A DNA stretch of 64,000 nucleotides from Candidatus Poribacteria bacterium (GTDB lineage: Bacteria; Poribacteria; WGA-4E; WGA-3G), in the NCBI GenBank assembly GCA_965208735.1, contig CBDBPM010000002.1, forward strand, positions 2,985,961 to 3,049,960, given 5' to 3'. The stretch's first letter is position 1, and each line of letters begins with the position of its first letter. A model generated the notes under the pieces. The model was not told the origin of the DNA, did not search any database, and worked only from the letters and a program-made list of their open reading frames with translations. The position numbers were made by a program, and so were the translations under genes. Positions 1 through 64,000 of this stretch are shown here, piece after piece.

Positions 1-426
1 ATGGAGTCGGGATGCGGCTTCTTGGACCTCGTTCATTGCGCGTTGAAGGTTACCCCCGGCAAATACTACGCCGCGTTCGGCGCACGCATCGACCATTGCA
101 TCGGCATCTTGGAGCCGCGCAGCAATCGGTTTCTCCGTAGAGATCCCTTTGACACCGGCTTCGGCACATGCAATCACAGCATCTTTCATATACTGGGTTG
201 GCGTGACAACAACAGCGATGTCTGGCACGGTGTCGCGCAATAGTGCCTCTACATCTGCGTAGAGCGTGTTAACACCGAAGCGCGCACCGAGAACATCTCG
301 CCGTTGCGCGTTGGAATCAACGATCGCGACAATCTCTGTGTCCGGGTAGGTGGTGTATGCCTCAGCATAGTTCTGTCCCATCCGTCCACAACCGATAATA
401 GCTACCCGATATTTGGTGTCACTCAT
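1..426 (-). CDS. Gfo/Idh/MocA family oxidoreductase, N-terminal NAD(P)-binding part; the gene runs off the window start, so it is partial
   Basis: Minus-strand frame reads MSDTKYRVAIIGCGRMGQNYAEAYTTYPDTEIVAIVDSNAQRRD...VTPTQYMKDAVIACAEAGVKGISTEKP, a typical Gfo/Idh/MocA Rossmann N-terminus. ATG at 426..424 has a GGAG SD upstream. There is no stop before position 1, which is why the ORF track omits it. Confidence 0.65.
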   Translation of the reverse strand, partial: MSDTKYRVAIIGCGRMGQNYAEAYTTYPDTEIVAIVDSNAQRRDVLGARFGVNTLYADVEALLRDTVPDIAVVVTPTQYMKDAVIACAEAGVKGISTEKPIAARLQDADAMVDACAERGVVFAGGNLQRAMNEVQEAASRLH

Positions 427-597
427 TTTCAGACTCCCCGATTTTGTATGTTAGCAAGGTGACAAAAGTGTGTCAAGAAAAAAGTAGCGTTCTTAGGAAG
501 CGCGATTGCAGGGTCATTCAATTGTCCGTTTTTAGCATTGTCCTTTTCGCAGGCGTTAACACTTAATATATGTTATGCTTTAAAACAAACCACTGAA

Positions 598-627
598 ATT
601 TTCGCAGCATTTCGCAGCATTTCGCAG
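598..627. repeat. Three perfect tandem copies of the 10-bp unit ATTTCGCAGC in the glnD upstream region
   Basis: Read directly from the sequence: atttcgcagc atttcgcagc atttcgcagc. Confidence 0.85.
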
Positions 628-820
628 CGGATCCTGGAAAAAAAGACCTAAAATCCAATAATTTCTTAAAATTGAATCGCCTTGAGCGCGATTGAAACAA
701 CAGTTGTTTTTTTTCCGTATTTGATGTATAATGCGTTTAAATCAAACCTTTAGTCATTTCATCTTTCGGAGGGAGCTACGCGACAATTGGACTGCGCTAA
801 TATATTAGGGGTGAAGGAAA

Positions 821-3538
821 ATGGATAACACACAGATCGGAAAACGACTCAATACATACGTGCCTGACTTAGATGTACCTTTTGAAGAGTTGCAAAAACA
901 ACTTGCTGCTTTCATCCAATCCGAGCGCGAGCAGCTAAAAGCCCGTATCTTAGAGGGCGAAAGTGGTTTTAGTGCTTGTGGCATACATACACAGATGTGG
1001 GATGTCGTGATTCAGAAAGTTTATGAGGTCGCTGCCTTCCAGATTCAGGACGAATACCAGAAGCAGATTGACGTGCTGAAGGAACTTCCAGACATTAACA
1101 CCGCCGACTTAGAAGCGGAATTTGAAGGATGGAAGCCGGATGTCGCACTCTATGGGGTTGGCAGTTACGGCAGAAATGAACTCTGCTATTTTTCGGATGT
1201 GGACGTTGTCTATACCTCCTCTGTGGATTTAGAGGATATTTACGATGAGAGCACGCTTGAACTGATCCGATGGTTCTATGATTTTTTTGACAGCCTCCAC
1301 TCCGTGATTCCGGGGTTTGAGTTCAGCTTTATCTATCGGCCGCTGGCGGATATAGCACAGTGGAATTACCAAGATATGACCGCACTGATTGATATGCGAT
1401 TTATTGCAGGTGACGCAACGCTGACGGAACGTTTCCGAAAAGCCGTACACTCTGAAAAATCGGATATCTCGCTTGTGTTGGATCTACTGAAATCCAAAGC
1501 AGATGCTTTCAAGGCTTCTGAGGATACCATCTATCTCAACCAACCGAATGTAAAAACAGGCAGAGGTGGACTCCGGACGCTTCAGTATGCACTCTGGATA
1601 TGTGGACTTCCAGATTTTATATCAATACCTGAACTCTACGAACGCTACGACGATGCGCAGCTCATACCGTCCCTTGATTTCATGTTTAAGGTGCGTAACC
1701 TGCTCCATGTGCTTGCCGATGCACCACATGATGATCTTAGCTATCACCCTGAGAAGGCAGATATGCTGCAGGCACAGATCGCTCGCGTCCTTGGATTAAC
1801 AGATGAAACCGACGAAGGGCGTTACGCGTTCATGGCGGAATATTACGCGAAGGCAAAATATCTGCATTTCAAAGCAGAGTTGTTGATCCGGAAGATGTTA
1901 GCAAACGGGATTCCTATCTCGGATGTGCTTGCGGTCAGGACGGACGTGCTCTATTGCATGGATAATAATTTCGGTGAGTTGGATGCAGGCGAACTCTTTA
2001 CACTGTTTACCTATTTCCAACAATACGATTTTGAAATCGATGCATCGCTTTCCACATTCATCTCCCGCTACGTTCACGCCTTTGATTGGCGTTCTTTCCA
2101 GAAACGCATGGCAGAGTTGATGAATATACCCGGTGATGTTGCGAAGACGCTCACACGGTTGCATAGACTCAATATCCTATCGCATCTCGGAGACGGAGGT
2201 GCACTTTTTGAAAAGGCGATGATGACACGGAGCGAACGGAGCCTTGATCCGTATACGGTTGGAAAACATACGCTCGTTGCGATTGGTCACCTTGATGAAA
2301 TCCGTCAAACAGAGTCGAGTAGTCCGTTTGGCGGGGCAGGTGGTTTTGGTGCGCCGGTGTCGCCGTCCCCGACTTCCGAATTGGAGGAACTCAACACCGC
2401 ATTTCGCGCGCTTTCGGATCCAGGTACACTCTATATGGCACTCTTCCTTCACGATATAGATAAGCCAGATCCGACCCATCCGATGACCGGTGCCGAAAAA
2501 GCGGAACGCATCGCACCCGAATTTGGGTTTAATTCACAACAGACAGATGATATCTGCTTTCTGATTCGGGAACACCTATCAATGATAGATTTGGCACGTT
2601 ATCACCATTGGGATGAAAGCACGATCGCCGAATTCTGTAAGAAGGTTAACTCGTTAGAGCGTTTAACTGCACTGTATCTGCTCACCTATTGCGACTCCAA
2701 AGCCAACGGTTCACAGAACTTCAGCCACGTCGTTAAGCATAACCTGAAGAGTTTGTACGAGGTGGCGCGCACCCGTTTCGTCGGTCAAGAGGAGACGCAG
2801 TGGGGTGCCTTTGCCCCCGTTGAAGAATTTCAGCAATTCCTTCACCACATGCCGGTCTCCTACCGTATTAGCGTTTCGCCTGAGGAGATCGCCATGCATA
2901 TAAAGATGACGACACAAGCAGAAGCAGCATCTACGGAAACAGATGCGACACCGAGTGCAGGGATCGTCCAATTTGTTGACCGTCCCGGATTTACCGAACT
3001 CCATCTCTGCAGTCCGAGCCGACTCGGAAAGTTGCACAGGGTGAGCGGTCTCTTTTACGCGAACGGCATAGATGTCCGGGATGCGCGCGTCTATACGAAA
3101 CAGGATACGAATATTGAGCTTGAAATCTATCGACTTGTCCATCAACCGCCCCATCACCGCGGAGAACCGATGCCACTTGACGAGGATCTCAAACGGGACC
3201 TCGATTTTGACATCCGTGGACTCTTAGCGGAGGAGGTTACACTCAACCAGATTTTTGAGAGGCACTATGTGAATCTGAATGAGACGTGGCAGGTTGATGA
3301 TGTCACTGTTGAGGCGGCACGAAGTTACTCAGAGATTGTCGTTGTCGGCGAAGAAAAAATGGGGTTTCTCCACTATTTCAGCGGTATCTTGGCGAAACTC
3401 GGATTGAACGTCGAAATGTGTAAGTGTTCGGGATTAGGTGGACAGGCGATTGATAGGTTCTATGTCCAACCGGTGGCTGATCCGAAAGCGGTACACGCTG
3501 ATATTATGGCGGCGTTGGATGCTGAAAATGGGCAATAG
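821..3538 (+). CDS. glnD: [Protein-PII] uridylyltransferase / uridylyl-removing enzyme (GlnD-like): NTase, HD and C-terminal ACT-like regions
   Basis: 905 aa. Nucleotidyltransferase motif GVGSYGRNELCYFSDVDVVY, HD motif LFLHDIDKPD, and a C-terminal region of about 180 aa consistent with two ACT domains. Length matches GlnD. Confidence 0.7.
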   Translation: MDNTQIGKRLNTYVPDLDVPFEELQKQLAAFIQSEREQLKARILEGESGFSACGIHTQMWDVVIQKVYEVAAFQIQDEYQKQIDVLKELPDINTADLEAEFEGWKPDVALYGVGSYGRNELCYFSDVDVVYTSSVDLEDIYDESTLELIRWFYDFFDSLHSVIPGFEFSFIYRPLADIAQWNYQDMTALIDMRFIAGDATLTERFRKAVHSEKSDISLVLDLLKSKADAFKASEDTIYLNQPNVKTGRGGLRTLQYALWICGLPDFISIPELYERYDDAQLIPSLDFMFKVRNLLHVLADAPHDDLSYHPEKADMLQAQIARVLGLTDETDEGRYAFMAEYYAKAKYLHFKAELLIRKMLANGIPISDVLAVRTDVLYCMDNNFGELDAGELFTLFTYFQQYDFEIDASLSTFISRYVHAFDWRSFQKRMAELMNIPGDVAKTLTRLHRLNILSHLGDGGALFEKAMMTRSERSLDPYTVGKHTLVAIGHLDEIRQTESSSPFGGAGGFGAPVSPSPTSELEELNTAFRALSDPGTLYMALFLHDIDKPDPTHPMTGAEKAERIAPEFGFNSQQTDDICFLIREHLSMIDLARYHHWDESTIAEFCKKVNSLERLTALYLLTYCDSKANGSQNFSHVVKHNLKSLYEVARTRFVGQEETQWGAFAPVEEFQQFLHHMPVSYRISVSPEEIAMHIKMTTQAEAASTETDATPSAGIVQFVDRPGFTELHLCSPSRLGKLHRVSGLFYANGIDVRDARVYTKQDTNIELEIYRLVHQPPHHRGEPMPLDEDLKRDLDFDIRGLLAEEVTLNQIFERHYVNLNETWQVDDVTVEAARSYSEIVVVGEEKMGFLHYFSGILAKLGLNVEMCKCSGLGGQAIDRFYVQPVADPKAVHADIMAALDAENGQ

Positions 3539-3546
3539 TCCTATGA

Positions 3547-3668
3547 TAGGACTTACGCAATTTTGACTGCAGCCCGTTCTGTTAGATGAGAATTTTCGGA
3601 AAACACAGCGTTCTGGTAGCACAAACTGGGAAGTTTGTGCTACAAAAGAGCAGCATGCGTAAGCCCTA
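3547..3668. mobile_element. MITE-like 122-bp element bounded by inverted copies of the IS terminal repeat TAGGACTTACGCAA
   Basis: 3547-3560 taggacttacgcaa matches the IRL of the IS at 59762. 3655-3668 atgcgtaagcccta matches the inverted IR at 62651 in 13 of 14 positions. The interior holds a perfect 12-bp-stem hairpin at 3616-3643. Confidence 0.5.
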
Positions 3669-3685
3669 TATGTCTACTTCATCTG

Positions 3686-3712
3686 GTAGGCGCGGTTTGG
3701 AACCGCGCCTAC
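3686..3712. repeat. GGTAG-hairpin family member (gtaggcgcggtt-tgg-aaccgcgcctac), 12-bp stem
   Basis: Perfect palindrome read in sequence. Related copies at 18058, 35836, 51216, 51398, 51442, 58121, 58182 and 62490. Confidence 0.7.
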
Positions 3713-3778
3713 GGAAACAGAATATTGCTCCACAATTTCAGATATGACGAAACAACAGTCTCGGTTTGAAGGAGAAAG

Positions 3779-4528
3779 ATGAAACAACGCGTACTCATTA
3801 CAGGTGCGGCTGGCACGGTCGGCACCGCGCTCTGGAAGGCGTGGGAAGAACAGGATACTTACACATTAACGTTGATGGATATCAATCCGATTGTGGACGC
3901 GAATTCGCGCGTGGTGATTGCTGATATTCGCGACTCTGCCGCGATGCAGACGTTGTGCCGCGAGCAAGATGTGTTGGTACATCTGGCATACATCCGCCAA
4001 GATTCGCTTGGGAAGGTGCCCGGCGAAGTCAGCGATATCGGTGCATCTATGAATCTGTTTGAAGCAGCACGAGAAGGTGGCGTTAAAAAGATTGTATACG
4101 CCAGCACGAATCACGTCTCGGGTTGGAATGAGCGATTGAACTCGCCACCCCGATTCTCGACAGGTGACCAGTTTCGTCCAGACGGTTGGTACGGTGCAAT
4201 GAAAGGCATGGCAGAGATTGCTGGACGGTATCTCGTGGATGCCCACGATATGCGGTTCATCAGTATCCGTATCGGGAGTTTCAACGGGACGGACGAACCG
4301 AGTGGGATTCGCCACTGTAGCATACTCCTAACCCCGCGAGATTGCGTCCAACTCTTCGGCTTGGCTGTTGATTACGATGGACCCGTTAAATATCTGATTA
4401 CGTACGGACGTTCTGCAAACTCTGACGGGTATCAGCAGAGCTATCTTGATATAAGCGGTGCTGTTGAGGTGTTAGGGTATCAACCGCAGGACAATTTGGT
4501 TAAAACGCATCTCCACCTTTTTTTATAA
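3779..4528 (+). CDS. NAD-dependent epimerase/dehydratase family protein (SDR Rossmann fold)
   Basis: N-terminal MKQRVLITGAAGTVGTAL glycine-rich NAD-binding motif, plus a conserved YxxxK-like region (WYGAMKG). 249 aa. Confidence 0.65.
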   Translation: MKQRVLITGAAGTVGTALWKAWEEQDTYTLTLMDINPIVDANSRVVIADIRDSAAMQTLCREQDVLVHLAYIRQDSLGKVPGEVSDIGASMNLFEAAREGGVKKIVYASTNHVSGWNERLNSPPRFSTGDQFRPDGWYGAMKGMAEIAGRYLVDAHDMRFISIRIGSFNGTDEPSGIRHCSILLTPRDCVQLFGLAVDYDGPVKYLITYGRSANSDGYQQSYLDISGAVEVLGYQPQDNLVKTHLHLFL

Positions 4529-4740
4529 TACCTTGCGGTTCGATCAAGGGGTTTGATGCGTTGGTGTCTTATTCCGTATATCCGTTCTCCATTACATTAC
4601 GAACTATGTTTTTCGTACTAAGAAGAAACTGATTTTTAATATACCTTGCGGTTCGGTCAAACGGGTTTGATGCGTTGGTGTCTTATTCCGTATATCCGTT
4701 CTCCATTACATTACGAACTATGTTTTTGTTTTTTTAAATA
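4528..4740 (+). repeat. Tandem direct duplication of about 113 bp (two copies), each starting ATACCTTGCGGTTCG and preceded by a TATAAT-like box
   Basis: Copy 1 is 4528-4640 and copy 2 is 4641-about 4740. They are near-identical over more than 95 bp, including cgttggtgtcttattccgtatatccgttctccattacattacgaactatgttttt. Confidence 0.85.
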
Positions 4741-4753
4741 CCTAAAAAGAAAA

Positions 4754-5452
4754 ATGCGCGAAAATCCGAACTACACTGACCTCTACTATCAAAATACAAC
4801 TTCCCATTCCCAGATCATTGACATTATCACAGAACACGCTGTTTCACTCAGCGAAGTGGCTGTGCCGATTGATTGGGAAGCACTTTTCGGGAATACGCAT
4901 CCGGTGGAAATAGAAATTGGGTTCGGCAAGGGACGTTTCCTGCTTGAAGCGTCGAAACGGCATCCGAAAGTTAACTATATCGGCGTAGAGCGGGCACAGA
5001 AGTACGTTGAATTAACACGGGAGCGGTTTGAAAAGTACATGCGGCATTTTGGTGTCGATAGAGCGTCTGGGACGTTTTCTAACGTGCGGCTCGCGTGGAC
5101 GGATGCCAACTACTTTTTGACCCGATATGTCGCTACAGCATCTGTGCAGGCGTATCATATCTATTTCCCAGACCCGTGGCCCAGAAAGCGGCAGCAAAAA
5201 CGGCGGATTTTTCGGAATCAAGACTTTTTGGAAGCCTTGACGCGGACACTCACCTCAGAGGAGGGTCGGTTGTATATTGTGACAGATTATGAGTCATATT
5301 TCCAAGAGATTCAAGAACGATTTGCGGATTTGTCGGGACTTGATCCTATTGACGCGGATCTCAAACCCGATCGCGATATTGCCACGAACTTTGAAGCGAA
5401 GTATATCTTAGAGGGTAGACCTATCTATCGAATGGTGTATGAGAGAACCTAA
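4754..5452 (+). CDS. trmB: tRNA (guanine46-N7)-methyltransferase TrmB
   Basis: SAM-dependent methyltransferase core (EIGFGKGRFLLEASKRHPKVNYIGVE) and the characteristic YFPDPWPKKR-like motif (IYFPDPWPRKRQQKRR). Start moved to the ATG at 4754; the track ORF start at 4646 lies inside the tandem repeat. Confidence 0.75.
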   Translation: MRENPNYTDLYYQNTTSHSQIIDIITEHAVSLSEVAVPIDWEALFGNTHPVEIEIGFGKGRFLLEASKRHPKVNYIGVERAQKYVELTRERFEKYMRHFGVDRASGTFSNVRLAWTDANYFLTRYVATASVQAYHIYFPDPWPRKRQQKRRIFRNQDFLEALTRTLTSEEGRLYIVTDYESYFQEIQERFADLSGLDPIDADLKPDRDIATNFEAKYILEGRPIYRMVYERT

Positions 5453-5570
5453 CCCACTTTCTTGTAGGAGCGAGTTTTGCTCGCGAGGGTTGATTTATGC
5501 GAAAGTTCAGTTCTCTCAGGCGTAGACATAACCACGGGAACGTTTCACAAACCGGCACAGGAGCATAAAG

Positions 5571-7409
5571 ATGAACACAGAACAACAGGAAAAGGCGACC
5601 CCAGAATTGTGGCAATCGCTTCCGAATGTGCCGGGCGTTTATCTGATGAAAGCCTCCGATGGCACTGTCATCTATGTCGGGAAAGCGATCCGTCTGCGGA
5701 CACGGGTGCGCTCCTATTTCCGTGAGAAGTCTACATCTGGCTTGACATCGCAGATGATGCGGTATGTTACAGAGATTGATTACATTGTCACAGAGACGGA
5801 AGTAGAGGCGTTAATTCTGGAGAATAACCTGATTAAGGCGCATCAGCCCCGCTACAACGTGAAACTGAAAGACGATAAACGCTATCCCTATCTACGCGTA
5901 ACCACGAATGAACCCTTTCCGCGTATCCATATTACGCGGAAAGCCGAGAACGACGGCACACGATATTTCGGTCCCTTTGTTCACGTCCGTTCAACACGGC
6001 AGGTCGTTAAACAGTTAACGAAGTTCTTTCCTATTCGTACCTGTACCCTACCCCTCACGGAGACAGAAAATAAGTACCGGGTCTGTTTGGATTATCATAT
6101 TGGTCGGTGTCCGGGTCCGTGTGCAGATAAGATGAGTGTTGCAGATTACGACGAGATCGTTCAGAAGGTATGTCAGTTCTTGAGTGGGAACACAGATGCT
6201 GTTGTGAAAGAATTGACGGAGCAGATGGAAGCCGCAGCGGAGGCACTCGATTTTGAGACCGCCGCGAAGCATCGCGACACACTTAAAGACGTTCAGCAGG
6301 CGATTACAACACAGAATATGGATAGTGTCTCCGCGGCAGACGAAGATGTCATCGGCATTGCGGCGCGGACTGACATTGCGTGCGTGCAGCTGCTGCGGGT
6401 CCGGGATGGCAAGCTGCTTGAACGTGAGCACTATTACCTTAACGATGCAGATCCAGAGTCGCTCGCGACAGCATTAAGTGCGTTCATTTCGCAGTATTAT
6501 CAAAACGCTGTCTTCGTGCCAAAAACGGTTGTCTTGCCGATGCCGATTGCGTCCCTGGAACTGATCGCAAATTGGCTGAGCGAGAAGCGCGGGAGTCGTG
6601 TCGGAATACATGTGCCAAGAGCGGGGAGGCTCAGGAAGTTACAAACTTTGGCATCGAAAAACGCCGAGATTTTGCTGACGCAGCGGGAACAGAACGTGGT
6701 TTATAGCAGTGGCGTGGAACCCGCACTCGTTGAACTCCAGGAACTGCTTGAATTAAAACACCCGCTCAGACGGATTGAGGCGTACGATATTTCCAATCTC
6801 GGTGATCGGTTCGCCGTTGGGTCGATGGTGGTCTTGGAAGACGGGAAACCCGCTTCAAGTGAGTACCGCCGGTTCAAGATCCGATCGGTTGAAGGGCAGA
6901 ACGATTTCGCGATGATGCAAGAGGTGATCACGCGCCGTTTCCGCCGTGCCCTCGCAGACGATAAAAAATTTAATAAACTGCCGGATCTGATGCTGATTGA
7001 CGGTGGCAAAGGTCAACTGAGCACGGCACAGGCAGCTATGAAACCTTTCGCTACATCCCATCTTCCCGATATTCCGATGATTGCGCTGGCAAAGCGGATT
7101 GAGGAGATTTTCGTGCCCGGTAAAACAGAACCGATTGTGTTGCGGGAGGATAACCCGACCTTGCACATGATCCAACGGTTGCGAGATGAAGCGCACCGGT
7201 TCGCGATTACGTATCATCGGCAGCTCCGGCAAAAGTCGCTGAGTGTGTCTGTGCTTGACGAGATTCCGAACGTCGGTCCGAGGCGGAAACAGGCACTGCT
7301 CCAACATTTCGGTTCAATAGAGGCGATCCGGGAGGCGAGTTTAGACGGGTTGCTCTCTGTGAAAGGCATTCCCCGCAGCGTCGCCGAAAATATTCGAAAG
7401 CATCTCTAA
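5571..7409 (+). CDS. uvrC: Excinuclease ABC subunit C
   Basis: N-terminal GIY-YIG (PNVPGVYLMKASDGTVIYVGKA), UvrBC-interaction region, and C-terminal RNaseH-like/HhH region. 612 aa. Confidence 0.9.
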   Translation: MNTEQQEKATPELWQSLPNVPGVYLMKASDGTVIYVGKAIRLRTRVRSYFREKSTSGLTSQMMRYVTEIDYIVTETEVEALILENNLIKAHQPRYNVKLKDDKRYPYLRVTTNEPFPRIHITRKAENDGTRYFGPFVHVRSTRQVVKQLTKFFPIRTCTLPLTETENKYRVCLDYHIGRCPGPCADKMSVADYDEIVQKVCQFLSGNTDAVVKELTEQMEAAAEALDFETAAKHRDTLKDVQQAITTQNMDSVSAADEDVIGIAARTDIACVQLLRVRDGKLLEREHYYLNDADPESLATALSAFISQYYQNAVFVPKTVVLPMPIASLELIANWLSEKRGSRVGIHVPRAGRLRKLQTLASKNAEILLTQREQNVVYSSGVEPALVELQELLELKHPLRRIEAYDISNLGDRFAVGSMVVLEDGKPASSEYRRFKIRSVEGQNDFAMMQEVITRRFRRALADDKKFNKLPDLMLIDGGKGQLSTAQAAMKPFATSHLPDIPMIALAKRIEEIFVPGKTEPIVLREDNPTLHMIQRLRDEAHRFAITYHRQLRQKSLSVSVLDEIPNVGPRRKQALLQHFGSIEAIREASLDGLLSVKGIPRSVAENIRKHL

Positions 7410-7464
7410 ACGTTTTGCACAAATTTGTGCTTTTTTGCTAAAATTCTGCCCGTTATCGTGCAAT

Positions 7465-7595
7465 ATAGTTAATGGTTAATGGTTAATGGTTAATAGTTAT
7501 AAGTTAACATCTTCTTGCAGGCAGTTCTCTTGTGGAGTCCACAGCAGAACACCACAACACAGTAACTTATAACCATCAACTATTAACTATTACTG
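7465..7595. repeat. Heptamer-array inverted-repeat element #1: (GTTAATG)n left arm and (AACTATT)n right arm flanking a core palindrome of about 50 bp
   Basis: Left arm gttaatggttaatggttaatagttataagttaac. Right arm gtaacttataaccatcaactattaactatt. Core contains tgtggagtccaca. Confidence 0.75.
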
Positions 7596-7690
7596 GTTGG
7601 CATACTATTTGCAAAGGGAGATTAACGCTACCTTTGCTTTGATTCAGAAGTTTTTGAGGTTTTGAGAATTCCAGAACAGAGGAGGCAGGC

Positions 7691-8266
7691 ATGTCAACAC
7701 TTGCAGCACAGACATATCTGACACCCGCAGAATACATTGATGTGGAACGCAAGGCAGTTACCAAAAGTGAGTATCTGAGCGGACAGATAATAGCGATGTC
7801 GGGCGCGAGCAACGCCCACAATATCATTACGATGAATACAGCAAATCAGTTGTACAACCAATTGGTGGACCGAGATTGCCTCGTCTATGCCAGCGATATG
7901 CGCGTTCGGGTACATGCACCCGTCTCCTACTTCTATCCGGATATCGCTGTCGTTTGTGGGGAACCACGTTTTGAAGATGACGTTTTTGACACGCTTCTTA
8001 ACCCAACTGTCGTGATAGAAGTCCTGTCGCCTTCGACCGCAGCGTACGACCGGCGTGAGAAATTTACACGGTATCAACAGATTGCATCGCTGAAAGAATA
8101 CATCCTTATTTCGCAAAACCGAATACACCTGGAGCATCATCTCCGACAAGAAAACCAGTGGTCTGCAACCGAATTTCAAAAACTTGAGGATATAGTGTCT
8201 GTCACTTCAATTGAATGTGAGCTCCTTTTGGGGCATGTTTATAGACGCGTCACATTTTCGGACTGA
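7691..8266 (+). CDS. Uma2-family (DUF820) restriction-endonuclease-like protein
   Basis: 191 aa with Uma2 hallmarks: an N-terminal YxxL region, then conserved D...E.LSPS (VVIEVLSPST) and ...EYILI residues. Confidence 0.65.
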   Translation: MSTLAAQTYLTPAEYIDVERKAVTKSEYLSGQIIAMSGASNAHNIITMNTANQLYNQLVDRDCLVYASDMRVRVHAPVSYFYPDIAVVCGEPRFEDDVFDTLLNPTVVIEVLSPSTAAYDRREKFTRYQQIASLKEYILISQNRIHLEHHLRQENQWSATEFQKLEDIVSVTSIECELLLGHVYRRVTFSD

Positions 8267-8280
8267 ACTAAAAACACAAT

Positions 8281-18854: not shown

Positions 18855-19235
18855 CTACACCATCCACCGTTCGCCAATACCGAGCAGTGCCATCAATACT
18901 TGCAAAAGCACGCTCTCGGCATCAGGTCCGATAAACTGTCGATGTGTATCAATATAGGTGCCGTAATCGGCAGCCCATTCACGAAAATAGGTTTGATATT
19001 CCCAACCGTTAGCGGTGCGTTGGAAAATGGACCGATCCGGGTAGGGGAGTTTCTGTGTTAGGAGTTGCTGGAGTTGTTCGAGTGTCGGTATCCAAACGCC
19101 TTCGGTGTCTTCTGTTTCCGGACGGAGTGCCTGGATTTCAGAGTGCCGACATCTCTCCAAGTATTCTTGCGGATATTTCTGTTTCTCGGATTGATCCATA
19201 GGTTTGGATTGAGGACTTAATATCTCGTTTTTCAA
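18855..19235 (-). CDS. Hypothetical protein
   Basis: 126-aa ORF on the same strand as the neighbouring hypothetical gene. No recognisable motif. Confidence 0.4.
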   Translation of the reverse strand: MKNEILSPQSKPMDQSEKQKYPQEYLERCRHSEIQALRPETEDTEGVWIPTLEQLQQLLTQKLPYPDRSIFQRTANGWEYQTYFREWAADYGTYIDTHRQFIGPDAESVLLQVLMALLGIGERWMV

Positions 19236-19260
19236 GCCACCTGTGCTATACCTACTATGC

Positions 19261-19592
19261 TTATTCTTCGGTTTCTGTTGTTTCCGTGGAGGCGATAGGG
19301 ATATCTGGATTGAGGCGGGAGTGATGCATTGCCCAGTAGATAGCCGCTGTAATTACGCCGCCGATGAGGATTGCTATACCCCATATCGCAGGACCTGCTA
19401 TAATCAAAGTTCGTACGCGATCTAACCCAAAGTTCGTACGCGATCTAACCGAGCCGCGTCTCGGTAAACTGCTATAGCAAAGACGATTTTTATCAAGATT
19501 CCGAAAACTGTGGCAGCAATTCCCCAGACCACAGTCACCAGAGCCAATGTTATCAAAAAACCGGTATCTAAATCTGTAATGTCAAAATTCAT
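19261..19592 (-). pseudogene. Small membrane protein gene (~102 aa when repaired) frameshifted by a 23-bp tandem duplication
   Basis: Minus-strand ATG at 19592 with GGAG SD. Frame reads MNFDITDLDTGFLITLALVTVVWGIAATVFGILIKIVFAIAVYRDAARLDRVRTLG then a stop inside copy 2 of the repeat. Removing one 23-bp copy restores ...LDRVRTLIIAGPAIWGIAILIGGVITAAIYWAMHHSRLNPDIPIASTETTETEE, ending at the stop at 19261. Confidence 0.6.
19405..19450. repeat. Perfect 23-bp tandem direct duplication (CAAAGTTCGTACGCGATCTAACC x2)
   Basis: Read directly; 19405-19427 equals 19428-19450. Confidence 0.9.
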
Positions 19593-19945
19593 TTCACTTT
19601 CTCCGCGTTGGACTTGAAGGGTATTATACGGTGTGAACGCTTAATTGTCAACGTTTCTTGGGAGGGGTTTCAGAGGTATTCAGTTGTTGGTGATTCGCAG
19701 TCAATCACCTATTTCCATCGGAGTCATTTCTTTAGTCCCGTAGGGACGAAATGTTTATAGAAAAGGATTCTATCTATCTTTCAGCCCTGTAAGGGCGGCA
19801 TGTTTATATTATCTTGATTCTTCCGGTCAAATGTGCTATTATATGTTAAGGTTAATAGTGGCGGTGCTGATGGGAGACTTACCGTGTGTCTAACACTATA
19901 ACGCTATTTAACGCAACCCATTGTTATACATGAGGTGTTAATTCA

Positions 19946-22900
19946 ATGAATTTACAGGAATCTCAAGATAGTATCGGTAAATTAATGTTAAAGTTTGTAG
20001 ATGAAATTAGAGTTGCAACCGCAATGGGTAAAAGGGATATTAATTGTGTATCTGAAAATGTATTAATTCAATTGTTTTCCGAAATCTATGAACATACACA
20101 TTTAAAAAATTTAAATGTGTCCGAGGGGTCTAATTTTCCCGCAATAGATTTAGGCGATAAAAAAACGAGAACAGCTTACCAAATTACATCAACGCCTAAT
20201 TCCCGAAAGGTCAAACGGACTTTAGAAAAATTTGTTGCTCGTGAACTATACAAAGAATACGACCATCTTGTCATCTATATCTTGACAGAAAAACAAAGCA
20301 GATATCAATCAAAAAAAATTGACGAAATCGTAAATGGTAAATTCACTTTTGACAAAAAAAATGACATACTTGATTATAGCGACTTACTCAAAGAAATTTC
20401 AGGATTTTCTCTGGAAAAGACGCGCAGAGTAGAGCATATACTTGAGCAACATTTCGGTGAAGGGCAGATGGGTGACGAACCTCAGGATATATTGGATTGG
20501 TTAGAACAGGTTAATAACTTATGGAGTGAGGAATCAGGAACGATAAAAATTAATCGAGAAGAATTACACAATGACTTGCAGGACTTTGCCTCGCGAGGAA
20601 ACGGGGTAGTTATTGGAGGTCCAGGGGTCGGAAAAACATATTTACTTAAAGAACTCCATCAACACCTGAAGTCATCCGAAACACCGCATCTATTTTTGCC
20701 CATTGATCAACTTGGAGATGGCACTGCCGAAACCTTACGGCAAGAGTTATCTTACAAAGGTGACCTGATTGAAAAGTTGAAATCCGTTCCGGTATCAAAC
20801 GATAAATCAATTTTGCTGTTCGATGCCTTTGATGCAGCTCGAGATGAAGAGACGCGCAATCGCTTTTTAAAGTTAATACGGCGCGCAATCTATAAACTCA
20901 AAGAGTCATGGAATATTATCGTTACTGTTCGCACTTATGATGCCACGAAATCGCAAGAACTCTTAGATCTATTCAGCAATGTTGATAATATAGATCTATC
21001 CAAATACCAAACCGATGGAATTTTATGTCGCCATTTCACAATTCCACCGTTCAATAAGAACGAGATATTACAAGCATTAAGTCAAATTGGATGTCCAAAA
21101 TCTGTTTACGACGACGGCTCTGACGACTTTAAGAAAATCCTTGCAAAGCCGTTTAATCTCTGGTTATTGGAAAAAATTGTGCTGATAAAAAGAAAACAAG
21201 GAGATTCATCACAAGAAATTGTGCGTATTTTTAGCCAGATTCGTTCCGAAGTTCAGTTACTGGATCGGTTTTGGCAACGACGAATTGGAGATAAAAACAA
21301 GGCACGAATTCTACGGCAGATCTCACATCAAATGGTTAAGGAGCGTTCGTTGACTGTCAGGATAGATAAGATTGATAAGGATGTGAACCTTGATGAACCA
21401 GTTTTTGATAAACTCCAGAGTGATGAAATCTTAGCAAAGGTCTCTTCGACTGGACGACGGATTGCTTTTTCTCACAATATTCTCTTTGACTATGCAATTA
21501 GCGTCTTGCTCATTGATGATGAACCTCATCACCTTGAAGAGTTCATCCTTGAAGAACCGTCGCGTCCGCTTTTTCTACGACCAAGCCTCACCTATTTTTT
21601 CACTCGTCTCTGGTATTATGATGCTGAAAGTTTTTGGAAGGCTTTCTGGCACATTTTTCCGAGTGATCAATCTGTACATTTGCGTCTCGTCGCGCGCTTA
21701 ATTCCGACAAGCGTTATCGCAAATGAAGCCAGTACTGTTGACCAACTCACATCGCTTTTAGGGAAACTACAGAACGGAGACCCTGTCGCAAGCAAGACGA
21801 TGGCGAGACTTTTGCAGTCACTCCGAATGCTGGAAATTGAGCGTGACACACTTTGGATCGATTTTTTCGATCAAATTTCAGCACACTTACACAGTGACTT
21901 TGCTTGGGATTTAGCAACCCTCACTTCAGGTATTCTTGAGCGAGTACCAAAAACTGAAACATCTATCATAGACGCTTGTGGACGGATTGGCCGGCGGTTA
22001 CTTGAGTGGGTGTGGAAGGAAAGAGAAGTAAGAGAAAGCGATTGGTATGATCGGTTCGGTAGTTATGGTGCGGTGCCGCTTGTTGCCAAAACATATCACA
22101 CAAATATTGAAGAATCTCGTGTCCTTCTTGAAAAGGTTCTTGAGCTGCTATCGAGAAACAATTTTCCGATAGACTTTCCATCAAGGTTGACTGAACATGT
22201 TGACAAAATTTGGAAGCATGATCCTGAATTTGTTGCCTCGGTCTATAGAGCAGTATTTACCCACTACGAGCTCAGCGATGAAGAGGTACATCGAGGTGGA
22301 TTCATTTTACCATTTAGAAGTTTCCGCAGGCAAGATTATAGGATGTGCCAATATCGGTTGGGAAAGCATCTCCCTGATTTTCTTCGCGCAGCACGATTAA
22401 CTGCCGTGGATGCAGTAATTCGTAGTCTAAATAACTTCATTATCCACACACGTATAGATAAACCACTTGAGGGTTTCATAGAGACATTTAATTTTCGAGG
22501 AGAACTCGCTAGCTTTGTCCAAGACAGTAGTCATATATGGGATCGACAGAAAACTCCGCCTGAACCAATTAAACTTGCGAATGCCTTGTTTGACTACATA
22601 GTAGAATTGGCAAAGTTAGAAGATCCGCTTCTTGATTCAATTCTTGATGTTTTTCGTGATGAGGTGCGGATTGCGTTTTTCTGGAAACGGCTTTTGAAGA
22701 CAGCATCACAGTTTCCCAAAGTTTTCGCGCCACGCCTCTTTGAATTATGTGTCGCGAAACCAATACAGTCCCATTTTGAAGTCTCCTATGAATTTGGGAT
22801 ATTTTTAGAGGCCGCTGCGCCTGAATTTACGTCAAACCAACTTTGTCAGGTTGAAGAGAGCATCTTGGCAATTCCTGAAGAGACAGAGGATAATCAGGAA

Positions 22901-24580
22901 TCTCTTAAACTGCGGAGAAATCGTCTTCTTGCACAAATTCCCGCGGATTTGCTACGTACTGATGAGGCAAAGCAAATTCGGGAAGAAATGGAACGTGAAA
23001 ATAGTGTTCCAGTAAATCAACCTCCAGTGAGTGTTAGTGTCACATCTCAACCTTTTACTGAGGAAATGTGGTTTCAAGAACAAGGGATTGACACAACCAC
23101 ACCTGAAAATCAAGAATTACGTCGTTTTTCCGATCATCTCGATAAATTCAGTTCTGATTGGCGAAATGATATACCAACTCAGAAAGCCGCAGAATTGATT
23201 TTACCGCAATTACAGGAGGCATACACCGCCCTAAAGAGTAACAACACAATAGCCGATCAAGCGGTAATTGATTCGCTATGGCGTAAACTAACCGATTGTA
23301 TCGCAATTCTTGGTCGGATCGCTAATAATCTTGAAAGTGATTCCTTTACTTTTTGCCGTCAGGTGCTTTTAGAAGGGGTGGAACAACCTATACCTGATTT
23401 CTATTGTGATGAACAATTCGATTCTTCAGCTTATTCGCCATATCCACGACATGCAGCAGCCTCTGGGTTGCTTCGACTCTCGTTTCACCAACCAGGTCCG
23501 GAAATATTGGATGCAATCGAGAAACTTGCGAATGACCCGGTGCCATCTGTCCGGATGGTAACAGCGATGGAGTTGACCAATGTTTATGCCAAAGCTTCAG
23601 ATAGATTCTGGCATATCATGGACAGTAGGGCGGTAAATGAACCAAATCACGTCGTTCAAGAATATCTCTACTTTATATTAGATTATGTCGTCGCACATCG
23701 AAAAGAGAATGAAGCCAAAGTAACCCACGCTATGGAAAAACTGCTTGAACACACGCCCTCACCGCCGGGAAAACAAGGACTTTCAGATCCATTTGCCGAT
23801 TTGTTGATGTGGTTGGCAATTGAACGCGAGAATTCATGGGCATTGAAAACAATCCAAGATAGATTTTTCAAACAACCGATCCGGTTTGCTGACATCCTGA
23901 CCCGTATCGTGGATAAGGCCATGACAAATTACGTTGTCCCCAAGCACCTTGAAACATCTGATGGACGCGAAAGGACAAAACGCGCCGTTGAATGGGTAGG
24001 TAAAGCAATTACTGTAGCCTCTAATGGAGTTAAGGAGTTATGCACCACCCTTAAAAAGCATAGGGATGAGGAAATAGAGAAAGAGTTACATGACACCTAC
24101 ACAGTGATTGAGGGGGTTATCACGTGTCTTTACTATGAGGTTGCACATGAAAGAGAACAGTCTAATAAACCAAAGGAGGAGGTTTCCTATAGGTTGCACT
24201 GCCGTTTTTATAGTGAAGTTAAGCCACTAATGGAACAAGTCATCAATTTTGCACTCAACAAAGAACACGGTATAATGTTCGCACCGACAGCACACTATTT
24301 TATGCAAGTTCTAACCAGCTTTCTCAGTTGTGATCCCAAAGGTGTTTTGCATTTAGCAACCGGGGTTGTCCAGTCAAGCGAACCGTCCGGTTACAATCTC
24401 GATTCCATTGCGGTTCGTGATGTTGTTGAATTCGTTGAAATTGTGCTTGCTGATTATCGACATGAAGTGCGCGACGGTGAAGCCTTGGAAGACCTCTTGA
24501 ATCTGTTAGATCTTTTTGCTAAAATAGGTTGGTCGGATGCGATTAAACTCGTCTGGCGGCTTGATGAAGTTTTCCGCTAA
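19946..24580 (+). CDS. NACHT-type STAND P-loop NTPase (1544 aa) with an uncharacterised N-terminal domain of about 200 aa and a helical-repeat C-terminal region of about 1200 aa; candidate antiphage/conflict-system protein
   Basis: Walker A GGPGVGKTY. NACHT-type Walker B ILLFDAFDAARDEE (hhhhDxhDE) and sensor IIVTVRTYD (hhhTSR-like). Long alpha-helical ARM/HEAT/TPR-like C-terminus. N-terminal domain carries NFPAIDLGDKKTRTAYQITST. The gene is clearly more AT-rich than its flanks. Confidence 0.7.
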   Translation: MNLQESQDSIGKLMLKFVDEIRVATAMGKRDINCVSENVLIQLFSEIYEHTHLKNLNVSEGSNFPAIDLGDKKTRTAYQITSTPNSRKVKRTLEKFVARELYKEYDHLVIYILTEKQSRYQSKKIDEIVNGKFTFDKKNDILDYSDLLKEISGFSLEKTRRVEHILEQHFGEGQMGDEPQDILDWLEQVNNLWSEESGTIKINREELHNDLQDFASRGNGVVIGGPGVGKTYLLKELHQHLKSSETPHLFLPIDQLGDGTAETLRQELSYKGDLIEKLKSVPVSNDKSILLFDAFDAARDEETRNRFLKLIRRAIYKLKESWNIIVTVRTYDATKSQELLDLFSNVDNIDLSKYQTDGILCRHFTIPPFNKNEILQALSQIGCPKSVYDDGSDDFKKILAKPFNLWLLEKIVLIKRKQGDSSQEIVRIFSQIRSEVQLLDRFWQRRIGDKNKARILRQISHQMVKERSLTVRIDKIDKDVNLDEPVFDKLQSDEILAKVSSTGRRIAFSHNILFDYAISVLLIDDEPHHLEEFILEEPSRPLFLRPSLTYFFTRLWYYDAESFWKAFWHIFPSDQSVHLRLVARLIPTSVIANEASTVDQLTSLLGKLQNGDPVASKTMARLLQSLRMLEIERDTLWIDFFDQISAHLHSDFAWDLATLTSGILERVPKTETSIIDACGRIGRRLLEWVWKEREVRESDWYDRFGSYGAVPLVAKTYHTNIEESRVLLEKVLELLSRNNFPIDFPSRLTEHVDKIWKHDPEFVASVYRAVFTHYELSDEEVHRGGFILPFRSFRRQDYRMCQYRLGKHLPDFLRAARLTAVDAVIRSLNNFIIHTRIDKPLEGFIETFNFRGELASFVQDSSHIWDRQKTPPEPIKLANALFDYIVELAKLEDPLLDSILDVFRDEVRIAFFWKRLLKTASQFPKVFAPRLFELCVAKPIQSHFEVSYEFGIFLEAAAPEFTSNQLCQVEESILAIPEETEDNQESLKLRRNRLLAQIPADLLRTDEAKQIREEMERENSVPVNQPPVSVSVTSQPFTEEMWFQEQGIDTTTPENQELRRFSDHLDKFSSDWRNDIPTQKAAELILPQLQEAYTALKSNNTIADQAVIDSLWRKLTDCIAILGRIANNLESDSFTFCRQVLLEGVEQPIPDFYCDEQFDSSAYSPYPRHAAASGLLRLSFHQPGPEILDAIEKLANDPVPSVRMVTAMELTNVYAKASDRFWHIMDSRAVNEPNHVVQEYLYFILDYVVAHRKENEAKVTHAMEKLLEHTPSPPGKQGLSDPFADLLMWLAIERENSWALKTIQDRFFKQPIRFADILTRIVDKAMTNYVVPKHLETSDGRERTKRAVEWVGKAITVASNGVKELCTTLKKHRDEEIEKELHDTYTVIEGVITCLYYEVAHEREQSNKPKEEVSYRLHCRFYSEVKPLMEQVINFALNKEHGIMFAPTAHYFMQVLTSFLSCDPKGVLHLATGVVQSSEPSGYNLDSIAVRDVVEFVEIVLADYRHEVRDGEALEDLLNLLDLFAKIGWSDAIKLVWRLDEVFR

Positions 24581-24629
24581 GTTGGCTTACTTTTTCTTAA
24601 AAAAGACATTATTATATTGGAGCGTCTTT

Positions 24630-24836
24630 ATGCTTAATATCAATCCGAAATATATTGTTGATGACACAGGCGAAAAAACTGCTGCTGTCCTTACAATAAA
24701 AGAATATCATCTCCTCATAAAGCGTCTTGAGGACTTAGAGGACATTTTAGAGATGGATTCAGTTGTTGAAACTGCGACGGACTTTCGGGACTATCAAGAA
24801 ATTCGATCTGACTTAGAGAAAGAAGGAAAACTTTGA
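24630..24836 (+). CDS. Type II antitoxin, Phd/YefM-like
   Basis: 68-aa product MLNINPKYIVDDTGEKTAAVLTIKEYHLLIKRLEDLEDILEMD... fits the Phd/YefM pattern. ATG with GGAG SD. Its stop overlaps the start of the RelE-like gene. Confidence 0.5.
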   Translation: MLNINPKYIVDDTGEKTAAVLTIKEYHLLIKRLEDLEDILEMDSVVETATDFRDYQEIRSDLEKEGKL

Positions 24837-25105
24837 ACAGTTCGACGGTTTATACGGTGCAATTGGAGCGTCGTGCTGAGAGAGAAATTCGGAATCTACC
24901 GCAGCATGTCATCCGTCGTATTGATGCTATATTCCAACAATTGGAAAGTAATCCTCGGCCTCCTGGGGTTGTTAAACTTTCAGGACAGATAAGTGATAGT
25001 TGGCGACTACGTGTTGGGGCGTACCGAGTTCTCTATCGAATAGACGATGAAAATCATCGTGTCAGAATTTATCGAATCAAGCATCGTGGGAGAGTTTACC
25101 GTTGA
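24833..25105 (+). CDS. Type II toxin, RelE/ParE family
   Basis: 90 aa. ...YTVQLERRAEREIRNLPQHVIRRIDAIFQQLESNPRPPGVVKLSG...WRLRVGAYRVLYRIDDENHRVRIYRIKHRGRVY matches the RelE/ParE fold consensus. The 4-bp overlap with the upstream antitoxin suggests translational coupling. Confidence 0.65.
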   Translation: MNSSTVYTVQLERRAEREIRNLPQHVIRRIDAIFQQLESNPRPPGVVKLSGQISDSWRLRVGAYRVLYRIDDENHRVRIYRIKHRGRVYR

Positions 25106-25121
25106 CCAGAGGTTAGAGAAT

Positions 25122-26303
25122 ATGAAAATAACTGAAATTCAGAATGAGTTGGCAGCGTTAGACTTAGACGCGTGGCTCCTATACGATTTTCGTGGGATAA
25201 ACCCGATTGCACAGAACGTCGCAGGCTTAGCGGAGGCACACATTACCCGCCGATGGTTCTGCCTTATCCCTAAACACGGTGAGCCGCGATGGTTGGTCCA
25301 TCGGATTGAGACATCAAACTTCACCAACGTGCAAGGACAGGTGGCGCTTTACGCAGGATGGGAAGAACTTAATGAGGCGATCCGTACCCTGCTTACGGGT
25401 GTCAAAATGGTTGCGATGGAGTATTCACCAAACGCCGAAATTCCCTACATTTCACGGGTAGATGCCGGCACGCTGGAGTGGATCCGTTCGTTTGGGATTG
25501 AAGTGCAAACGTCTGCGGAACTTGCACAACGGGTAGAGGCACGTCTCAGCGATGCGCAAGCAGCAGGACATCAGACATCCGCACACTCGGTATTGCGAGC
25601 GAAAGATTACGCTTTTGCGTGGATCGGTTCGCAGCTGCGTGATAGGAAAACAATTACGGAATACGACGTACAGCAAGAGATTCTCGGACAATTTGATGCA
25701 ATGGATTTGGTTACAGATCACCCACCGATTGTCGCTGTAAATGCAAAGAGCAGCGACCCGCACTATGCACCCAGTGCAACGGATACCCAAGCGATTAAAG
25801 CAGGTGATTTCATTCTGATCGATTTATGGGCAAAGCAGAAAGACCCAGATGCGGTTTTTGCGGACACGACATGGGTGGCTTATGCCGGGGAAACCGTCCC
25901 TACGCGGTACGTTGAAATTTTCGATATCGTCAAGGAAGCGCGGGATAAAGCCATACGATTCATCCGAGAAAAATGGGCAGTCGATGCACCCATTCACGGT
26001 TATGAGGTGGATGATTGTGTCCGCGGGTATATCACTGAAAAGGGATACGGACAATTCTTCATTCACCGTACAGGACACAACATCGGCACTGTTATCCACG
26101 GGAACGGCGTGAATTTAGATAACTTAGAGACGCGGGATGCACGTGCCTTGATCTCTGGTGTCTGTTTCTCAATTGAGCCGGGTATCTACCTCACCGATTT
26201 CGGCGTGCGGACAGAAGTTGACGTTTTCTTAGCCGGTCCAGGGAGAGACGGCGTAAAAGTGACAACCGCTCCCGTTCAAAATCAGGTATTACCATTGCTG
26301 TAA
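25122..26303 (+). CDS. Xaa-Pro aminopeptidase / M24-family metallopeptidase (creatinase-like N-domain plus pita-bread fold)
   Basis: M24 metal-ligand context HRTGHNIGTVIHG and ...FSIEPGIY.... Start set at the ATG at 25122 (MKITEIQNELA) rather than the overlapping track start. Confidence 0.65.
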   Translation: MKITEIQNELAALDLDAWLLYDFRGINPIAQNVAGLAEAHITRRWFCLIPKHGEPRWLVHRIETSNFTNVQGQVALYAGWEELNEAIRTLLTGVKMVAMEYSPNAEIPYISRVDAGTLEWIRSFGIEVQTSAELAQRVEARLSDAQAAGHQTSAHSVLRAKDYAFAWIGSQLRDRKTITEYDVQQEILGQFDAMDLVTDHPPIVAVNAKSSDPHYAPSATDTQAIKAGDFILIDLWAKQKDPDAVFADTTWVAYAGETVPTRYVEIFDIVKEARDKAIRFIREKWAVDAPIHGYEVDDCVRGYITEKGYGQFFIHRTGHNIGTVIHGNGVNLDNLETRDARALISGVCFSIEPGIYLTDFGVRTEVDVFLAGPGRDGVKVTTAPVQNQVLPLL

Positions 26304-27042
26304 CCTGATAATTCCGTTTTTTCAGATCTGTGAGGATGTGGGATAGGTAGAGACGTGAGTTGAGGATCCACTGATCGGCATACGCTGCGGCAAGCAGCGG
26401 AAGTGCTGTTGTCAAACGAGGAGACTCAAGAAGCCACTGCTCAGCGTATTCGGCAAAGTCTGTGTCTACAAGTCCACTACTTCCGAGTGAATAGATCGCA
26501 TAACGTTTATCGTCCCGCGTCTCCATTCTCGGATTGAGCTGCGTGTCGAGTGTGAGGCGTTTTGTGCTGTCGATCTCAAGCACCCAAAAGAAATAATCTT
26601 CATTGTGTCCAAGGTAACCGATTTCTACGTCAAGCCGGTGTGGAGTTTCAGTGGTGATTGGGATGACCACCATGTCGCGTTTGAGTAAGACCGGATAGAT
26701 CGCTGCAAAGAAAATTTGTTCAAATCCGAGCGGTTGATGTGCATGTATCAGAGTGTCTAAGAGAATCTGTTCTTGTTCCGGACGTTTCAGCTCTAAGCAG
26801 CTTTTTGAGAAGACTTCATCTCTGAGCGCACGCATCTCAGGAGGCGCGTTTGCGTGAAGCGGTTGGAGTTCTTGTATGAGTCTAAGAATACGGCGGCGTT
26901 TAGGTATGGTACGCCAAAGCACCCAATGCCATACGGTCTGCCACATCTCCCTTTCACGCAGTTGGCTAAGGAGTGCTATCGCGCTCGTAAAAAAGCGTTG
27001 GAATATACTTTCAGATGCAAGGTTTCGTTGTTGGTTCGCCAT
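26191..27042 (-). CDS. Hypothetical protein (283 aa)
   Basis: Long ORF with coding-like composition. No motif recognised. Its 3' end overlaps the M24 gene by 113 bp in convergent orientation, which is unusual. Confidence 0.35.
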   Translation of the reverse strand: MANQQRNLASESIFQRFFTSAIALLSQLREREMWQTVWHWVLWRTIPKRRRILRLIQELQPLHANAPPEMRALRDEVFSKSCLELKRPEQEQILLDTLIHAHQPLGFEQIFFAAIYPVLLKRDMVVIPITTETPHRLDVEIGYLGHNEDYFFWVLEIDSTKRLTLDTQLNPRMETRDDKRYAIYSLGSSGLVDTDFAEYAEQWLLESPRLTTALPLLAAAYADQWILNSRLYLSHILTDLKKRNYQVTAMVIPDFERERLSLLRRLSLDRLRKRQLLSARRNR

Positions 27043-27044
27043 GG

Positions 27045-27140
27045 TTTTTTAGTTGTTAGTTGTTAGTTGTCAGTTATTAGTTACAAAAGAGGCGCGTTAA
27101 ACGAAAACCTCTTAACTGAAAACTGATAACTACTCAAGAC
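27045..27140. repeat. Heptamer-array inverted-repeat element #2: (AGTTGTT)n left arm and (AACTGAW)n right arm
   Basis: agttgttagttgttagttgtcagttattagttac ... aactgaaaactgataactact, with a central aagagg...cctctt hairpin. Confidence 0.7.
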
Positions 27141-27197
27141 TGAAAGTTTTTTCAAAAAAACGGACTGATGGCTGACGGTTAATGGCCAATTGAAAAT

Positions 27198-27226
27198 TTG
27201 ACTTTTCGCTGAGAGTGTGCTATAAT
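27198..27226 (+). promoter_or_regulatory. Sigma70-type promoter for tRNA-Leu: TTGACT, 17 bp spacer, TATAAT
   Basis: TTGACT at 27198-27203, a 17-nt spacer, and TATAAT at 27221-27226, about 17 nt upstream of the tRNA 5' end. Confidence 0.55.
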
Positions 27227-27243
27227 ATATGTTGCTAAACGCA

Positions 27244-27328
27244 GCCGGAGTGGTGAAATTGGTAGACGCACGGGACTCAAAATCCCGCGGGCCCTAGGTC
27301 CATGTCGGTTCGAGTCCGACCTCCGGCA
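27244..27328 (+). tRNA. tRNA-Leu (anticodon CAA), type II with long variable arm
   Basis: Acceptor stem GCCGGAG/CTCCGGC. Anticodon loop CUCAAAA. Long variable arm. T-arm GGTTCGAGTCC. No encoded CCA. Confidence 0.85.
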
Positions 27329-27331
27329 TCA

Positions 27332-27370
27332 GGCGATGGTTTTTCTTAAAGCCATCGCCTTCTCTTTTTC
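27332..27370. terminator. Intrinsic terminator: hairpin GGCGATGG...CCATCGCC followed by a T-rich tract; potentially bidirectional
   Basis: 8-bp GC-rich stem and 12-nt loop, then tctctttttcc. It lies between the tRNA 3' end and the stop of the minus gene at 27384. Confidence 0.55.
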
Positions 27371-27383
27371 CGGTCACTTTAGG

Positions 27384-28175
27384 TTACATGGCAACGATTT
27401 TACGCATCCGTTTCGCAAGGTCAATCTGGGCTGCCCTGTCACCACCGACTTCGTGAATGACGTAGCCATCGTAACCGATGGACCGGAACCCTTCCATGAC
27501 TGCTTTCCAGTCTGTATCACCATCTAAGAGGTTAACGAACTGATGTGCGCCGCGGGCGAAATCTTTGAAATGTACCCGTTTAATACGGTGTCCGAGTTCA
27601 CGGATCCAGTGTTCCGGGTAGCCGTAAGCCATCATGTTCGCCGTATCAAGATAGGTGCCGACCCACTCGCTATCTATCTCATCTACAATATCGCGCATCT
27701 CTTTAGGGCTGAGCAGGAATTTGTTCCAAACGTTTTCGAGTCCGATAGCAACCTTGTGTGTTTCTGCAGAAGGTGCTAAGTCTTTCAGGATACCGACGAG
27801 GTTATCCCAAACTTCTTGATATGTCCCCTCAGCAGTGAGTTGACCGGGGTGCAATAGAATCCCTCCAACACCAAGTGCGCCCGCGACTTCCAGGCCACGA
27901 GCGAGAGAGACCGCCCCTTTTTCGCGCTGCGTTGCATCCAAACTTAAGAGGTTACCACGGTCAACGTAACCTGCTGTAATACTGCCAATTTCGATACCTG
28001 CTGCTGCACACTTCGCTGCGATGCCTCCGAGTTCCGCATCGCTCATATTGATGTCCGTATCTTTTCCTTCACCGAAAGTGAGTTCAACGGCATCGTATCC
28101 AGCATCTTGGCAGAGGGAGAGCGTATCGTCTAACGACATGCCTCCAAGTATAATTTGGGTAACACCTATTTTCAT
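27384..28175 (-). CDS. Sugar phosphate isomerase/epimerase (xylose-isomerase-like TIM barrel)
   Basis: 263 aa with AP-endonuclease-2 / XylA-like TIM-barrel features (...GYDAVEL..., ...HPG..., metal-binding E/D/H pattern). Confidence 0.65.
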   Translation of the reverse strand: MKIGVTQIILGGMSLDDTLSLCQDAGYDAVELTFGEGKDTDINMSDAELGGIAAKCAAAGIEIGSITAGYVDRGNLLSLDATQREKGAVSLARGLEVAGALGVGGILLHPGQLTAEGTYQEVWDNLVGILKDLAPSAETHKVAIGLENVWNKFLLSPKEMRDIVDEIDSEWVGTYLDTANMMAYGYPEHWIRELGHRIKRVHFKDFARGAHQFVNLLDGDTDWKAVMEGFRSIGYDGYVIHEVGGDRAAQIDLAKRMRKIVAM

Positions 28176-28420
28176 TTCTTTTCCTTTTCGCTATGAAACT
28201 GTGTAGCAGTTAGAGATTGTATACAGAGGTGCCGGGTTTCGAGGCATTGCGGACACCGAATCGCGACATAATACGCATCGTTGAACACGGCATCTATCCA
28301 GTTGTGCGATTGTTCTTCCGGCGGGCTGCCCAAAAACTGGTCAAGTACCTCGTATGCTCTATCACAATCTGGACAGATTTGCAAGTCGTGTCCGATGTCA
28401 GTCTGGTCGAGCCATCGCAT
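28172..28420 (-). CDS. Small zinc-ribbon protein (CxxC...CxxC), 82 aa
   Basis: CPDC and CPQC pairs. ATGA overlap with the downstream gene and a 9-bp gap to hflX suggest an operon. Confidence 0.4.
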   Translation of the reverse strand: MRWLDQTDIGHDLQICPDCDRAYEVLDQFLGSPPEEQSHNWIDAVFNDAYYVAIRCPQCLETRHLCIQSLTATQFHSEKEKK

Positions 28421-28429
28421 CTTTAACCT

Positions 28430-29728
28430 CTATCCTTCAGAAGAGACCAAAAATTCGGAGACCGATTTGAGGTAGCGGTTCGGCAGGCGTGCCTCGACGT
28501 GAATGGCTTCATCTGCGTATTCGGTATTAAGCACGGTGCCGTGTTTATAGAGTAAATCGAGCGTTTTTCCGTCTGTATATGGAATACTGAAAGAGAGGTT
28601 CGTACCGAGTTTAGCAAACCGCGTTGCCAGTGCATCCATTAATGTCTCAACGCCGTCACCGCGTTGCGCGGAGATTAGAAACGCACCTGGATGCTGGCAC
28701 TGTAGGAGGTGTAGGTCGTCCTCTGTTTTAAGCCGGTCAATTTTATTGAAAACTATAAACGTTGGAATCTCCGTCGCGTCCAATTCGTTAAGGACTTCGT
28801 TTACGGCGGCTATCTGTGCTTCTGCCTCTGGATGACTCACATCAATAACGTGAAGTAGAAGGTCGGCTTCCGTTACCTCTTCGAGCGTCGCCTTGAATGC
28901 TGCTACTAACTGGTGGGGCAGTTTCTTGATGAATCCGACGGTGTCGCTTAGGAGAATCTGCTGCTTTTGTGGCAAATTCACTTTCCGTGTGGTTGAATCT
29001 AAGGTTGCGAATAGTTTATCTTCAACCAAGACACTCTCACCTGTCAAACGATTGAAGAGTGTCGATTTCCCGGCATTGGTATACCCAACGAGAGACACTT
29101 TGACTTTTTCGGAGCGGTTTCTCCGTTGGACAGTGCGTTGTTTTTCAACCGCTTGCAGTGCTTTTCTGACCTGTCCAATGTTCCTACGTACCCAGCGTCT
29201 GTCCATTTCAAGCTGTGTTTCACCGGGACCCCGGAGGTGCCTACCACCACCACCGCCTGTCGCAAGTCGCGAAAGGTGTGTCCACATCCGTGTGAGGCGT
29301 GGCAGCGCATATTCGAGCTGTGCCAATGCTACCTGTAACCGTGCTTCTTTGGTAAGTGCCCGTTGTGCGAACACCTGAAGGATAAGTCCTGTTCGGTCAA
29401 TTGCAGCGATGTCAAATGCCTGCTCAAGATTACGTGTCTGCGCCGGTGACAGTTCTTCGTCAAAGATGATTGCGTCCGCGTCGAGTTCTTCAATCAGTGG
29501 TTTGAGTTCTTCAACCTTTCCTTCGCCGATGAAGTAGGTCGGGTTTGGCGCGTTACGGGCTTGAATCGTTTCACAGACGACTTTAATCCCAGCAGTCTCT
29601 GTGAGTTGCTGGAGTTCTTGTAGTGACTCTTCTGTTTCGTCCATCATCACATTTCGTAGTTTTACACCTACTAAGATGGCACGTGAAGGCGGATTCGGTG
29701 CACGCGTATCGTAAAGTTCTGGCATCAA
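28430..29728 (-). CDS. hflX: GTPase HflX
   Basis: HflX N-domain followed by a G-domain: G1 GYTNAGKST, G3 DTVGF, G4 NKID. Confidence 0.85.
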   Translation of the reverse strand: MMPELYDTRAPNPPSRAILVGVKLRNVMMDETEESLQELQQLTETAGIKVVCETIQARNAPNPTYFIGEGKVEELKPLIEELDADAIIFDEELSPAQTRNLEQAFDIAAIDRTGLILQVFAQRALTKEARLQVALAQLEYALPRLTRMWTHLSRLATGGGGGRHLRGPGETQLEMDRRWVRRNIGQVRKALQAVEKQRTVQRRNRSEKVKVSLVGYTNAGKSTLFNRLTGESVLVEDKLFATLDSTTRKVNLPQKQQILLSDTVGFIKKLPHQLVAAFKATLEEVTEADLLLHVIDVSHPEAEAQIAAVNEVLNELDATEIPTFIVFNKIDRLKTEDDLHLLQCQHPGAFLISAQRGDGVETLMDALATRFAKLGTNLSFSIPYTDGKTLDLLYKHGTVLNTEYADEAIHVEARLPNRYLKSVSEFLVSSEG

Positions 29729-30074
29729 GAGACCCCTTTCTCAGTTTTGAAGCGCAATCGAAGCACCGTGCTTTGGCACTTCCAACAACGCGGTATCTAT
29801 CGTATAGTTTATCATATCTACTTTCAGTTTTCAACTAAAATCCCGTTTTAAGAAAAAACTTCAAATTTTCAGCGGGTACATCGGGTACATTAGAATTAAG
29901 TAATGTAAATCAACCTTATCAAATTCTTCGGTGTCAAAACCCCCTTGCTTTAGTTGGGGGATGTAGACACCGCCCTATTGAATTAGACCAAGGATCTATA
30001 TTGAAAAAAGGTTTGAAATTCTAACATTTTTGTGGTATAATATATGTATAATCTAACACAAAAAAGGTTTTAGA

Positions 30075-30488
30075 ATGAAATTAGAAACACCTATTTTAAC
30101 ATATCAAACGACGCGGTCTGCTACATACGCCTGTGAGTACCATATCATCTGGTGTACAAAATACAGAAGAAGTGTCTTGTCTTCTGAAATTCAACAACGA
30201 TTCAAAGAACTTGTAATAGAATCAGAAGAAAAACACGGATTTAAGGTTCGTGCTTTAGAGACAATGACAGACCACATACATTTGTTGATTAGCATTCCTC
30301 CAACTCAAGCCGTTGGTGTAATGATTGGCAAACTCAAAGGAATGACGGCTAAAGTTCTTCGTGAGGAGTTTCCGCACCTAAAATCAAGACTGCCGAACTT
30401 ATGGACACGTTGCTATTTTGTAGCGTCTACAGGGGGTGTAACACTACAAGTTCTAAAACAATATGTAGAAAACCAGAAAGGTGTCTAA
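30075..30488 (+). CDS. tnpA: IS200/IS605 Y1 (HUH) transposase TnpA
   Basis: 137 aa. HUH motif HIHLLISIPP and a conserved catalytic Tyr region. Confidence 0.85.
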   Translation: MKLETPILTYQTTRSATYACEYHIIWCTKYRRSVLSSEIQQRFKELVIESEEKHGFKVRALETMTDHIHLLISIPPTQAVGVMIGKLKGMTAKVLREEFPHLKSRLPNLWTRCYFVASTGGVTLQVLKQYVENQKGV

Positions 30489-31727
30489 ATGCCAAGTTTC
30501 TACCGCACCCAAACACTGAAAATAGAAGCACAACCGATATTCTCTGAAGCTCATGCTGCGTCTGCTGTTGTTTGGAACGACTGTTGCGATCAAATGAATA
30601 TGTACCAATGGCACCGTGGGTATTCTCATGCTCACAGAGACTTCTATTTCGGTAAAGACTGCGAAGACTGGATAGACCGAAAACTATCTAATCCACTCTT
30701 GCACTCACAGAGTAGGCAAGCGGTTCGGGAGCGTTACTTCAAGTCTTGGTTGTCCTACTCTGCTCTGAAAAAATCTGGTGGCGTTAGAAAGCCGAAACCT
30801 CCTAACAAACGAAAAAACTATATGACGACACGTTGGAAAAAGTCTGCCATTCGTTTAGTAGAAGGTAGGCTCTTTGGTAAACGCGTTGAACTTTCTATGG
30901 CACAGGGTCAACCGAAAATAGAGATACCTTTGCCCAACAACTTTGATATGTCTAAAGCAGAACATATCGCAACGATTGATTTGTGCTATAACTACGGACA
31001 ATGGACACTCCATTTTTCGTATTTGTATCACACCGAAACACCTGAAACAGGTAAAGAAGTTGTAGGCGTTGATATAGGCGAAATACACCCGATTGTCTCT
31101 CACGACGGTCAAGACACACATATCTACAATGGACGGTATATCCGCTCACTATACCGCTATAGAAATAAAGTGCTTGCCGAGTTCAGTCAGACGATCAGTC
31201 GTTGTAAACGCCATTCTAAACGCTGGTGGAGACTCACACGTCGGAAGTGGAAGCGTATTAGAAAGATTGATAACCAAATCAAAGACGCCCTCCACAAACA
31301 GACCACTAAATTCGTCAAATACTGCCAAGCGAAAGGTATTGGCACAATTGTGCTTGGAGACCTTACAGGTATCCGAAACACCATAGACTACAGCAAAAAG
31401 ACGAACCAGAAACTCCACCAATGGGCTTTCGGCAAGATTGCGGAGTTGATAACCTATAAAGCAAAAGCGTTAGGTATCAAAGTCAAAGTCATTGACGAAT
31501 CCTATACCTCTCAAACGTGCCCGAAATGTTGCAACCGAAAGAAACCTAACAACCGAAACTATACCTGCAAATGTGGTTTCAAGTATCATCGCGATGGTGT
31601 CGGTGCGATCAATATCAGAGAAAAGTATCTGGGTCACTTCGGTGTCCCCGTAGTGGCGGAAATGGGTTCTACCCGCATGACACCGCCCTTGGGCTTTCGC
31701 TTGGAAGTCCCTGTTGCCTCGTCTTAG
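30489..31727 (+). CDS. tnpB: TnpB (OrfB-family RNA-guided nuclease homologue; RuvC-like domain plus C-terminal zinc finger)
   Basis: 412 aa. RuvC-like ...IGTIVLGDLTGIRN..., and zinc finger CPKCCNRKKPNNRNYTCKCGFKYHRDGVGAINI. Confidence 0.85.
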   Translation: MPSFYRTQTLKIEAQPIFSEAHAASAVVWNDCCDQMNMYQWHRGYSHAHRDFYFGKDCEDWIDRKLSNPLLHSQSRQAVRERYFKSWLSYSALKKSGGVRKPKPPNKRKNYMTTRWKKSAIRLVEGRLFGKRVELSMAQGQPKIEIPLPNNFDMSKAEHIATIDLCYNYGQWTLHFSYLYHTETPETGKEVVGVDIGEIHPIVSHDGQDTHIYNGRYIRSLYRYRNKVLAEFSQTISRCKRHSKRWWRLTRRKWKRIRKIDNQIKDALHKQTTKFVKYCQAKGIGTIVLGDLTGIRNTIDYSKKTNQKLHQWAFGKIAELITYKAKALGIKVKVIDESYTSQTCPKCCNRKKPNNRNYTCKCGFKYHRDGVGAINIREKYLGHFGVPVVAEMGSTRMTPPLGFRLEVPVASS

Positions 31728-31951
31728 ACACGAGGAATGTTCCTAAAAGGAACAAAAGGATCACCCTTGCTTTAGCTGGGTGAGTATGTCAATGGGTTAA
31801 TTGTCGTTAATAAAAAAGAACGCGAATCAAGGTTCAAACATCAATGTGTTTAGGAGACCTCGTCTACTGAGTGCTGAGCGCTGAGAACTGAAAAATTCTG
31901 TGCCGTTTTTTCTTGCATGTACGTTAATTCTATGGTATACTTAAAATCACT

Positions 31952-32410
31952 ATGAAAGGTGCTAAAGATTCTACAAACCCAACGATTACCATCAATCGGA
32001 AAGCGCGGTATGACTATCACTTACGTGACCGGTATGAAGCGGGTGTCGTTTTGCAAGGCACTGAAGTGAAGGCGATTCGCGCAGGACGGCTTAACCTGAC
32101 AGATAGTTATGCACAAGTCGCAGGCGGTGAAGTGTTCCTGATTGATGCGCACATCGGTCCGTATGAACACGGGAATATTGCCAATCACGAACCGAAACGC
32201 AAACGCAAACTCCTGCTAAATCGTCGAGAGATCACGAAACTTGAACGTTCAATCCGTTCAAAAGGGATGACAATCGTTCCGACGCGCGCGTATTTCAGCA
32301 ACGGCAGGGTGAAGTTGGAATTGGCTGTTGCGATGGGTAAACAACTTCACGATAAACGCGATAAGATTGAGCGTAAAGCGAGTGCCGATGAGTTGCGAGC
32401 GTATAACTAA
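31952..32410 (+). CDS. smpB: SsrA-binding protein SmpB
   Basis: ...ITINRKARYDYHLRDRYEAGVVLQGTEVKAIR... and a C-terminal basic tail. Confidence 0.85.
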   Translation: MKGAKDSTNPTITINRKARYDYHLRDRYEAGVVLQGTEVKAIRAGRLNLTDSYAQVAGGEVFLIDAHIGPYEHGNIANHEPKRKRKLLLNRREITKLERSIRSKGMTIVPTRAYFSNGRVKLELAVAMGKQLHDKRDKIERKASADELRAYN

Positions 32411-32441
32411 CAGCCGTTTGTAATCGTACACCTTACAATAT

Positions 32442-32792
32442 GGGGGTGTCCAGGTTTCGACGAAGGTAAATGAGATATAGGTTGCATGCCGAGGTCTCCG
32501 CAGGCCTCGTTAAATAGGCGGAACACTTATAATTGCTGATGAAGAATTAGCACTAGCTGCTTAAACGCGGCTACGCTTGACCGACCTGCTGCCCGTCAGG
32601 GAAGTTAAAGCGCCATAATACGGGCTAGCCGCTCGCTCTTTCTCAAGGCGCGTGCCGCGAACCACTTTTGAGATAGCCTATTATGAATCCTGCACAGGGG
32701 AGGCTTATAGGCGAATCTTAAAACCTGTGATAAGCATGTAGTAGCCTCTGTTGAAATGCCTTCGGACGCGGGTTCGATTCCCGCCACCTCCA
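32442..32792 (+). ncRNA. ssrA: Transfer-messenger RNA (tmRNA, SsrA); predicted tag reading frame 32520-32564 encoding GTLIIADEELALAA
   Basis: 5' GGGGGUGUCCAGGUUUCGACG. 3' T-arm GCGGGUUCGAUUCCCGC and acceptor CACCUCCA pairing with the 5' end. Internal ORF ends ...ALAA-stop. Directly downstream of smpB. Confidence 0.85.
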
Positions 32793-32889
32793 TTCCACAA
32801 CTGATACTCTTCTTGCCAGCGAAAGTCATCCGATCACTATCATCGTGATGGGATACTTTCGCAGACGATAGATTTGGTCGCGATATAAC

Positions 32890-33270
32890 ATGGCTGAATT
32901 TACCAACATGCCACCTCGTATCCAAAAGACTGTGCAAGCGCAGATAGGCGAGGATGAAGATGTCTGTTTGTGTATCCTCGGGCGTTCAGATTTGCTGCGT
33001 CCGGATTTCGTTTTTATCACGACGCGGCGGGTGCTGGTTTTAGATGAGCGGTATATAGGCAGCCTCGCCGTTTCTTATGCGAATATCCGGTGTAACCTCT
33101 TATTCACAGAGATTTTTGATGTGAAATTGGTCCGCCAGTTCAAGCATCGGCTTCTCAACCAAGCGAGATTGGAAATTAGCGTCCTGCGTAATGTCCACTG
33201 GATCGATAATATCAACTTCCGTTCAGCACGATGTGCCTACATCTACATTACGGATCAGATTGCCAAGTAG
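32890..33270 (+). CDS. Hypothetical protein, possibly a bacterial PH-like domain protein
   Basis: 126-aa ORF. The hydrophobic/charged pattern ...DFVFITTRRVLVLDERYIG... resembles bPH-type domains. The call is weak. Confidence 0.3.
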   Translation: MAEFTNMPPRIQKTVQAQIGEDEDVCLCILGRSDLLRPDFVFITTRRVLVLDERYIGSLAVSYANIRCNLLFTEIFDVKLVRQFKHRLLNQARLEISVLRNVHWIDNINFRSARCAYIYITDQIAK

Positions 33271-33279
33271 AAGGGAGCC

Positions 33280-33912
33280 ATGAGAGCAGTCCTGACATCC
33301 CTCGTAGTTTCGTATAATGTCTGGTTTACGGTACCATTGGCGATTGTGTGTCTACTCTTATGCTTTCGACTTGCTAAAGGTATAGTGCGGTTCAAGGACG
33401 AAAAAGCGGATGTAGGTGCGGATACCAAAACGCAGGGTCTATCTTTCGACAGCGTATTTAAGTTTCTTAATGCTGGCAGATTACCCTTGATCGTTGTCCT
33501 TATGTTGCTATTTGCGACATGGGGGATTACTGGACTTTTTTTTAACGGACTGCTGAATGTACCAGAGAAGCCAGAGCGAATTTGGATATCGTGTGCTACT
33601 GCACTTTGTTGTTGTTTCTTCGGTACGCGTTATATCTCTATCGTGCTTTTGAAACTGTTTCCGCGGCGTGAGAAAGTGATCAGTGATGTCCAGCTACTCG
33701 GTTTAAGTGGGCGCGTCATTAGCGGACAGATTACGACTACTTTTGGCACCGCGCGGCTGCGATTACCAAATGGACCGGAGTTAACCGTCAGCTGCCGCGC
33801 CAAATCCGATGAAGTCACCCCTGTCAAGGGAGATACTGTGATTCTCATAGACTATGACGAGACCAAGCGGATCTTTGATGTGAGAAAAGCAGAGTTGAAG
33901 GATGCCGATTAA
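33280..33912 (+). CDS. NfeD-like membrane protein (N-terminal TM helices plus C-terminal OB-fold)
   Basis: Several TM helices, then an OB-like C-terminus ...VQLLGLSGRVISGQ...GDTVILIDYDETKRIFDVRKAE. Confidence 0.45.
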   Translation: MRAVLTSLVVSYNVWFTVPLAIVCLLLCFRLAKGIVRFKDEKADVGADTKTQGLSFDSVFKFLNAGRLPLIVVLMLLFATWGITGLFFNGLLNVPEKPERIWISCATALCCCFFGTRYISIVLLKLFPRREKVISDVQLLGLSGRVISGQITTTFGTARLRLPNGPELTVSCRAKSDEVTPVKGDTVILIDYDETKRIFDVRKAELKDAD

Positions 33913-34027
33913 TTGACATTTCTTGTGAGTGTAGAACGCGGCTATTTTCACTCTTAAACAAAACGCCGGCGCGAGGATAACCAACGGATGGTGCCTTAAA
34001 TGCTGGCGCGTAGGAAAGGATGCACAA

Positions 34028-34549
34028 ATGGATACTGAGAAACAGACGAAGACTGAAGTTAAAGTTCACTTCCTCTCAATCGATCGCGGGACAGGCGCAC
34101 CGATCGTGGTGCTGAAAGAGAAAGGGGACGATCTAAACCGGATACTGCTGATTTGGATCGGCGAATCGGAGGCGGCAGCTATTCAGATGCATTTAGAAAA
34201 TGTAGAACTCCCGCGCCCAATGACACACGATTTGCTGAAAAATATGATTGAGACGCTTGCGGCAAAGGTAATAGATGTATGTGTACACTCGGTTGAACAG
34301 CTGAATAATCGCTGGACGTTTTATGCGCATATCACTTTGGAAGTGGGTGACAACACCATTGAGGTGGATTGCCGTCCGAGTGACGCTATCGCACTTGCGT
34401 TGCGCTGCGAAGTGCCTATCTATATTGCCGAAGACGTGATTGCAGACCACGGATTCTCCGAACAAGAGCTGGAGAAGGGAGAGCAGCACGACCCGAAAGA
34501 TGTTTTAGAGAATTTAGATGACGACACACTAAAGCAGTATACGGTCTAA
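34028..34549 (+). CDS. Bifunctional nuclease (BFN/DUF151) domain protein
   Basis: ...PIVVLKEKGDDLNRILLIWIGESEAAAIQM...PRPMTHDLL...CRPSDAIALALR... matches the BFN family. Confidence 0.55.
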   Translation: MDTEKQTKTEVKVHFLSIDRGTGAPIVVLKEKGDDLNRILLIWIGESEAAAIQMHLENVELPRPMTHDLLKNMIETLAAKVIDVCVHSVEQLNNRWTFYAHITLEVGDNTIEVDCRPSDAIALALRCEVPIYIAEDVIADHGFSEQELEKGEQHDPKDVLENLDDDTLKQYTV

Positions 34550-34706
34550 TGTGAAATTGCAAACGTCCAGACTGTAACTCTATCCTGTAATGGAGAAAAA
34601 TAGGGCATGATCTCATCATTCATCTGGGATCTACTCAGTACATCTGCATGCTGGCACGGTATAACTGCGCTTGCCCTCGGGGCTATTCTGGGAACGCGTA
34701 AACACC

Positions 34707-35606
34707 ATGGGCAATTCCTGTAAAAAAAACTACCACCTCCTCCATGAAAATTGCACGACTGCTCTGGATAGCAACGACTTTCCTGCAAGCGTAGACCTCT
34801 CTTTTCTCGATCCACCTTTTAATCAGGATAAGGCTTACAAGGCTTGGAATGATAACATGCCGCCCGAGAAGTATTGGGAATGGATGCGCGAGATCTGCGC
34901 AAAGGTGTATGTATTGACTTCCGATGGCGGTGCGATTTATTTTATGCAACGCGAGAAGAACACCGAATTCGTTTTGCAATGCCTACGCGATACGGGGTGG
35001 ACTTTCCAAAATCTGATTATCTGGAAAAAGAAGACCTCGGCAGTGCCAGGGATGAAACGTTTCGGCAAGCATTATCAGGTTATTGCGTTTGCGACGAAAG
35101 GCAGAACACCGCGCGTTTTCCACCGTTTGCGCATTGACCCTCCGCTGCCAGCAGGCTACAAGCACGCGCGTGAAAACGGTATGTTTGTAACTGATGTCTG
35201 GGACGATATCCGTGAATTAACCTCCGGCTATTTCGCAGGCGATGAAGCGTTGCGCGATGCGGATGGTAACCGTTTACATAAGCAACAAGCACCTATCCAA
35301 CTCCTCCTTCGCATTATTCTCTCTTCGACAAATCCTGATGATGTTGTTTTGGATCCGTTCGCCGGTTCGGGGACAACGTTAGTTGTAGCAGAGCAATTAG
35401 GGCGAAAATCGGTCGGGATTGAACTCGATTCACAGAATGTTACGCTCATTGAAAACAGACTTGCTGAACGGAGAGAATCAGACGATGTCTCACGCTTTTT
35501 CAAGGATTATGCATGCACCTCGGACTTAAAATTGATTTTGGGAAATCATTACACTGACTTACTTGCCCAAATAATTCCTTTTGCATCCAATCAAAAATTT
35601 TCTTGA
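34707..35606 (+). CDS. Beta-class DNA methyltransferase (N6-adenine or N4-cytosine); apparently orphan
   Basis: Motif IV SFLDPPFN sits N-terminal to motif I LDPFAGSGTT, the beta-class order. No adjacent endonuclease gene is recognisable. Confidence 0.6.
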   Translation: MGNSCKKNYHLLHENCTTALDSNDFPASVDLSFLDPPFNQDKAYKAWNDNMPPEKYWEWMREICAKVYVLTSDGGAIYFMQREKNTEFVLQCLRDTGWTFQNLIIWKKKTSAVPGMKRFGKHYQVIAFATKGRTPRVFHRLRIDPPLPAGYKHARENGMFVTDVWDDIRELTSGYFAGDEALRDADGNRLHKQQAPIQLLLRIILSSTNPDDVVLDPFAGSGTTLVVAEQLGRKSVGIELDSQNVTLIENRLAERRESDDVSRFFKDYACTSDLKLILGNHYTDLLAQIIPFASNQKFS

Positions 35607-35835
35607 TTTGGTAGTGTCTTTTAAGTGTCATAATGAATGTGTCATCCATTTTAATTTATACTATAGTTTGGACAATATTTCAGACATAGCACTCCGCTGG
35701 AGTGCCGGAGGTTTGCTACGATTCGCTGCTACTCTCACTGCGAGGCAATATTGCTCCGCTGGAGCAAAGACAAGCCTAAGCCCGCTTACCGGATACCCTA
35801 AATATAGATACCGTAAGTGTCAATTTAGGGATCCT

Positions 35836-35871
35836 CCAGGCCCGGTAGGTTCGGTTTCCTAACCGAACCGG
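35836..35871. repeat. GGTAG-hairpin family member (ccaggcccggtagg ttcggtttcctaaccgaacc gg)
   Basis: Palindrome read in sequence. Near-identical copies, with compensatory stem changes, at 51398, 51442 and 62490. Confidence 0.7.
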
Positions 35872-36193
35872 ACTTATCCTAACCAGGTCCCCGGTTTCTT
35901 GTTTAGCGGAAGCCCTGTTTAGCAAACGCTGCATCTGAAGGTTTTCGCGGAGTATCCGATGCGGTTAGGAATGCAGATCGCAAATGTAAAGCAAAGACAA
36001 ATTTTGCCGCGTGTGGGCAAAATTTGGGTGAGTACACCGCGATGCACGTCGCATCTGGGCGAGTACGCCGCAAAAACCGCATCTACCGGCCTGGAATATT
36101 CAGCGCATAATTGCAAATCGGAATGAGTTTTGCGCTTCAATGGCGATACAATTTTTCGAGAATATTCAGAGATAATTAAAGGAGGTTTGCATT

Positions 36194-37903
36194 TTGAAGA
36201 AGTGCCGATGCTTGAAACAGTTTTTTATCTTCTGTATTGTAATATGTTTTGTTGTAAGTGTTGACGGATTTTCTAAGGACATATCGTTTGATGAGGTGCC
36301 TGAGGCTATCCGGAAAATTGCGCTCCGCGAAATCGCGGATGTACCCATTCGGGATGTTGACCGAGAAAAAGAGGATGGTGAAACTGTCTACGATATAGAG
36401 GCGAAAGACGATAGCATTGACATCGAATTGGAGATCGCCGCCGATGGAACACTCAGGGAAAAGGATGTTACAGAGGAGATTTCTTTCTTGGAACTCCCGA
36501 TACCCGTCCAAGATACAGTCCATCAGCAGGTTGGAACACTGAAAATTAGTGACGTGGAACGCAGAACTGAACTCGGCATGAGTATTGTGGGAAGTCGTTT
36601 GCAAACTGAGACGACTTATTACAAGGTGGAAGCCGAAGAGTTTGGCGTAGAAATTGACTTGGAGATCGCTCCAGATGGTAGGTTGTTAGATGTAGACATG
36701 AGTGACCCTATCCGACTCAAGGTAAAACTCCTCGCGAAATCCAAAATCCCGACGCTTGCCGATATTGCACCCTATCGAGAGGCACTCGTGTTTTACGAGT
36801 ACAGCGTCCGGAAACGTCTTGAGGGCGAATTCAGAGGCAAAAAACTTCGCGTCGCGCATTGGGCAATCTACGATAACCAACCGCAGGCAATCGGAAAAGC
36901 AAAAGTAGGAAGTTCGCACACACTCCACCTTTATCCATACCAACAATTCAACGAACTGAAGAGTCTCTACACCAGCGATACACTTACGTTAGACCCTGAC
37001 ATTCCACTCTATCACGATGTCGGTCAGAAGATTCTCGAAAATCGATCCGTTGAAGAACGCTATGACTACGACAGTATTTTTTCAGAGAAGATGCCGATTT
37101 TCTGGCGGATAAAAGACCAACTCAAGCTTGTGTCGTTAGGGGACTCGCGGGGTGAAGCAGGGGTTCGAGCAGAAATATTTTATGGCACGGAAAACCAAAA
37201 GACTCCGGTGGCGTATAACCTCGCAATTTCGGGGGGACCGTTGGAGTTCCAAGAAATTGTCGTTGATAAATACCTCACGAAAATGCCCAACTTAGAATGG
37301 GTCGTGTATCAGATGTCCCCCCGCGCGGTGAACCGGTATTTTGAGCATTCAGCGGATCGGGAATTGTTAAAAAGTCGTGGCTTCGCATTTGATCGTAAGC
37401 ACGCCGAGACTCTTTGGCAGGGATCCGATGAAGATAAAAAGACGGTTGCTGGGATTACTTCGGTCCCGCATGTCTCGGAATATTGGAACGAACGTCCGTG
37501 GGGTTGGAAGTTCAACGCTGAGGTATGGAATGATCCGAAGACAAAAAAATTCAAACAGAGATGGGAGATTTCTGAAAGACGATGGAACCGTCTTACGTCC
37601 ATGATAGCTGCACTAAATGAGCGAGATGTTAAGATGTTGCTATATTTGTCACCCCTTCACCCGATTATGCGAGGTCAGCCCGTTGTGGACGATGATGGGA
37701 CAACCCAAGAAGGGTATCGGGAATTAGTAGATGAATTGAAGCAGTTAGAAGCACAGTTCCCTAACTTCGTTTTTGTTGATCTCCTGCAGGGTGGAAATCA
37801 CGACTTCCTTCCGGAGATGTTCAAAGACCTCGACCATCTAAATGCGCTTGGAGCGACGAAACTAACACAGAAGTTAGAAGAAGTTCGGCAACGCCACGAG
37901 TAA
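36194..37903 (+). CDS. Secreted protein with N-terminal PepSY-like repeats and a C-terminal SGNH/GDSL-like (DltD/AlgX-like) domain
   Basis: Signal peptide. Repeated ...DIELEIAADGTL / VEIDLEIAPDGRL PepSY-like units. C-terminal GDS block (VSLGDSRGE) and DxxH block (DLDHLN). Probable TTG start after a GGAGG SD. Confidence 0.45.
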   Translation: MKKCRCLKQFFIFCIVICFVVSVDGFSKDISFDEVPEAIRKIALREIADVPIRDVDREKEDGETVYDIEAKDDSIDIELEIAADGTLREKDVTEEISFLELPIPVQDTVHQQVGTLKISDVERRTELGMSIVGSRLQTETTYYKVEAEEFGVEIDLEIAPDGRLLDVDMSDPIRLKVKLLAKSKIPTLADIAPYREALVFYEYSVRKRLEGEFRGKKLRVAHWAIYDNQPQAIGKAKVGSSHTLHLYPYQQFNELKSLYTSDTLTLDPDIPLYHDVGQKILENRSVEERYDYDSIFSEKMPIFWRIKDQLKLVSLGDSRGEAGVRAEIFYGTENQKTPVAYNLAISGGPLEFQEIVVDKYLTKMPNLEWVVYQMSPRAVNRYFEHSADRELLKSRGFAFDRKHAETLWQGSDEDKKTVAGITSVPHVSEYWNERPWGWKFNAEVWNDPKTKKFKQRWEISERRWNRLTSMIAALNERDVKMLLYLSPLHPIMRGQPVVDDDGTTQEGYRELVDELKQLEAQFPNFVFVDLLQGGNHDFLPEMFKDLDHLNALGATKLTQKLEEVRQRHE

Positions 37904-38002
37904 CCTGCTTCCAAGGCAGATGATTGAGTCACAAACATCCTAACTGAGAGACGGAAACCAGAACAATGGACGCAGCCGAACAGTGATCAATAGCTTAAAA
38001 AA

Positions 38003-39436
38003 ATGGTTTTCAGTTCGCATATCTTTGTTTATTACTTTCTGCCGATTGCCCTCTTAGGTTACTATCTGCTCCCGCGCCGGGCAAAACACTTCGGGTTGAC
38101 ACTCTTTAGTTATATCTTTTACGGCTGGGCAAACCCCTTGTTTGCTCCGCTAATGTTTGCCTCAACGCTGATTGATTATACGTGCGGACGAGTCATCTCA
38201 GGAAGTAAACATTCCCGCAATCGACCTGCAATATGCGCTTGCAAGCTGCGCCGCCAAGTAGCATTAACGGTTTCGGTCTGTTCAAATCTATCCCTTTTAG
38301 GCTTTTTCAAATACTTCAATTTCGGCATCGCGAACGTAAACGCTGTTATAGATTGGCTGGGTCTACCGATATGGGAGGGGGTTCTTCACGTAACACTTCC
38401 ACTTGGCATCAGTTTCTACACCTTCCAGTCGATGAGTTATACGATAGATGTCTATCGCGGCGATGCGAAGGCGATTCGGAATTTTATTGACTTCGCCTGT
38501 TATGTATCAATGTTTCCACAACTCGTTGCGGGTCCGATCGTTCGGTTTTCGGAGATTGCCGATCAGTTACGGCATCGCACGCACACGTTACAGAAGTTCG
38601 CTCGCGGTATCGCGTTCTTTTCGCTCGGCATGGCGAAGAAGATTTTGATAGCAAACCCTTGCGGCAAGTGTGCTGACACAGTCTTTGATGTCGGTGTTGT
38701 TGGTACCCTTGAGGCGTGGTATGGCGTCATCGCTTATGCGTTTCAGATCTATTTCGATTTTAGCGGTTATTCCGACATGGCGATCGGTCTGGGGTTGATG
38801 CTCGGATTTACTTTCCCCAAGAACTTTGATTCTCCGTACCGTGCTGAATCTATTACGGAGTTCTGGCGGCGATGGCATATCTCGCTTTCGAGTTGGTTGC
38901 GCGATTATCTCTATATTCCGCTCGGTGGCAACCGCCGAGGTGCTGCTCGCACCTACGTCAACTTGGCACTTGTGATGCTACTCGGTGGCTTATGGCACGG
39001 CGCGTCTTGGAATTTTGTTATCTGGGGCGGAATTCACGGCGGCATGCTCGCGCTTGAGAGAAAACGAGGAAAGGCGAGTTTTTACGGATCAATACCGAAA
39101 CCCTTACGGGTCGTAGCGACGTTTCTACTTGTGCTGATAGCGTGGGTTTTCTTTAGAATCAGTGAACTCCCGCATGCAGTCACCTATCTGCAATGTATGT
39201 TCAGCAATGTTCAGATTCACCCCAGCACTGATTTAATCGCGAGCATCCTCTATCAACCTTACTATCTATTGGTTATGTGTATAGCCGGTATTGTCGTTTG
39301 GTGTTTGCCACAGACGTGGGACTGGACGCAACGGTTGACCCCTCTCAGAATAGGGATATGCATAATCCTGCTCTGGTTATCTCTCGCTGTATTGGCAACG
39401 CAGACATATAATCCGTTTATCTATTTTATTTTTTAA
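38003..39436 (+). CDS. MBOAT-family membrane-bound O-acyltransferase (AlgI/DltB-like)
   Basis: 477 aa, polytopic, with the MBOAT signature ...FWRRWHISLSSWLRDYLYIPLGG... and a conserved His in ...GGLWHGASWNF.... Confidence 0.8.
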   Translation: MVFSSHIFVYYFLPIALLGYYLLPRRAKHFGLTLFSYIFYGWANPLFAPLMFASTLIDYTCGRVISGSKHSRNRPAICACKLRRQVALTVSVCSNLSLLGFFKYFNFGIANVNAVIDWLGLPIWEGVLHVTLPLGISFYTFQSMSYTIDVYRGDAKAIRNFIDFACYVSMFPQLVAGPIVRFSEIADQLRHRTHTLQKFARGIAFFSLGMAKKILIANPCGKCADTVFDVGVVGTLEAWYGVIAYAFQIYFDFSGYSDMAIGLGLMLGFTFPKNFDSPYRAESITEFWRRWHISLSSWLRDYLYIPLGGNRRGAARTYVNLALVMLLGGLWHGASWNFVIWGGIHGGMLALERKRGKASFYGSIPKPLRVVATFLLVLIAWVFFRISELPHAVTYLQCMFSNVQIHPSTDLIASILYQPYYLLVMCIAGIVVWCLPQTWDWTQRLTPLRIGICIILLWLSLAVLATQTYNPFIYFIF

Positions 39437-39572
39437 TAGTTATCAGTTATCAGTACGATTTTTCTGCGAAAAATCTTTCAGTACTCAGTTAAGAGGTGTG
39501 CTGTGGCAGTTACCAAAAACGTTACCGCCACAAGCGGGGAACTGATAACCGATAACTGATAACTGATAACCA
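39437..39572. repeat. Heptamer-array inverted-repeat element #3: (AGTTATC)n left arm and (AACTGAT)n right arm
   Basis: tagttatcagttatcagtac ... actgataaccgataactgataactgataacc, with internal hairpins gatttttctgcgaaaaatc and tgtggc...gccaca. Confidence 0.75.
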
Positions 39573-39577
39573 TTCAC

Positions 39578-41137
39578 ATGCGAAACTTAGCTGAAAGTCG
39601 CCGGGAGACTGCTGTAAAAGAACTCGGCTCCACACAAATCAAACGAAATGTAAGCATTGTCGGTCTTGTCATCTTCAGTGTGACGCTGCTGTCCGTTCCG
39701 ATCTGCCAATTGATCTCCGATGGTCTGCGTGGTGAGTCGCCTCACATCTTTCGAGCAATTAATTTGTTACCGGTCCCTAACCTCACAGAGATTGAGCAGT
39801 ACGAGGATACGCTGGAGGAAGAATCTGTACTGACCCATTGGCTGTTGCCGAGCGTTCAGACGGTTCTGACGCAGATGTTCTTTATCGGCAACGAACAAGC
39901 CTATCTCGGACGCGACGGGTGGTTATTCTACCGTGCCGACATAGATTCACTCATTACTCCTGACTCCCAAGAAACTGCAAGCACAGCACTCGCTGCCATT
40001 ATCGACTTCAATCGTCAGTTGCAAGCACGCGACATCACGCTTATCATTGTGCCAACACCTGTTAAACCAACAATTCACCCTGAAAAGTTCTCGACACGTT
40101 CCCGAACCGCTAATGCACCAATACAGAACCCTTCCTACGCAGCGTTTGTTGAGACACTTACGGCAGAAGGCGTGCTTGTATACGATCCCTCGCCACTGCT
40201 CTTTGCAGCTGCCCGCCGAGACCCACAATATCTCAAAACGGATACACACTGGAAACCGGAAGCGATGGAACGCGTCGCGAAACAATTGGCTGCATTTATT
40301 GAGGACAAGGTTCAACTGTCCTCAGATCCATCGTTTACGTACCTCAAAACACCCGCGGATACTGCTAATATCGGGGATATCGCGAAGATGTTAAAACTGC
40401 CGGAAGATCAGTCGCTGTTTCCCTCAGAACACGTCACACGCCATGTTGTTCAGATCCCTTCAGGGAACCTATGGCAACCCGTGCAGGCATCAGAGATTCT
40501 ATTTTTGGGAGATAGTTTCAGCAACATCTATTCGCTTGCGGGTATGGGATGGGGCGATTCCGCGGGTTTCGTTGAACATCTCAGCGCAGAACTTGCGCGA
40601 CCGATTGATAAAATTGTCATCAACGCTGGTGGTGCTGATGCAACGCGTCAGGCACTTGTACAGGGACTCAACCGTGGACACGATCGCCTCGCTGGGAAAC
40701 GCGTGCTTGTCTATCAGTTCGCAACGCGGGAACTCTTCTCTGGCGATTGGAAACTATTATCAATACCACAGGTTCAAACTGCTGAGCAGTCACAAACGAC
40801 ATTGACTGACCAAAGCGAAGACATAGTTGTTACGGCAACTATCAAGGCAAAGACAGAACCGCCGATGCCGCGAACCGTTCCGTATTCCGAATGCATCATC
40901 GCGCTACATCTTGAAAATCTTGAGACAGTTCATCTGCCAGCGGAATTCGCTGTATTTTTGTGGGGCATGCGTGAGAATCAGTGGACAAATGCCGCTACTT
41001 TCAAAGTAGGACAGAAAATTGAGCTGCGGCTCCGTCCATGGACAGCGGTTGAAACTGAATACGGCAGCTACAATCGCAAGGAGTTGGAGGATGAAGACGC
41101 GTGGTTACTGGATGTTTATTGGGGAGAGATACCGTGA
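39578..41137 (+). CDS. DHHW-family protein (AlgJ/AlgX-like O-acetyltransferase component)
   Basis: N-terminal TM helix; ...GRDGWLFY... and the DTHW motif (KTDTHWKPE). Confidence 0.6.
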   Translation: MRNLAESRRETAVKELGSTQIKRNVSIVGLVIFSVTLLSVPICQLISDGLRGESPHIFRAINLLPVPNLTEIEQYEDTLEEESVLTHWLLPSVQTVLTQMFFIGNEQAYLGRDGWLFYRADIDSLITPDSQETASTALAAIIDFNRQLQARDITLIIVPTPVKPTIHPEKFSTRSRTANAPIQNPSYAAFVETLTAEGVLVYDPSPLLFAAARRDPQYLKTDTHWKPEAMERVAKQLAAFIEDKVQLSSDPSFTYLKTPADTANIGDIAKMLKLPEDQSLFPSEHVTRHVVQIPSGNLWQPVQASEILFLGDSFSNIYSLAGMGWGDSAGFVEHLSAELARPIDKIVINAGGADATRQALVQGLNRGHDRLAGKRVLVYQFATRELFSGDWKLLSIPQVQTAEQSQTTLTDQSEDIVVTATIKAKTEPPMPRTVPYSECIIALHLENLETVHLPAEFAVFLWGMRENQWTNAATFKVGQKIELRLRPWTAVETEYGSYNRKELEDEDAWLLDVYWGEIP

Positions 41138-42189
41138 TAATTTTGGGAAATCTATGTCTTTTGAAGAAGGGCTTGCCTGCTAAGTTCTGCGCGTTATTAT
41201 TTGTCCTAATACTGGTGGAGTTTCCTAACTTCACCGTTGCTGAAACGGAACTTTTTATACAGTCGTTGGCTGAAAAGGCTGCCGAAGCCGAAACACAACA
41301 GACAACAGTCATTTCCGGGAAAGAAGGGTGGTTGTTCTTTGCTCCTGAACTGCGCGCTATGAGCGTCGGACAATTTTGGGGCGATGCAGCGGTGCGCGTC
41401 AGTCGGACATCAAACCCTGAATTCGCCGATCCGCTTCCTGCTATCCTCGACTTCAAGGCGCAATTGGATAGGGCGGGTATTGCGCTTATCTTCGTTCCAA
41501 TACCGGCAAAAGCCACGATTTACCCTGAGATGATTTCCGAACATGGAGACGCAGCAACACGGACTGATGAACACCATCTAAAATTCTACAACATTTTGCG
41601 GGAGCACGGTGTAAATGTGCTTGACTTAACGCCGATTTTCCTGAAAAACAAATTCACCGATGCCGGACCTGTCTATTGTAAACAGGATACGCACTGGTCT
41701 GGACACGGGTGTGTATTGGCAGCGAAAGCGATTGCTAAAGCCATTGGTACGCCCGCGTGGACAGCAGAAATGCCTAAAAACGAGATAAAGACCGAAACTC
41801 GCACTATTGCAATTACGGGTGATCTCTGGAAAGAACTTGGCGACGAGAATCTGGAAAAAGAGCAATTACGACTCACTTATGTCAATGAGGGTGTCAGCAC
41901 GTCGTGGCGAGCGAGTCCGATTGTCCTGTTAGGAGACAGCCACAGTCTTGTTTTCCACGCGGGTGCAGATATGCATGCACAAGGTGCTGGATTGCCGGAT
42001 CATCTCGCGCATCAACTCGGGTTTCCTGTGGATGTCGTCGCGGTTCGTGGTTCCGGGGCAACGCCATCACGCTTGAACCTTTATCGACGACGCGATAACA
42101 TGAAAGGAAAACGGGTTGTTGTTTGGTGCTTGAGTGTCCGAGAATTTACAGAAGGGCAGGGGTGGCGGAAGGTGCCTATAATCCGGTGA
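41101..42189 (+). CDS. DHHW-family protein (AlgJ/AlgX-like), paralogue of the preceding gene
   Basis: ...GKEGWLFFAPELR... and QDTHWSGHG. The start may instead be a GTG overlapping the upstream stop near 41133. Confidence 0.6.
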   Translation: MVTGCLLGRDTVIILGNLCLLKKGLPAKFCALLFVLILVEFPNFTVAETELFIQSLAEKAAEAETQQTTVISGKEGWLFFAPELRAMSVGQFWGDAAVRVSRTSNPEFADPLPAILDFKAQLDRAGIALIFVPIPAKATIYPEMISEHGDAATRTDEHHLKFYNILREHGVNVLDLTPIFLKNKFTDAGPVYCKQDTHWSGHGCVLAAKAIAKAIGTPAWTAEMPKNEIKTETRTIAITGDLWKELGDENLEKEQLRLTYVNEGVSTSWRASPIVLLGDSHSLVFHAGADMHAQGAGLPDHLAHQLGFPVDVVAVRGSGATPSRLNLYRRRDNMKGKRVVVWCLSVREFTEGQGWRKVPIIR

Positions 42190-42260
42190 AGTAGAAACAA
42201 GGTTACAGCCTGTTGTAGACGGAAAACCCGGCGGAGCGTGCCTACTACTTGAAAAATAAA

Positions 42261-42287
42261 GTAGGGACAGAGTGAGCCTGTCCCTAC
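42261..42287. terminator. Bidirectional hairpin gtagggacag-agtgagc-ctgtccctac between convergent genes
   Basis: 10-bp perfect stem between the + gene ending at 42189 and the - gene ending at 42304. Confidence 0.5.
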
Positions 42288-42303
42288 AGGTGTTGAGGAA
42301 ATC

Positions 42304-43089
42304 CTATTCAAACTCGTAAACGAGGGTGACGTTTATGGTGACGGTGAGTTCTCCAGCTTGGATCGGGGTTGAGCTGCGAGCACTTTCTTCATCAGCAGCG
42401 AACTCAGCAGCCTCAGCAAAAGCGATGGGAGGTCCCGCAGCATGCGATGTTTCTATGATTGTGATCGGTTTTCCGAGTGTAACACCACTCGCCTCCGCTA
42501 AAGTTTGTGCCTTCGTTTCGGCATTCTTCACTGCTAAAGCACGCGCCTGTGCTTGTAAAGGTGTGGGGTCTTCAATCATGAATTGGATGGAGTTTACAAC
42601 GACAATATCTCCACCGGCTCCGGTAGCGTCGTCAATGATATCGCTAAGCGTTTCGAGGTCTCGAACCTCCGCACTAACGGTATTGTTCACTCTGTAACCA
42701 CGCAGCACACGCCCCTCATCCGTATAATCATACTGGGGGTAGATGCTGAAATTCTCCGTTCGGATGTCATTTTCAGCGATGTCGTTAGCTTTCAGAGAGT
42801 CTATCACCGCTGTCATCGCGCTTGCGGCTTCCTCGCGTGCCTCCTCGACTGTCTCTTTCTCGACAGACACACCTAAGTAAAGCGTCGCTATATCGGGTTC
42901 ACCTGTAACCGAACCGCTTCCGTTAACGTGGATGCTCCTGCTCTCCGGTGACGGAACCATCGGTGATATGATTTGTGGATCACATCCAGTGGTGCCTATG
43001 ACGAGCAATGAACAAAGGCTTAAACATAAAAATTTTAATCTCTTCACAGTAAATCTCCTTCGTTGCGGCAGCTGTACTGCGCGGTTCAT
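42304..43089 (-). CDS. SIMPL-domain (DUF541 / YggE-like) secreted protein
   Basis: Signal/lipobox-like N-terminus, then ...GSGSVTGEPDIATLYLGVSVE...YRVNNTVSAEVRDLETLSDIID... typical of SIMPL. Confidence 0.55.
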   Translation of the reverse strand: MNRAVQLPQRRRFTVKRLKFLCLSLCSLLVIGTTGCDPQIISPMVPSPESRSIHVNGSGSVTGEPDIATLYLGVSVEKETVEEAREEAASAMTAVIDSLKANDIAENDIRTENFSIYPQYDYTDEGRVLRGYRVNNTVSAEVRDLETLSDIIDDATGAGGDIVVVNSIQFMIEDPTPLQAQARALAVKNAETKAQTLAEASGVTLGKPITIIETSHAAGPPIAFAEAAEFAADEESARSSTPIQAGELTVTINVTLVYEFE

Positions 43090-43104
43090 ACGTTGATAAG
43101 TCCA

Positions 43105-44070
43105 CTACTCGGTTACAATTTCTGGTGAAGATGCTTCTGCCTTGAGCGTATCGGACTTCTTTATTAACCTGTCTACATTCGATTTGAAAAGTCTGAAAAC
43201 GGTATCATTATCGTCACGTTTGGCGTAAAGTTTCCCCTCTGCCTCGTTTCCGATGTACAGCGTTGCCGTGGTGCCATCATTCAAGGCAGCAGATATAACG
43301 GATTGCGGGGTATTTAAACCGTATTCAGCAAGGTCGTTCTGTGCTTCAGCAAAGTCGTCCGTATTCAATCCACTAAGCGTTGTAAGAAGGTTGTCAACCT
43401 CAGTTGTATTGGCGATAGCGGCTTCAGGCTTGAGCATCTGCCATGCCCCGTCTGCATCGAGACGCAATTCGACCGTTTCTTCTGGTGAAGAGATGTTAAG
43501 CTCGGTGACAATACCTTTGTTAAAATCAAAGATGGTCCGATCTTTCCAAGTGCGTGTACCTTTGTTAAAAACGGATTGGAGATTGCCTTGTGCGACATAG
43601 ACATCGTTGGAATCCGCTGCGCGCACGTAACTACTCAGAAAGCCGGGGGTTATTTTTCCAACAAACAGGTGTGCTAACACTTTATCGTTTACGTCTATCA
43701 GTTTCGCTTCGACACCAGTGCTATCCACTTCAAATTCTGCCTGTTTTTCTGGGTTACTGGAGACGCGCTGCGTATCCTTAAATTCTCCGACTTTGGTCAA
43801 CAGTTCAGCAACGCCTTCGCTATCCGCGGGATAGTTCTCCATTGAGGCTACTACCCATGCGCCCTCTTGTTTTGAGAGCGTTGTCGTTTCACCGGTAGCG
43901 ATGATCTCTATTTTCGCAACCTGTTCTTTATCGAAGCTTGGAAACAGCAGTGTTGCTGTTTGAACCTTCTTCTCGTATTCGCTCTGTCCAAATGGGTTCT
44001 CGAAGACAACGACAACGATTGCCAAAACGACGAGAACGCCACCTAAGATAAGAAGTTGTTTCGTTTTCAT
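43105..44070 (-). CDS. DUF4340-like periplasmic protein, fourth gene of the GldA/F/G-type ABC cluster
   Basis: N-terminal TM or signal anchor. Its position downstream of the GldG-like gene matches the conserved four-gene arrangement. Confidence 0.4.
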   Translation of the reverse strand: MKTKQLLILGGVLVVLAIVVVVFENPFGQSEYEKKVQTATLLFPSFDKEQVAKIEIIATGETTTLSKQEGAWVVASMENYPADSEGVAELLTKVGEFKDTQRVSSNPEKQAEFEVDSTGVEAKLIDVNDKVLAHLFVGKITPGFLSSYVRAADSNDVYVAQGNLQSVFNKGTRTWKDRTIFDFNKGIVTELNISSPEETVELRLDADGAWQMLKPEAAIANTTEVDNLLTTLSGLNTDDFAEAQNDLAEYGLNTPQSVISAALNDGTTATLYIGNEAEGKLYAKRDDNDTVFRLFKSNVDRLIKKSDTLKAEASSPEIVTE

Positions 44071-44208
44071 TTTTCGTATTTCGTATAAGGAGTAGTTCCA
44101 AATGTTCAGTTATGAGGTGTCTGTTATCGACCCATTGTGCTGATAACAAACAACCATTGGGGTTTATGTAATCAGTAGATTCGACCTTTTTTGATCACAC
44201 CGATTCAG

Positions 44209-45864
44209 TTAAGGTGCCATTGATTCTACTATCCGTTTTGTCCGCCTTTTTAAGAAATATCGGACGAGCCCGAAGATGATGACGAGGAACGAGACCCCAA
44301 CAGTACATAGGTATTTAATAAAGTTTTTCTCAATTTCAGATGCTTCTCGGAGGGGACGATCCGTGATAGCGTGAGAACGGATACCGATGAGGGTATCACC
44401 AAGGGTTAGCCAGTCCACAGTGTTTAAGAAAAAGTTGATTCCATCCGGACGCATCTGTGTTAGAAATTGCGCCGTGCCTACCACAACGATTTGCGTCTGT
44501 GCACTTTCAGGTATAGTTGTTTGTGCCTCAGTATCTTGTGTTGGGGCAGGTGTCTCGCTGTCATCCGGACTTGTAGCAGTGTCGGTTACTGCTGTTGGAA
44601 TTTCTTTATCGGCATAAAAACTTTTGAATTTACCTTCTAAAGCTAAAGCGACGGGATAGGCTTGCGTTTCTGCATTGGGTATGGGGAAATCTGGCATCAG
44701 ATTATAATAACCTTGGATAGTCTGTCCAAATTCACTCGTCTTTGCTAACGTCGTTGCGGTGACGTTTTCTTTCGGTATCACCTCTAAGGAACTTGTCCAA
44801 GGTAGGGTCAACGCCTCCAACTGGTTCGTAATGGTGTGTTCTGTCGAGAAATTTGATTTGACAATTTTAACAAAATACGGATACGGTTGAAAAACGGTTA
44901 TGAAGCCTTGTTGAAACCGAGCATTGTCATGGAATCTGCGGTCAATAAGCAGGTTATTGCCGAGTTTGGCTCCATAATGTGCCAGCAGATCGTTTAACCC
45001 TGTGCTCAGCGGTGTGCCTTGCAATGTACCCGGTGGTATTTGAATGGCATCAACCAAGAAGATCGCTCTACCACCCCGCATAATAAACTGGTCGAGTTCA
45101 TATTTCTCGCGTTCTGTCAACGGCTGCTTTACTGCCGCGATAACCAGTGTTGTCACGGTATCATCAACGGCTTTTCCGTCTTGCAAACTGACAGATGTGA
45201 CGTTATATTGTCCTTGTCCATTTTTATCCAAGAGTTGGCGGAACTGCTGATGGTTTTGAGCGTTGATGTCAAACGCGTCGTGCCCCGCCAAAAATCCAAC
45301 TGTTTTTGCTTCTTTGGTGGTAACCTTGAGAATAGTGGAGGTGAGTTCGTACTCCAGATTACTCGTTGAGCGCACGACCGGCAGGGTTTCCTCTTTGCCG
45401 CTGTAACCGATAGAGATCCCCATATAGACGTTCGCTATCTCCGCTTTGTCTTTTTTGACGACATTGATTTGTACCTCAGGGATCCCCTTAAAACGGAGTT
45501 CCTGTTTTTGTGCTTCCTCGAAATCAGCAGGATTCACAAAATCGATTTGGAGTTTATTTGAGAACGCATTGTATTCGTCTAACACATCTCTGACATCGCG
45601 GCGTATCCGAGCGACTTCCGCGGGTGTTGTGGAAAAGTACGCAGTGATCGTTACAATATCGTCTAATGTGTCTAATACATTTTTAGTCGCTTTTGAGATC
45701 GTATAACGCTTGTCCTCGGTGAGGTCTGCCCGAATAAAACGGCGGGTTGACAGAAAGTTAATCAGCGCAAGGATGCCGAAGATGATTACTACAAAAGCGA
45801 GGGTATTCCCACCGTATTTGATCTGTTTATTAGCCAAGATAGTTCCCTCCTTTCCTAACGCCAT
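44209..45864 (-). CDS. GldG-like ABC-transporter auxiliary component
   Basis: 551 aa with N- and C-terminal TM anchors and a large periplasmic domain. Adjacent to the ABC-2 permease and ATPase. Confidence 0.5.
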   Translation of the reverse strand: MALGKEGTILANKQIKYGGNTLAFVVIIFGILALINFLSTRRFIRADLTEDKRYTISKATKNVLDTLDDIVTITAYFSTTPAEVARIRRDVRDVLDEYNAFSNKLQIDFVNPADFEEAQKQELRFKGIPEVQINVVKKDKAEIANVYMGISIGYSGKEETLPVVRSTSNLEYELTSTILKVTTKEAKTVGFLAGHDAFDINAQNHQQFRQLLDKNGQGQYNVTSVSLQDGKAVDDTVTTLVIAAVKQPLTEREKYELDQFIMRGGRAIFLVDAIQIPPGTLQGTPLSTGLNDLLAHYGAKLGNNLLIDRRFHDNARFQQGFITVFQPYPYFVKIVKSNFSTEHTITNQLEALTLPWTSSLEVIPKENVTATTLAKTSEFGQTIQGYYNLMPDFPIPNAETQAYPVALALEGKFKSFYADKEIPTAVTDTATSPDDSETPAPTQDTEAQTTIPESAQTQIVVVGTAQFLTQMRPDGINFFLNTVDWLTLGDTLIGIRSHAITDRPLREASEIEKNFIKYLCTVGVSFLVIIFGLVRYFLKRRTKRIVESMAP

Positions 45865-46571
45865 TTACGGCTTTCAACTGCTAATGTACTTAAATATAGA
45901 AAAAAACCGATTAGCGACAGATAGTAGATAATGTCGCGGGAATCGAGCACGCCGCGTAAAATGCTACTATAATGCGCACCAAGTCCGAGATAACTGAAGA
46001 TCGGAACCAACCAATTCGGGGTCTTGAAAAGTACAAAGTCTTCACCGATGAGGAGCAGCACAAGGCAAACAACAATACCAATAATGAAGGCAATAATCTG
46101 ATTTTCCGTTAGTGTTGAGGCGAAGAACCCAATCGCAATATAGGCGGCACCCATCAACAGGAGTCCGATATATCCAGCGATCAGTGTCCCAACATCGGGG
46201 TTCCCAAGGGACATGATTGAAAATGGGATGACGAGTGTAAGTAGCACTGTTACGGCAAGGAGCGCGAAACTCGCCAAAAATTTTCCGACGACGACCTCAT
46301 AATCTCGAATCGGTAGGGTCATCAGGATCTCTATTGTACCGATTTTCTTTTCTTCAGACCAAAGTTTCATAGTGACAGCAGGAATGAAGAACAGAAATAT
46401 CCACGGCATTAACCCGAAAAAACTGCGCATTTCTGCTTGGTTAACAATAAAAAAGTTCTGGAAAAAGAGCCAGGCGGAGATACCGAGGAAGAATGTTATG
46501 AAAATATACGCAATTGGCGAATTAAAGTAACTTCTGAATTCTTTTTTGAGAATAGCTGTGATGTTTTGCAT
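45855..46571 (-). CDS. ABC-2 type transporter permease (GldF-like)
   Basis: 238 aa with six predicted TM helices. Overlaps the GldG-like gene by 10 bp. Confidence 0.6.
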   Translation of the reverse strand: MQNITAILKKEFRSYFNSPIAYIFITFFLGISAWLFFQNFFIVNQAEMRSFFGLMPWIFLFFIPAVTMKLWSEEKKIGTIEILMTLPIRDYEVVVGKFLASFALLAVTVLLTLVIPFSIMSLGNPDVGTLIAGYIGLLLMGAAYIAIGFFASTLTENQIIAFIIGIVVCLVLLLIGEDFVLFKTPNWLVPIFSYLGLGAHYSSILRGVLDSRDIIYYLSLIGFFLYLSTLAVESRKWR

Positions 46572-46668
46572 AAGTATTCTATTATTCTATGAACGGGGCG
46601 CGGTTTTAATAAACCCCAATTGGAAGCATGCTTTTTGCCAAATTACTCAAAAGCATTTTACCGAGTTT

Positions 46669-47682
46669 TTATTTTTCTTCTGAGGGGGCAACCTCACTTG
46701 TCGTTTCCGGGGTGGAATGGGGTTCTAAAGTTGATGAACCCGCTTGAGGTAAGTTACCAGTGAAATGAAGGAACACCTGCTCCAAATCCACAGACGCTTG
46801 CCGAAGTTCAACCAAATCCCACCCATTTTGCGCAACGGTCTGAAAGACGGTTTCAGCTGTATTGTCGCTTTCTGGCGTTGCAGTGATTTCATAGCTGACA
46901 GTGCCATTATCTGTATTGACAGGTATACACTCGGCGACGCACTCCAATTCGTGCAGTTTTACCGTAATTTCTGTTTCCTGTCCGTGGATAACGACGTGCC
47001 ACTTGTCTTCAACCCGAACCTGGCTAATAAGTTCCTCAAGCGTCCCATTTGCAACAATTTCGCCACGGTTAATAATAAGGATTCGGCTGCAGGTCGCAGC
47101 CACTTCTGGTAGAATATGCGTGCTGAAGAGCACCAGTTTTTCTTTGCCGATTTCCTTAATCAGGTTGCGGATTTCAATCGTTTGGCTTGGGTCAAGCCCG
47201 GAGGTAGGCTCGTCTAAAATTAGGATAGGTGGATCGTGGATGAGGCTTTGTGCTAATCCGACGCGTTGCCGGTAGCCTTTTGAGAGTTCGCCAATGTCTT
47301 TTTGGATAACACCCTCAAGTCCACAAGTATCAATAACCGATTTTACTCTATCTTTCCGTTGGCTTCTCGGAATGCCCCGAATTTCTGTCATAAAATTGAG
47401 ATATTCGAGGATACCCATATCCGCGTAGAGCGGCGCACTCTCCGGTAGGTATCCAACGCTTCTTCTGACATCAATGGAGTTTTCAAGGACATCATAACCC
47501 GCAACAGTGGCACTCCCAGCATCCGCCGTAAGATAGCAGGTAAGGATGCGCATCGTTGTGGTTTTGCCCGCACCATTGGGACCGATGAACCCGACGACTT
47601 CGCCAAGGTGTGCGTCGAACGAGACTTTGTTGACAGCAACCGTCGGACCATAGGATTTTGTGAGCTCTCTGACTTCAATCAT
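46669..47682 (-). CDS. ABC transporter ATP-binding protein (GldA-like)
   Basis: Walker A GPNGAGKTT, signature LSKGYRQRV, Walker B LILDEPTSGLD, H-loop. Start set at MIEVRELTKSYG; the track ORF extends 54 codons upstream. Confidence 0.8.
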   Translation of the reverse strand: MIEVRELTKSYGPTVAVNKVSFDAHLGEVVGFIGPNGAGKTTTMRILTCYLTADAGSATVAGYDVLENSIDVRRSVGYLPESAPLYADMGILEYLNFMTEIRGIPRSQRKDRVKSVIDTCGLEGVIQKDIGELSKGYRQRVGLAQSLIHDPPILILDEPTSGLDPSQTIEIRNLIKEIGKEKLVLFSTHILPEVAATCSRILIINRGEIVANGTLEELISQVRVEDKWHVVIHGQETEITVKLHELECVAECIPVNTDNGTVSYEITATPESDNTAETVFQTVAQNGWDLVELRQASVDLEQVFLHFTGNLPQAGSSTLEPHSTPETTSEVAPSEEK

Positions 47683-47834
47683 ACTTCTAAAGTGGTAGGC
47701 GGTCAACGGGAGGAGTCGCCTCCCGACGTGCCTTAAAAGATGGGATAGATATATGTTTAAAATAATAGCATAGAATTTGCCGAATGTCAAGAAAAAATTA
47801 ATATAAAATCGTAGCGATTTGGGCTGTTGAACCA

Positions 47835-49766
47835 TTAAATCCAACTATACACTGACGACCTCAGCACAAGGCTCAGCAGGGGCCAGAAACATCCCATCAA
47901 TGCCTCACCTAACACCAGACCGATGAAAAAAGGCACCGCTTTCCGATAGGCATTGATTCCGCCATGTTTCAAGATGAGCCATTTTGTTACCATCGCAAGA
48001 AGCAGCGGAAACCAGATGATATCTGTTGTCCCTGGTGCAACGCCGATAACGTATCCTGCTGGATGCAACGGACACCACACAAAACGCGAGCGTAGAAACA
48101 TAATACCCAAATTCGCTGCAAACGTCAAACCTAACACCGAGGTCGCGAGCCAGTCTGTCGGTTTCGGATTCACTAACCACGACGATAGGAAGTTATATGT
48201 GTCAGCACCACCGGCGTGAATTTGCTCTGAACCTGCAGCCACGCCTTCGCTATAAATCGCGTAAGGATAGAGAATCAGGCTTGATAGGATACCGACGAGG
48301 CTCGCGATGACTAAAACAGTGAACATCGTTCGGTTTCGGATACCAGCACGCTCGCCGAGTTTGAACGCCTCTAATTGCTCTGGCATCGGGTGTGTTCGGA
48401 AAGAGGCGTAACTTGCACCGCTGAGCCAATTCATGAGCGAGAGCATCGTTAGGTTACCCGGACGCAAACGCCGTGTACCGAGTAACGAGATCATCATATA
48501 CTGTGGCGTAAGATAACCGATGGCGTGTATCGGTGGTCCCAATTCTGCTCGCATCCGAGTTAATCCGACGACGATCATTAGGTAGATACCGATATAAATC
48601 GCAAATGCCCACAGCGACATCCCGCCACGGATGCAGAAAACCGCGAGGAGCAGGAGACAAACCCCGAGCGTTATCACGGCACTCCGATATGAGAGTGCCT
48701 CGGTTCGCTCTTCGGCTCGATTTGGACGAACGACTTGTCTCAGCACAGACGCGAAGTGCTTTCGCGCATGCCAGCACGCAATCGCAAGCAGTGCCAATAA
48801 CGCACCTGCCCCCTGTTCTCCAAGAAATGGGTAACCTGGAAACGTTGCGATACCGGCGGCACTCCCGAATAGCAGTTGTACCTTTTTCATCAAGTAGAAG
48901 AACGCACACGAAAACGCTAAATCCAACGGCAGAATGAACGAGAAACCGATCAGATACGGATGGAACCGGAGCGGTGTGCTGCCCATGGCGTTCCACGGTT
49001 TCTGTGTGAAATAGATATTAAGATCGTACTTTCGGACCGGAATCTCCGGAAGGACAGGAAAGAAATACTGCAGCCCGTTGAGCAAATTAATGCCCATTGC
49101 TATCCCGAAACCAATCCAAAGCAAATTATTTCTAAAAATGCTTCGGTTGGTGGTAATTTCTAACGGAATCTGGATGATCGGATACGCGAGTTTTTCATTT
49201 TCGATCCACTGCTTGCGAAGGAGCGCAGTCAAGCAGAGAAAGATAAGCATCAGCAGGAAGATTACCGCGGACCAAGAGAGGATCGGTATAATCCAGTGCT
49301 CCATATAACCTTCCGTGAAGAAGTTTACCTCGCCTTCATAGAAGTCAGTAACTGTTTTCGGGTGTTTCACCACAAGCCATTCAGGGAGATGGTGAAAAAG
49401 GAGTGCCTCCCAATCGTTTTCCGGTGTCGCGAAGCGGAAGGCATAAGGGATAAGTCCCATCAGACGTGGAATACAGTCGTGTCCTGAAAACGCGCTACCG
49501 ACAGCGAGCATACTATATACCACAAGAAGGTCGCGCGGCTCCAAGGCGATCCGTGGAAAGATACGCCGTACACCGATGTTCAACAGCGTCATCGCCAAAA
49601 TGCCGAACATGACATTGACAGACATCGCAACTGTTGTCAGATGCGCGGTGTGCCAAATCATCTCGACATAAGCGATCCAGTAACTATTCCCAATGATAAG
49701 GATAGTGCCAATCAGCACTGCGCGTTTCGCAATTGCTTGCGAGGCGCGTGAGTCCGTAGTGTGCAT
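47835..49766 (-). CDS. Large polytopic membrane protein (643 aa), function unknown
   Basis: At least 14 hydrophobic segments. Lies directly upstream of the ABC cluster on the same strand. Confidence 0.45.
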   Translation of the reverse strand: MHTTDSRASQAIAKRAVLIGTILIIGNSYWIAYVEMIWHTAHLTTVAMSVNVMFGILAMTLLNIGVRRIFPRIALEPRDLLVVYSMLAVGSAFSGHDCIPRLMGLIPYAFRFATPENDWEALLFHHLPEWLVVKHPKTVTDFYEGEVNFFTEGYMEHWIIPILSWSAVIFLLMLIFLCLTALLRKQWIENEKLAYPIIQIPLEITTNRSIFRNNLLWIGFGIAMGINLLNGLQYFFPVLPEIPVRKYDLNIYFTQKPWNAMGSTPLRFHPYLIGFSFILPLDLAFSCAFFYLMKKVQLLFGSAAGIATFPGYPFLGEQGAGALLALLAIACWHARKHFASVLRQVVRPNRAEERTEALSYRSAVITLGVCLLLLAVFCIRGGMSLWAFAIYIGIYLMIVVGLTRMRAELGPPIHAIGYLTPQYMMISLLGTRRLRPGNLTMLSLMNWLSGASYASFRTHPMPEQLEAFKLGERAGIRNRTMFTVLVIASLVGILSSLILYPYAIYSEGVAAGSEQIHAGGADTYNFLSSWLVNPKPTDWLATSVLGLTFAANLGIMFLRSRFVWCPLHPAGYVIGVAPGTTDIIWFPLLLAMVTKWLILKHGGINAYRKAVPFFIGLVLGEALMGCFWPLLSLVLRSSVYSWI

Positions 49767-50046
49767 ATTTCAAGGAGAAGAACGATACCCGTTAGCTTTC
49801 TTGTCAATTCGGTTGTGACCTGTAAAAACTAAGGGTTCTGATGTATCTCTTGGTTAGGAAACTTGGGTTGTAAAGTAGACGCGGTATTATAGAACGTGTC
49901 TTGTGAGTTTATTGAAATTGCAGATATTTTTCTTTACTGTATTCACTCAATATGTTATACTAAATGGAGACGCTTGTCAAGATTTTTGTCCAAATTGGTT
50001 GAATGTTCTGAATCGAATTAGCAATTTTTCATACGGAGATTTTGGG

Positions 50047-51159
50047 ATGGAATTAACTTTTGAAAAAGATGACCTGTTATACGCCTTACAGGTACTGCAG
50101 GGGGTCGCAGGGGGGCGGAATGCCTTACCTATCCTCTCGAATGTTCTCATCCGAGCGGAGGATAGCACGATTGAGTGTATGGCGACAGATTTGGAAGTCG
50201 GCATTAAAATGAAGGTTGATGGGGAAGTCAAAGAAGGAGGGGCAATCACTGTCTCTGCCAAGAAGTTGGGGGATATTGTCAAAGAGCTGCCTGCCGATAA
50301 ATCGATAGACTTGGTAACGACAGCAAACGACCGCGTTGAAATTACGTGCGGCGATGGTGTTTACAAGATTATCGGGATGCCCGATGAAGAATTCCCGCAG
50401 CTGCCTTCTGTGGAAGGCGAAGCGTTGTCGATAGGTGGAGAGACGTTGGTCGGTGTTATTCAAAAAACGGAATTTGCTGCATCTACAGAGGAGGTTCGTT
50501 ATTTTCTAAACGGACTCTACTTTAATCTCCTTGCGGACAAGACCGAAGTCGTTGCGACTGATGGGAGACGCCTTGCCCTGACACACTGCGAGCCGCTCAA
50601 CGCATCCGGGGAAGCCAACGGGTTCATCGTCCCACTCAAGGCGGTTCGAGAGATCGCCAGAACCTTTGCCGATGCTGGCGAAGTGGAGGTCTCCGTTTTT
50701 GAGAGCCAAATTCTTTTTACCGATGGGAATGCTACCTTGACGACGCGGCTCGTGGAGGGCGAGTATCCGAAGTATGAGAAGATTATTCCTGAATCCACTG
50801 AGGGGCGAACGGTCGTTTCAAGAGACCAGATTTTGAGCGCAACGCGGCGCGTGGCATTGTTGGCAAACCCAAAGAACTTTTCGATCTGTTTAGAGATTGA
50901 CACGGAACAGGTTCGGGTTTATGCAAGAACCCCTGAATTGGGGGAGGCACACGAGACGGTGCCTGTAGAGTCCGGGAACGGGAATGTGAGGATCGGTTTT
51001 GATGCTCGTTTGTTGGTAGAGGCATTGGCGCACATTGAAAGCGCGTCTTTGGCGATTGAGTTTACAGGCGAGTTGGACCCTGTTCTTATTAAGCCGGTCA
51101 GCGATGATACGTATATCTCGCTCATCATGCCGATGCGTCTGGAAGCACCTGCAGCATAA
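50047..51159 (+). CDS. dnaN: DNA polymerase III beta subunit (sliding clamp)
   Basis: MELTFEKDDLLYALQVLQGVAGGRNALPILSNVLIRAED... and a three-domain length (371 aa). Start moved to the ATG at 50047; the track ORF begins 48 codons upstream. Confidence 0.85.
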   Translation: MELTFEKDDLLYALQVLQGVAGGRNALPILSNVLIRAEDSTIECMATDLEVGIKMKVDGEVKEGGAITVSAKKLGDIVKELPADKSIDLVTTANDRVEITCGDGVYKIIGMPDEEFPQLPSVEGEALSIGGETLVGVIQKTEFAASTEEVRYFLNGLYFNLLADKTEVVATDGRRLALTHCEPLNASGEANGFIVPLKAVREIARTFADAGEVEVSVFESQILFTDGNATLTTRLVEGEYPKYEKIIPESTEGRTVVSRDQILSATRRVALLANPKNFSICLEIDTEQVRVYARTPELGEAHETVPVESGNGNVRIGFDARLLVEALAHIESASLAIEFTGELDPVLIKPVSDDTYISLIMPMRLEAPAA

Positions 51160-51215
51160 GAGATGTGATTTTTATAGCATACGTGCCGTTGGCGCGGAAA
51201 ATAAGCCTTTATTTG

Positions 51216-51246
51216 CTGGCGAGGTTTGAAACCTCGCCAGTTTTTG
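51216..51246 (+). terminator. Rho-independent terminator of dnaN: ctggcgaggttt-ga-aacctcgccag followed by TTTTT
   Basis: 11-bp stem and a U-run, about 55 nt after the dnaN stop. A near-identical hairpin is at 58182. Confidence 0.6.
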
Positions 51247-51397
51247 GTACCTGTACCGTCTTTATCTGAAAGCCCGGATGGGATGCCGTATCGCGTCTGG
51301 ACACGATACGGCACTCACGCCTAAATTCTATCACCATAGATGTCAATTTAGGGTTTCCGTAGGTGTTTTTGAAGTCTTCAATATTTCCGCGTAGAAT

Positions 51398-51469
51398 CCG
51401 GTTCGGTTAGGAAACCGAACCTACCGAGTCTGGGGTAGCATCCGGTTCGGTTAGGAAATCGAACCTACC
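51398..51469. repeat. Two tandem GGTAG-hairpin family copies in inverted orientation (ccggttcggttaggaaaccgaacctacc and ccggttcggttaggaaatcgaacctaccc)
   Basis: Read in sequence; they are reverse complements of the copy at 35836. Confidence 0.7.
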
Positions 51470-51490
51470 CGACATGGGTCTGATGAGACT

Positions 51491-52393
51491 TTAATCCATT
51501 TCCACGCCAGACATCTGTTCCAACGCTAACATCAGAGCCTGTGTGCCTAACCTACCGTGTCCCTGCGCCTGCACCGCCGTGTAAAGTTGATGCACTAATG
51601 CAAGTCCGGGTAAGCTTAGGTTCATCTTACGCGCCTCGTCCAAGGCGATGCTCATGTCTTTGATGAAATGCTCTACGAAGAAACCGGGATCGAAGTTCCG
51701 TTGCAGAACGCGTGGCGCGAGGTTATCCAGGGACCAGCAGGCAGCCGCACCGCCACTAATTGAGGACAGCATCGTCTCCAAATCCAGACCGGCTTTGTGG
51801 CCATAGATGAGTCCCTCACAAACCCCGATCATCGTTCCCGAAATCGTGATCTGATTACACATTTTCGTGTGTTGTCCAGCACCTGCACCGCCTTGGTGAA
51901 CAATATTCTTTCCCATCGCTTCAAAAAGTGGCATCACGGTTTGCACGGCATCTTCATCGCCACCGACCATAATAGAGAGGCGTGCCTCTTTCGCACCGAC
52001 ATCGCCACCTGAGACGGGAGCATCTACTGAGGAGATATCTTGTGCTTGCGCGGCGGCGTAAATCTCTTGTGCAAGGGAGGGTTCCGTTGTCGTCATATCG
52101 ACGACGATGCTGCCGGGTTTCGTGCCTTTTAAGATACCGTTATCGCCGAGATAGACCTCACGGACATCGGGTGGAAATCCGACAATCGTAAAAACAATAT
52201 CGGAAGCCGCTGCGACATCACTGGGTGAGTCTGCCCATGCTGCGCCTGCGTCCAAAAGTGGATCCGCCTTCGCTTTTGTACGGTTATAGACCGTCATCCC
52301 ATATCCCAAGTCCATCAGATGTTGGCACATCCAACGTCCCATCACGCCGGTGCCGATCCAACCGAGTTTGGTCGTTGTAGGTTCAATTTTCAT
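51491..52393 (-). CDS. NAD(P)-dependent oxidoreductase of the 3-hydroxyisobutyrate dehydrogenase / 6PGDH-like family
   Basis: N-terminal [12 protein letters not shown] Rossmann motif and catalytic Lys context ...SGTMIG...; 300 aa. Confidence 0.7.
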
Positions 52394-52452
52394 AATATTC
52401 CTTTCTTATACCCTTTTTTATCCATTGAGTTTCGGCTAAAACAGGATAAATC

Positions 52453-53520
52453 TTACGACATGGTGTCTTTAGCCATGTCTTTTTTGTTGCCTCTAAAATC
52501 TTTAGTTACTTGTAAACCGATTATAATACCGCCAACAACGACAGCACAATAGATACTGAAAAATCGTGTCAGCAGGACGAAAAGAGGTATCAATTCTTTG
52601 GAAATTAGGTTCTCCATGAGTCCGACGGTTACCACTTCTGCGACTCCACTTGCACCGGGACTGGGTGCGAACAGTACAACAAAGTTTAGCACCAATCCAA
52701 TGACACAGAGTTCCCAAAGCGTTGTGTTTCCGTTAAGTGCTTGGGCGACTATGTAGCTGCCGACGATCCGTGCGCCAATGAAACCGCAGGTCAAAGGCAC
52801 ACTCAGCGCGCACGTCCATTTGTGATCACGGAGAAACAGGGTCGCGAACGTTTTGTGTTCAGTCGTCAGTTGTTCCACTTTTAATGTAGCGCGTTCTAAG
52901 ACAGGTGCGAGGCGTGTGAACCTTCGCTGCGCAATGCCACAAAGCCAGTGAAAAAAACGGAAGACAATTTCCGGCTTGAAAAGCAGTAAGATAAATAGTG
53001 CGAATACTAATCCGAACGTCACAAAACTAAATAGACTTACCCATGTAGCCCCTTTTGGTAGAAAAGGCGGATCCAACCAGAGGATCGTGCCTGCACAGAG
53101 GATGAGGCTGATAAGTGTTGAGAGAAAGCAGATAATACCTGATGTGATCGCACCTGACAGCGGGACACCTGCCCGTGCATAGATGTAGAGATGACCGACC
53201 CCACCCGTCTGGAAGGGTGTAATAGCAGAGACACAAAGGGTTGCTAAATTCGCACGGATGCTGTCCCGGAATCGGATCATTGGCACCAATTTTCGGATGA
53301 AAATATGGAAACGAAGTGCTCCGAACAGCCAATCTACAAACATACACAGGCAAGCACCGAGGAGCATCTCAACTCGCATCTCGATAAAAACCCGCTTTAT
53401 ATCTTGACCACCGCTCCACAAAAAACTGACGAATAATCCAGCGAATGTACACACCACAAAAAGAAGCGTCCCGCGAACCACATTTTCTCGGTTCAGGGAG
53501 CGGTTCAAGAATTCCTGCAT
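52453..53520 (-). CDS. UPF0104 / lysylphosphatidylglycerol-synthase-TM-region-like (flippase-like) membrane protein
   Basis: 355 aa with about 8 TM helices; ...TPFQTGGVGHLY... resembles the conserved motif of this family. Confidence 0.4.
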   Translation of the reverse strand: MQEFLNRSLNRENVVRGTLLFVVCTFAGLFVSFLWSGGQDIKRVFIEMRVEMLLGACLCMFVDWLFGALRFHIFIRKLVPMIRFRDSIRANLATLCVSAITPFQTGGVGHLYIYARAGVPLSGAITSGIICFLSTLISLILCAGTILWLDPPFLPKGATWVSLFSFVTFGLVFALFILLLFKPEIVFRFFHWLCGIAQRRFTRLAPVLERATLKVEQLTTEHKTFATLFLRDHKWTCALSVPLTCGFIGARIVGSYIVAQALNGNTTLWELCVIGLVLNFVVLFAPSPGASGVAEVVTVGLMENLISKELIPLFVLLTRFFSIYCAVVVGGIIIGLQVTKDFRGNKKDMAKDTMS

Positions 53521-53731
53521 TGAGAATTAAATTTCCTTATATTTAAAATACCTTGCGGTTCAGTAAGGTCTATCGGTATTTTCAAGTACTTCTCCGTTGA
53601 TCCGTCTTGGTGCGTTGCTTGGGACTCCACTATAGTAAAACCTATAATTAATGGGTCACTCTCAAACAGTCTGAATACCTATAACAGGCATTCAGACTGG
53701 CACAACCTAACAGGTTATGCTACAAAGAGGT

Positions 53732-54577
53732 CTACTTGGCAAGGAGTGCCAGGTTTAGGCTAATATCCATCGGCATTGCCGAGTGCGTCAACGCACCGAC
53801 GGAGATGAAGTCTACACCCGTCGCCGCTACGGCTTTTACACTGTCGAGTGTAATCCCACCAGAGGCTTCCGTTACGGCTCGACTGCTCACTTCTTGCACG
53901 ACGCGCTGCATGATACCCGGTGGCATATTGTCAAGGAGTAAGATGTCCGCGCCTGCTTCGAGTGCTTCGTCAACCTGTTCGACAGTTTCGACCTCAACCT
54001 CAATCTTTGCTGTATGTGGAACGATTTGCCGTGCCCGCTGCACAGCATCGCCAATACCGCCAGCGGCAACGATGTGGTTATCCTTGATTAGAACACCGTC
54101 ATAGAGTCCAAATCGGTGGTTTCGCGCACCACCGACGCGCACGGCATATTTCTGAGCGGCTCGCCATCCCGCTGCGGTTTTCCGAGTGTCCACAATTTTG
54201 GTATCATAACCAGCAACGGCTTCCACAAATTGTGCGGTGAGTGTAGCGATGCCAGAGAGTCGCTGCAGAAAGTTGAGTGCCGTCCGTTCACCAATCAGAA
54301 TAGTTTTCGCGCTGCCTTGGACCTCAGCGATTGGCGTGCCTGCGGCAACTGCATCGCCGTCTTTGACACGTGTGCGAAATATCAGTGTTGGATCCAACTT
54401 CTCAAACACCCGCTCAGCGACCGGTAGTCCTGCGACAATGCCCTCACTCTTCGCAAGAAGTGTTCCTATACCTGTTTGTGTAGGCGGCACCGTTGCATCT
54501 GTTGTTATATCGCCGATACCGATGTCTTCTTCAAAAGCAAGTTCAATTAAGGGATCTAATGAACGCAGATTCAGCAT
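53732..54577 (-). CDS. nadC: Nicotinate-nucleotide pyrophosphorylase [carboxylating] (quinolinate phosphoribosyltransferase)
   Basis: 281 aa; ...DIGIGDITT..., ...LIKDNHI..., ...VEVEVETVEQ...LLDNM... are typical NadC motifs. Confidence 0.85.
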   Translation of the reverse strand: MLNLRSLDPLIELAFEEDIGIGDITTDATVPPTQTGIGTLLAKSEGIVAGLPVAERVFEKLDPTLIFRTRVKDGDAVAAGTPIAEVQGSAKTILIGERTALNFLQRLSGIATLTAQFVEAVAGYDTKIVDTRKTAAGWRAAQKYAVRVGGARNHRFGLYDGVLIKDNHIVAAGGIGDAVQRARQIVPHTAKIEVEVETVEQVDEALEAGADILLLDNMPPGIMQRVVQEVSSRAVTEASGGITLDSVKAVAATGVDFISVGALTHSAMPMDISLNLALLAK

Positions 54578-54596
54578 TTTTAATGGTTATTGGGCA

Positions 54597-55523
54597 CTAA
54601 TACCGTTCCAGATAAGGGGTTAGGAACTTCTTCGCATCTTCTGTGACATCCCACGCGTTGGGCCAGAAACAGAGATCGATAGAGAACCAATCCCCATCGT
54701 ACCCGGTCTCGTCCATGATAACAGGGATAATAGCGTCGAAGTCCAGCACGCCATCTCCGAAGGGAGCATGTGTGCTTGTTTCATCACCATGGAGCGTGTT
54801 GTCGGAATCGATGAGGTGGAAGTGCCCAATTTGACCCTTGAGCTGCCGTGCAAGATCAATCACGCCGTTATCGCCAAGAATCTCCTGTTCACCGTGCTGC
54901 CGTGCACCGACGACTGCGCACATTTGCGCGTGGCATGTATCAAACATTACTTTGAAATTTGGGTGATCGACAGCTTTCGGCATATTAATAATATCGCTGG
55001 GTTTGTTGAACATAAATCCGGGTTCAAATTCCCAGAGCATCAGCACACCGTGGTCTTCAGCGGCTTGCGCGCAACGTCTCCAGACAGAGACGATCCGATC
55101 CCATGCTTTCTCCCACTCAACCCCCGGAATGCCTTCTTCGGGATCATTGACGGTATCTACCCGAATAGCAGGCGATCCGAGATCCAAGGCGAGTTGGAGA
55201 TTCTGTCTGAACAGTTTGAAGTATTTATCGTCCTCTTGCGCCTCATCTGTAGCAGGCCCCGGGTGCGACCAGAAGTCCGCGGCTAAGCCAGAAACTTCCA
55301 AGCCGTAATAGGAGATTAAGCCTTTAACGGCATCCCGATCGCTTTTCATCGGATAGTCGTTAATATCAATATGCGGTTTGAATGCCCCGATTTCAACGCC
55401 GTCAAATTCCAGTTCGCTGAGACGCTTGACGACATCATCAAACGGGACAGGATTATCTTCGTAGGGACCAAATGCGTAAGCCCAACTTCCAATCGACAAT
55501 TTTTTTGCCATGTTTTTCTCCAA
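54597..55523 (-). CDS. Sugar phosphate isomerase/epimerase (xylose-isomerase-like TIM barrel), second paralogue
   Basis: 308 aa with TIM-barrel AP-endonuclease-2-like features (...FDGVEIG..., ...HLIDSD...). Confidence 0.6.
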   Translation of the reverse strand: MEKNMAKKLSIGSWAYAFGPYEDNPVPFDDVVKRLSELEFDGVEIGAFKPHIDINDYPMKSDRDAVKGLISYYGLEVSGLAADFWSHPGPATDEAQEDDKYFKLFRQNLQLALDLGSPAIRVDTVNDPEEGIPGVEWEKAWDRIVSVWRRCAQAAEDHGVLMLWEFEPGFMFNKPSDIINMPKAVDHPNFKVMFDTCHAQMCAVVGARQHGEQEILGDNGVIDLARQLKGQIGHFHLIDSDNTLHGDETSTHAPFGDGVLDFDAIIPVIMDETGYDGDWFSIDLCFWPNAWDVTEDAKKFLTPYLERY

Positions 55524-55576
55524 ATTTTAAGCGCGATTTTGATTAAAAACTGACCGCGCGTCTCGGTAGAATATTC

Positions 55577-56794
55577 CTATGATACGTCCGTCACCAGCGT
55601 CTGAACCGCTGTTTCGAGTTCAAGGGTTATCTGCTCTACCATTTCTCTTTTTTGTGTTTTATAGGTATCGTAGCAGTCTCGGAGATTTTTGGGTTCACCG
55701 ACACGGAGTGATGCGACCCGCGGTCCCCGCATTTTTGCTGTACCAAACACTTCTCTTTCCAGCCGGATAATCACTTCGAGAAACCGTTCCTGTGAAGGTT
55801 CTTTGGCGACGTACCCGTCCGAAATCGCTATAAAATTAATTAACCGCTCCAGATCCGGATAGAATTGTTGGAATTTCTGGAGCAATTCTTCGTGTATCTT
55901 CTGTTCGTACTCGGTCATCTGCTCAACGTCTTTGTAGATTTCGGCATCGACCAGGTTTTTCAATGCGCGTACCCGTGTGAGCACATCGGCTTCAGTATGG
56001 ATGCCCATAATTTGTTCCGCATGGGATAGGATCTGCTCTTTCAGTTTTTGGATATGCACATCAAGCGGCACGGTTTCGTCCATCTTATATTTATATTCCG
56101 CTGCAAGCGTTCTAAGGACTGTGACACCGATGCGTCTCAATCGTTCGTAACGTTCTATTGACGTTCTTTCAACAGGCGGGAGGATAGCATGCTCTAACCT
56201 CGTGAGAGCGGTATCAATAGTGTTCCACATGTTTTGTGGATAATGATATTTGATCCCGATGGGGACGACATAAAGAGGTTTGTTGATCTCCGCTTTTTGC
56301 ATATCATCCAAAGCCCAGAAACAGAGTTGTGTAACGCCTCTCTCAAAGCGCATAACAGTATCGTTCTGCCGTGAAATTTCTCCCTCTCCGAAAATGACAA
56401 TAGGTGCATCGCCTTTGGTTAAAATTTCACGTGTTGTCCGAAAGGCGTTTCGGTCCGCGGTCCCACGTACAATCGAGTACGCACCTAACCACTGCAACAA
56501 AAGACCGCATAAGCCCTTGAATTTCCCTTTGTCGTATGTCTCTCGAGCAGTCATATAATAGTACCACTGAGAGAGTCGTTTGGACAAGAGAAACATAACG
56601 GCTGGATCCGCGTGTGCCGCGTGGTTCGGTGCCAACACGGTCGGATGTCCATCCGTCGTTTTCAAACGGGTAATGGATTCAGTATCGACCTCTATTGTTA
56701 ACCCGTTCAAATACAAACGGTTGATGAGCGGCATGAGGACTTTGGCAACTCGAATTGTGGTCGTATTCGGTTTAGGTGGTTTAAAGTCTAACAT
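55577..56794 (-). CDS. Lysophospholipid / glycerol-3-phosphate acyltransferase family protein (PlsC-like, HX4D)
   Basis: PNHAAHADP (H-x4-D) acyltransferase motif, ...FGEGEISR... block III-like, and a long C-terminal extension. Confidence 0.45.
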   Translation of the reverse strand: MLDFKPPKPNTTTIRVAKVLMPLINRLYLNGLTIEVDTESITRLKTTDGHPTVLAPNHAAHADPAVMFLLSKRLSQWYYYMTARETYDKGKFKGLCGLLLQWLGAYSIVRGTADRNAFRTTREILTKGDAPIVIFGEGEISRQNDTVMRFERGVTQLCFWALDDMQKAEINKPLYVVPIGIKYHYPQNMWNTIDTALTRLEHAILPPVERTSIERYERLRRIGVTVLRTLAAEYKYKMDETVPLDVHIQKLKEQILSHAEQIMGIHTEADVLTRVRALKNLVDAEIYKDVEQMTEYEQKIHEELLQKFQQFYPDLERLINFIAISDGYVAKEPSQERFLEVIIRLEREVFGTAKMRGPRVASLRVGEPKNLRDCYDTYKTQKREMVEQITLELETAVQTLVTDVS

Positions 56795-56855
56795 TGCGTA
56801 CTACCGTTTGCGTCACACAACAAGTTGTTACGGCATACGGCGTATGCCGACTACT

Positions 56856-57962
56856 TTAAAGGCTTGGCGGATAGCAACAGATGATTTCCATCGGGGTGTC
56901 GCCGGTACTAACGATGACGTAACTGGACAAACAGCGTGGGATGAAAACAGATTTGCCGCGTTTGAGCGGAACATCTTCAAAATCGCCGCGCAGTACGCCT
57001 TCACCGCCCAACGTCACGAGTGCATAGAAGCCTTTATCTGCAGGCATACTCAGCGTTGAGTCCACTGTCAGACGTGAGCATCCGAAGAATTTAGAGGCTT
57101 CCTCTGGCACGATTCGGTCTTCGCGGTTGTCCCCTTCTGCTCGGACGAGTTCTGGGGTGCGTCGGATGTAGTTATTGAGGTAATCCAATTCGAGTTTATC
57201 GAATTCAGCGGCATCTACTGCGAGATCCCATCCGAGGCCGAGGTGTCCATCTTCTCTTTCAAACGGAAAACCCTCCCATTCAGCGAGGATATTCCAATCG
57301 GTGGGTTCCTGCGGTTCGAGGACACATAACCCCGTGCCGAGTGAATGGACGATCGGTGTGCGTAAGAAGTAGACTTCTCCAACTTTGGGTTCAACGACGT
57401 GCATGAGGCTTCGGAGTGTCGGCACATCTTGTGCCTCCATCAGACGACGGAATTCTGCTTTGTCCATGTCTTCTTTCCATCCGATCCACGCTTTCGCGCC
57501 CGGACGCGTGCCGATTAAGATCCATGCCTCATTTTTGCCGAAGGGTGAGTTGAGATGTTCTTGTGCGAAATCCGGGTTCGGATGCCAATGGATAGGGATA
57601 TGCGCGCCTTCACCGACATCGAAAATCTTAAGAAGCACGCCTAATTCAGTGCCATATTTAGCGACGTGCGCGCCGCCGAGTGTCTCTTCGGGGAATGCGT
57701 CCAGCAGTGCTTTTAGTAATACAACCTCACCGCTTGGAAGTTCGACACGGCTAAGCCCTTTGTCGAGTGGATTATCTCTGCCGGGAGTTATTGCGCGGTT
57801 TGTGGAAAAGATCCATTCCTCGGAGTAATAGTCATCTTTCGGATCGTCTTCACCCATAAACTCAGCACGGAGTTTCCCGCCGTTATAGAAATGCAAGTAA
57901 GTATTCGGTGCTAAGGCGATGGGTGCGTCTAACATTGACTGTAATTCGTTTTGTGATGCCAT
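56856..57962 (-). CDS. Class I mannose-6-phosphate isomerase-like cupin protein
   Basis: ...HIPIHWHPNPDFA...GKNEAWILIG... resembles the type I PMI zinc-binding motifs. Confidence 0.4.
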   Translation of the reverse strand: MASQNELQSMLDAPIALAPNTYLHFYNGGKLRAEFMGEDDPKDDYYSEEWIFSTNRAITPGRDNPLDKGLSRVELPSGEVVLLKALLDAFPEETLGGAHVAKYGTELGVLLKIFDVGEGAHIPIHWHPNPDFAQEHLNSPFGKNEAWILIGTRPGAKAWIGWKEDMDKAEFRRLMEAQDVPTLRSLMHVVEPKVGEVYFLRTPIVHSLGTGLCVLEPQEPTDWNILAEWEGFPFEREDGHLGLGWDLAVDAAEFDKLELDYLNNYIRRTPELVRAEGDNREDRIVPEEASKFFGCSRLTVDSTLSMPADKGFYALVTLGGEGVLRGDFEDVPLKRGKSVFIPRCLSSYVIVSTGDTPMEIICCYPPSL

Positions 57963-58120
57963 ATTGTTGTCCTTTCTTTATCTTTAACTAAGGGTCGTTT
58001 GTAGGTTCCCTCGTTTGAAGTAAGTTTATCATTTTAGACAGGTTTTGTCAAGTCAATTTTTGGGTGTCTAAGAGCGTTCCGCCTTCGGTTCCTTAGTAAG
58101 ATTTTGGATCATCAGACCCA

Positions 58121-58204
58121 GTAGGCGCGGTTTGTAACCGCGCCGGACGTTCAAGGAACGCGTTGTATTTACCCGTCTTCGCTGGCGAGGTTTCTAACCT
58201 CGCC
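58121..58204. repeat. Two GGTAG-hairpin family copies (gtaggcgcggtttgtaaccgcgcc and ctggcgaggtttctaacctcgcc)
   Basis: Read in sequence; the second is near-identical to the dnaN terminator hairpin. Confidence 0.7.
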
Positions 58205-58276
58205 TTACATTAATTGTCAGGGGTATTTGGAAGGATAAATTTGGGGTGGTTCTACTGTTTCGTTAGCATTCGTATG

Positions 58277-58669
58277 TTACAAAATCCATGACTGTATATG
58301 GTCAGCAATCACTTCAATATCCGTTATGGTTCCATCCGCAATCTTAAGACCGAGTTCGATAATGGAATCGTTAATGTTGAGAGATAGGGTGCAACTGTTA
58401 AATTCTAAAAACAAAATGGCACAATGTAGACCAACACGCTTATTCCCGTCGAAAAATATATGCCCTGTGATAATGTGATGCGCATATACAGCGGCTTTTT
58501 GAGGCAAAGTTGGATACAGTTCAGTGTCACCGAATTTTCCACTAACTGCCTCAACCAGATAGCGTAATTGATTTTCATTCAACAATTGATAGTCACCGAC
58601 ATGTCCCTCAGCAACCTCCAGTATTTCCGCAATTGTCAAATATCTGAGATGTTGCCGAGAGTTTTCCAT
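58277..58669 (-). CDS. Doc-family (Fic-fold) toxin
   Basis: 130 aa with the Doc motif HIFFDGNKRVG (H-x-F-x-D-G-N-K-R). Confidence 0.7.
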   Translation of the reverse strand: MENSRQHLRYLTIAEILEVAEGHVGDYQLLNENQLRYLVEAVSGKFGDTELYPTLPQKAAVYAHHIITGHIFFDGNKRVGLHCAILFLEFNSCTLSLNINDSIIELGLKIADGTITDIEVIADHIQSWIL

Positions 58670-58941
58670 GCGCGATCGTAATTTCGTAATATTTCCTTTG
58701 AGGCTGTGGTACTGTTTATCCCGATACTGCTGGCAGCTGCCATGTCAGACTTTGCTTTTTCCGTTCCTCCGAGGCGTAACCAAGCCTTGCTGCGTCTGTA
58801 ATAGGCATCAGCATAATCGGGTTTGAGTTCTATCGCTTTGGTGTAGTTTTTAATAGCAAGCTCAACCTCACCTTTTTTGCTGTGAGCCAATCCGCGATTG
58901 TAATAGGTTTTGGCACACTTTTGATTCAGTTCTTTTGTCAT
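58636..58941 (-). CDS. Small TPR-repeat protein overlapping the Doc gene start by 34 bp
   Basis: Two TPR units (YYNRGLAHSKKGEVELAIKNYTKAIELKPDYADAYYRRSKAW) plus a C-terminal tail of about 35 aa. Confidence 0.45.
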   Translation of the reverse strand: MTKELNQKCAKTYYNRGLAHSKKGEVELAIKNYTKAIELKPDYADAYYRRSKAWLRLGGTEKAKSDMAAASSIGINSTTASKEILRNYDRAWKTLGNISDI

Positions 58942-59043
58942 ATTTTCTTTTTCCTTATACAGATAACTTGAAAAATTTGATTCTGGGCTTTTCTGACTCG
59001 CTGATTTGCAGAATAAGAGTGCTTTAGCAAGTTAATTTCCGAT

Positions 59044-59499
59044 TTAAGCTCCCCATGTTACAGTTAATTTTTCCACCGGTTCCACTACACGAAACTGGTT
59101 TGGAAAATCTTTCATTATATCAGTGATCTTATCATCCAGAATAGTGTCGTAGACAGTGGTTTCATAAGTAGTACTTTTTAGTAGAACATCTTTCTCATCA
59201 GATTCTTGTATGCCAATTTTCAGAGGAGCGTCACTAGTTACAGGTCTTTCTGTAGAATCGTGTAGACCAGAACGTTCGCTCTCAGCATATCGTTTTAACC
59301 GGTTCACATACATAAATATGTTACTAGCTAAATAATACTGCACCTCAATATTCATCCGATCAATTTCGGCAAGAAACCCACCCGCGGATAATTCATAATT
59401 CCGCGGGTTGGTTTCTACCTCTTGGAGTTTTTCAACCTGTTTTTGAAAACGTCCAATGCGCTCCAATGTTGCTTCAAGTTCTTGATTGTTCTGAATCAT
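59044..59499 (-). CDS. Hypothetical protein, probable partner of the disrupted nucleotidyltransferase (toxin or antitoxin-like second gene)
   Basis: 151-aa ORF overlapping the NTase fragment 3' end by 26 bp, as in NTase/HEPN-type pairs. I cannot identify a firm HEPN Rx4-6H motif by eye. Confidence 0.35.
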   Translation of the reverse strand: MIQNNQELEATLERIGRFQKQVEKLQEVETNPRNYELSAGGFLAEIDRMNIEVQYYLASNIFMYVNRLKRYAESERSGLHDSTERPVTSDAPLKIGIQESDEKDVLLKSTTYETTVYDTILDDKITDIMKDFPNQFRVVEPVEKLTVTWGA

Positions 59500-59761
59500 T
59501 GTGAATCACCTCAACTATACCGCGTTGAGTCTTGTCGCGTTTAGTTTGCCAGAATTCTTCTATTCCTTGATCATCGTTGAGCAGAGCCGACTCAGGAATC
59601 CAGAAAATACTTGCTCCTAAAACATTTTGTGCCTTTTGATGGTTAAAGATGAAAGCCGCTTCACCATGTACTTGACCGACATCAAATGAATCTTGCATCA
59701 GGAGGAATATATCCACATCACCCGGAATAGGTTTGGCTGTTATAAACGAACCATATATAAT
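59474..59761 (-). pseudogene. C-terminal fragment of a nucleotidyltransferase (MNT-type) gene separated from its 5' part by the IS/composite insertion
   Basis: Minus-strand frame immediately after the IS left inverted repeat reads (L)IIYGSFITAKPIPGDVDIFLLM..., the GS-x9-13-DxD NTase motif, with no upstream start. Confidence 0.6.
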
Positions 59762-60851
59762 TAGGACTTACGCAAAGTTGACGACAATAGAAGGCTTTTT
59801 GATCTCTCGTCGCAGATAGTCCTCGTATAAACTTTCTTTCAGGCGGTAAATCGTTTGACCCGTCGTGCGCGCAGCACGCGTCAAACTGACCCAGACCCAC
59901 AAACAACAGGCAATATGATTGCGTTGTCCACGATGTTGACGACTTTGGCACTTGCTGATACCTGTCGTTTGCTTGAGCTCACGATGAAGTTGCTCAATCT
60001 TCCAACGAACGCGACATTCTTGCTGCGTCGCAGTCACATCCGATTGAGATAAATCGTTGGTGGCAATATATTCCGTGCGTCTGGTGCCGGACGCTATCCG
60101 AAACAACTTCACTTGGTGGCCTTTCGGAAACTTGTAGATATGAACACGTTTACCCTGTCGCAACTCTGATTCTGTCCACGTCAGATCATCTATCCGTTTG
60201 TGCGGGTCAACACCCTCAGTGTCATTGACGAGACGATTGCGTTTCAAGGGAGCATAATAGATTTTTGAGAGACTCTGAATCGTTTTTAGCACTGCCATTG
60301 AAGCATACCAAGAATCTACTAACACGACCCGAAACGGGAGATTTTTCACGAAGTAGGCGTTCTGCAACATCTCCTGAAGGTGTTGAAGTTTGGTTTTCGC
60401 GTCTCGGTCTGGATCATAGATACGGTAATCAATAATCCAATACTGATGCGTCTTCGGATTGACATAGACACATGTCACGAGACCGATGCCTTGGATGACA
60501 CGTTTTTCGGAGCCACTCCACTGCCGGCGAACAGGTTCTATCTGTTTCGCATAAGGTTTTGGCATGACGGTATCATCAAAAAGAACGTATCCGTCTTCAT
60601 CAAACTCAATATCGTTTCGCACCGAACGCCAGAGTTCACGGGCAGGGATACGTTCGGTATTCAGGAGACGATTGAGTTGATCATGGCTCCATTTCTCCGT
60701 ATGATTGGCAAAGTGTGTCTGTGTGAAGTTCTGAAAACCGGCTAACAAAAATTGGCAATAATCCGAGAACAGCGGTTGTCTCTTTTCAGAAAGATTCATG
60801 CTCATCATAATTAAAAACTATAACACATTTTAATTCATTGCGTAAGTCCTA
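59762..60851 (-). mobile_element. IS4-superfamily (IS701-like) insertion sequence, 1090 bp, terminal IRs TAGGACTTACGCAA
   Basis: IRL 59762-59775 taggacttacgcaa. IRR 60838-60851 ttgcgtaagtccta. Encloses a 346-aa DDE transposase. Confidence 0.7.
59768..60808 (-). CDS. DDE transposase (IS4/IS701-like)
   Basis: DDE residues in ...YWIIDYRIYD..., ...VVLVDSWYAS..., and the downstream Y(2)R(3)E(6)K-like signature R-WKI-E-QLHREL-K. Confidence 0.75.
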   Translation of the reverse strand: MMSMNLSEKRQPLFSDYCQFLLAGFQNFTQTHFANHTEKWSHDQLNRLLNTERIPARELWRSVRNDIEFDEDGYVLFDDTVMPKPYAKQIEPVRRQWSGSEKRVIQGIGLVTCVYVNPKTHQYWIIDYRIYDPDRDAKTKLQHLQEMLQNAYFVKNLPFRVVLVDSWYASMAVLKTIQSLSKIYYAPLKRNRLVNDTEGVDPHKRIDDLTWTESELRQGKRVHIYKFPKGHQVKLFRIASGTRRTEYIATNDLSQSDVTATQQECRVRWKIEQLHRELKQTTGISKCQSRQHRGQRNHIACCLWVWVSLTRAARTTGQTIYRLKESLYEDYLRREIKKPSIVVNFA

Positions 60852-61151
60852 CCAAATAAACTCGTCTCATGACATGTTAACCTCCAAATGCTTGAATTTT
60901 GGAAAAATTTTAGCAGCATTCGTGAATTAGGTCAACTGCTTTTCGCTGGTGCCGCAGGACTATTTAGTTTTAGATAAATTACCGGATTTTCTAAATTTTT
61001 GAATTTTCTTTTTCAAGTCCGGTGTCCCTTCCCAGTAACGGGTGGGAGCCCTGGTTGCAAACCGTGAAGAAACACCCAAGCAAAAACCCTACCGGGCATG
61101 GGGGCGAAAATTGGACGAAAAAACCGAGAACTAAATAGCCCTGCTGTTTGG

Positions 61152-62336
61152 TTAGACCCGGTGGAGCTTTAGTAATTCCCAATTCGGCTCAAAACCGATG
61201 CCGGGACGAGACGGAACGGTAACATACCCATCGGGTTCTAAAACCATTGGTGGGAGGAACATTTCACCACGTAGCGGGTCCACAGCCGGTGGATAATATT
61301 CTAACATCAGACCGTTATTTCGACTTGCAGCGATATGGATTTGCAATTCTTGTGCACCGTGTGGCGCAATCAACTTTTCGGCTGCCAATGCTTCTTCAAC
61401 AACCTGCATCGCTGGTTCATAGCCGGGAAGGATCGCAACATCCAGGTTGAATACATCCGCGCCATCATAATCAATGAGTGTTTGGAAATAGTGTAACCCG
61501 TATCCGTTTTCTCCAGTGGCGATTTGTATACCATAATCTTGTGCTATCTCGCGGAACGCTTTATGTCCGCGGTAATCGTGGCTATGAATCGGTTCTTCAA
61601 ACCAGAAGATGTCGTTCGCCTGCAGCGCGGGCAGAAACACACGCGCCTCTTCAATCGACAAGGCACAATTCGCATCTACCATCACGGTAATATCGGAGCC
61701 GACCGTTTCGCGAACCGTCTCAATTCGTTTGATGTCTGTTTCAAGTCCGGCATCGGGGTCTCCAATCTTCATCTTAACCGCGGTGGCGTTGAACGCATTT
61801 ATATTCCGCGACATCTCCTCGCAGAGTTCGTCAAACCCCTTATCTCGACCGTAATAACCACCGGCGATATAGGTCCGGATGCGTTGCTGCGTACCGCCGA
61901 GTAAAGCGTGAACAGACTTCCCTTCTATTTTCCCACGAACATCCCAGCACGCTTGGTTTATTGCCGCGAGTACTTGTGTGTGATACCCACCGGGTCCGTA
62001 GATTTTGTAGTTCTCGGCTAACCGTGAGACGTAAGCGGTATCCGTCACATTGCGTCCGATCAATGCCGGACGGAACAGATCTACAAACTTTGGGAATATG
62101 GAGAGTGGACGGGTCGCAGCGGTGCCGCCGTTGAAACCGTATCCGACGATCTCTTCTGTCCCGCTTTTGGCGGTCACCTTTATGAGGTGCAGCCTGCCTT
62201 TATCATAGACGTGCATGCCGTTCCAGATGGGTGGCTTGTCCCATTCGTAGCGTTGGCTTTCAACGGCTGTGATTTTGAAGGTGGGTGTAGACATTGTTTC
62301 TCTATTCTGGGACTTCCCAAATGGATCTTGATGCAA
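61152..62336 (-). CDS. Enolase-superfamily enzyme (mandelate racemase / muconate lactonizing enzyme family)
   Basis: ...KIGDPDAGLETDIKRIETVRETVGSDITVMVDANCA... and ...FWFEEP... metal-ligand motifs of MR/MLE. Likely true start MSTPTFKITAVES at about 62294. Confidence 0.7.
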   Translation of the reverse strand: MHQDPFGKSQNRETMSTPTFKITAVESQRYEWDKPPIWNGMHVYDKGRLHLIKVTAKSGTEEIVGYGFNGGTAATRPLSIFPKFVDLFRPALIGRNVTDTAYVSRLAENYKIYGPGGYHTQVLAAINQACWDVRGKIEGKSVHALLGGTQQRIRTYIAGGYYGRDKGFDELCEEMSRNINAFNATAVKMKIGDPDAGLETDIKRIETVRETVGSDITVMVDANCALSIEEARVFLPALQANDIFWFEEPIHSHDYRGHKAFREIAQDYGIQIATGENGYGLHYFQTLIDYDGADVFNLDVAILPGYEPAMQVVEEALAAEKLIAPHGAQELQIHIAASRNNGLMLEYYPPAVDPLRGEMFLPPMVLEPDGYVTVPSRPGIGFEPNWELLKLHRV

Positions 62337-62489
62337 AAATTGTCAGATGTAATTCTTTGTCAAAAGCGATGATACGTGCTTGTGAGCGGGTTTGGAACAA
62401 CCGCGCTAATTGCTCATAGGACATCTCTCTTTTGCTACTTCTCTGATGTGTGAAATACCCATTAGCGGTTTTGTAATTCTATATTTTCC

Positions 62490-62525
62490 CCAGGCCAGGT
62501 AGGTGCGGTTTCCTAACCGCACCGG
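62490..62525. repeat. GGTAG-hairpin family member (ccaggccaggtagg tgcggtttcctaaccgcacc gg) with a compensatory stem change relative to 35836
   Basis: ttcgg/ccgaa at 35836 versus tgcgg/ccgca here. Confidence 0.7.
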
Positions 62526-62664
62526 GCATCTCTAAAAAATTACCGAATTTAAAAATTAATCTTCATTTAGTTTGCGGAACTTACAGACACAATCTAACAG
62601 ATTATGCTACAAAGGTGGCAACTTGCGTTATTATAACACGAAAGCGGGAAATGCGTAAGTCCTA

Positions 62665-62846
62665 ATAATAAATCTAGCCACTTTTCTGGTGCTGGTTGCC
62701 AACATGAATATGTATTCCAACCGCTGTCCAACACGTTCTCTTTGGACAGTGCCTGTACCGAAATGTTGCAGCACCTCAGTCAACGTTGCTTGGTGAGTTC
62801 CTATAGGTAAATCTCCATTGTTGTCAAATTCGGGCCATTTCTTCAT
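62665..62846 (-). pseudogene. N-terminal fragment of the same nucleotidyltransferase gene (MKKWPEFDNNGDLPIGTHQATLTEVLQHF...RLEYIFMLATSTRKVARFII)
   Basis: The ORF runs into the solo IR at 62651-62664 and terminates inside it. The N-terminal G-LP-G-H--T--EV---F motif is typical of the N-domain preceding GSFxT...DxD in MNT-like NTases. Confidence 0.55.
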
Positions 62847-62871
62847 GTGGATCTGGATCTCGGTCCTATCG

Positions 62872-64000
62872 CTAAATTAGCATTGAAGCGATGTCTTTTG
62901 GCAACTGAACACCAATTGCCCGCTCAAGGTCTAAAATGCTTATGTTACGAAAGTTAGCAGTGATATCCACTCCACCGTCCCGAGCAATAATCAGGTCAGA
63001 TCTCGCTTTTTCCCATTCTCCTAAGACTAACCACGCAGCCCCGCGATTGTAATAGGCTAAGGCGAACATAGGGTATAGTTGTATCACCTTGTTAAAATCT
63101 TGGATAGCAAGGTTGTGCTCACCTTTGATGCCGAGAGCAACACCGCGGTTATTATATGCCTCGGCGTAATTGGATTTAAGTTCTATTGCATTGTCAAAAT
63201 CTTGGATGGCTCTATCGGAGTCACCGTTTTTATCGTACGCAACACCGCGTCTGTTGTAGACCTCAGCGGAATCGGGTTTTAGTTGTATTGCCTTGTTAAA
63301 GTCTTCAATAGCCAGGTCAAGGTTACTTTTTTCACTATACGCAAAGCCACGGTGATCATAGACTTCAGCGTAATCAGGTTTGAGTTCTATCGCTTTAGTA
63401 AAGTCTTGAATGGCAAGATCAAGGTTTCGTTTTTTGTTATAAGCAACACCCCGATGGTAATAGGATCTAGCATCATCCGGATTCAGTTTTATCGCCATGG
63501 TATAATCTGTAATGGCTTTGTCAACCTCGTCTTTATCTCGGTAAGCATCACCACGATTGCAATAAGCATTAACATAATCGGGTTTAAGTTGTAACGCCTT
63601 ACAAAAATCTTGTATAGCAGACTCTAAATTGCCTGTTTTGATGCAAGTAGTGCCTCGGTTGTTATAAGGTTTGGCATAGTCGGGCCTTAGTTCTATTGCT
63701 TTGTCAAAGTCCGTGATGGCTTTGTCAATCTTGCCTTTTTTACCATATGCAACGCCGCGATTGTTGTAGAAGTCAGCATCAATTTCAGGTTTGAGTTCTA
63801 TTGCTGTAGTATAGTCTTGAATAGCAAGGTCCAGGTCGCCGTTTTTCTCGTAGATAACACCGCGAGTATTATATGCTTCAGCATCATTGGGTATTAATCG
63901 TATCGCCTTAGTAAGATCTTCAATGGCTTTATCAAATTCGTCTTTTTTACTATAAGACAAGCCGCGATAAATATGAGCTTTGACATCACTGGGGTTCAGT
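62872..64000 (-). CDS. TPR-repeat protein (at least 10 TPR units); the N-terminus lies beyond the window end, so it is partial
   Basis: Repeating AxxYxxRGxAYxxxxxxDxAIxDFxKAIELxPD units. The frame stays open upstream of the track start (TTG at 63960) to position 64000. Confidence 0.6.
   Translation of the reverse strand, partial: LNPSDVKAHIYRGLSYSKKDEFDKAIEDLTKAIRLIPNDAEAYNTRGVIYEKNGDLDLAIQDYTTAIELKPEIDADFYNNRGVAYGKKGKIDKAITDFDKAIELRPDYAKPYNNRGTTCIKTGNLESAIQDFCKALQLKPDYVNAYCNRGDAYRDKDEVDKAITDYTMAIKLNPDDARSYYHRGVAYNKKRNLDLAIQDFTKAIELKPDYAEVYDHRGFAYSEKSNLDLAIEDFNKAIQLKPDSAEVYNRRGVAYDKNGDSDRAIQDFDNAIELKSNYAEAYNNRGVALGIKGEHNLAIQDFNKVIQLYPMFALAYYNRGAAWLVLGEWEKARSDLIIARDGGVDITANFRNISILDLERAIGVQLPKDIASMLI

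Follow-up and report, generated by a model that had tools for sequence, protein, structure and literature searches.

Organization of the locus

The DNA analysed, referred to here as the window, was a stretch of 64,000 nucleotides from a Candidatus Poribacteria bacterium, a sponge symbiont. Two overlapping genes on its minus strand were investigated, a Doc-family toxin gene and, directly upstream, a gene for a small tetratricopeptide repeat (TPR) protein. The features of the locus are listed below, with the basis for each call in parentheses.

58942..59043, minus strand: intergenic stretch preceding the pair, containing a Shine–Dalgarno-like AAGGA (58952-58956) 10 nt before the partner ATG
58636..58941, minus strand: gene for the TPR-fused putative antitoxin, 101 aa (ORF and TPR Pfam matches)
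58723..58935, minus strand: TPR domain, residues 3-73, two TPR helix hairpins (AF2 helices and Pfam)
58639..58722, minus strand: C-terminal tail, residues 74-101, the proposed Doc-neutralising segment (conservation, hhalign and hot-spot register)
58651-58704, minus strand: tail core motif, residues 80-97, ASKEILRNYDRAWKTLGN
58636..58669, minus strand: 34 nt overlap between the partner 3' end and the Doc 5' end, in different frames (sequence)
58277..58669, minus strand: gene for the Doc-family toxin, encoding 130 aa when started at the 58669 ATG (Pfam Fic and TIGR01550 matches, AF2 fold)
58124..58204 (58124-58144 and 58184-58204), no strand assigned: two GC-rich hairpins of REP-like type, downstream of Doc (pattern count)

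A scan for promoters and terminators gave no convincing signal ahead of the partner, and no minus-strand sigma-70 site in 58942..59043, with the proviso that the rules for Poribacteria promoters may differ, and a repeat search of the same interval yielded a weak 12-nt inverted repeat and no operator palindrome. The hairpin pattern GGCGNGGTTNNNAACCNCGCC occurs five times in the window against 0.02 occurrences expected, and the two copies downstream of Doc possibly mark the transcript end of the pair. On one side, the genes flanking the pair in the window are metabolic.

The initial annotation of the upstream gene as a 101-aa protein of two TPR units followed by a C-terminal tail was confirmed by Pfam and AF2. 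The protein matched the models TPR_11, TPR_1, TPR_8 and TPR_2 for these 34-residue helix-turn-helix repeats, all above their cutoffs, with TPR_1 placed at residues 10-43 and TPR_11 at residues 22-58. The AF2 model contains four packed helices (residues 3-22, 26-39, 44-56 and 60-73; pLDDT about 90-95) and a tail helix at residues 79-95 of low confidence (pLDDT 47-58); a confident TPR domain joined to a low-confidence helical tail is as expected of a segment that folds on binding. As the modelled TPR units end at residue 73, the tail is about 28 aa (residues 74-101) and not the about 35 aa proposed originally. Homologues of the protein (n=261) are mostly 97-103 aa, and a frameshifted or fused pseudogene was rejected because dozens of genomes carry this form intact.

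Searches of Pfam and NCBIfam with the TPR protein returned TPR families and no DNA-binding domain. No match to Phd/YefM (PF02604) was obtained in Pfam at E <= 0.1, which places the protein outside the Phd family; only the tail would act in a Phd-like way. The neighbouring ORFs gave no Phd/YefM, AbrB or RHH match either, which bears out the reported absence of a Phd/YefM gene. Type II antitoxins usually combine a DNA-binding domain with a disordered toxin-binding tail, and autoregulation through that domain is typical of them, if not universal. The combination found here, no DNA-binding domain and no operator, is a departure from classical type II regulation.

Identity and divergence of the Doc gene

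The 130-aa product matched Pfam Fic (1.3e-9, 39.2 bits; cutoff 24 bits) and NCBIfam TIGR01550 DOC_P1 (1.1e-12, 48.2 bits; cutoff 38.65). The HIFFDGNKR motif, noted as intact in the initial annotation, is indeed so, the catalytic loop running H70-I-F-F-D-G-N-K-R78. This loop is of the type HxFx(D/N)(A/G)NKR, the form that the Fic motif takes in the Doc kinase. Every loop residue was invariant in an alignment of eight sequences, and among 56 relatives H70 and K77 were conserved in at least 90% and the others were invariant. The AF2 model (pLDDT 88.8) shows the Doc-type all-helical Fic core fold, and its top five Foldseek PDB matches were all P1 Doc chains (3DD7, 3KH2 and 3K33; TM 0.73-0.78, prob 1.00). 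FICD structures were the next-best fold matches (E about 0.1, TMt about 0.26), and FicT-FicA structures were also among the weak matches.

Homologues of Doc numbered 513, the closest of which carry the name Candidatus Poribacteria. An exact-sequence look-up gave no record for the window Doc, nor for P0194, the database entry that shares 100% identity with the TPR partner. Doc and its partner both diverge faster than the genes on either side, the mean identity being 77% for Doc compared with 95% and 83% for the flanking housekeeping genes. Divergence of this kind fits a conflict cassette and not a housekeeping kinase, and a slowly evolving domesticated kinase was rejected on these data. PADLOC matched Doc to two candidate defence proteins, PDC-S23 and PDC-M59B.

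Selection within the overlap

The overlap of 34 bp between Doc and the 3' end of its partner was confirmed at 58636-58669, a figure that presupposes a Doc start at the ATG at 58669. This ATG lies within the codons for the invariant Ala-Trp of the partner. An alternative Doc start is a TTG at 58639-58637, which overlaps the partner stop as TTGA (58636-58639). Overlap lengths across the relatives were 25, 28, 31 or 34 nt or a 4 nt ATGA; in most relatives the length is 25 nt, which becomes the 4 nt ATGA if Doc is taken to start at Met8, and in the window the stop and start of the relatives have been lost together (ATATGA to ATCTCA). Among 71 unique relatives, substitutions in the overlap were 123 synonymous and 98 non-synonymous in the tail frame, compared with 30 and 190 in the Doc frame. 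Selection in the overlap tracks the reading frame of the tail and not that of Doc. Conservation also reaches 40 nt upstream of the overlap, covering the Y, D, R and I/L positions of the tail.

Conservation of the pair and variation of the partner

The gene neighbourhood of Doc was assessed in the 80 species-level genomes in which this clade of Doc occurred, 79 of which are labelled Poribacteria or uncultured. An upstream ORF that overlaps Doc and bears [YH]x[RQH]AW[KRTES]xL was present at 79 of the 80 loci, the single exception being a truncated contig. The TPR-Doc pairing is thus conserved and overlapping across species; the opposite pattern, Doc homologues always accompanied by Phd with the TPR gene unlinked, was looked for and was not what these loci contain. 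The 80 loci form a single clade (62-98% identity), so that common descent accounts for some of this conservation. The pair lies in at least three genomic contexts, with 29 loci beside MPI-cupin and acyltransferase genes, four to five beside sulfatase and Ala-racemase genes and the rest elsewhere.

Within the partner, conservation is highest in the tail, with the consensus ...(L/S)D(E/K)(I/T)Lxx-Y-D-R-A-W-K-T-L-G-N at the ends of the upstream ORFs. Among 62 unique tails, A, W and L were invariant and Y, R and K were conserved in at least 94%; in window numbering these are A91, W92 and L95, and Y88, R90 and K93, respectively. The sequences preceding the tail were highly variable. The number of TPRs ranged from two to about 23, and the same tail was found on TIR_2-TPR proteins at five loci (L058, in which it follows 18 TPRs, L029, L077, L071 and L044) and on FRG-TPR proteins at two (L060 and L049). 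In these long forms the tail sits after long flexible linkers. The TIR calls rest on Pfam scans of the N-termini, since a jackhmmer search for TIR drifted into TPR; the TIR part matched defence TIR models in PADLOC. The tail is also borne by a 69-aa non-TPR helical family that overlaps a Fic gene, and a reciprocal check starting from the partner side likewise recovered a Fic gene. Neither this 69-aa family nor ORF151 gave a family match in Pfam, NCBIfam or PADLOC.

In L009 and five other loci, the pair is directly preceded by an AAA_15 (AriA/GajA/PtuA-like) ATPase gene and a TIR-TPR gene. A ParE toxin gene accompanied by a TPR-fused partner was found on a related contig, L106, so the TPR-antitoxin theme may be broader than Doc.

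Comparison of the tail with known Doc-antitoxin tails

A common type of C-terminal end, for example NQYDKAFKELVNH and REYGPAFRRLADL, is shared by P1 Phd and by the AbrB, RHH or unannotated proteins that accompany 12 distant Doc genes of plasmids. The plasmid antitoxins terminate in ...Y-x-x-A-F/Y/L-K/R-x-L-x-x, which resembles the Poribacteria tail. A profile–profile comparison of the two groups of tails by hhalign gave Prob 74% and P 2.8e-5, a likeness at the motif and profile level that was not significant by HMMER. The alignment, to Phd, AbrB and RHH antitoxin C-termini, was gapless and in end-to-end register, anchored on the C-terminal Leu. A regular expression for the class matched 86 partner tails, the 12 known antitoxins and 16 of about 7,340 decoy ORFs (0.2%).

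The hot spots of Salmonella Phd have been defined experimentally as F56, I59, M60, H63, L67 and L70 (PMC9207808). Counted from the anchor Leu these lie at -14, -11, -10, -7, -3 and 0, and at each of these six offsets the Poribacteria tail has a conserved hydrophobic position; the window tail has Ser, which is not hydrophobic, at -14, the equivalent of the F56 'gatekeeper'.

HMMER searches of the tail profile against PDB sequences returned chance matches (DnaJ-like and DarR) and did not find Phd, and an HMM built from 14 tails of known Doc antitoxins did not recover the TPR ORF among all window ORFs, the best score being about 5 bits. In the reverse HMM search the S. simulans AbrB antitoxin ranked first among about 1,180 sequences, but with E=1.6. 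As plain HMMER gives no link to known antitoxins, the likeness of the tail to theirs is one of motif and helical register, a pattern that amphipathic helices can reach by convergence.

A Doc module with a putative TPR-fused antitoxin

The two genes probably encode a toxin and its antitoxin, the latter of an unusual kind. We consider it likely that together they form a type II-like Doc module in which TPR repeats stand in for the DNA-binding domain of the antitoxin. The initial annotation had suggested that the tail might act as the equivalent of the Phd C-terminus in a TPR-fused antitoxin; the pairing, the conservation of the tail, its attachment to unrelated N-termini, and its motif and hot-spot register support this. 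On sequence grounds, the tail appears to belong to the same motif class as that of Phd and not to be a new substitute for it, and the N-terminal DNA-binding domain appears to be what was replaced. The alternative offered at the same time, that Doc is an orphan or domesticated kinase, is disfavoured, since Doc was never found alone and diverges faster than its housekeeping neighbours.

Under the toxin-antitoxin reading, Doc is a predicted active Fic-fold kinase that, by analogy with P1 and Salmonella Doc, would phosphorylate EF-Tu and halt translation, and the upstream, translationally coupled 101-aa protein would be its antitoxin. The last roughly 20 residues of the tail would be disordered alone, with I84, L85, Y88, W92 and L95 falling on one helical face, and would fold to a helix in the Doc groove that Phd residues 52-73 occupy. 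The two TPR repeats would take the place of the N-terminal domain (Phd/YefM, AbrB/MazE or RHH) that usually serves for DNA binding and dimerisation, so that the antitoxin probably lacks operon autoregulation through DNA binding; the TPR part more likely provides stability, oligomerisation, or a site for a protein or peptide ligand that could control the release of Doc. We infer that the partner binds and neutralises Doc, as we do the toxicity of Doc, its target and the role of the TPR domain.

A more elaborate possibility is a sensor-coupled effector, in which the TPR protein is a ligand-sensing scaffold whose tail holds Doc latent until a phage or foreign protein on the TPR array frees it and translation stops (abortive infection). 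TIR and FRG domains would be extra effector or sensor modules and the two-TPR form in the window a minimal or reduced version. This we put forward tentatively and on balance doubt. The TIR-TPR-tail and FRG-TPR-tail partners, the PADLOC defence matches of the TIR part and of Doc itself, the ATPase and TIR-TPR genes upstream of some pairs, the rapid divergence of the cassette relative to its flanks and the TPR-fused partner of ParE are all consistent with it. The case is purely architectural, however; two TPR units offer a very small binding surface, the 69-aa partners indicate that TPRs are dispensable for pairing, and the flanking genes on one side in the window are metabolic. The proposal also elaborates the toxin-antitoxin reading and offers no alternative to inhibition through the tail.

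Two further explanations would deny the partner an antitoxin role. The tail could be the capping (solvating) helix of the TPR array, or could be conserved through its overlap with the Doc start and initiation region, leaving Doc effectively an orphan or otherwise regulated. TPR arrays normally close with an extra helix, AF2 puts a helix right after the second TPR, and the Doc ATG does lie inside the invariant Ala-Trp codons. We nevertheless regard this as very unlikely, as the same tail occurs on the non-TPR family and after long flexible linkers, its helix has a low pLDDT, unlike the packed TPR helices, conservation runs upstream of the overlap, the codon periodicity of variation in the overlap is that of the tail frame, and antitoxins of unrelated Doc genes have a matching motif. 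Alternatively, the TPR protein could be a positive adaptor that brings substrate to Doc, the pair being a two-subunit modifying enzyme and not a toxin with its inhibitor. Two TPRs with a Fic-fold enzyme recall FICD, whose two TPRs recruit BiP; FICD is the next-best fold match after P1 Doc and the pair is widely kept in one phylum. Yet the FICD matches are weak beside those to Doc, the catalytic loop is of the Doc kinase type (NKR) and not the AMPylase GNGR, and the linking element is a tail of the inhibitory antitoxin type. The number and identity of the TPRs are moreover not conserved, TPRs can be absent altogether and the genes evolve fast, and we judge an adaptor very unlikely as well.

If the toxin-antitoxin reading is correct, a predicted Doc-binding tail has been retained while the DNA-binding domain was swapped for a protein-interaction repeat, an arrangement that holds across a whole candidate phylum. 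The window gene might even be the minimal member of a general class of TPR-tethered antitoxins in Poribacteria, and perhaps in other sponge symbionts, in which toxin-specific neutralising tails (Doc tails, and a ParE tail in L106) are mounted on TPR arrays, often with TIR or FRG domains, and the array acts as a ligand sensor gating toxin release; we offer this as a speculative extension that may well not hold. Such a class would merge classical toxin-antitoxin modules with TPR-sensor immune or host-interaction proteins. Should the TPR sense a ligand, the pair would be a simple natural case of toxin release governed by protein recognition and not by transcription or bulk proteolysis. The reading also offers a predicted role for some of the numerous 'eukaryote-like' TPR proteins of sponge symbionts, whose present annotation goes no further than 'tetratricopeptide repeat protein' or 'hypothetical'.

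Comparison with known systems

A literature search for a TPR-Doc pair, a TPR antitoxin or a Poribacteria toxin-antitoxin system with TPR found nothing specific, which, given its limited coverage, is weak evidence of absence. The animal TPR-Fic proteins FICD/HYPE and C. elegans FIC-1 also join two TPR motifs to a Fic-fold enzyme. They differ in being single polypeptides and AMPylases/deAMPylases with a GNGR loop, an intramolecular inhibitory helix and substrate-recruiting TPRs, whereas the window pair consists of separate proteins with a Doc kinase loop and an antitoxin-type tail as the link. In the class I Fic antitoxins (VbhA-VbhT and FicA-FicT) a small partner inserts a helix and inhibits a Fic-fold toxin. 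The window partner shares with these the lack of a DNA-binding domain and, as predicted, inhibition by a small protein; unlike it, they use the motif (S/T)xxxE(G/N), which blocks positioning of the ATP gamma-phosphate, act on the AMPylase toxin subfamily and contain no TPR.

The long relatives of the partner, being TIR_2-TPR arrays, resemble TIR-TPR and TPR-sensor defence proteins (Avs-like sensors and Thoeris-type TIR effectors). In the PADLOC models and literature searched, these neither carry an added Doc-binding tail nor precede a Doc gene, and the window partner for its part has no TIR.

The composite TasA-TasB modules likewise pair a Doc-like toxin with an antitoxin whose N-terminal domain is not of the Phd type; the antitoxins are of the AbrB/MazE or RHH type and their C-terminal end is particularly well conserved (Fico & Mahillon 2006, PMC1626090). 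The N-terminal domains of that family bind DNA, which TPR does not, and fusions to TPR, TIR or FRG are not described in PMC1626090. The family is mostly plasmid-borne, whereas the Poribacteria module is chromosomal and spread over one phylum.

Compared with Phd-Doc of phage P1 and Salmonella (3K33, 3DD7 and 3KH2), the window partner has two TPR units instead of the Phd/YefM N-terminal domain, so that it would not be expected to show DNA binding, autoregulation or conditional cooperativity, and the similarity of the tail sequences is at the motif and profile–profile level only. The two systems are alike in the Doc fold, the HxFxDxNKR loop and an upstream, overlapping gene for the antitoxin, here a putative one, which in both ends in a C-terminal amphipathic helix, hydrophobic at the hot-spot positions and terminating just past the anchor Leu.

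The overlapping Doc and TPR genes

The pair consists of two overlapping ORFs, both identified by ORF reading:

58277-58669, minus strand, Doc ORF, 130 aa
58636-58941, minus strand, TPR partner ORF, 101 aa

The 3' end of the partner and the 5' end of Doc share 34 nt. The 130-aa protein exceeded the curated score thresholds of two models, Pfam Fic and NCBIfam TIGR01550 (type II toxin-antitoxin system death-on-curing family toxin), and it contains H70-IFFDGNKR78, the residues of which were invariant or nearly invariant (at least 90%) in 56 relatives. The five best PDB matches of its AF2 model (pLDDT 88.8, residues 1-12 without structure) were P1 Doc structures solved with Phd (3DD7, 3KH2 and 3K33; TM 0.73-0.78). 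By sequence and model, the protein is predicted to be a Doc-family toxin. Several TPR models matched the partner above cutoff, and AF2 predicted two confident TPR hairpins (residues 3-73) followed by a low-confidence helix (residues 79-95). The initial annotation had described a Doc gene overlapped by a TPR gene without Phd; this was correct and was borne out by ORFs, domain matches and AF2 models, because the Doc and TPR identities hold and the domain search found no Phd/YefM, AbrB or RHH domain in the partner or the neighbouring ORFs.

Distribution and genomic setting

The Doc clade was surveyed using one genome per species and was found in 80 loci, all labelled Poribacteria or uncultured with the exception of one Vicinamibacterales MAG; the closest homologues (up to 98% identity) carry the label Candidatus Poribacteria. 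The Vicinamibacterales locus (L070) equals a Poribacteria locus (L082): their partner proteins are identical, and both are flanked by MPI-cupin and AIRS genes. The label of L070 is probably due to mis-binning and not to horizontal transfer. The pair lies upstream of an MPI-cupin gene and an acyltransferase gene in 29 loci, as in the window, and is flanked by sulfatases and an alanine-racemase-like gene in four to five; in the remaining loci the surroundings are other and the flanks differ among loci. Divergence is faster in Doc and its partner (mean identity 77% and 68%, respectively) than in the genes next to them (MPI-cupin 95%, acyltransferase 83%).

Two loci, L004 (3627-4025) and L003 (3735-4025), encode identical Doc proteins (P0036) beside partners of 132 aa and 96 aa, a size gap of one whole TPR unit, evidence that the putative antitoxin gained or lost a repeat recently. 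Toxin-gene decay is seen in two further loci, L088 (3022-3273) and L089, where an intact partner tail stands beside a truncated or frameshifted Doc gene (of 83 aa in L088).

A constant tail on exchangeable modules

The motif [YH]x[RQH]AW[KRTES]xL occurred within the last 25 residues of the ORF ending at the Doc start in 79 of the 80 loci, all of one clade; the sole locus without it is on a contig with just 150 nt upstream of Doc. Across 62 unique tails the Ala, the Trp and an anchor Leu (L95 in the window; offset 0) were invariant, Asp(-13) was nearly so, and Tyr(-7), Arg(-5) and Lys(-2) were conserved at 94% or more. The part ahead of the tail varies freely among loci. Partners comprised 47 short TPR proteins of ~97-135 aa, 16 proteins of 136-400 aa and 13 longer than 400 aa, in which the TPR count reached 23; a TIR_2 domain forms the N-terminus of at least five long partners (in loci L058, L029, L077, L071 and L044) and an FRG domain that of two (L060 and L049). 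The tail also occurs on a 69-aa non-TPR protein (MRKADLQQQAVELIKQLSTE...DFEIVLDEIVRKYDRAWKTLAKP), which three species loci encode and which is represented by a family of ~70 database clusters; its gene likewise overlaps a Fic gene. A constant tail abutting Doc, joined to interchangeable N-terminal modules, has the predicted signature of a toxin-binding element.

Frame-specific selection in the overlap

In 71 unique relatives the variable sites of the overlap fell at third positions of the tail frame. Relative to the consensus, the codons showed 123 synonymous and 98 non-synonymous differences when read in the tail frame, and 30 and 190 when read in the Doc frame; the conserved Y-D-R and I/L tail positions are located upstream of the overlap. 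These data indicate that tail conservation is not a by-product of gene overlap. The family consensus is an ATGA stop/start overlap with Doc beginning at Met8 (MRYLT...). The window has ATCTCA in place of ATATGA, and therefore both signals are lost, the tail is lengthened by three residues (ISDI) and there are two candidate Doc starts, the invariant ATG within the Ala-Trp codons (34-nt overlap) and a TTG overlapping the new stop as TTGA.

Comparison of the tail with known Doc antitoxins

The genes upstream of 13 distant plasmid Doc genes (26-38% identity to the window Doc; Actinomycetota, Bacillota, Deinococcota, Spirochaetota and Pseudomonadota) were used for comparison. Their products have N-terminal domains that are AbrB/MazE, CopG/RHH or unannotated, and 12 of the 13 end in a small residue, F/Y/L, K/R/D/E, any residue, L, a small residue and a polar residue (...NQYDKAFKELVNH; ...SEYGDVLKGLADR; ...REYGPAFRRLADL; ...QNIEAYKELAK); in the exception, from Mycobacterium (...AELNRRLA), Asn takes the place of F/Y/L. 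P1 Phd (...DSTNKELVNR) shares the K-x-L-V-N ending, and the Poribacteria tail terminates in ...RNYDRAWKTLGN(I/L/V). Plain HMMER did not establish a link between tail and antitoxins. In profile-profile comparison the alignment of the tails with known antitoxin C-termini ran from end to end and kept the expected register (Prob 74%, P 2.8e-5), and a class-based regular expression built from the known antitoxins matched 86 partner tails, 12 known antitoxins and 16 of ~7,340 decoy ORFs. The tail appears to resemble known Doc antitoxins at the motif level.

Alanine scanning of Salmonella Phd identified hot spots at F56, I59, M60, H63, L67 and L70, of which F56 and L70 are 'gatekeepers' required for inhibition (PMC9207808). 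Counted from L70, these lie at offsets -14, -11, -10, -7, -3 and 0, where the Poribacteria tail has conserved hydrophobic L/S, I/T, L, Y, W and L (S81, I84, L85, Y88, W92 and L95 in the window).

Proposed mechanism and alternatives

We consider it likely that the TPR protein is the cognate antitoxin of Doc and neutralises it with a Phd-like helix at the C-terminus that would form on binding; such folding fits the low pLDDT of the tail beside a confident TPR domain. The earlier proposal that the tail is the Doc-binding end of a TPR-fused antitoxin is favoured by the strict pairing, the constant tail, and the match in motif and hot-spot register. Its alternative, an orphan Doc or domesticated kinase, is contradicted by that same pairing and by fast evolution.

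The tail might instead be a capping helix of the TPR array, or be conserved through overlap constraint, but it is also found on non-TPR carriers, its helix has low model confidence, selection is specific to its frame and it is like unrelated antitoxins, all of which contradict this reading. A role for the TPR protein as a FICD-like substrate adaptor is likewise contradicted, as the catalytic loop is of the Doc type, the FICD fold match is weak compared with that to Doc, and the TPRs are variable and dispensable.

For the putative toxin-antitoxin pair, some observations point towards a role in conflict or defence, namely the TIR-TPR-tail and FRG-TPR-tail relatives, the recurrent AAA_15 and TIR-TPR genes upstream, the matches of Doc to PADLOC candidate defence proteins and the faster divergence; this is architecture, not evidence of function. 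An AAA_15/SMC_N ATPase with PADLOC likeness to AriA, GajA, PtuA and an LmuB-like N-terminus lies directly upstream of the short TPR-Doc pair in L009 (1-3674) and also in L015, L023, L031, L051, L062 and L065, and in L009 an 808-aa TIR-TPR protein precedes it. These surroundings may represent a defence-like cluster of larger size, or else a TIR-TPR-tail gene that has been split.

Other elements near the pair

Additional features of the window were as follows:

59044-59499, minus strand, 151-aa ORF, no family match
59474-59716, minus strand, DUF6932 fragment 2 (profile positions 71-141, E 4e-4)
59768-60808, IS4-type DDE transposase, between the DUF6932 fragments
61152-62336, enolase-superfamily gene, between the DUF6932 fragments
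62631-62846, minus strand, DUF6932 fragment 1 (profile positions 1-45, E 1e-6)
62872-63999, minus strand, long TPR protein (at least 376 aa, ~10 repeats), running past the window end
3689, 18058, 51218, 58124 and 58184, plus strand, 21-nt GC-rich hairpin GGCG(N)GGTT-NNN-AACC(N)CGCC (pattern search of the window)

The DUF6932 fragments, ~2.9 kb apart, appear to derive from one gene that was interrupted by an IS-associated insertion or rearrangement. In L023, a 73-aa ORF immediately upstream of the pair is homologous to the first ~57 residues of the 151-aa product (MIQNNQELEATLERIGRFQK...), and tblastn matches lie near the pair in L088, L051, L076 and L089; since the ORF overlaps the end of the DUF6932 fragment by 26 nt, the two may form a second small two-gene cassette beside the Doc module. 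The long TPR protein, followed by the DUF6932 N-terminal fragment, ends ...AAWLVLGEWEKARSDLIIARDGGVDITANFRNISILDLERAIGVQLPKDIASMLI* at the point where related proteins elsewhere go on to an antitoxin module or a Doc-type tail. The five hairpin copies (0.02 expected), with compensatory stem changes and two copies directly downstream of Doc, are a candidate REP-like element or terminator.

TPR-fused partners beyond Doc and relation to known systems

A profile of the 69-aa family was searched against 1.84 billion representatives, and its N-terminal ~45 residues recurred with other tails, which by eye we take to be VapB-like; TPR arrays are also fused to this module, and these fusions bear another tail (...ERAKADIKAGRLKRWDDVRRDV). 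One such fusion, a 296-aa protein on contig L106 (2468-3614) in which a TPR array is joined to the helical antitoxin module and the tail, overlaps a 91-aa ParE_toxin gene (PF05016, 1.7e-8), and therefore TPR-fused antitoxin-like proteins may serve more than one toxin family. The same contig (3712-5858) carries a 700-aa TIR_2-TPR protein ending ...DEIIRNYDRAWKTLAKP that overlaps a Fic/Doc gene, with an FRG-TPR protein upstream. In two database proteins, P0314 (205 aa) and P0356 (349 aa), and in L105 (2501-3953), the Doc-type tail is internal, with an additional domain of ~135 aa after it that matched no Pfam family; the next gene, which overlaps, encodes a 137-aa product that is neither Doc nor matched by Pfam.

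No description of a TPR-Doc module was found in the part of the literature searched. Doc pairs with many antitoxin types, and the MazE-type partners of Doc-like toxins have a well conserved common C-terminal end (Fico & Mahillon; PMC1626090). The TPR part may serve in stability, oligomerisation or ligand sensing; with TPRs in place of a DNA-binding domain classical autoregulation is not expected, and a scan upstream of the pair revealed no operator-like feature. The feature is real and well conserved, a phylum-wide, modular and easily tested variant of Phd/Doc-type toxin-antitoxin systems with a putative TPR-fused antitoxin. What is new lies in the N-terminal half of the partner, where protein-interaction repeats occupy the usual place of a DNA-binding domain.

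What the first reader, a model, noticed from the sequence alone, without database searches (positions are those of the whole stretch)
59757..62669. IS4/IS701-like element plus 1.8 kb of passenger DNA inserted as a single 2.9-kb unit into a nucleotidyltransferase gene; 5-bp ATAAT target duplication and in-frame reconstruction
The left inverted repeat taggacttacgcaa at 59762-59775 and a solo inverted copy atgcgtaagtccta at 62651-62664 are each immediately flanked by ATAAT. Deleting 59762-62669, which keeps one ATAAT copy, fuses the minus-strand ORF fragments into one continuous frame: MKKWPEFDNNGDLPIGTHQATLTEVLQHFGTGTVQRERVGQRLEYIFMLATSTRKVARFII-YGSFITAKPIPGDVDIFLLMQDSF...SEQSRT. This is a complete MNT-type nucleotidyltransferase, with the G-LP-G-H--T--E N-domain followed by GSFxT-x9-DxD. 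The mobilised unit uses a second right end at 62651 rather than the proximal IRR of the IS at 60838. It therefore carries an enolase-superfamily gene (61152-62336) and repeat-rich DNA as passenger. This amounts to one-ended or alternative-end transposition, or a composite whose second IS copy has decayed. It is a clean, datable example of IS-mediated gene capture.
Basis: seen in the sequence. Interest (0 to 1): 0.75.

Follow-up and report, generated by a model that had tools for sequence, protein, structure and literature searches.

The report
IS plus solo end moved a gene
In an uncultured sponge-type bacterium (Candidatus Poribacteria), a small jumping gene paired one of its ends with a stray look-alike end 1.8 kb away and carried a sugar-acid-dehydratase-type gene with it into another gene; this is a clean but ordinary example of a known way that genes get relocated.

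Summary
Bases 59762-62664 (2,903 bp) form one inserted unit flanked by a direct ATAAT duplication. Removing it plus one ATAAT restores a 154-aa ORF that matches Pfam DUF6932 end to end and aligns without gaps to 154-aa Poribacteria homologues. Two syntenic loci in related Poribacteria assemblies (L013, L014) carry the uninterrupted gene, so they show the empty site.

The unit contains a 1,090-bp IS701-family insertion sequence (59762-60851). Five other copies, 99.6-100% identical, end exactly at these bases, and four of them have their own 5-6-bp duplications; this copy has none. The remaining 1.8 kb is a piece of a conserved chromosomal locus. In ten loci from other assemblies the enolase-superfamily gene sits between an alpha/beta-hydrolase gene and dctMQ-larN. 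The solo end already lies upstream of it in several genomes, without any IS.

The best reading is therefore surrogate-end (pseudo-compound) transposition: the transposase paired a pre-existing, IS-left-end-like solo repeat with the far end of the IS. A second IS copy decaying after insertion is not supported. "MNT-type nucleotidyltransferase" is only weakly supported. This is a new member of a known kind, of modest interest. One oddity is unexplained: the 99-bp solo-end module is far more conserved than the neighbouring gene.

The parts
59757..59761 (.). Target-site duplication, copy 1 (ATAAT)
   Evidence: Read directly. It is identical to 62665-62669. Keeping one copy restores the DUF6932 ORF.
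59762..60851 (-). IS701-family insertion sequence, 1,090 bp, with perfect 14-bp terminal inverted repeats (59762-59775 and 60838-60851)
   Evidence: Five other copies (L001-L005) are 99.6-100% identical. Homology stops at 60851 in four of the five; L005 runs about 11 nt further over AT-rich flank. At the other end it stops at 59762, within a few AT-rich bases. This copy has no duplication of its own: its flanks are TTTGG and ATTAT in transposase orientation.
59768..60808 (-). Transposase gene, 346 aa
   Evidence: NCBIfam NF049921 transpos_IS701_2, 373 bits (cutoff 250), profile positions 4-317 of 318. Also Pfam DDE_Tnp_1 and DDE_5. An identical protein is found on 14 contigs.
60852..61151 (-). 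Passenger, downstream flank of the enolase-type gene. It holds a ~190-bp repeat bounded by inverted repeats (60954-61144) and a promoter-like site TTGACC-17-TAAAAT (60935-60907) that now reads into the IS.
   Evidence: Inverted repeat I11; promoter scan. Bases 60892-60944 resemble the region further downstream of the enolase gene at the native locus in L007 and L008.
61152..62294 (-). Passenger gene: enolase-superfamily (mandelate racemase / muconate lactonizing enzyme type, acid-sugar-dehydratase-like) protein, 380 aa, intact
   Evidence: Pfam MR_MLE_C (E 5e-44) and MR_MLE_N. Orthologues of 378-383 aa are 75-96% identical over the full length in Poribacteria. The NCBIfam dehydratase hits are all below their cutoffs, so the substrate is unknown.
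62351..62474 (-). Remnant of an AlbA_2/Schlafen-like gene that precedes the enolase gene at the native locus
   Evidence: 81-82% DNA identity to the interior of the 405-aa AlbA_2 genes of L007 and L008. Bases 62295-62364 match the 3' end of that gene.
62487..62525 (.). REP-like palindromic repeat typical of this genome
   Evidence: Similar copies lie at 35836-35871, 51398-51469 and 13349-13364 in the window, and in L002.
62566..62664 (-). Solo left-end module: a 13-bp IR (TAGGACTTACGCA) plus an extended -10-like TGTTATAAT in register with the IS's own left end, plus a ~60-nt conserved stretch. It serves as the outer end of the unit.
   Evidence: 97 of 99 bases identical to L008; 64 of 64 identical to L011; a degenerate copy in L007. 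In all of these it lies upstream of AlbA_2/enolase at the native locus.
62665..62669 (.). Target-site duplication, copy 2 (ATAAT)
   Evidence: Read directly.
62670..62846 (-). N-terminal fragment of the disrupted DUF6932 gene
   Evidence: Reconstruction and Pfam match. Collinear with L014 1847-3179.
59474..59756 (-). C-terminal fragment of the disrupted DUF6932 gene. It overlaps the start of a 151-aa downstream ORF (59044-59499) by 26 nt.
   Evidence: Reconstruction. L014 has the same 154-aa plus 151-aa overlapping gene pair, uninterrupted.

Best explanation
This is a single transposition event of a pseudo-compound unit.

**Proposed sequence of events**
1. At the normal chromosomal locus of the enolase-superfamily gene, a solo IS-left-end-like repeat (IRL') already lay about 350 bp upstream of the gene.
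2. A copy of the 1,090-bp IS701-family element inserted about 300 bp downstream of the gene.
3. The IS's DDE transposase then paired IRL' with the far (right) end of the IS, instead of using the IS's own left end.
4. It moved the 2,903-bp segment (IRL' - AlbA_2 remnant - enolase gene - repeats - IS) into an AT-rich pentamer inside a DUF6932 gene, duplicating ATAAT.

**Consequences**
- The DUF6932 gene is split. It is the first gene of a two-gene pair with overlapping reading frames.
- An intact metabolic gene has been relocated or copied.

**What is shown and what is inferred**
- Shown: the structure of the unit, the duplication, the empty site in relatives, the chromosomal origin of the passenger, and the pre-existence of the solo end.
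- Inferred: catalysis by this transposase, whether the move was cut-and-paste or copy, and the exact donor arrangement.
For: 1. **Exact boundaries.** IR tips abut identical ATAAT pentamers. Excising the unit plus one pentamer restores a 154-aa ORF that matches DUF6932 end to end and aligns without gaps to its family.
2. **Empty site.** L014 (a 2.7-Mb Poribacteria contig) is collinear with window 64000-62668 and then directly with 59757-58650, at about 80% identity. It carries an uninterrupted 154-aa gene, the same 151-aa partner ORF and the same neighbours. L013 shows the same. Neither holds a repeat of this type.
3. **The IS alone did not insert here.** Five other copies define its ends as 59762 and 60851. 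Four of them have their own duplications: CTTCTT, ATTAT, ACATAT and TCTAA. The window copy's flanks, TTTGG and ATTAT, do not match each other, whereas the outer pair does.
4. **The passenger is chromosomal.** In ten loci from nine assemblies the orthologue (82-95% DNA identity where aligned) sits in one conserved neighbourhood: PhyH, metallophosphatase, HD, alpha/beta-hydrolase, [AlbA_2], enolase, 176-aa and 82-aa genes, dctMQ, larN. None of these neighbours is in the window.
5. **The solo end predates the event.** The same end and inner sequence lie upstream of AlbA_2/enolase in L008 (97 of 99), L011/L012 (64 of 64) and L007 (degenerate), with no IS beside them. The window also keeps AlbA_2 remnants between the end and the gene.
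6. **The solo end is of left-end type.** Its first 13 bases are identical to the IS's left end, and the block GTGTTATA lies at the same offset.
7. **Solo ends and MITEs are common.** Elements with these repeats occur near IS copies in these genomes, including a 122-bp MITE at 3547-3668 in the window.
Against: - No donor locus with the arrangement IRL' - enolase - IS was found. The window's own genome is absent from the collections searched, so the intermediate is inferred.
- Transposase activity and end choice are untested.
- The duplication length of this IS varies (5 or 6 bp), and one copy (L001) has none.
- Read-level support for the two junctions could not be checked.
Confidence: 0.85

Rival explanations
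1. True compound transposon that later decayed. Two full IS copies flanked the passenger when it inserted, and the copy at 62651 was afterwards deleted down to its terminal repeat.
For: The solo end is homologous to an IS left end: the 13-bp IR plus the GTGTTATA block in register. It therefore ultimately derives from some IS of this kind.
Against: - The sequence inside the solo end is not IS sequence. It is the same ~100 bp that follows this end at the native enolase locus in L008 and L011/L012, where no IS is present.
- An inward deletion from a second IS copy would not recreate that native junction.
- The solo end points the same way as the IS's own left end. A second copy would therefore have been a direct repeat, with its transposase gene where the AlbA_2 remnant now lies.
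Confidence: 0.05
2. Stepwise assembly in place. A non-autonomous cassette (IRL' - enolase - right end) or the IS alone first inserted at ATAAT. The other component was then added by a second insertion, deletion or homologous recombination.
For: - At the native locus of L008, L010 and L011/L012 the enolase gene is bracketed by a left-type end and a right-type end. In L008 both are perfect and 2,625 bp apart, so a cassette that could be mobilised in trans is conceivable.
- This IS does land at or next to related ends (L003, and the tandem ends in L008).
Against: - A later IS insertion would carry its own 5-6-bp duplication, and it does not.
- Replacing a cassette's right end while keeping the original ATAAT exactly abutting an IR tip needs a base-precise deletion.
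- Recombination between two IS copies would join the passenger to its native upstream flank, not to IRL' + ATAAT + the NTase N-fragment.
- The window has no right-type end downstream of the enolase gene.
Confidence: 0.07
3. Assembly artefact: a chimeric join across repeated IS or MITE sequence in a metagenome assembly.
For: The IS is multi-copy and identical between loci. Related contigs come from low-coverage assemblies.
Against: - A chimera would not give matching 5-bp duplications at IR tips at both junctions.
- It would not produce a solo end with only 13 shared bases, which is too short to mislead an assembler.
- It would not allow a base-exact restoration of a 154-aa family member.
Confidence: 0.02

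Closest known systems
ISEcp1-type transposition units (an IS plus adjacent DNA mobilised by use of a surrogate end)
   Same: One complete IS, a stretch of adjacent chromosomal DNA with an intact gene, a distant imperfect end used instead of the IS's own proximal end, and a 5-bp direct repeat flanking the whole unit. PMC6061673 describes ISEcp1 units carrying blaCMY-2 that are bounded by IRL and a deduced IRR1 and flanked by 5-bp repeats.
   Different: - ISEcp1 belongs to the IS1380 family, skips its right end, and uses weak sequences that match by chance.
- Here the IS is IS701-family and the skipped end is the left end.
- The surrogate is a bona fide relic or MITE-type end with a perfect 13-bp repeat.
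Compound and pseudo-compound transposons
   Same: Chromosomal DNA bracketed by ends recognised by one transposase moves as a unit and makes one target duplication (general IS biology, from my own knowledge).
   Different: Only one of the two bracketing elements is a complete IS. The other is a solo end of about 35 bp of IS-like sequence.
Mobile insertion cassettes (MICs, e.g. MIC231 of IS231) and MITE-bracketed genes
   Same: IS-type inverted repeats flank passenger genes and no transposase (Chen et al. 1999 and De Palmenaer et al. 2004, as cited in PMC2266710; a qnrS2 cassette with a MITE in PMC5444012). At the native locus of L008 the AlbA_2-enolase pair is bracketed by perfect left and right ends.
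   Different: - The window's unit carries its own transposase gene, so it is not a MIC.
- No target duplication was seen around the IR-bounded unit at the native locus, and its mobility is not shown.
IS701 family (De Palmenaer et al. 2008, PMC2266710)
   Same: The transposase passes the curated NCBIfam IS701 model. The ends carry ACT at positions 5-7 and Y/R at positions 12/13 of the published end consensus ---YACT-Y--YR.
   Different: The published typical size is 1,400-1,550 bp with a 4-bp duplication. This element is 1,090 bp with 5-6-bp AT-rich duplications.

Membership tests
IS701 family insertion sequence | DDE transposase belonging to the IS701 clade | tested here: met
   NF049921 transpos_IS701_2, E 1e-111, 373 bits (cutoff 250), full-length match. 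Also Pfam DDE_Tnp_1 and DDE_5.
IS701 family insertion sequence | Short terminal inverted repeats matching the family end consensus ---YACT-Y--YR (PMC2266710) | tested here: inconclusive
   A perfect 14-bp IR is present. TAGGACTTACGCAA fits ACT at positions 5-7, Y at 12 and R at 13, but not Y at positions 4 and 9. The paper notes that the consensus does not represent the whole family.
IS701 family insertion sequence | Target duplication of 4 bp and size of 1,400-1,550 bp (PMC2266710) | tested here: not met
   Duplications are 5 or 6 bp in 4 of 5 other copies and 5 bp for the unit. The element is 1,090 bp. This departs from the classical description, so it is best regarded as a distinct subgroup, consistent with the separate NCBIfam model.
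Surrogate-end / pseudo-compound transposition unit | One target duplication flanks the whole unit, while the IS inside lacks its own | tested here: met
   ATAAT lies at both outer junctions. The IS's own flanks are TTTGG and ATTAT.
Surrogate-end / pseudo-compound transposition unit | An uninterrupted target exists elsewhere (empty site) | tested here: met
   L013 and L014 are syntenic at about 80% DNA identity, with an intact 154-aa gene. These are orthologues in related genomes, not the same strain.
Surrogate-end / pseudo-compound transposition unit | Passenger traceable to a donor locus where the surrogate end pre-exists | tested here: met
   The native locus is conserved in ten loci from other assemblies. 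IRL' lies upstream of the gene in L007, L008 and L011/L012. A donor that also carries the IS was not found.
Surrogate-end / pseudo-compound transposition unit | The transposase can pair the surrogate end with the IS end | not testable with these tools
   Needs a transposition assay.
Minimal nucleotidyltransferase (MNT, Pol-beta superfamily) for the disrupted gene | G[SG]-x(9-13)-D-x-[DE] motif on an NTase fold | tested here: inconclusive
   - The motif GSFITAKPIPGDVDI is present, and G63, S64, D74 and D76 are invariant in 37 homologues.
- A PDB profile search gives one hit, to an NTase-domain protein, at E 0.017 over the motif region.
- In the Foldseek search with the AF2 model (pLDDT 79), ranks 1-22 are nucleotidyltransferases. 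These include MNT antitoxins, but the best has E 5.6e-3 and TM 0.3-0.4.
- Pfam files the protein as DUF6932.
MNT-HEPN toxin-antitoxin pair | An adjacent HEPN partner | tested here: not met
   The overlapping 151-aa downstream ORF has no Pfam, NCBIfam or PADLOC match. The pairing is conserved in L014, but the nature of the partner is unknown.
Mobile insertion cassette (MIC) | IS-type inverted repeats flanking passenger genes without a transposase gene, bounded by a target duplication | tested here: not met
   The window unit contains a transposase gene. The IR-bounded AlbA_2-enolase unit at the native locus (L008) shows no duplication.

The most novel reading that the evidence does not exclude
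The 99-bp solo-end module may be more than a dead IS scar. It consists of the IR, an extended -10-like TGTTATAAT and a ~60-nt stretch.

**What is unusual about it**
- It is single-copy per genome.
- Where present, it lies upstream of the AlbA_2/enolase genes.
- It is 97-100% identical between genomes whose adjacent enolase genes are only 82-89% identical.

**Possible readings**
- A domesticated IS end that serves as promoter and leader for these genes while remaining a usable transposase substrate, which would keep the gene permanently open to mobilisation.
- The edge of a cassette exchanged laterally among Poribacteria.
Probability: 0.15. Interest if true: 0.5.

Novelty: new member of a known kind. 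Interest (0 to 1): 0.3.

Why it matters
**What makes this case useful**
- It is a well-resolved natural example of how an insertion sequence can pick up a neighbouring chromosomal gene by pairing with a stray end.
- It comes from an uncultured, repeat-rich sponge-symbiont lineage where no genetics is possible.
- The inserted unit, the empty target in relatives and the chromosomal origin of the passenger can all be seen from sequence alone.

**What it documents**
- A small, active IS701-type element (1,090 bp, 5-6-bp duplications) with matching MITEs in Poribacteria.
- That the many solo ends in these genomes can act as handles for gene relocation.

It does not reveal a new mechanism.

Tried and rejected
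**Searches that did not find what they were aimed at**
- Exact-protein look-ups for three window products: the enolase gene, the 151-aa partner ORF and the 71-aa N-fragment. None is on record, so the window's own contig and strain-level empty or donor sites could not be retrieved.
- A JGI metagenome scan for a 26-mer beside the junction, and a second for the solo-end module. Both found nothing.
- The scan of GTDB representative genomes for the solo-end module found only two genomes (OZ220722.1 and OX639973.1), neither of which is the source genome.
- An Rfam search of 58900-63000 at E <= 1 found nothing, so the conserved module is not a known RNA family.
- The sigma-70 scan does not call a promoter in the solo end because its -35 is poor. 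Only the extended -10 is visible.

**Ideas rejected**
- That the L003 arrangement (another MR_MLE gene directly upstream of an IS copy) is the donor. It has no DNA similarity to the passenger outside the IS.
- That the enolase gene is native to this site. None of its conserved neighbours is in the window.
Full report
**1. The observation**

- ATAAT at 59757-59761, followed by taggacttacgcaa at 59762-59775.
- The exact reverse complement, ttgcgtaagtccta, at 60838-60851.
- A third copy, atgcgtaagtccta, at 62651-62664, followed by ATAAT at 62665-62669.

The 14-mer with up to two mismatches occurs five times in the 64-kb window, against 0.39 expected. None of 100 shuffles reaches five. The other two copies form a 122-bp MITE at 3547-3668.

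Deleting 59762-62669 (2,908 bp) fuses the two minus-strand fragments into a 154-codon ORF.

**2. The disrupted gene**

- The restored protein matches Pfam DUF6932 in one stretch, over profile positions 1-141 of 142 (E 9e-25).
- It has 442 homologues at E <= 1e-5. The best 120, mostly 150-154 aa, are up to 82% identical, and those with a source name are from Candidatus Poribacteria.
- Alignments of 10 and of 37 sequences each have 154 columns and no gaps. The junction falls on the conserved RFI[VI][FY]GSF.
- So the two fragments belong to one family, and the excision is correct to the base.

The nucleotidyltransferase label is plausible but weak:
- The G-S-x9-D-x-D motif is invariant in the family.
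- A PDB profile search gives one NTase-domain hit at E 0.017.
- An AlphaFold model (pLDDT 79) retrieves nucleotidyltransferases at Foldseek ranks 1-22, including MNT antitoxins. The best has E 5.6e-3 and TM about 0.3-0.4.
- The gene overlaps a 151-aa ORF with no family match by 26 nt. PADLOC gives a weak hit to candidate-system protein PDC-M63A.

**3. The empty site**

The homologue P0124 (77% identical) lies on a 2.7-Mb Poribacteria contig (L014). There it is followed by the same overlapping 151-aa ORF and a TPR gene.

At the DNA level:
- L014 1847-3179 aligns to window 64000-62668.
- L014 3182-4288 aligns to window 59757-58650.
- L014 4587-6465 aligns to window 58079-56254.
- Identities are 79-88%.

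The alignment therefore jumps straight across the 2.9-kb unit. L013 shows the same pattern. Neither locus contains a repeat of this type. The insertion is the derived state.

**4. The insertion sequence**

- The 346-aa ORF (59768-60808, minus strand) is an IS701-family transposase: NF049921, 373 bits against a cutoff of 250, full length.
- The identical protein is encoded on 14 contigs. Five loci from one sample (L001-L005) carry copies that are 99.6-100% identical in DNA.
- Homology stops at window 60851 in four of the five; L005 runs about 11 nt further over AT-rich flank. At the other end it stops at 59762, give or take a few AT-rich bases. The IS proper is therefore 1,090 bp and never includes the passenger.
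- Duplications in the other copies are CTTCTT, ATTAT, ACATAT and TCTAA. L001 has none.
- In the window, the IS's own flanks (TTTGG and ATTAT in transposase orientation) do not match each other. The outer pair, ATTAT and ATTAT, does match.
- Compared with the published family description (1,400-1,550 bp, 4-bp duplication, ends ---YACT-Y--YR; PMC2266710), this element is shorter, makes longer duplications and fits the end consensus only partly.

**5. The passenger**

The gene at 61152-62294 is an intact 380-aa enolase-superfamily protein (MR_MLE_C, E 5e-44). All specific dehydratase models score below their cutoffs, so the substrate is unknown. Orthologues are up to 96% identical, and the start is the ATG at 62294.

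The orthologue was examined in ten loci from nine assemblies (L006, L007, L008, L010, L011, L012, L015, L016, L017 and OX639973.1). In all of them it sits in one conserved neighbourhood:
- Upstream: PhyH, metallophosphatase, PhyH, HD and alpha/beta-hydrolase genes, plus a variable insert that often includes an AlbA_2/Schlafen-like gene.
- Downstream: 176-aa and 82-aa genes, dctM/dctQ, larN and the CTP synthase gene.

None of these neighbours is in the window.

The window does keep relics of the native locus:
- 62295-62364 and 62351-62474 are remnants of the AlbA_2 gene, 81-82% identical to L007 and L008.
- 60892-60944 resembles a promoter-like region further downstream at the native locus.

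The rest of the flanks are REP-like palindromes and a 190-bp repeat bounded by inverted repeats, both typical of this genome. The 1.8 kb is therefore a slice of ordinary chromosome.

**6. The solo end**

In transposase orientation the solo end reads TAGGACTTACGCATTTCCCGCTTTCGTGTTATAATAACGCAAG... The IS's own left end reads TAGGACTTACGCAATGAATTAAAATGTGTTATAGTTTTTAATTATG.
- The first 13 bases are identical.
- The block GTGTTATA sits at the same offset. In the IS it precedes the transposase start codon.
- The solo end is therefore a left-end relic of a related IS, pointing the same way as the IS's own left end.

This end is not peculiar to the window:
- The same end with the same inner sequence lies upstream of AlbA_2/enolase at the native locus in L008 (97 of 99 identical), L011/L012 (64 of 64 identical) and L007 (tip degenerate). 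No IS lies beside it in any of them.
- It is absent in L006, L010, L015 and L016/L017.

The end therefore predates the capture. It is not the remains of a second IS copy that decayed after insertion.

**7. Mechanism**

The most economical account has three steps:
1. An IS copy inserted about 300 bp downstream of the enolase gene at its native locus.
2. The transposase then paired IRL' with the IS's far end.
3. The 2,903-bp unit inserted into ATAAT in the DUF6932 gene.

The rivals were considered in turn:
- **Decay of a second IS copy.** It does not explain why the sequence inside the solo end is the native-locus sequence.
- **Stepwise assembly in place.** It needs a base-precise deletion or a second insertion that left no duplication.
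- **Recombination between IS copies.** It would not give IRL' + ATAAT + the N-fragment at the far junction.
- **Assembly chimera.** It cannot produce matching duplications at IR tips or an exact ORF restoration.

Not shown: the donor intermediate, the chemistry (cut-and-paste or copy), and the activity of the transposase on IRL'.

Timing can only be described qualitatively. The IS is 100% identical to other copies, and both gene fragments are free of stops and frameshifts, so the event is recent.

**8. Comparison with known systems**

- Functionally this is the same kind of event as an ISEcp1 transposition unit: an IS plus adjacent DNA, a surrogate end, and 5-bp repeats around the whole unit (PMC6061673). 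It is equally a pseudo-compound transposon.
- It differs in IS family, in which end is skipped, and in the surrogate being a genuine relic end.
- It is not a mobile insertion cassette, because it carries its own transposase gene.
- The native locus in L008, however, looks cassette-like: perfect left and right ends 2,625 bp apart bracket AlbA_2-enolase. No duplication is visible there (concept from PMC5444012 and references in PMC2266710).

**9. What remains odd**

- The 99-bp solo-end module is 97-100% identical between genomes whose adjacent enolase genes are 82-89% identical (third codon positions 59-77%).
- It is single-copy in the two GTDB representative genomes that carry it.
- It has no Rfam match.
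- Constraint (as a promoter, a leader or a transposase-binding site) or recent lateral exchange could both explain this. I could not decide between them.

**10. Verdict**

The mechanism can be refined to surrogate-end capture using a pre-existing solo end. In kind it is a known phenomenon, so it is a new member of a known kind and of modest interest.

Noticed in passing
window 3547-3668: A 122-bp MITE with the same terminal repeats as the IS (TAGGACTTACGCAA ... ATGCGTAAGCCCTA). It lies between a 905-aa ORF (821-3538) and a 249-aa ORF (3779-4528), neither of which was checked against family libraries. Its flanks are TATGA and TATGT (4 of 5 match). It contains the hairpin GTAGCACAAAC...GTTTGTGCTAC.
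   Followed up: partly
window 62566-62664; L008 4304-4402; L011 7672-7735: The solo-end module is 97-100% identical across genomes whose neighbouring enolase genes are only 82-89% identical. It is single-copy per genome and carries an extended -10-like TGTTATAAT. A partial second copy of its inner part lies at L008 4025-4095.
   Followed up: partly
L008 4304-6928; L011 7672-9216; L010 1718-1744: At the native locus the enolase gene (with AlbA_2 in L008) is bracketed by a left-type end and one or two right-type ends 47-73 bp past the stop codon. This makes an IR-bounded, cassette-like unit with no visible target duplication.
   Followed up: partly
L003 5958-7219: Another copy of the IS, with duplication ATTAT, sits exactly at the degenerate tip of a ~170-bp MITE and directly after a different MR_MLE-family gene. 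L008 has two left-type ends in tandem, 26 bp apart (4278 and 4304). This suggests insertion at or next to related ends.
   Followed up: no
L001 5958-7047: This IS copy has no 5-6-bp duplication (flanks AAAAT and ATTAA). It may be a product of recombination between copies, or another unit that used a distant end.
   Followed up: no
window 62487-62525, 35836-35871, 51398-51469, 13349-13364, 3683-3709: A family of REP-like palindromes (ggtaggtgcggtttcctaaccgcacc) is scattered through intergenic regions and is also present in related Poribacteria contigs.
   Followed up: no
window 60954-61144: A ~190-bp element bounded by 16-bp inverted repeats (GCAGGACTATTTAGTT / AACTAAATAGCCCTGC). It replaces what lies downstream of the enolase gene in other genomes. 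Its inner motif ggtttttgcttgggtgtttct recurs in L002, L007 and L011.
   Followed up: no
window 509-680 vs L006 9151-9339: A 170-190-bp repeat containing tandem 'ttcgcagcat' units is 83% identical between an unrelated place in the window and the region just downstream of the enolase gene in L006.
   Followed up: no
L011/L012 1-7664; L007 4897-7993: The stretch upstream of the enolase gene at the native locus is variable and rich in defence-type genes: a methylase plus ResIII helicase, PIN, TIR, AlbA_2/Schlafen-like and an IS5-type transposase. It behaves like an integration hot spot.
   Followed up: no
window 58277-58669; L013 1809-2780 and 3659-4558: The 130-aa ORF downstream in the window (weak PADLOC PDC-S23 hits) is missing from the syntenic L014. 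In L013 the same neighbourhood carries two copies of a different DDE_Tnp_1 IS, one of which cuts the 151-aa partner ORF. This locus is repeatedly hit by mobile elements.
   Followed up: no
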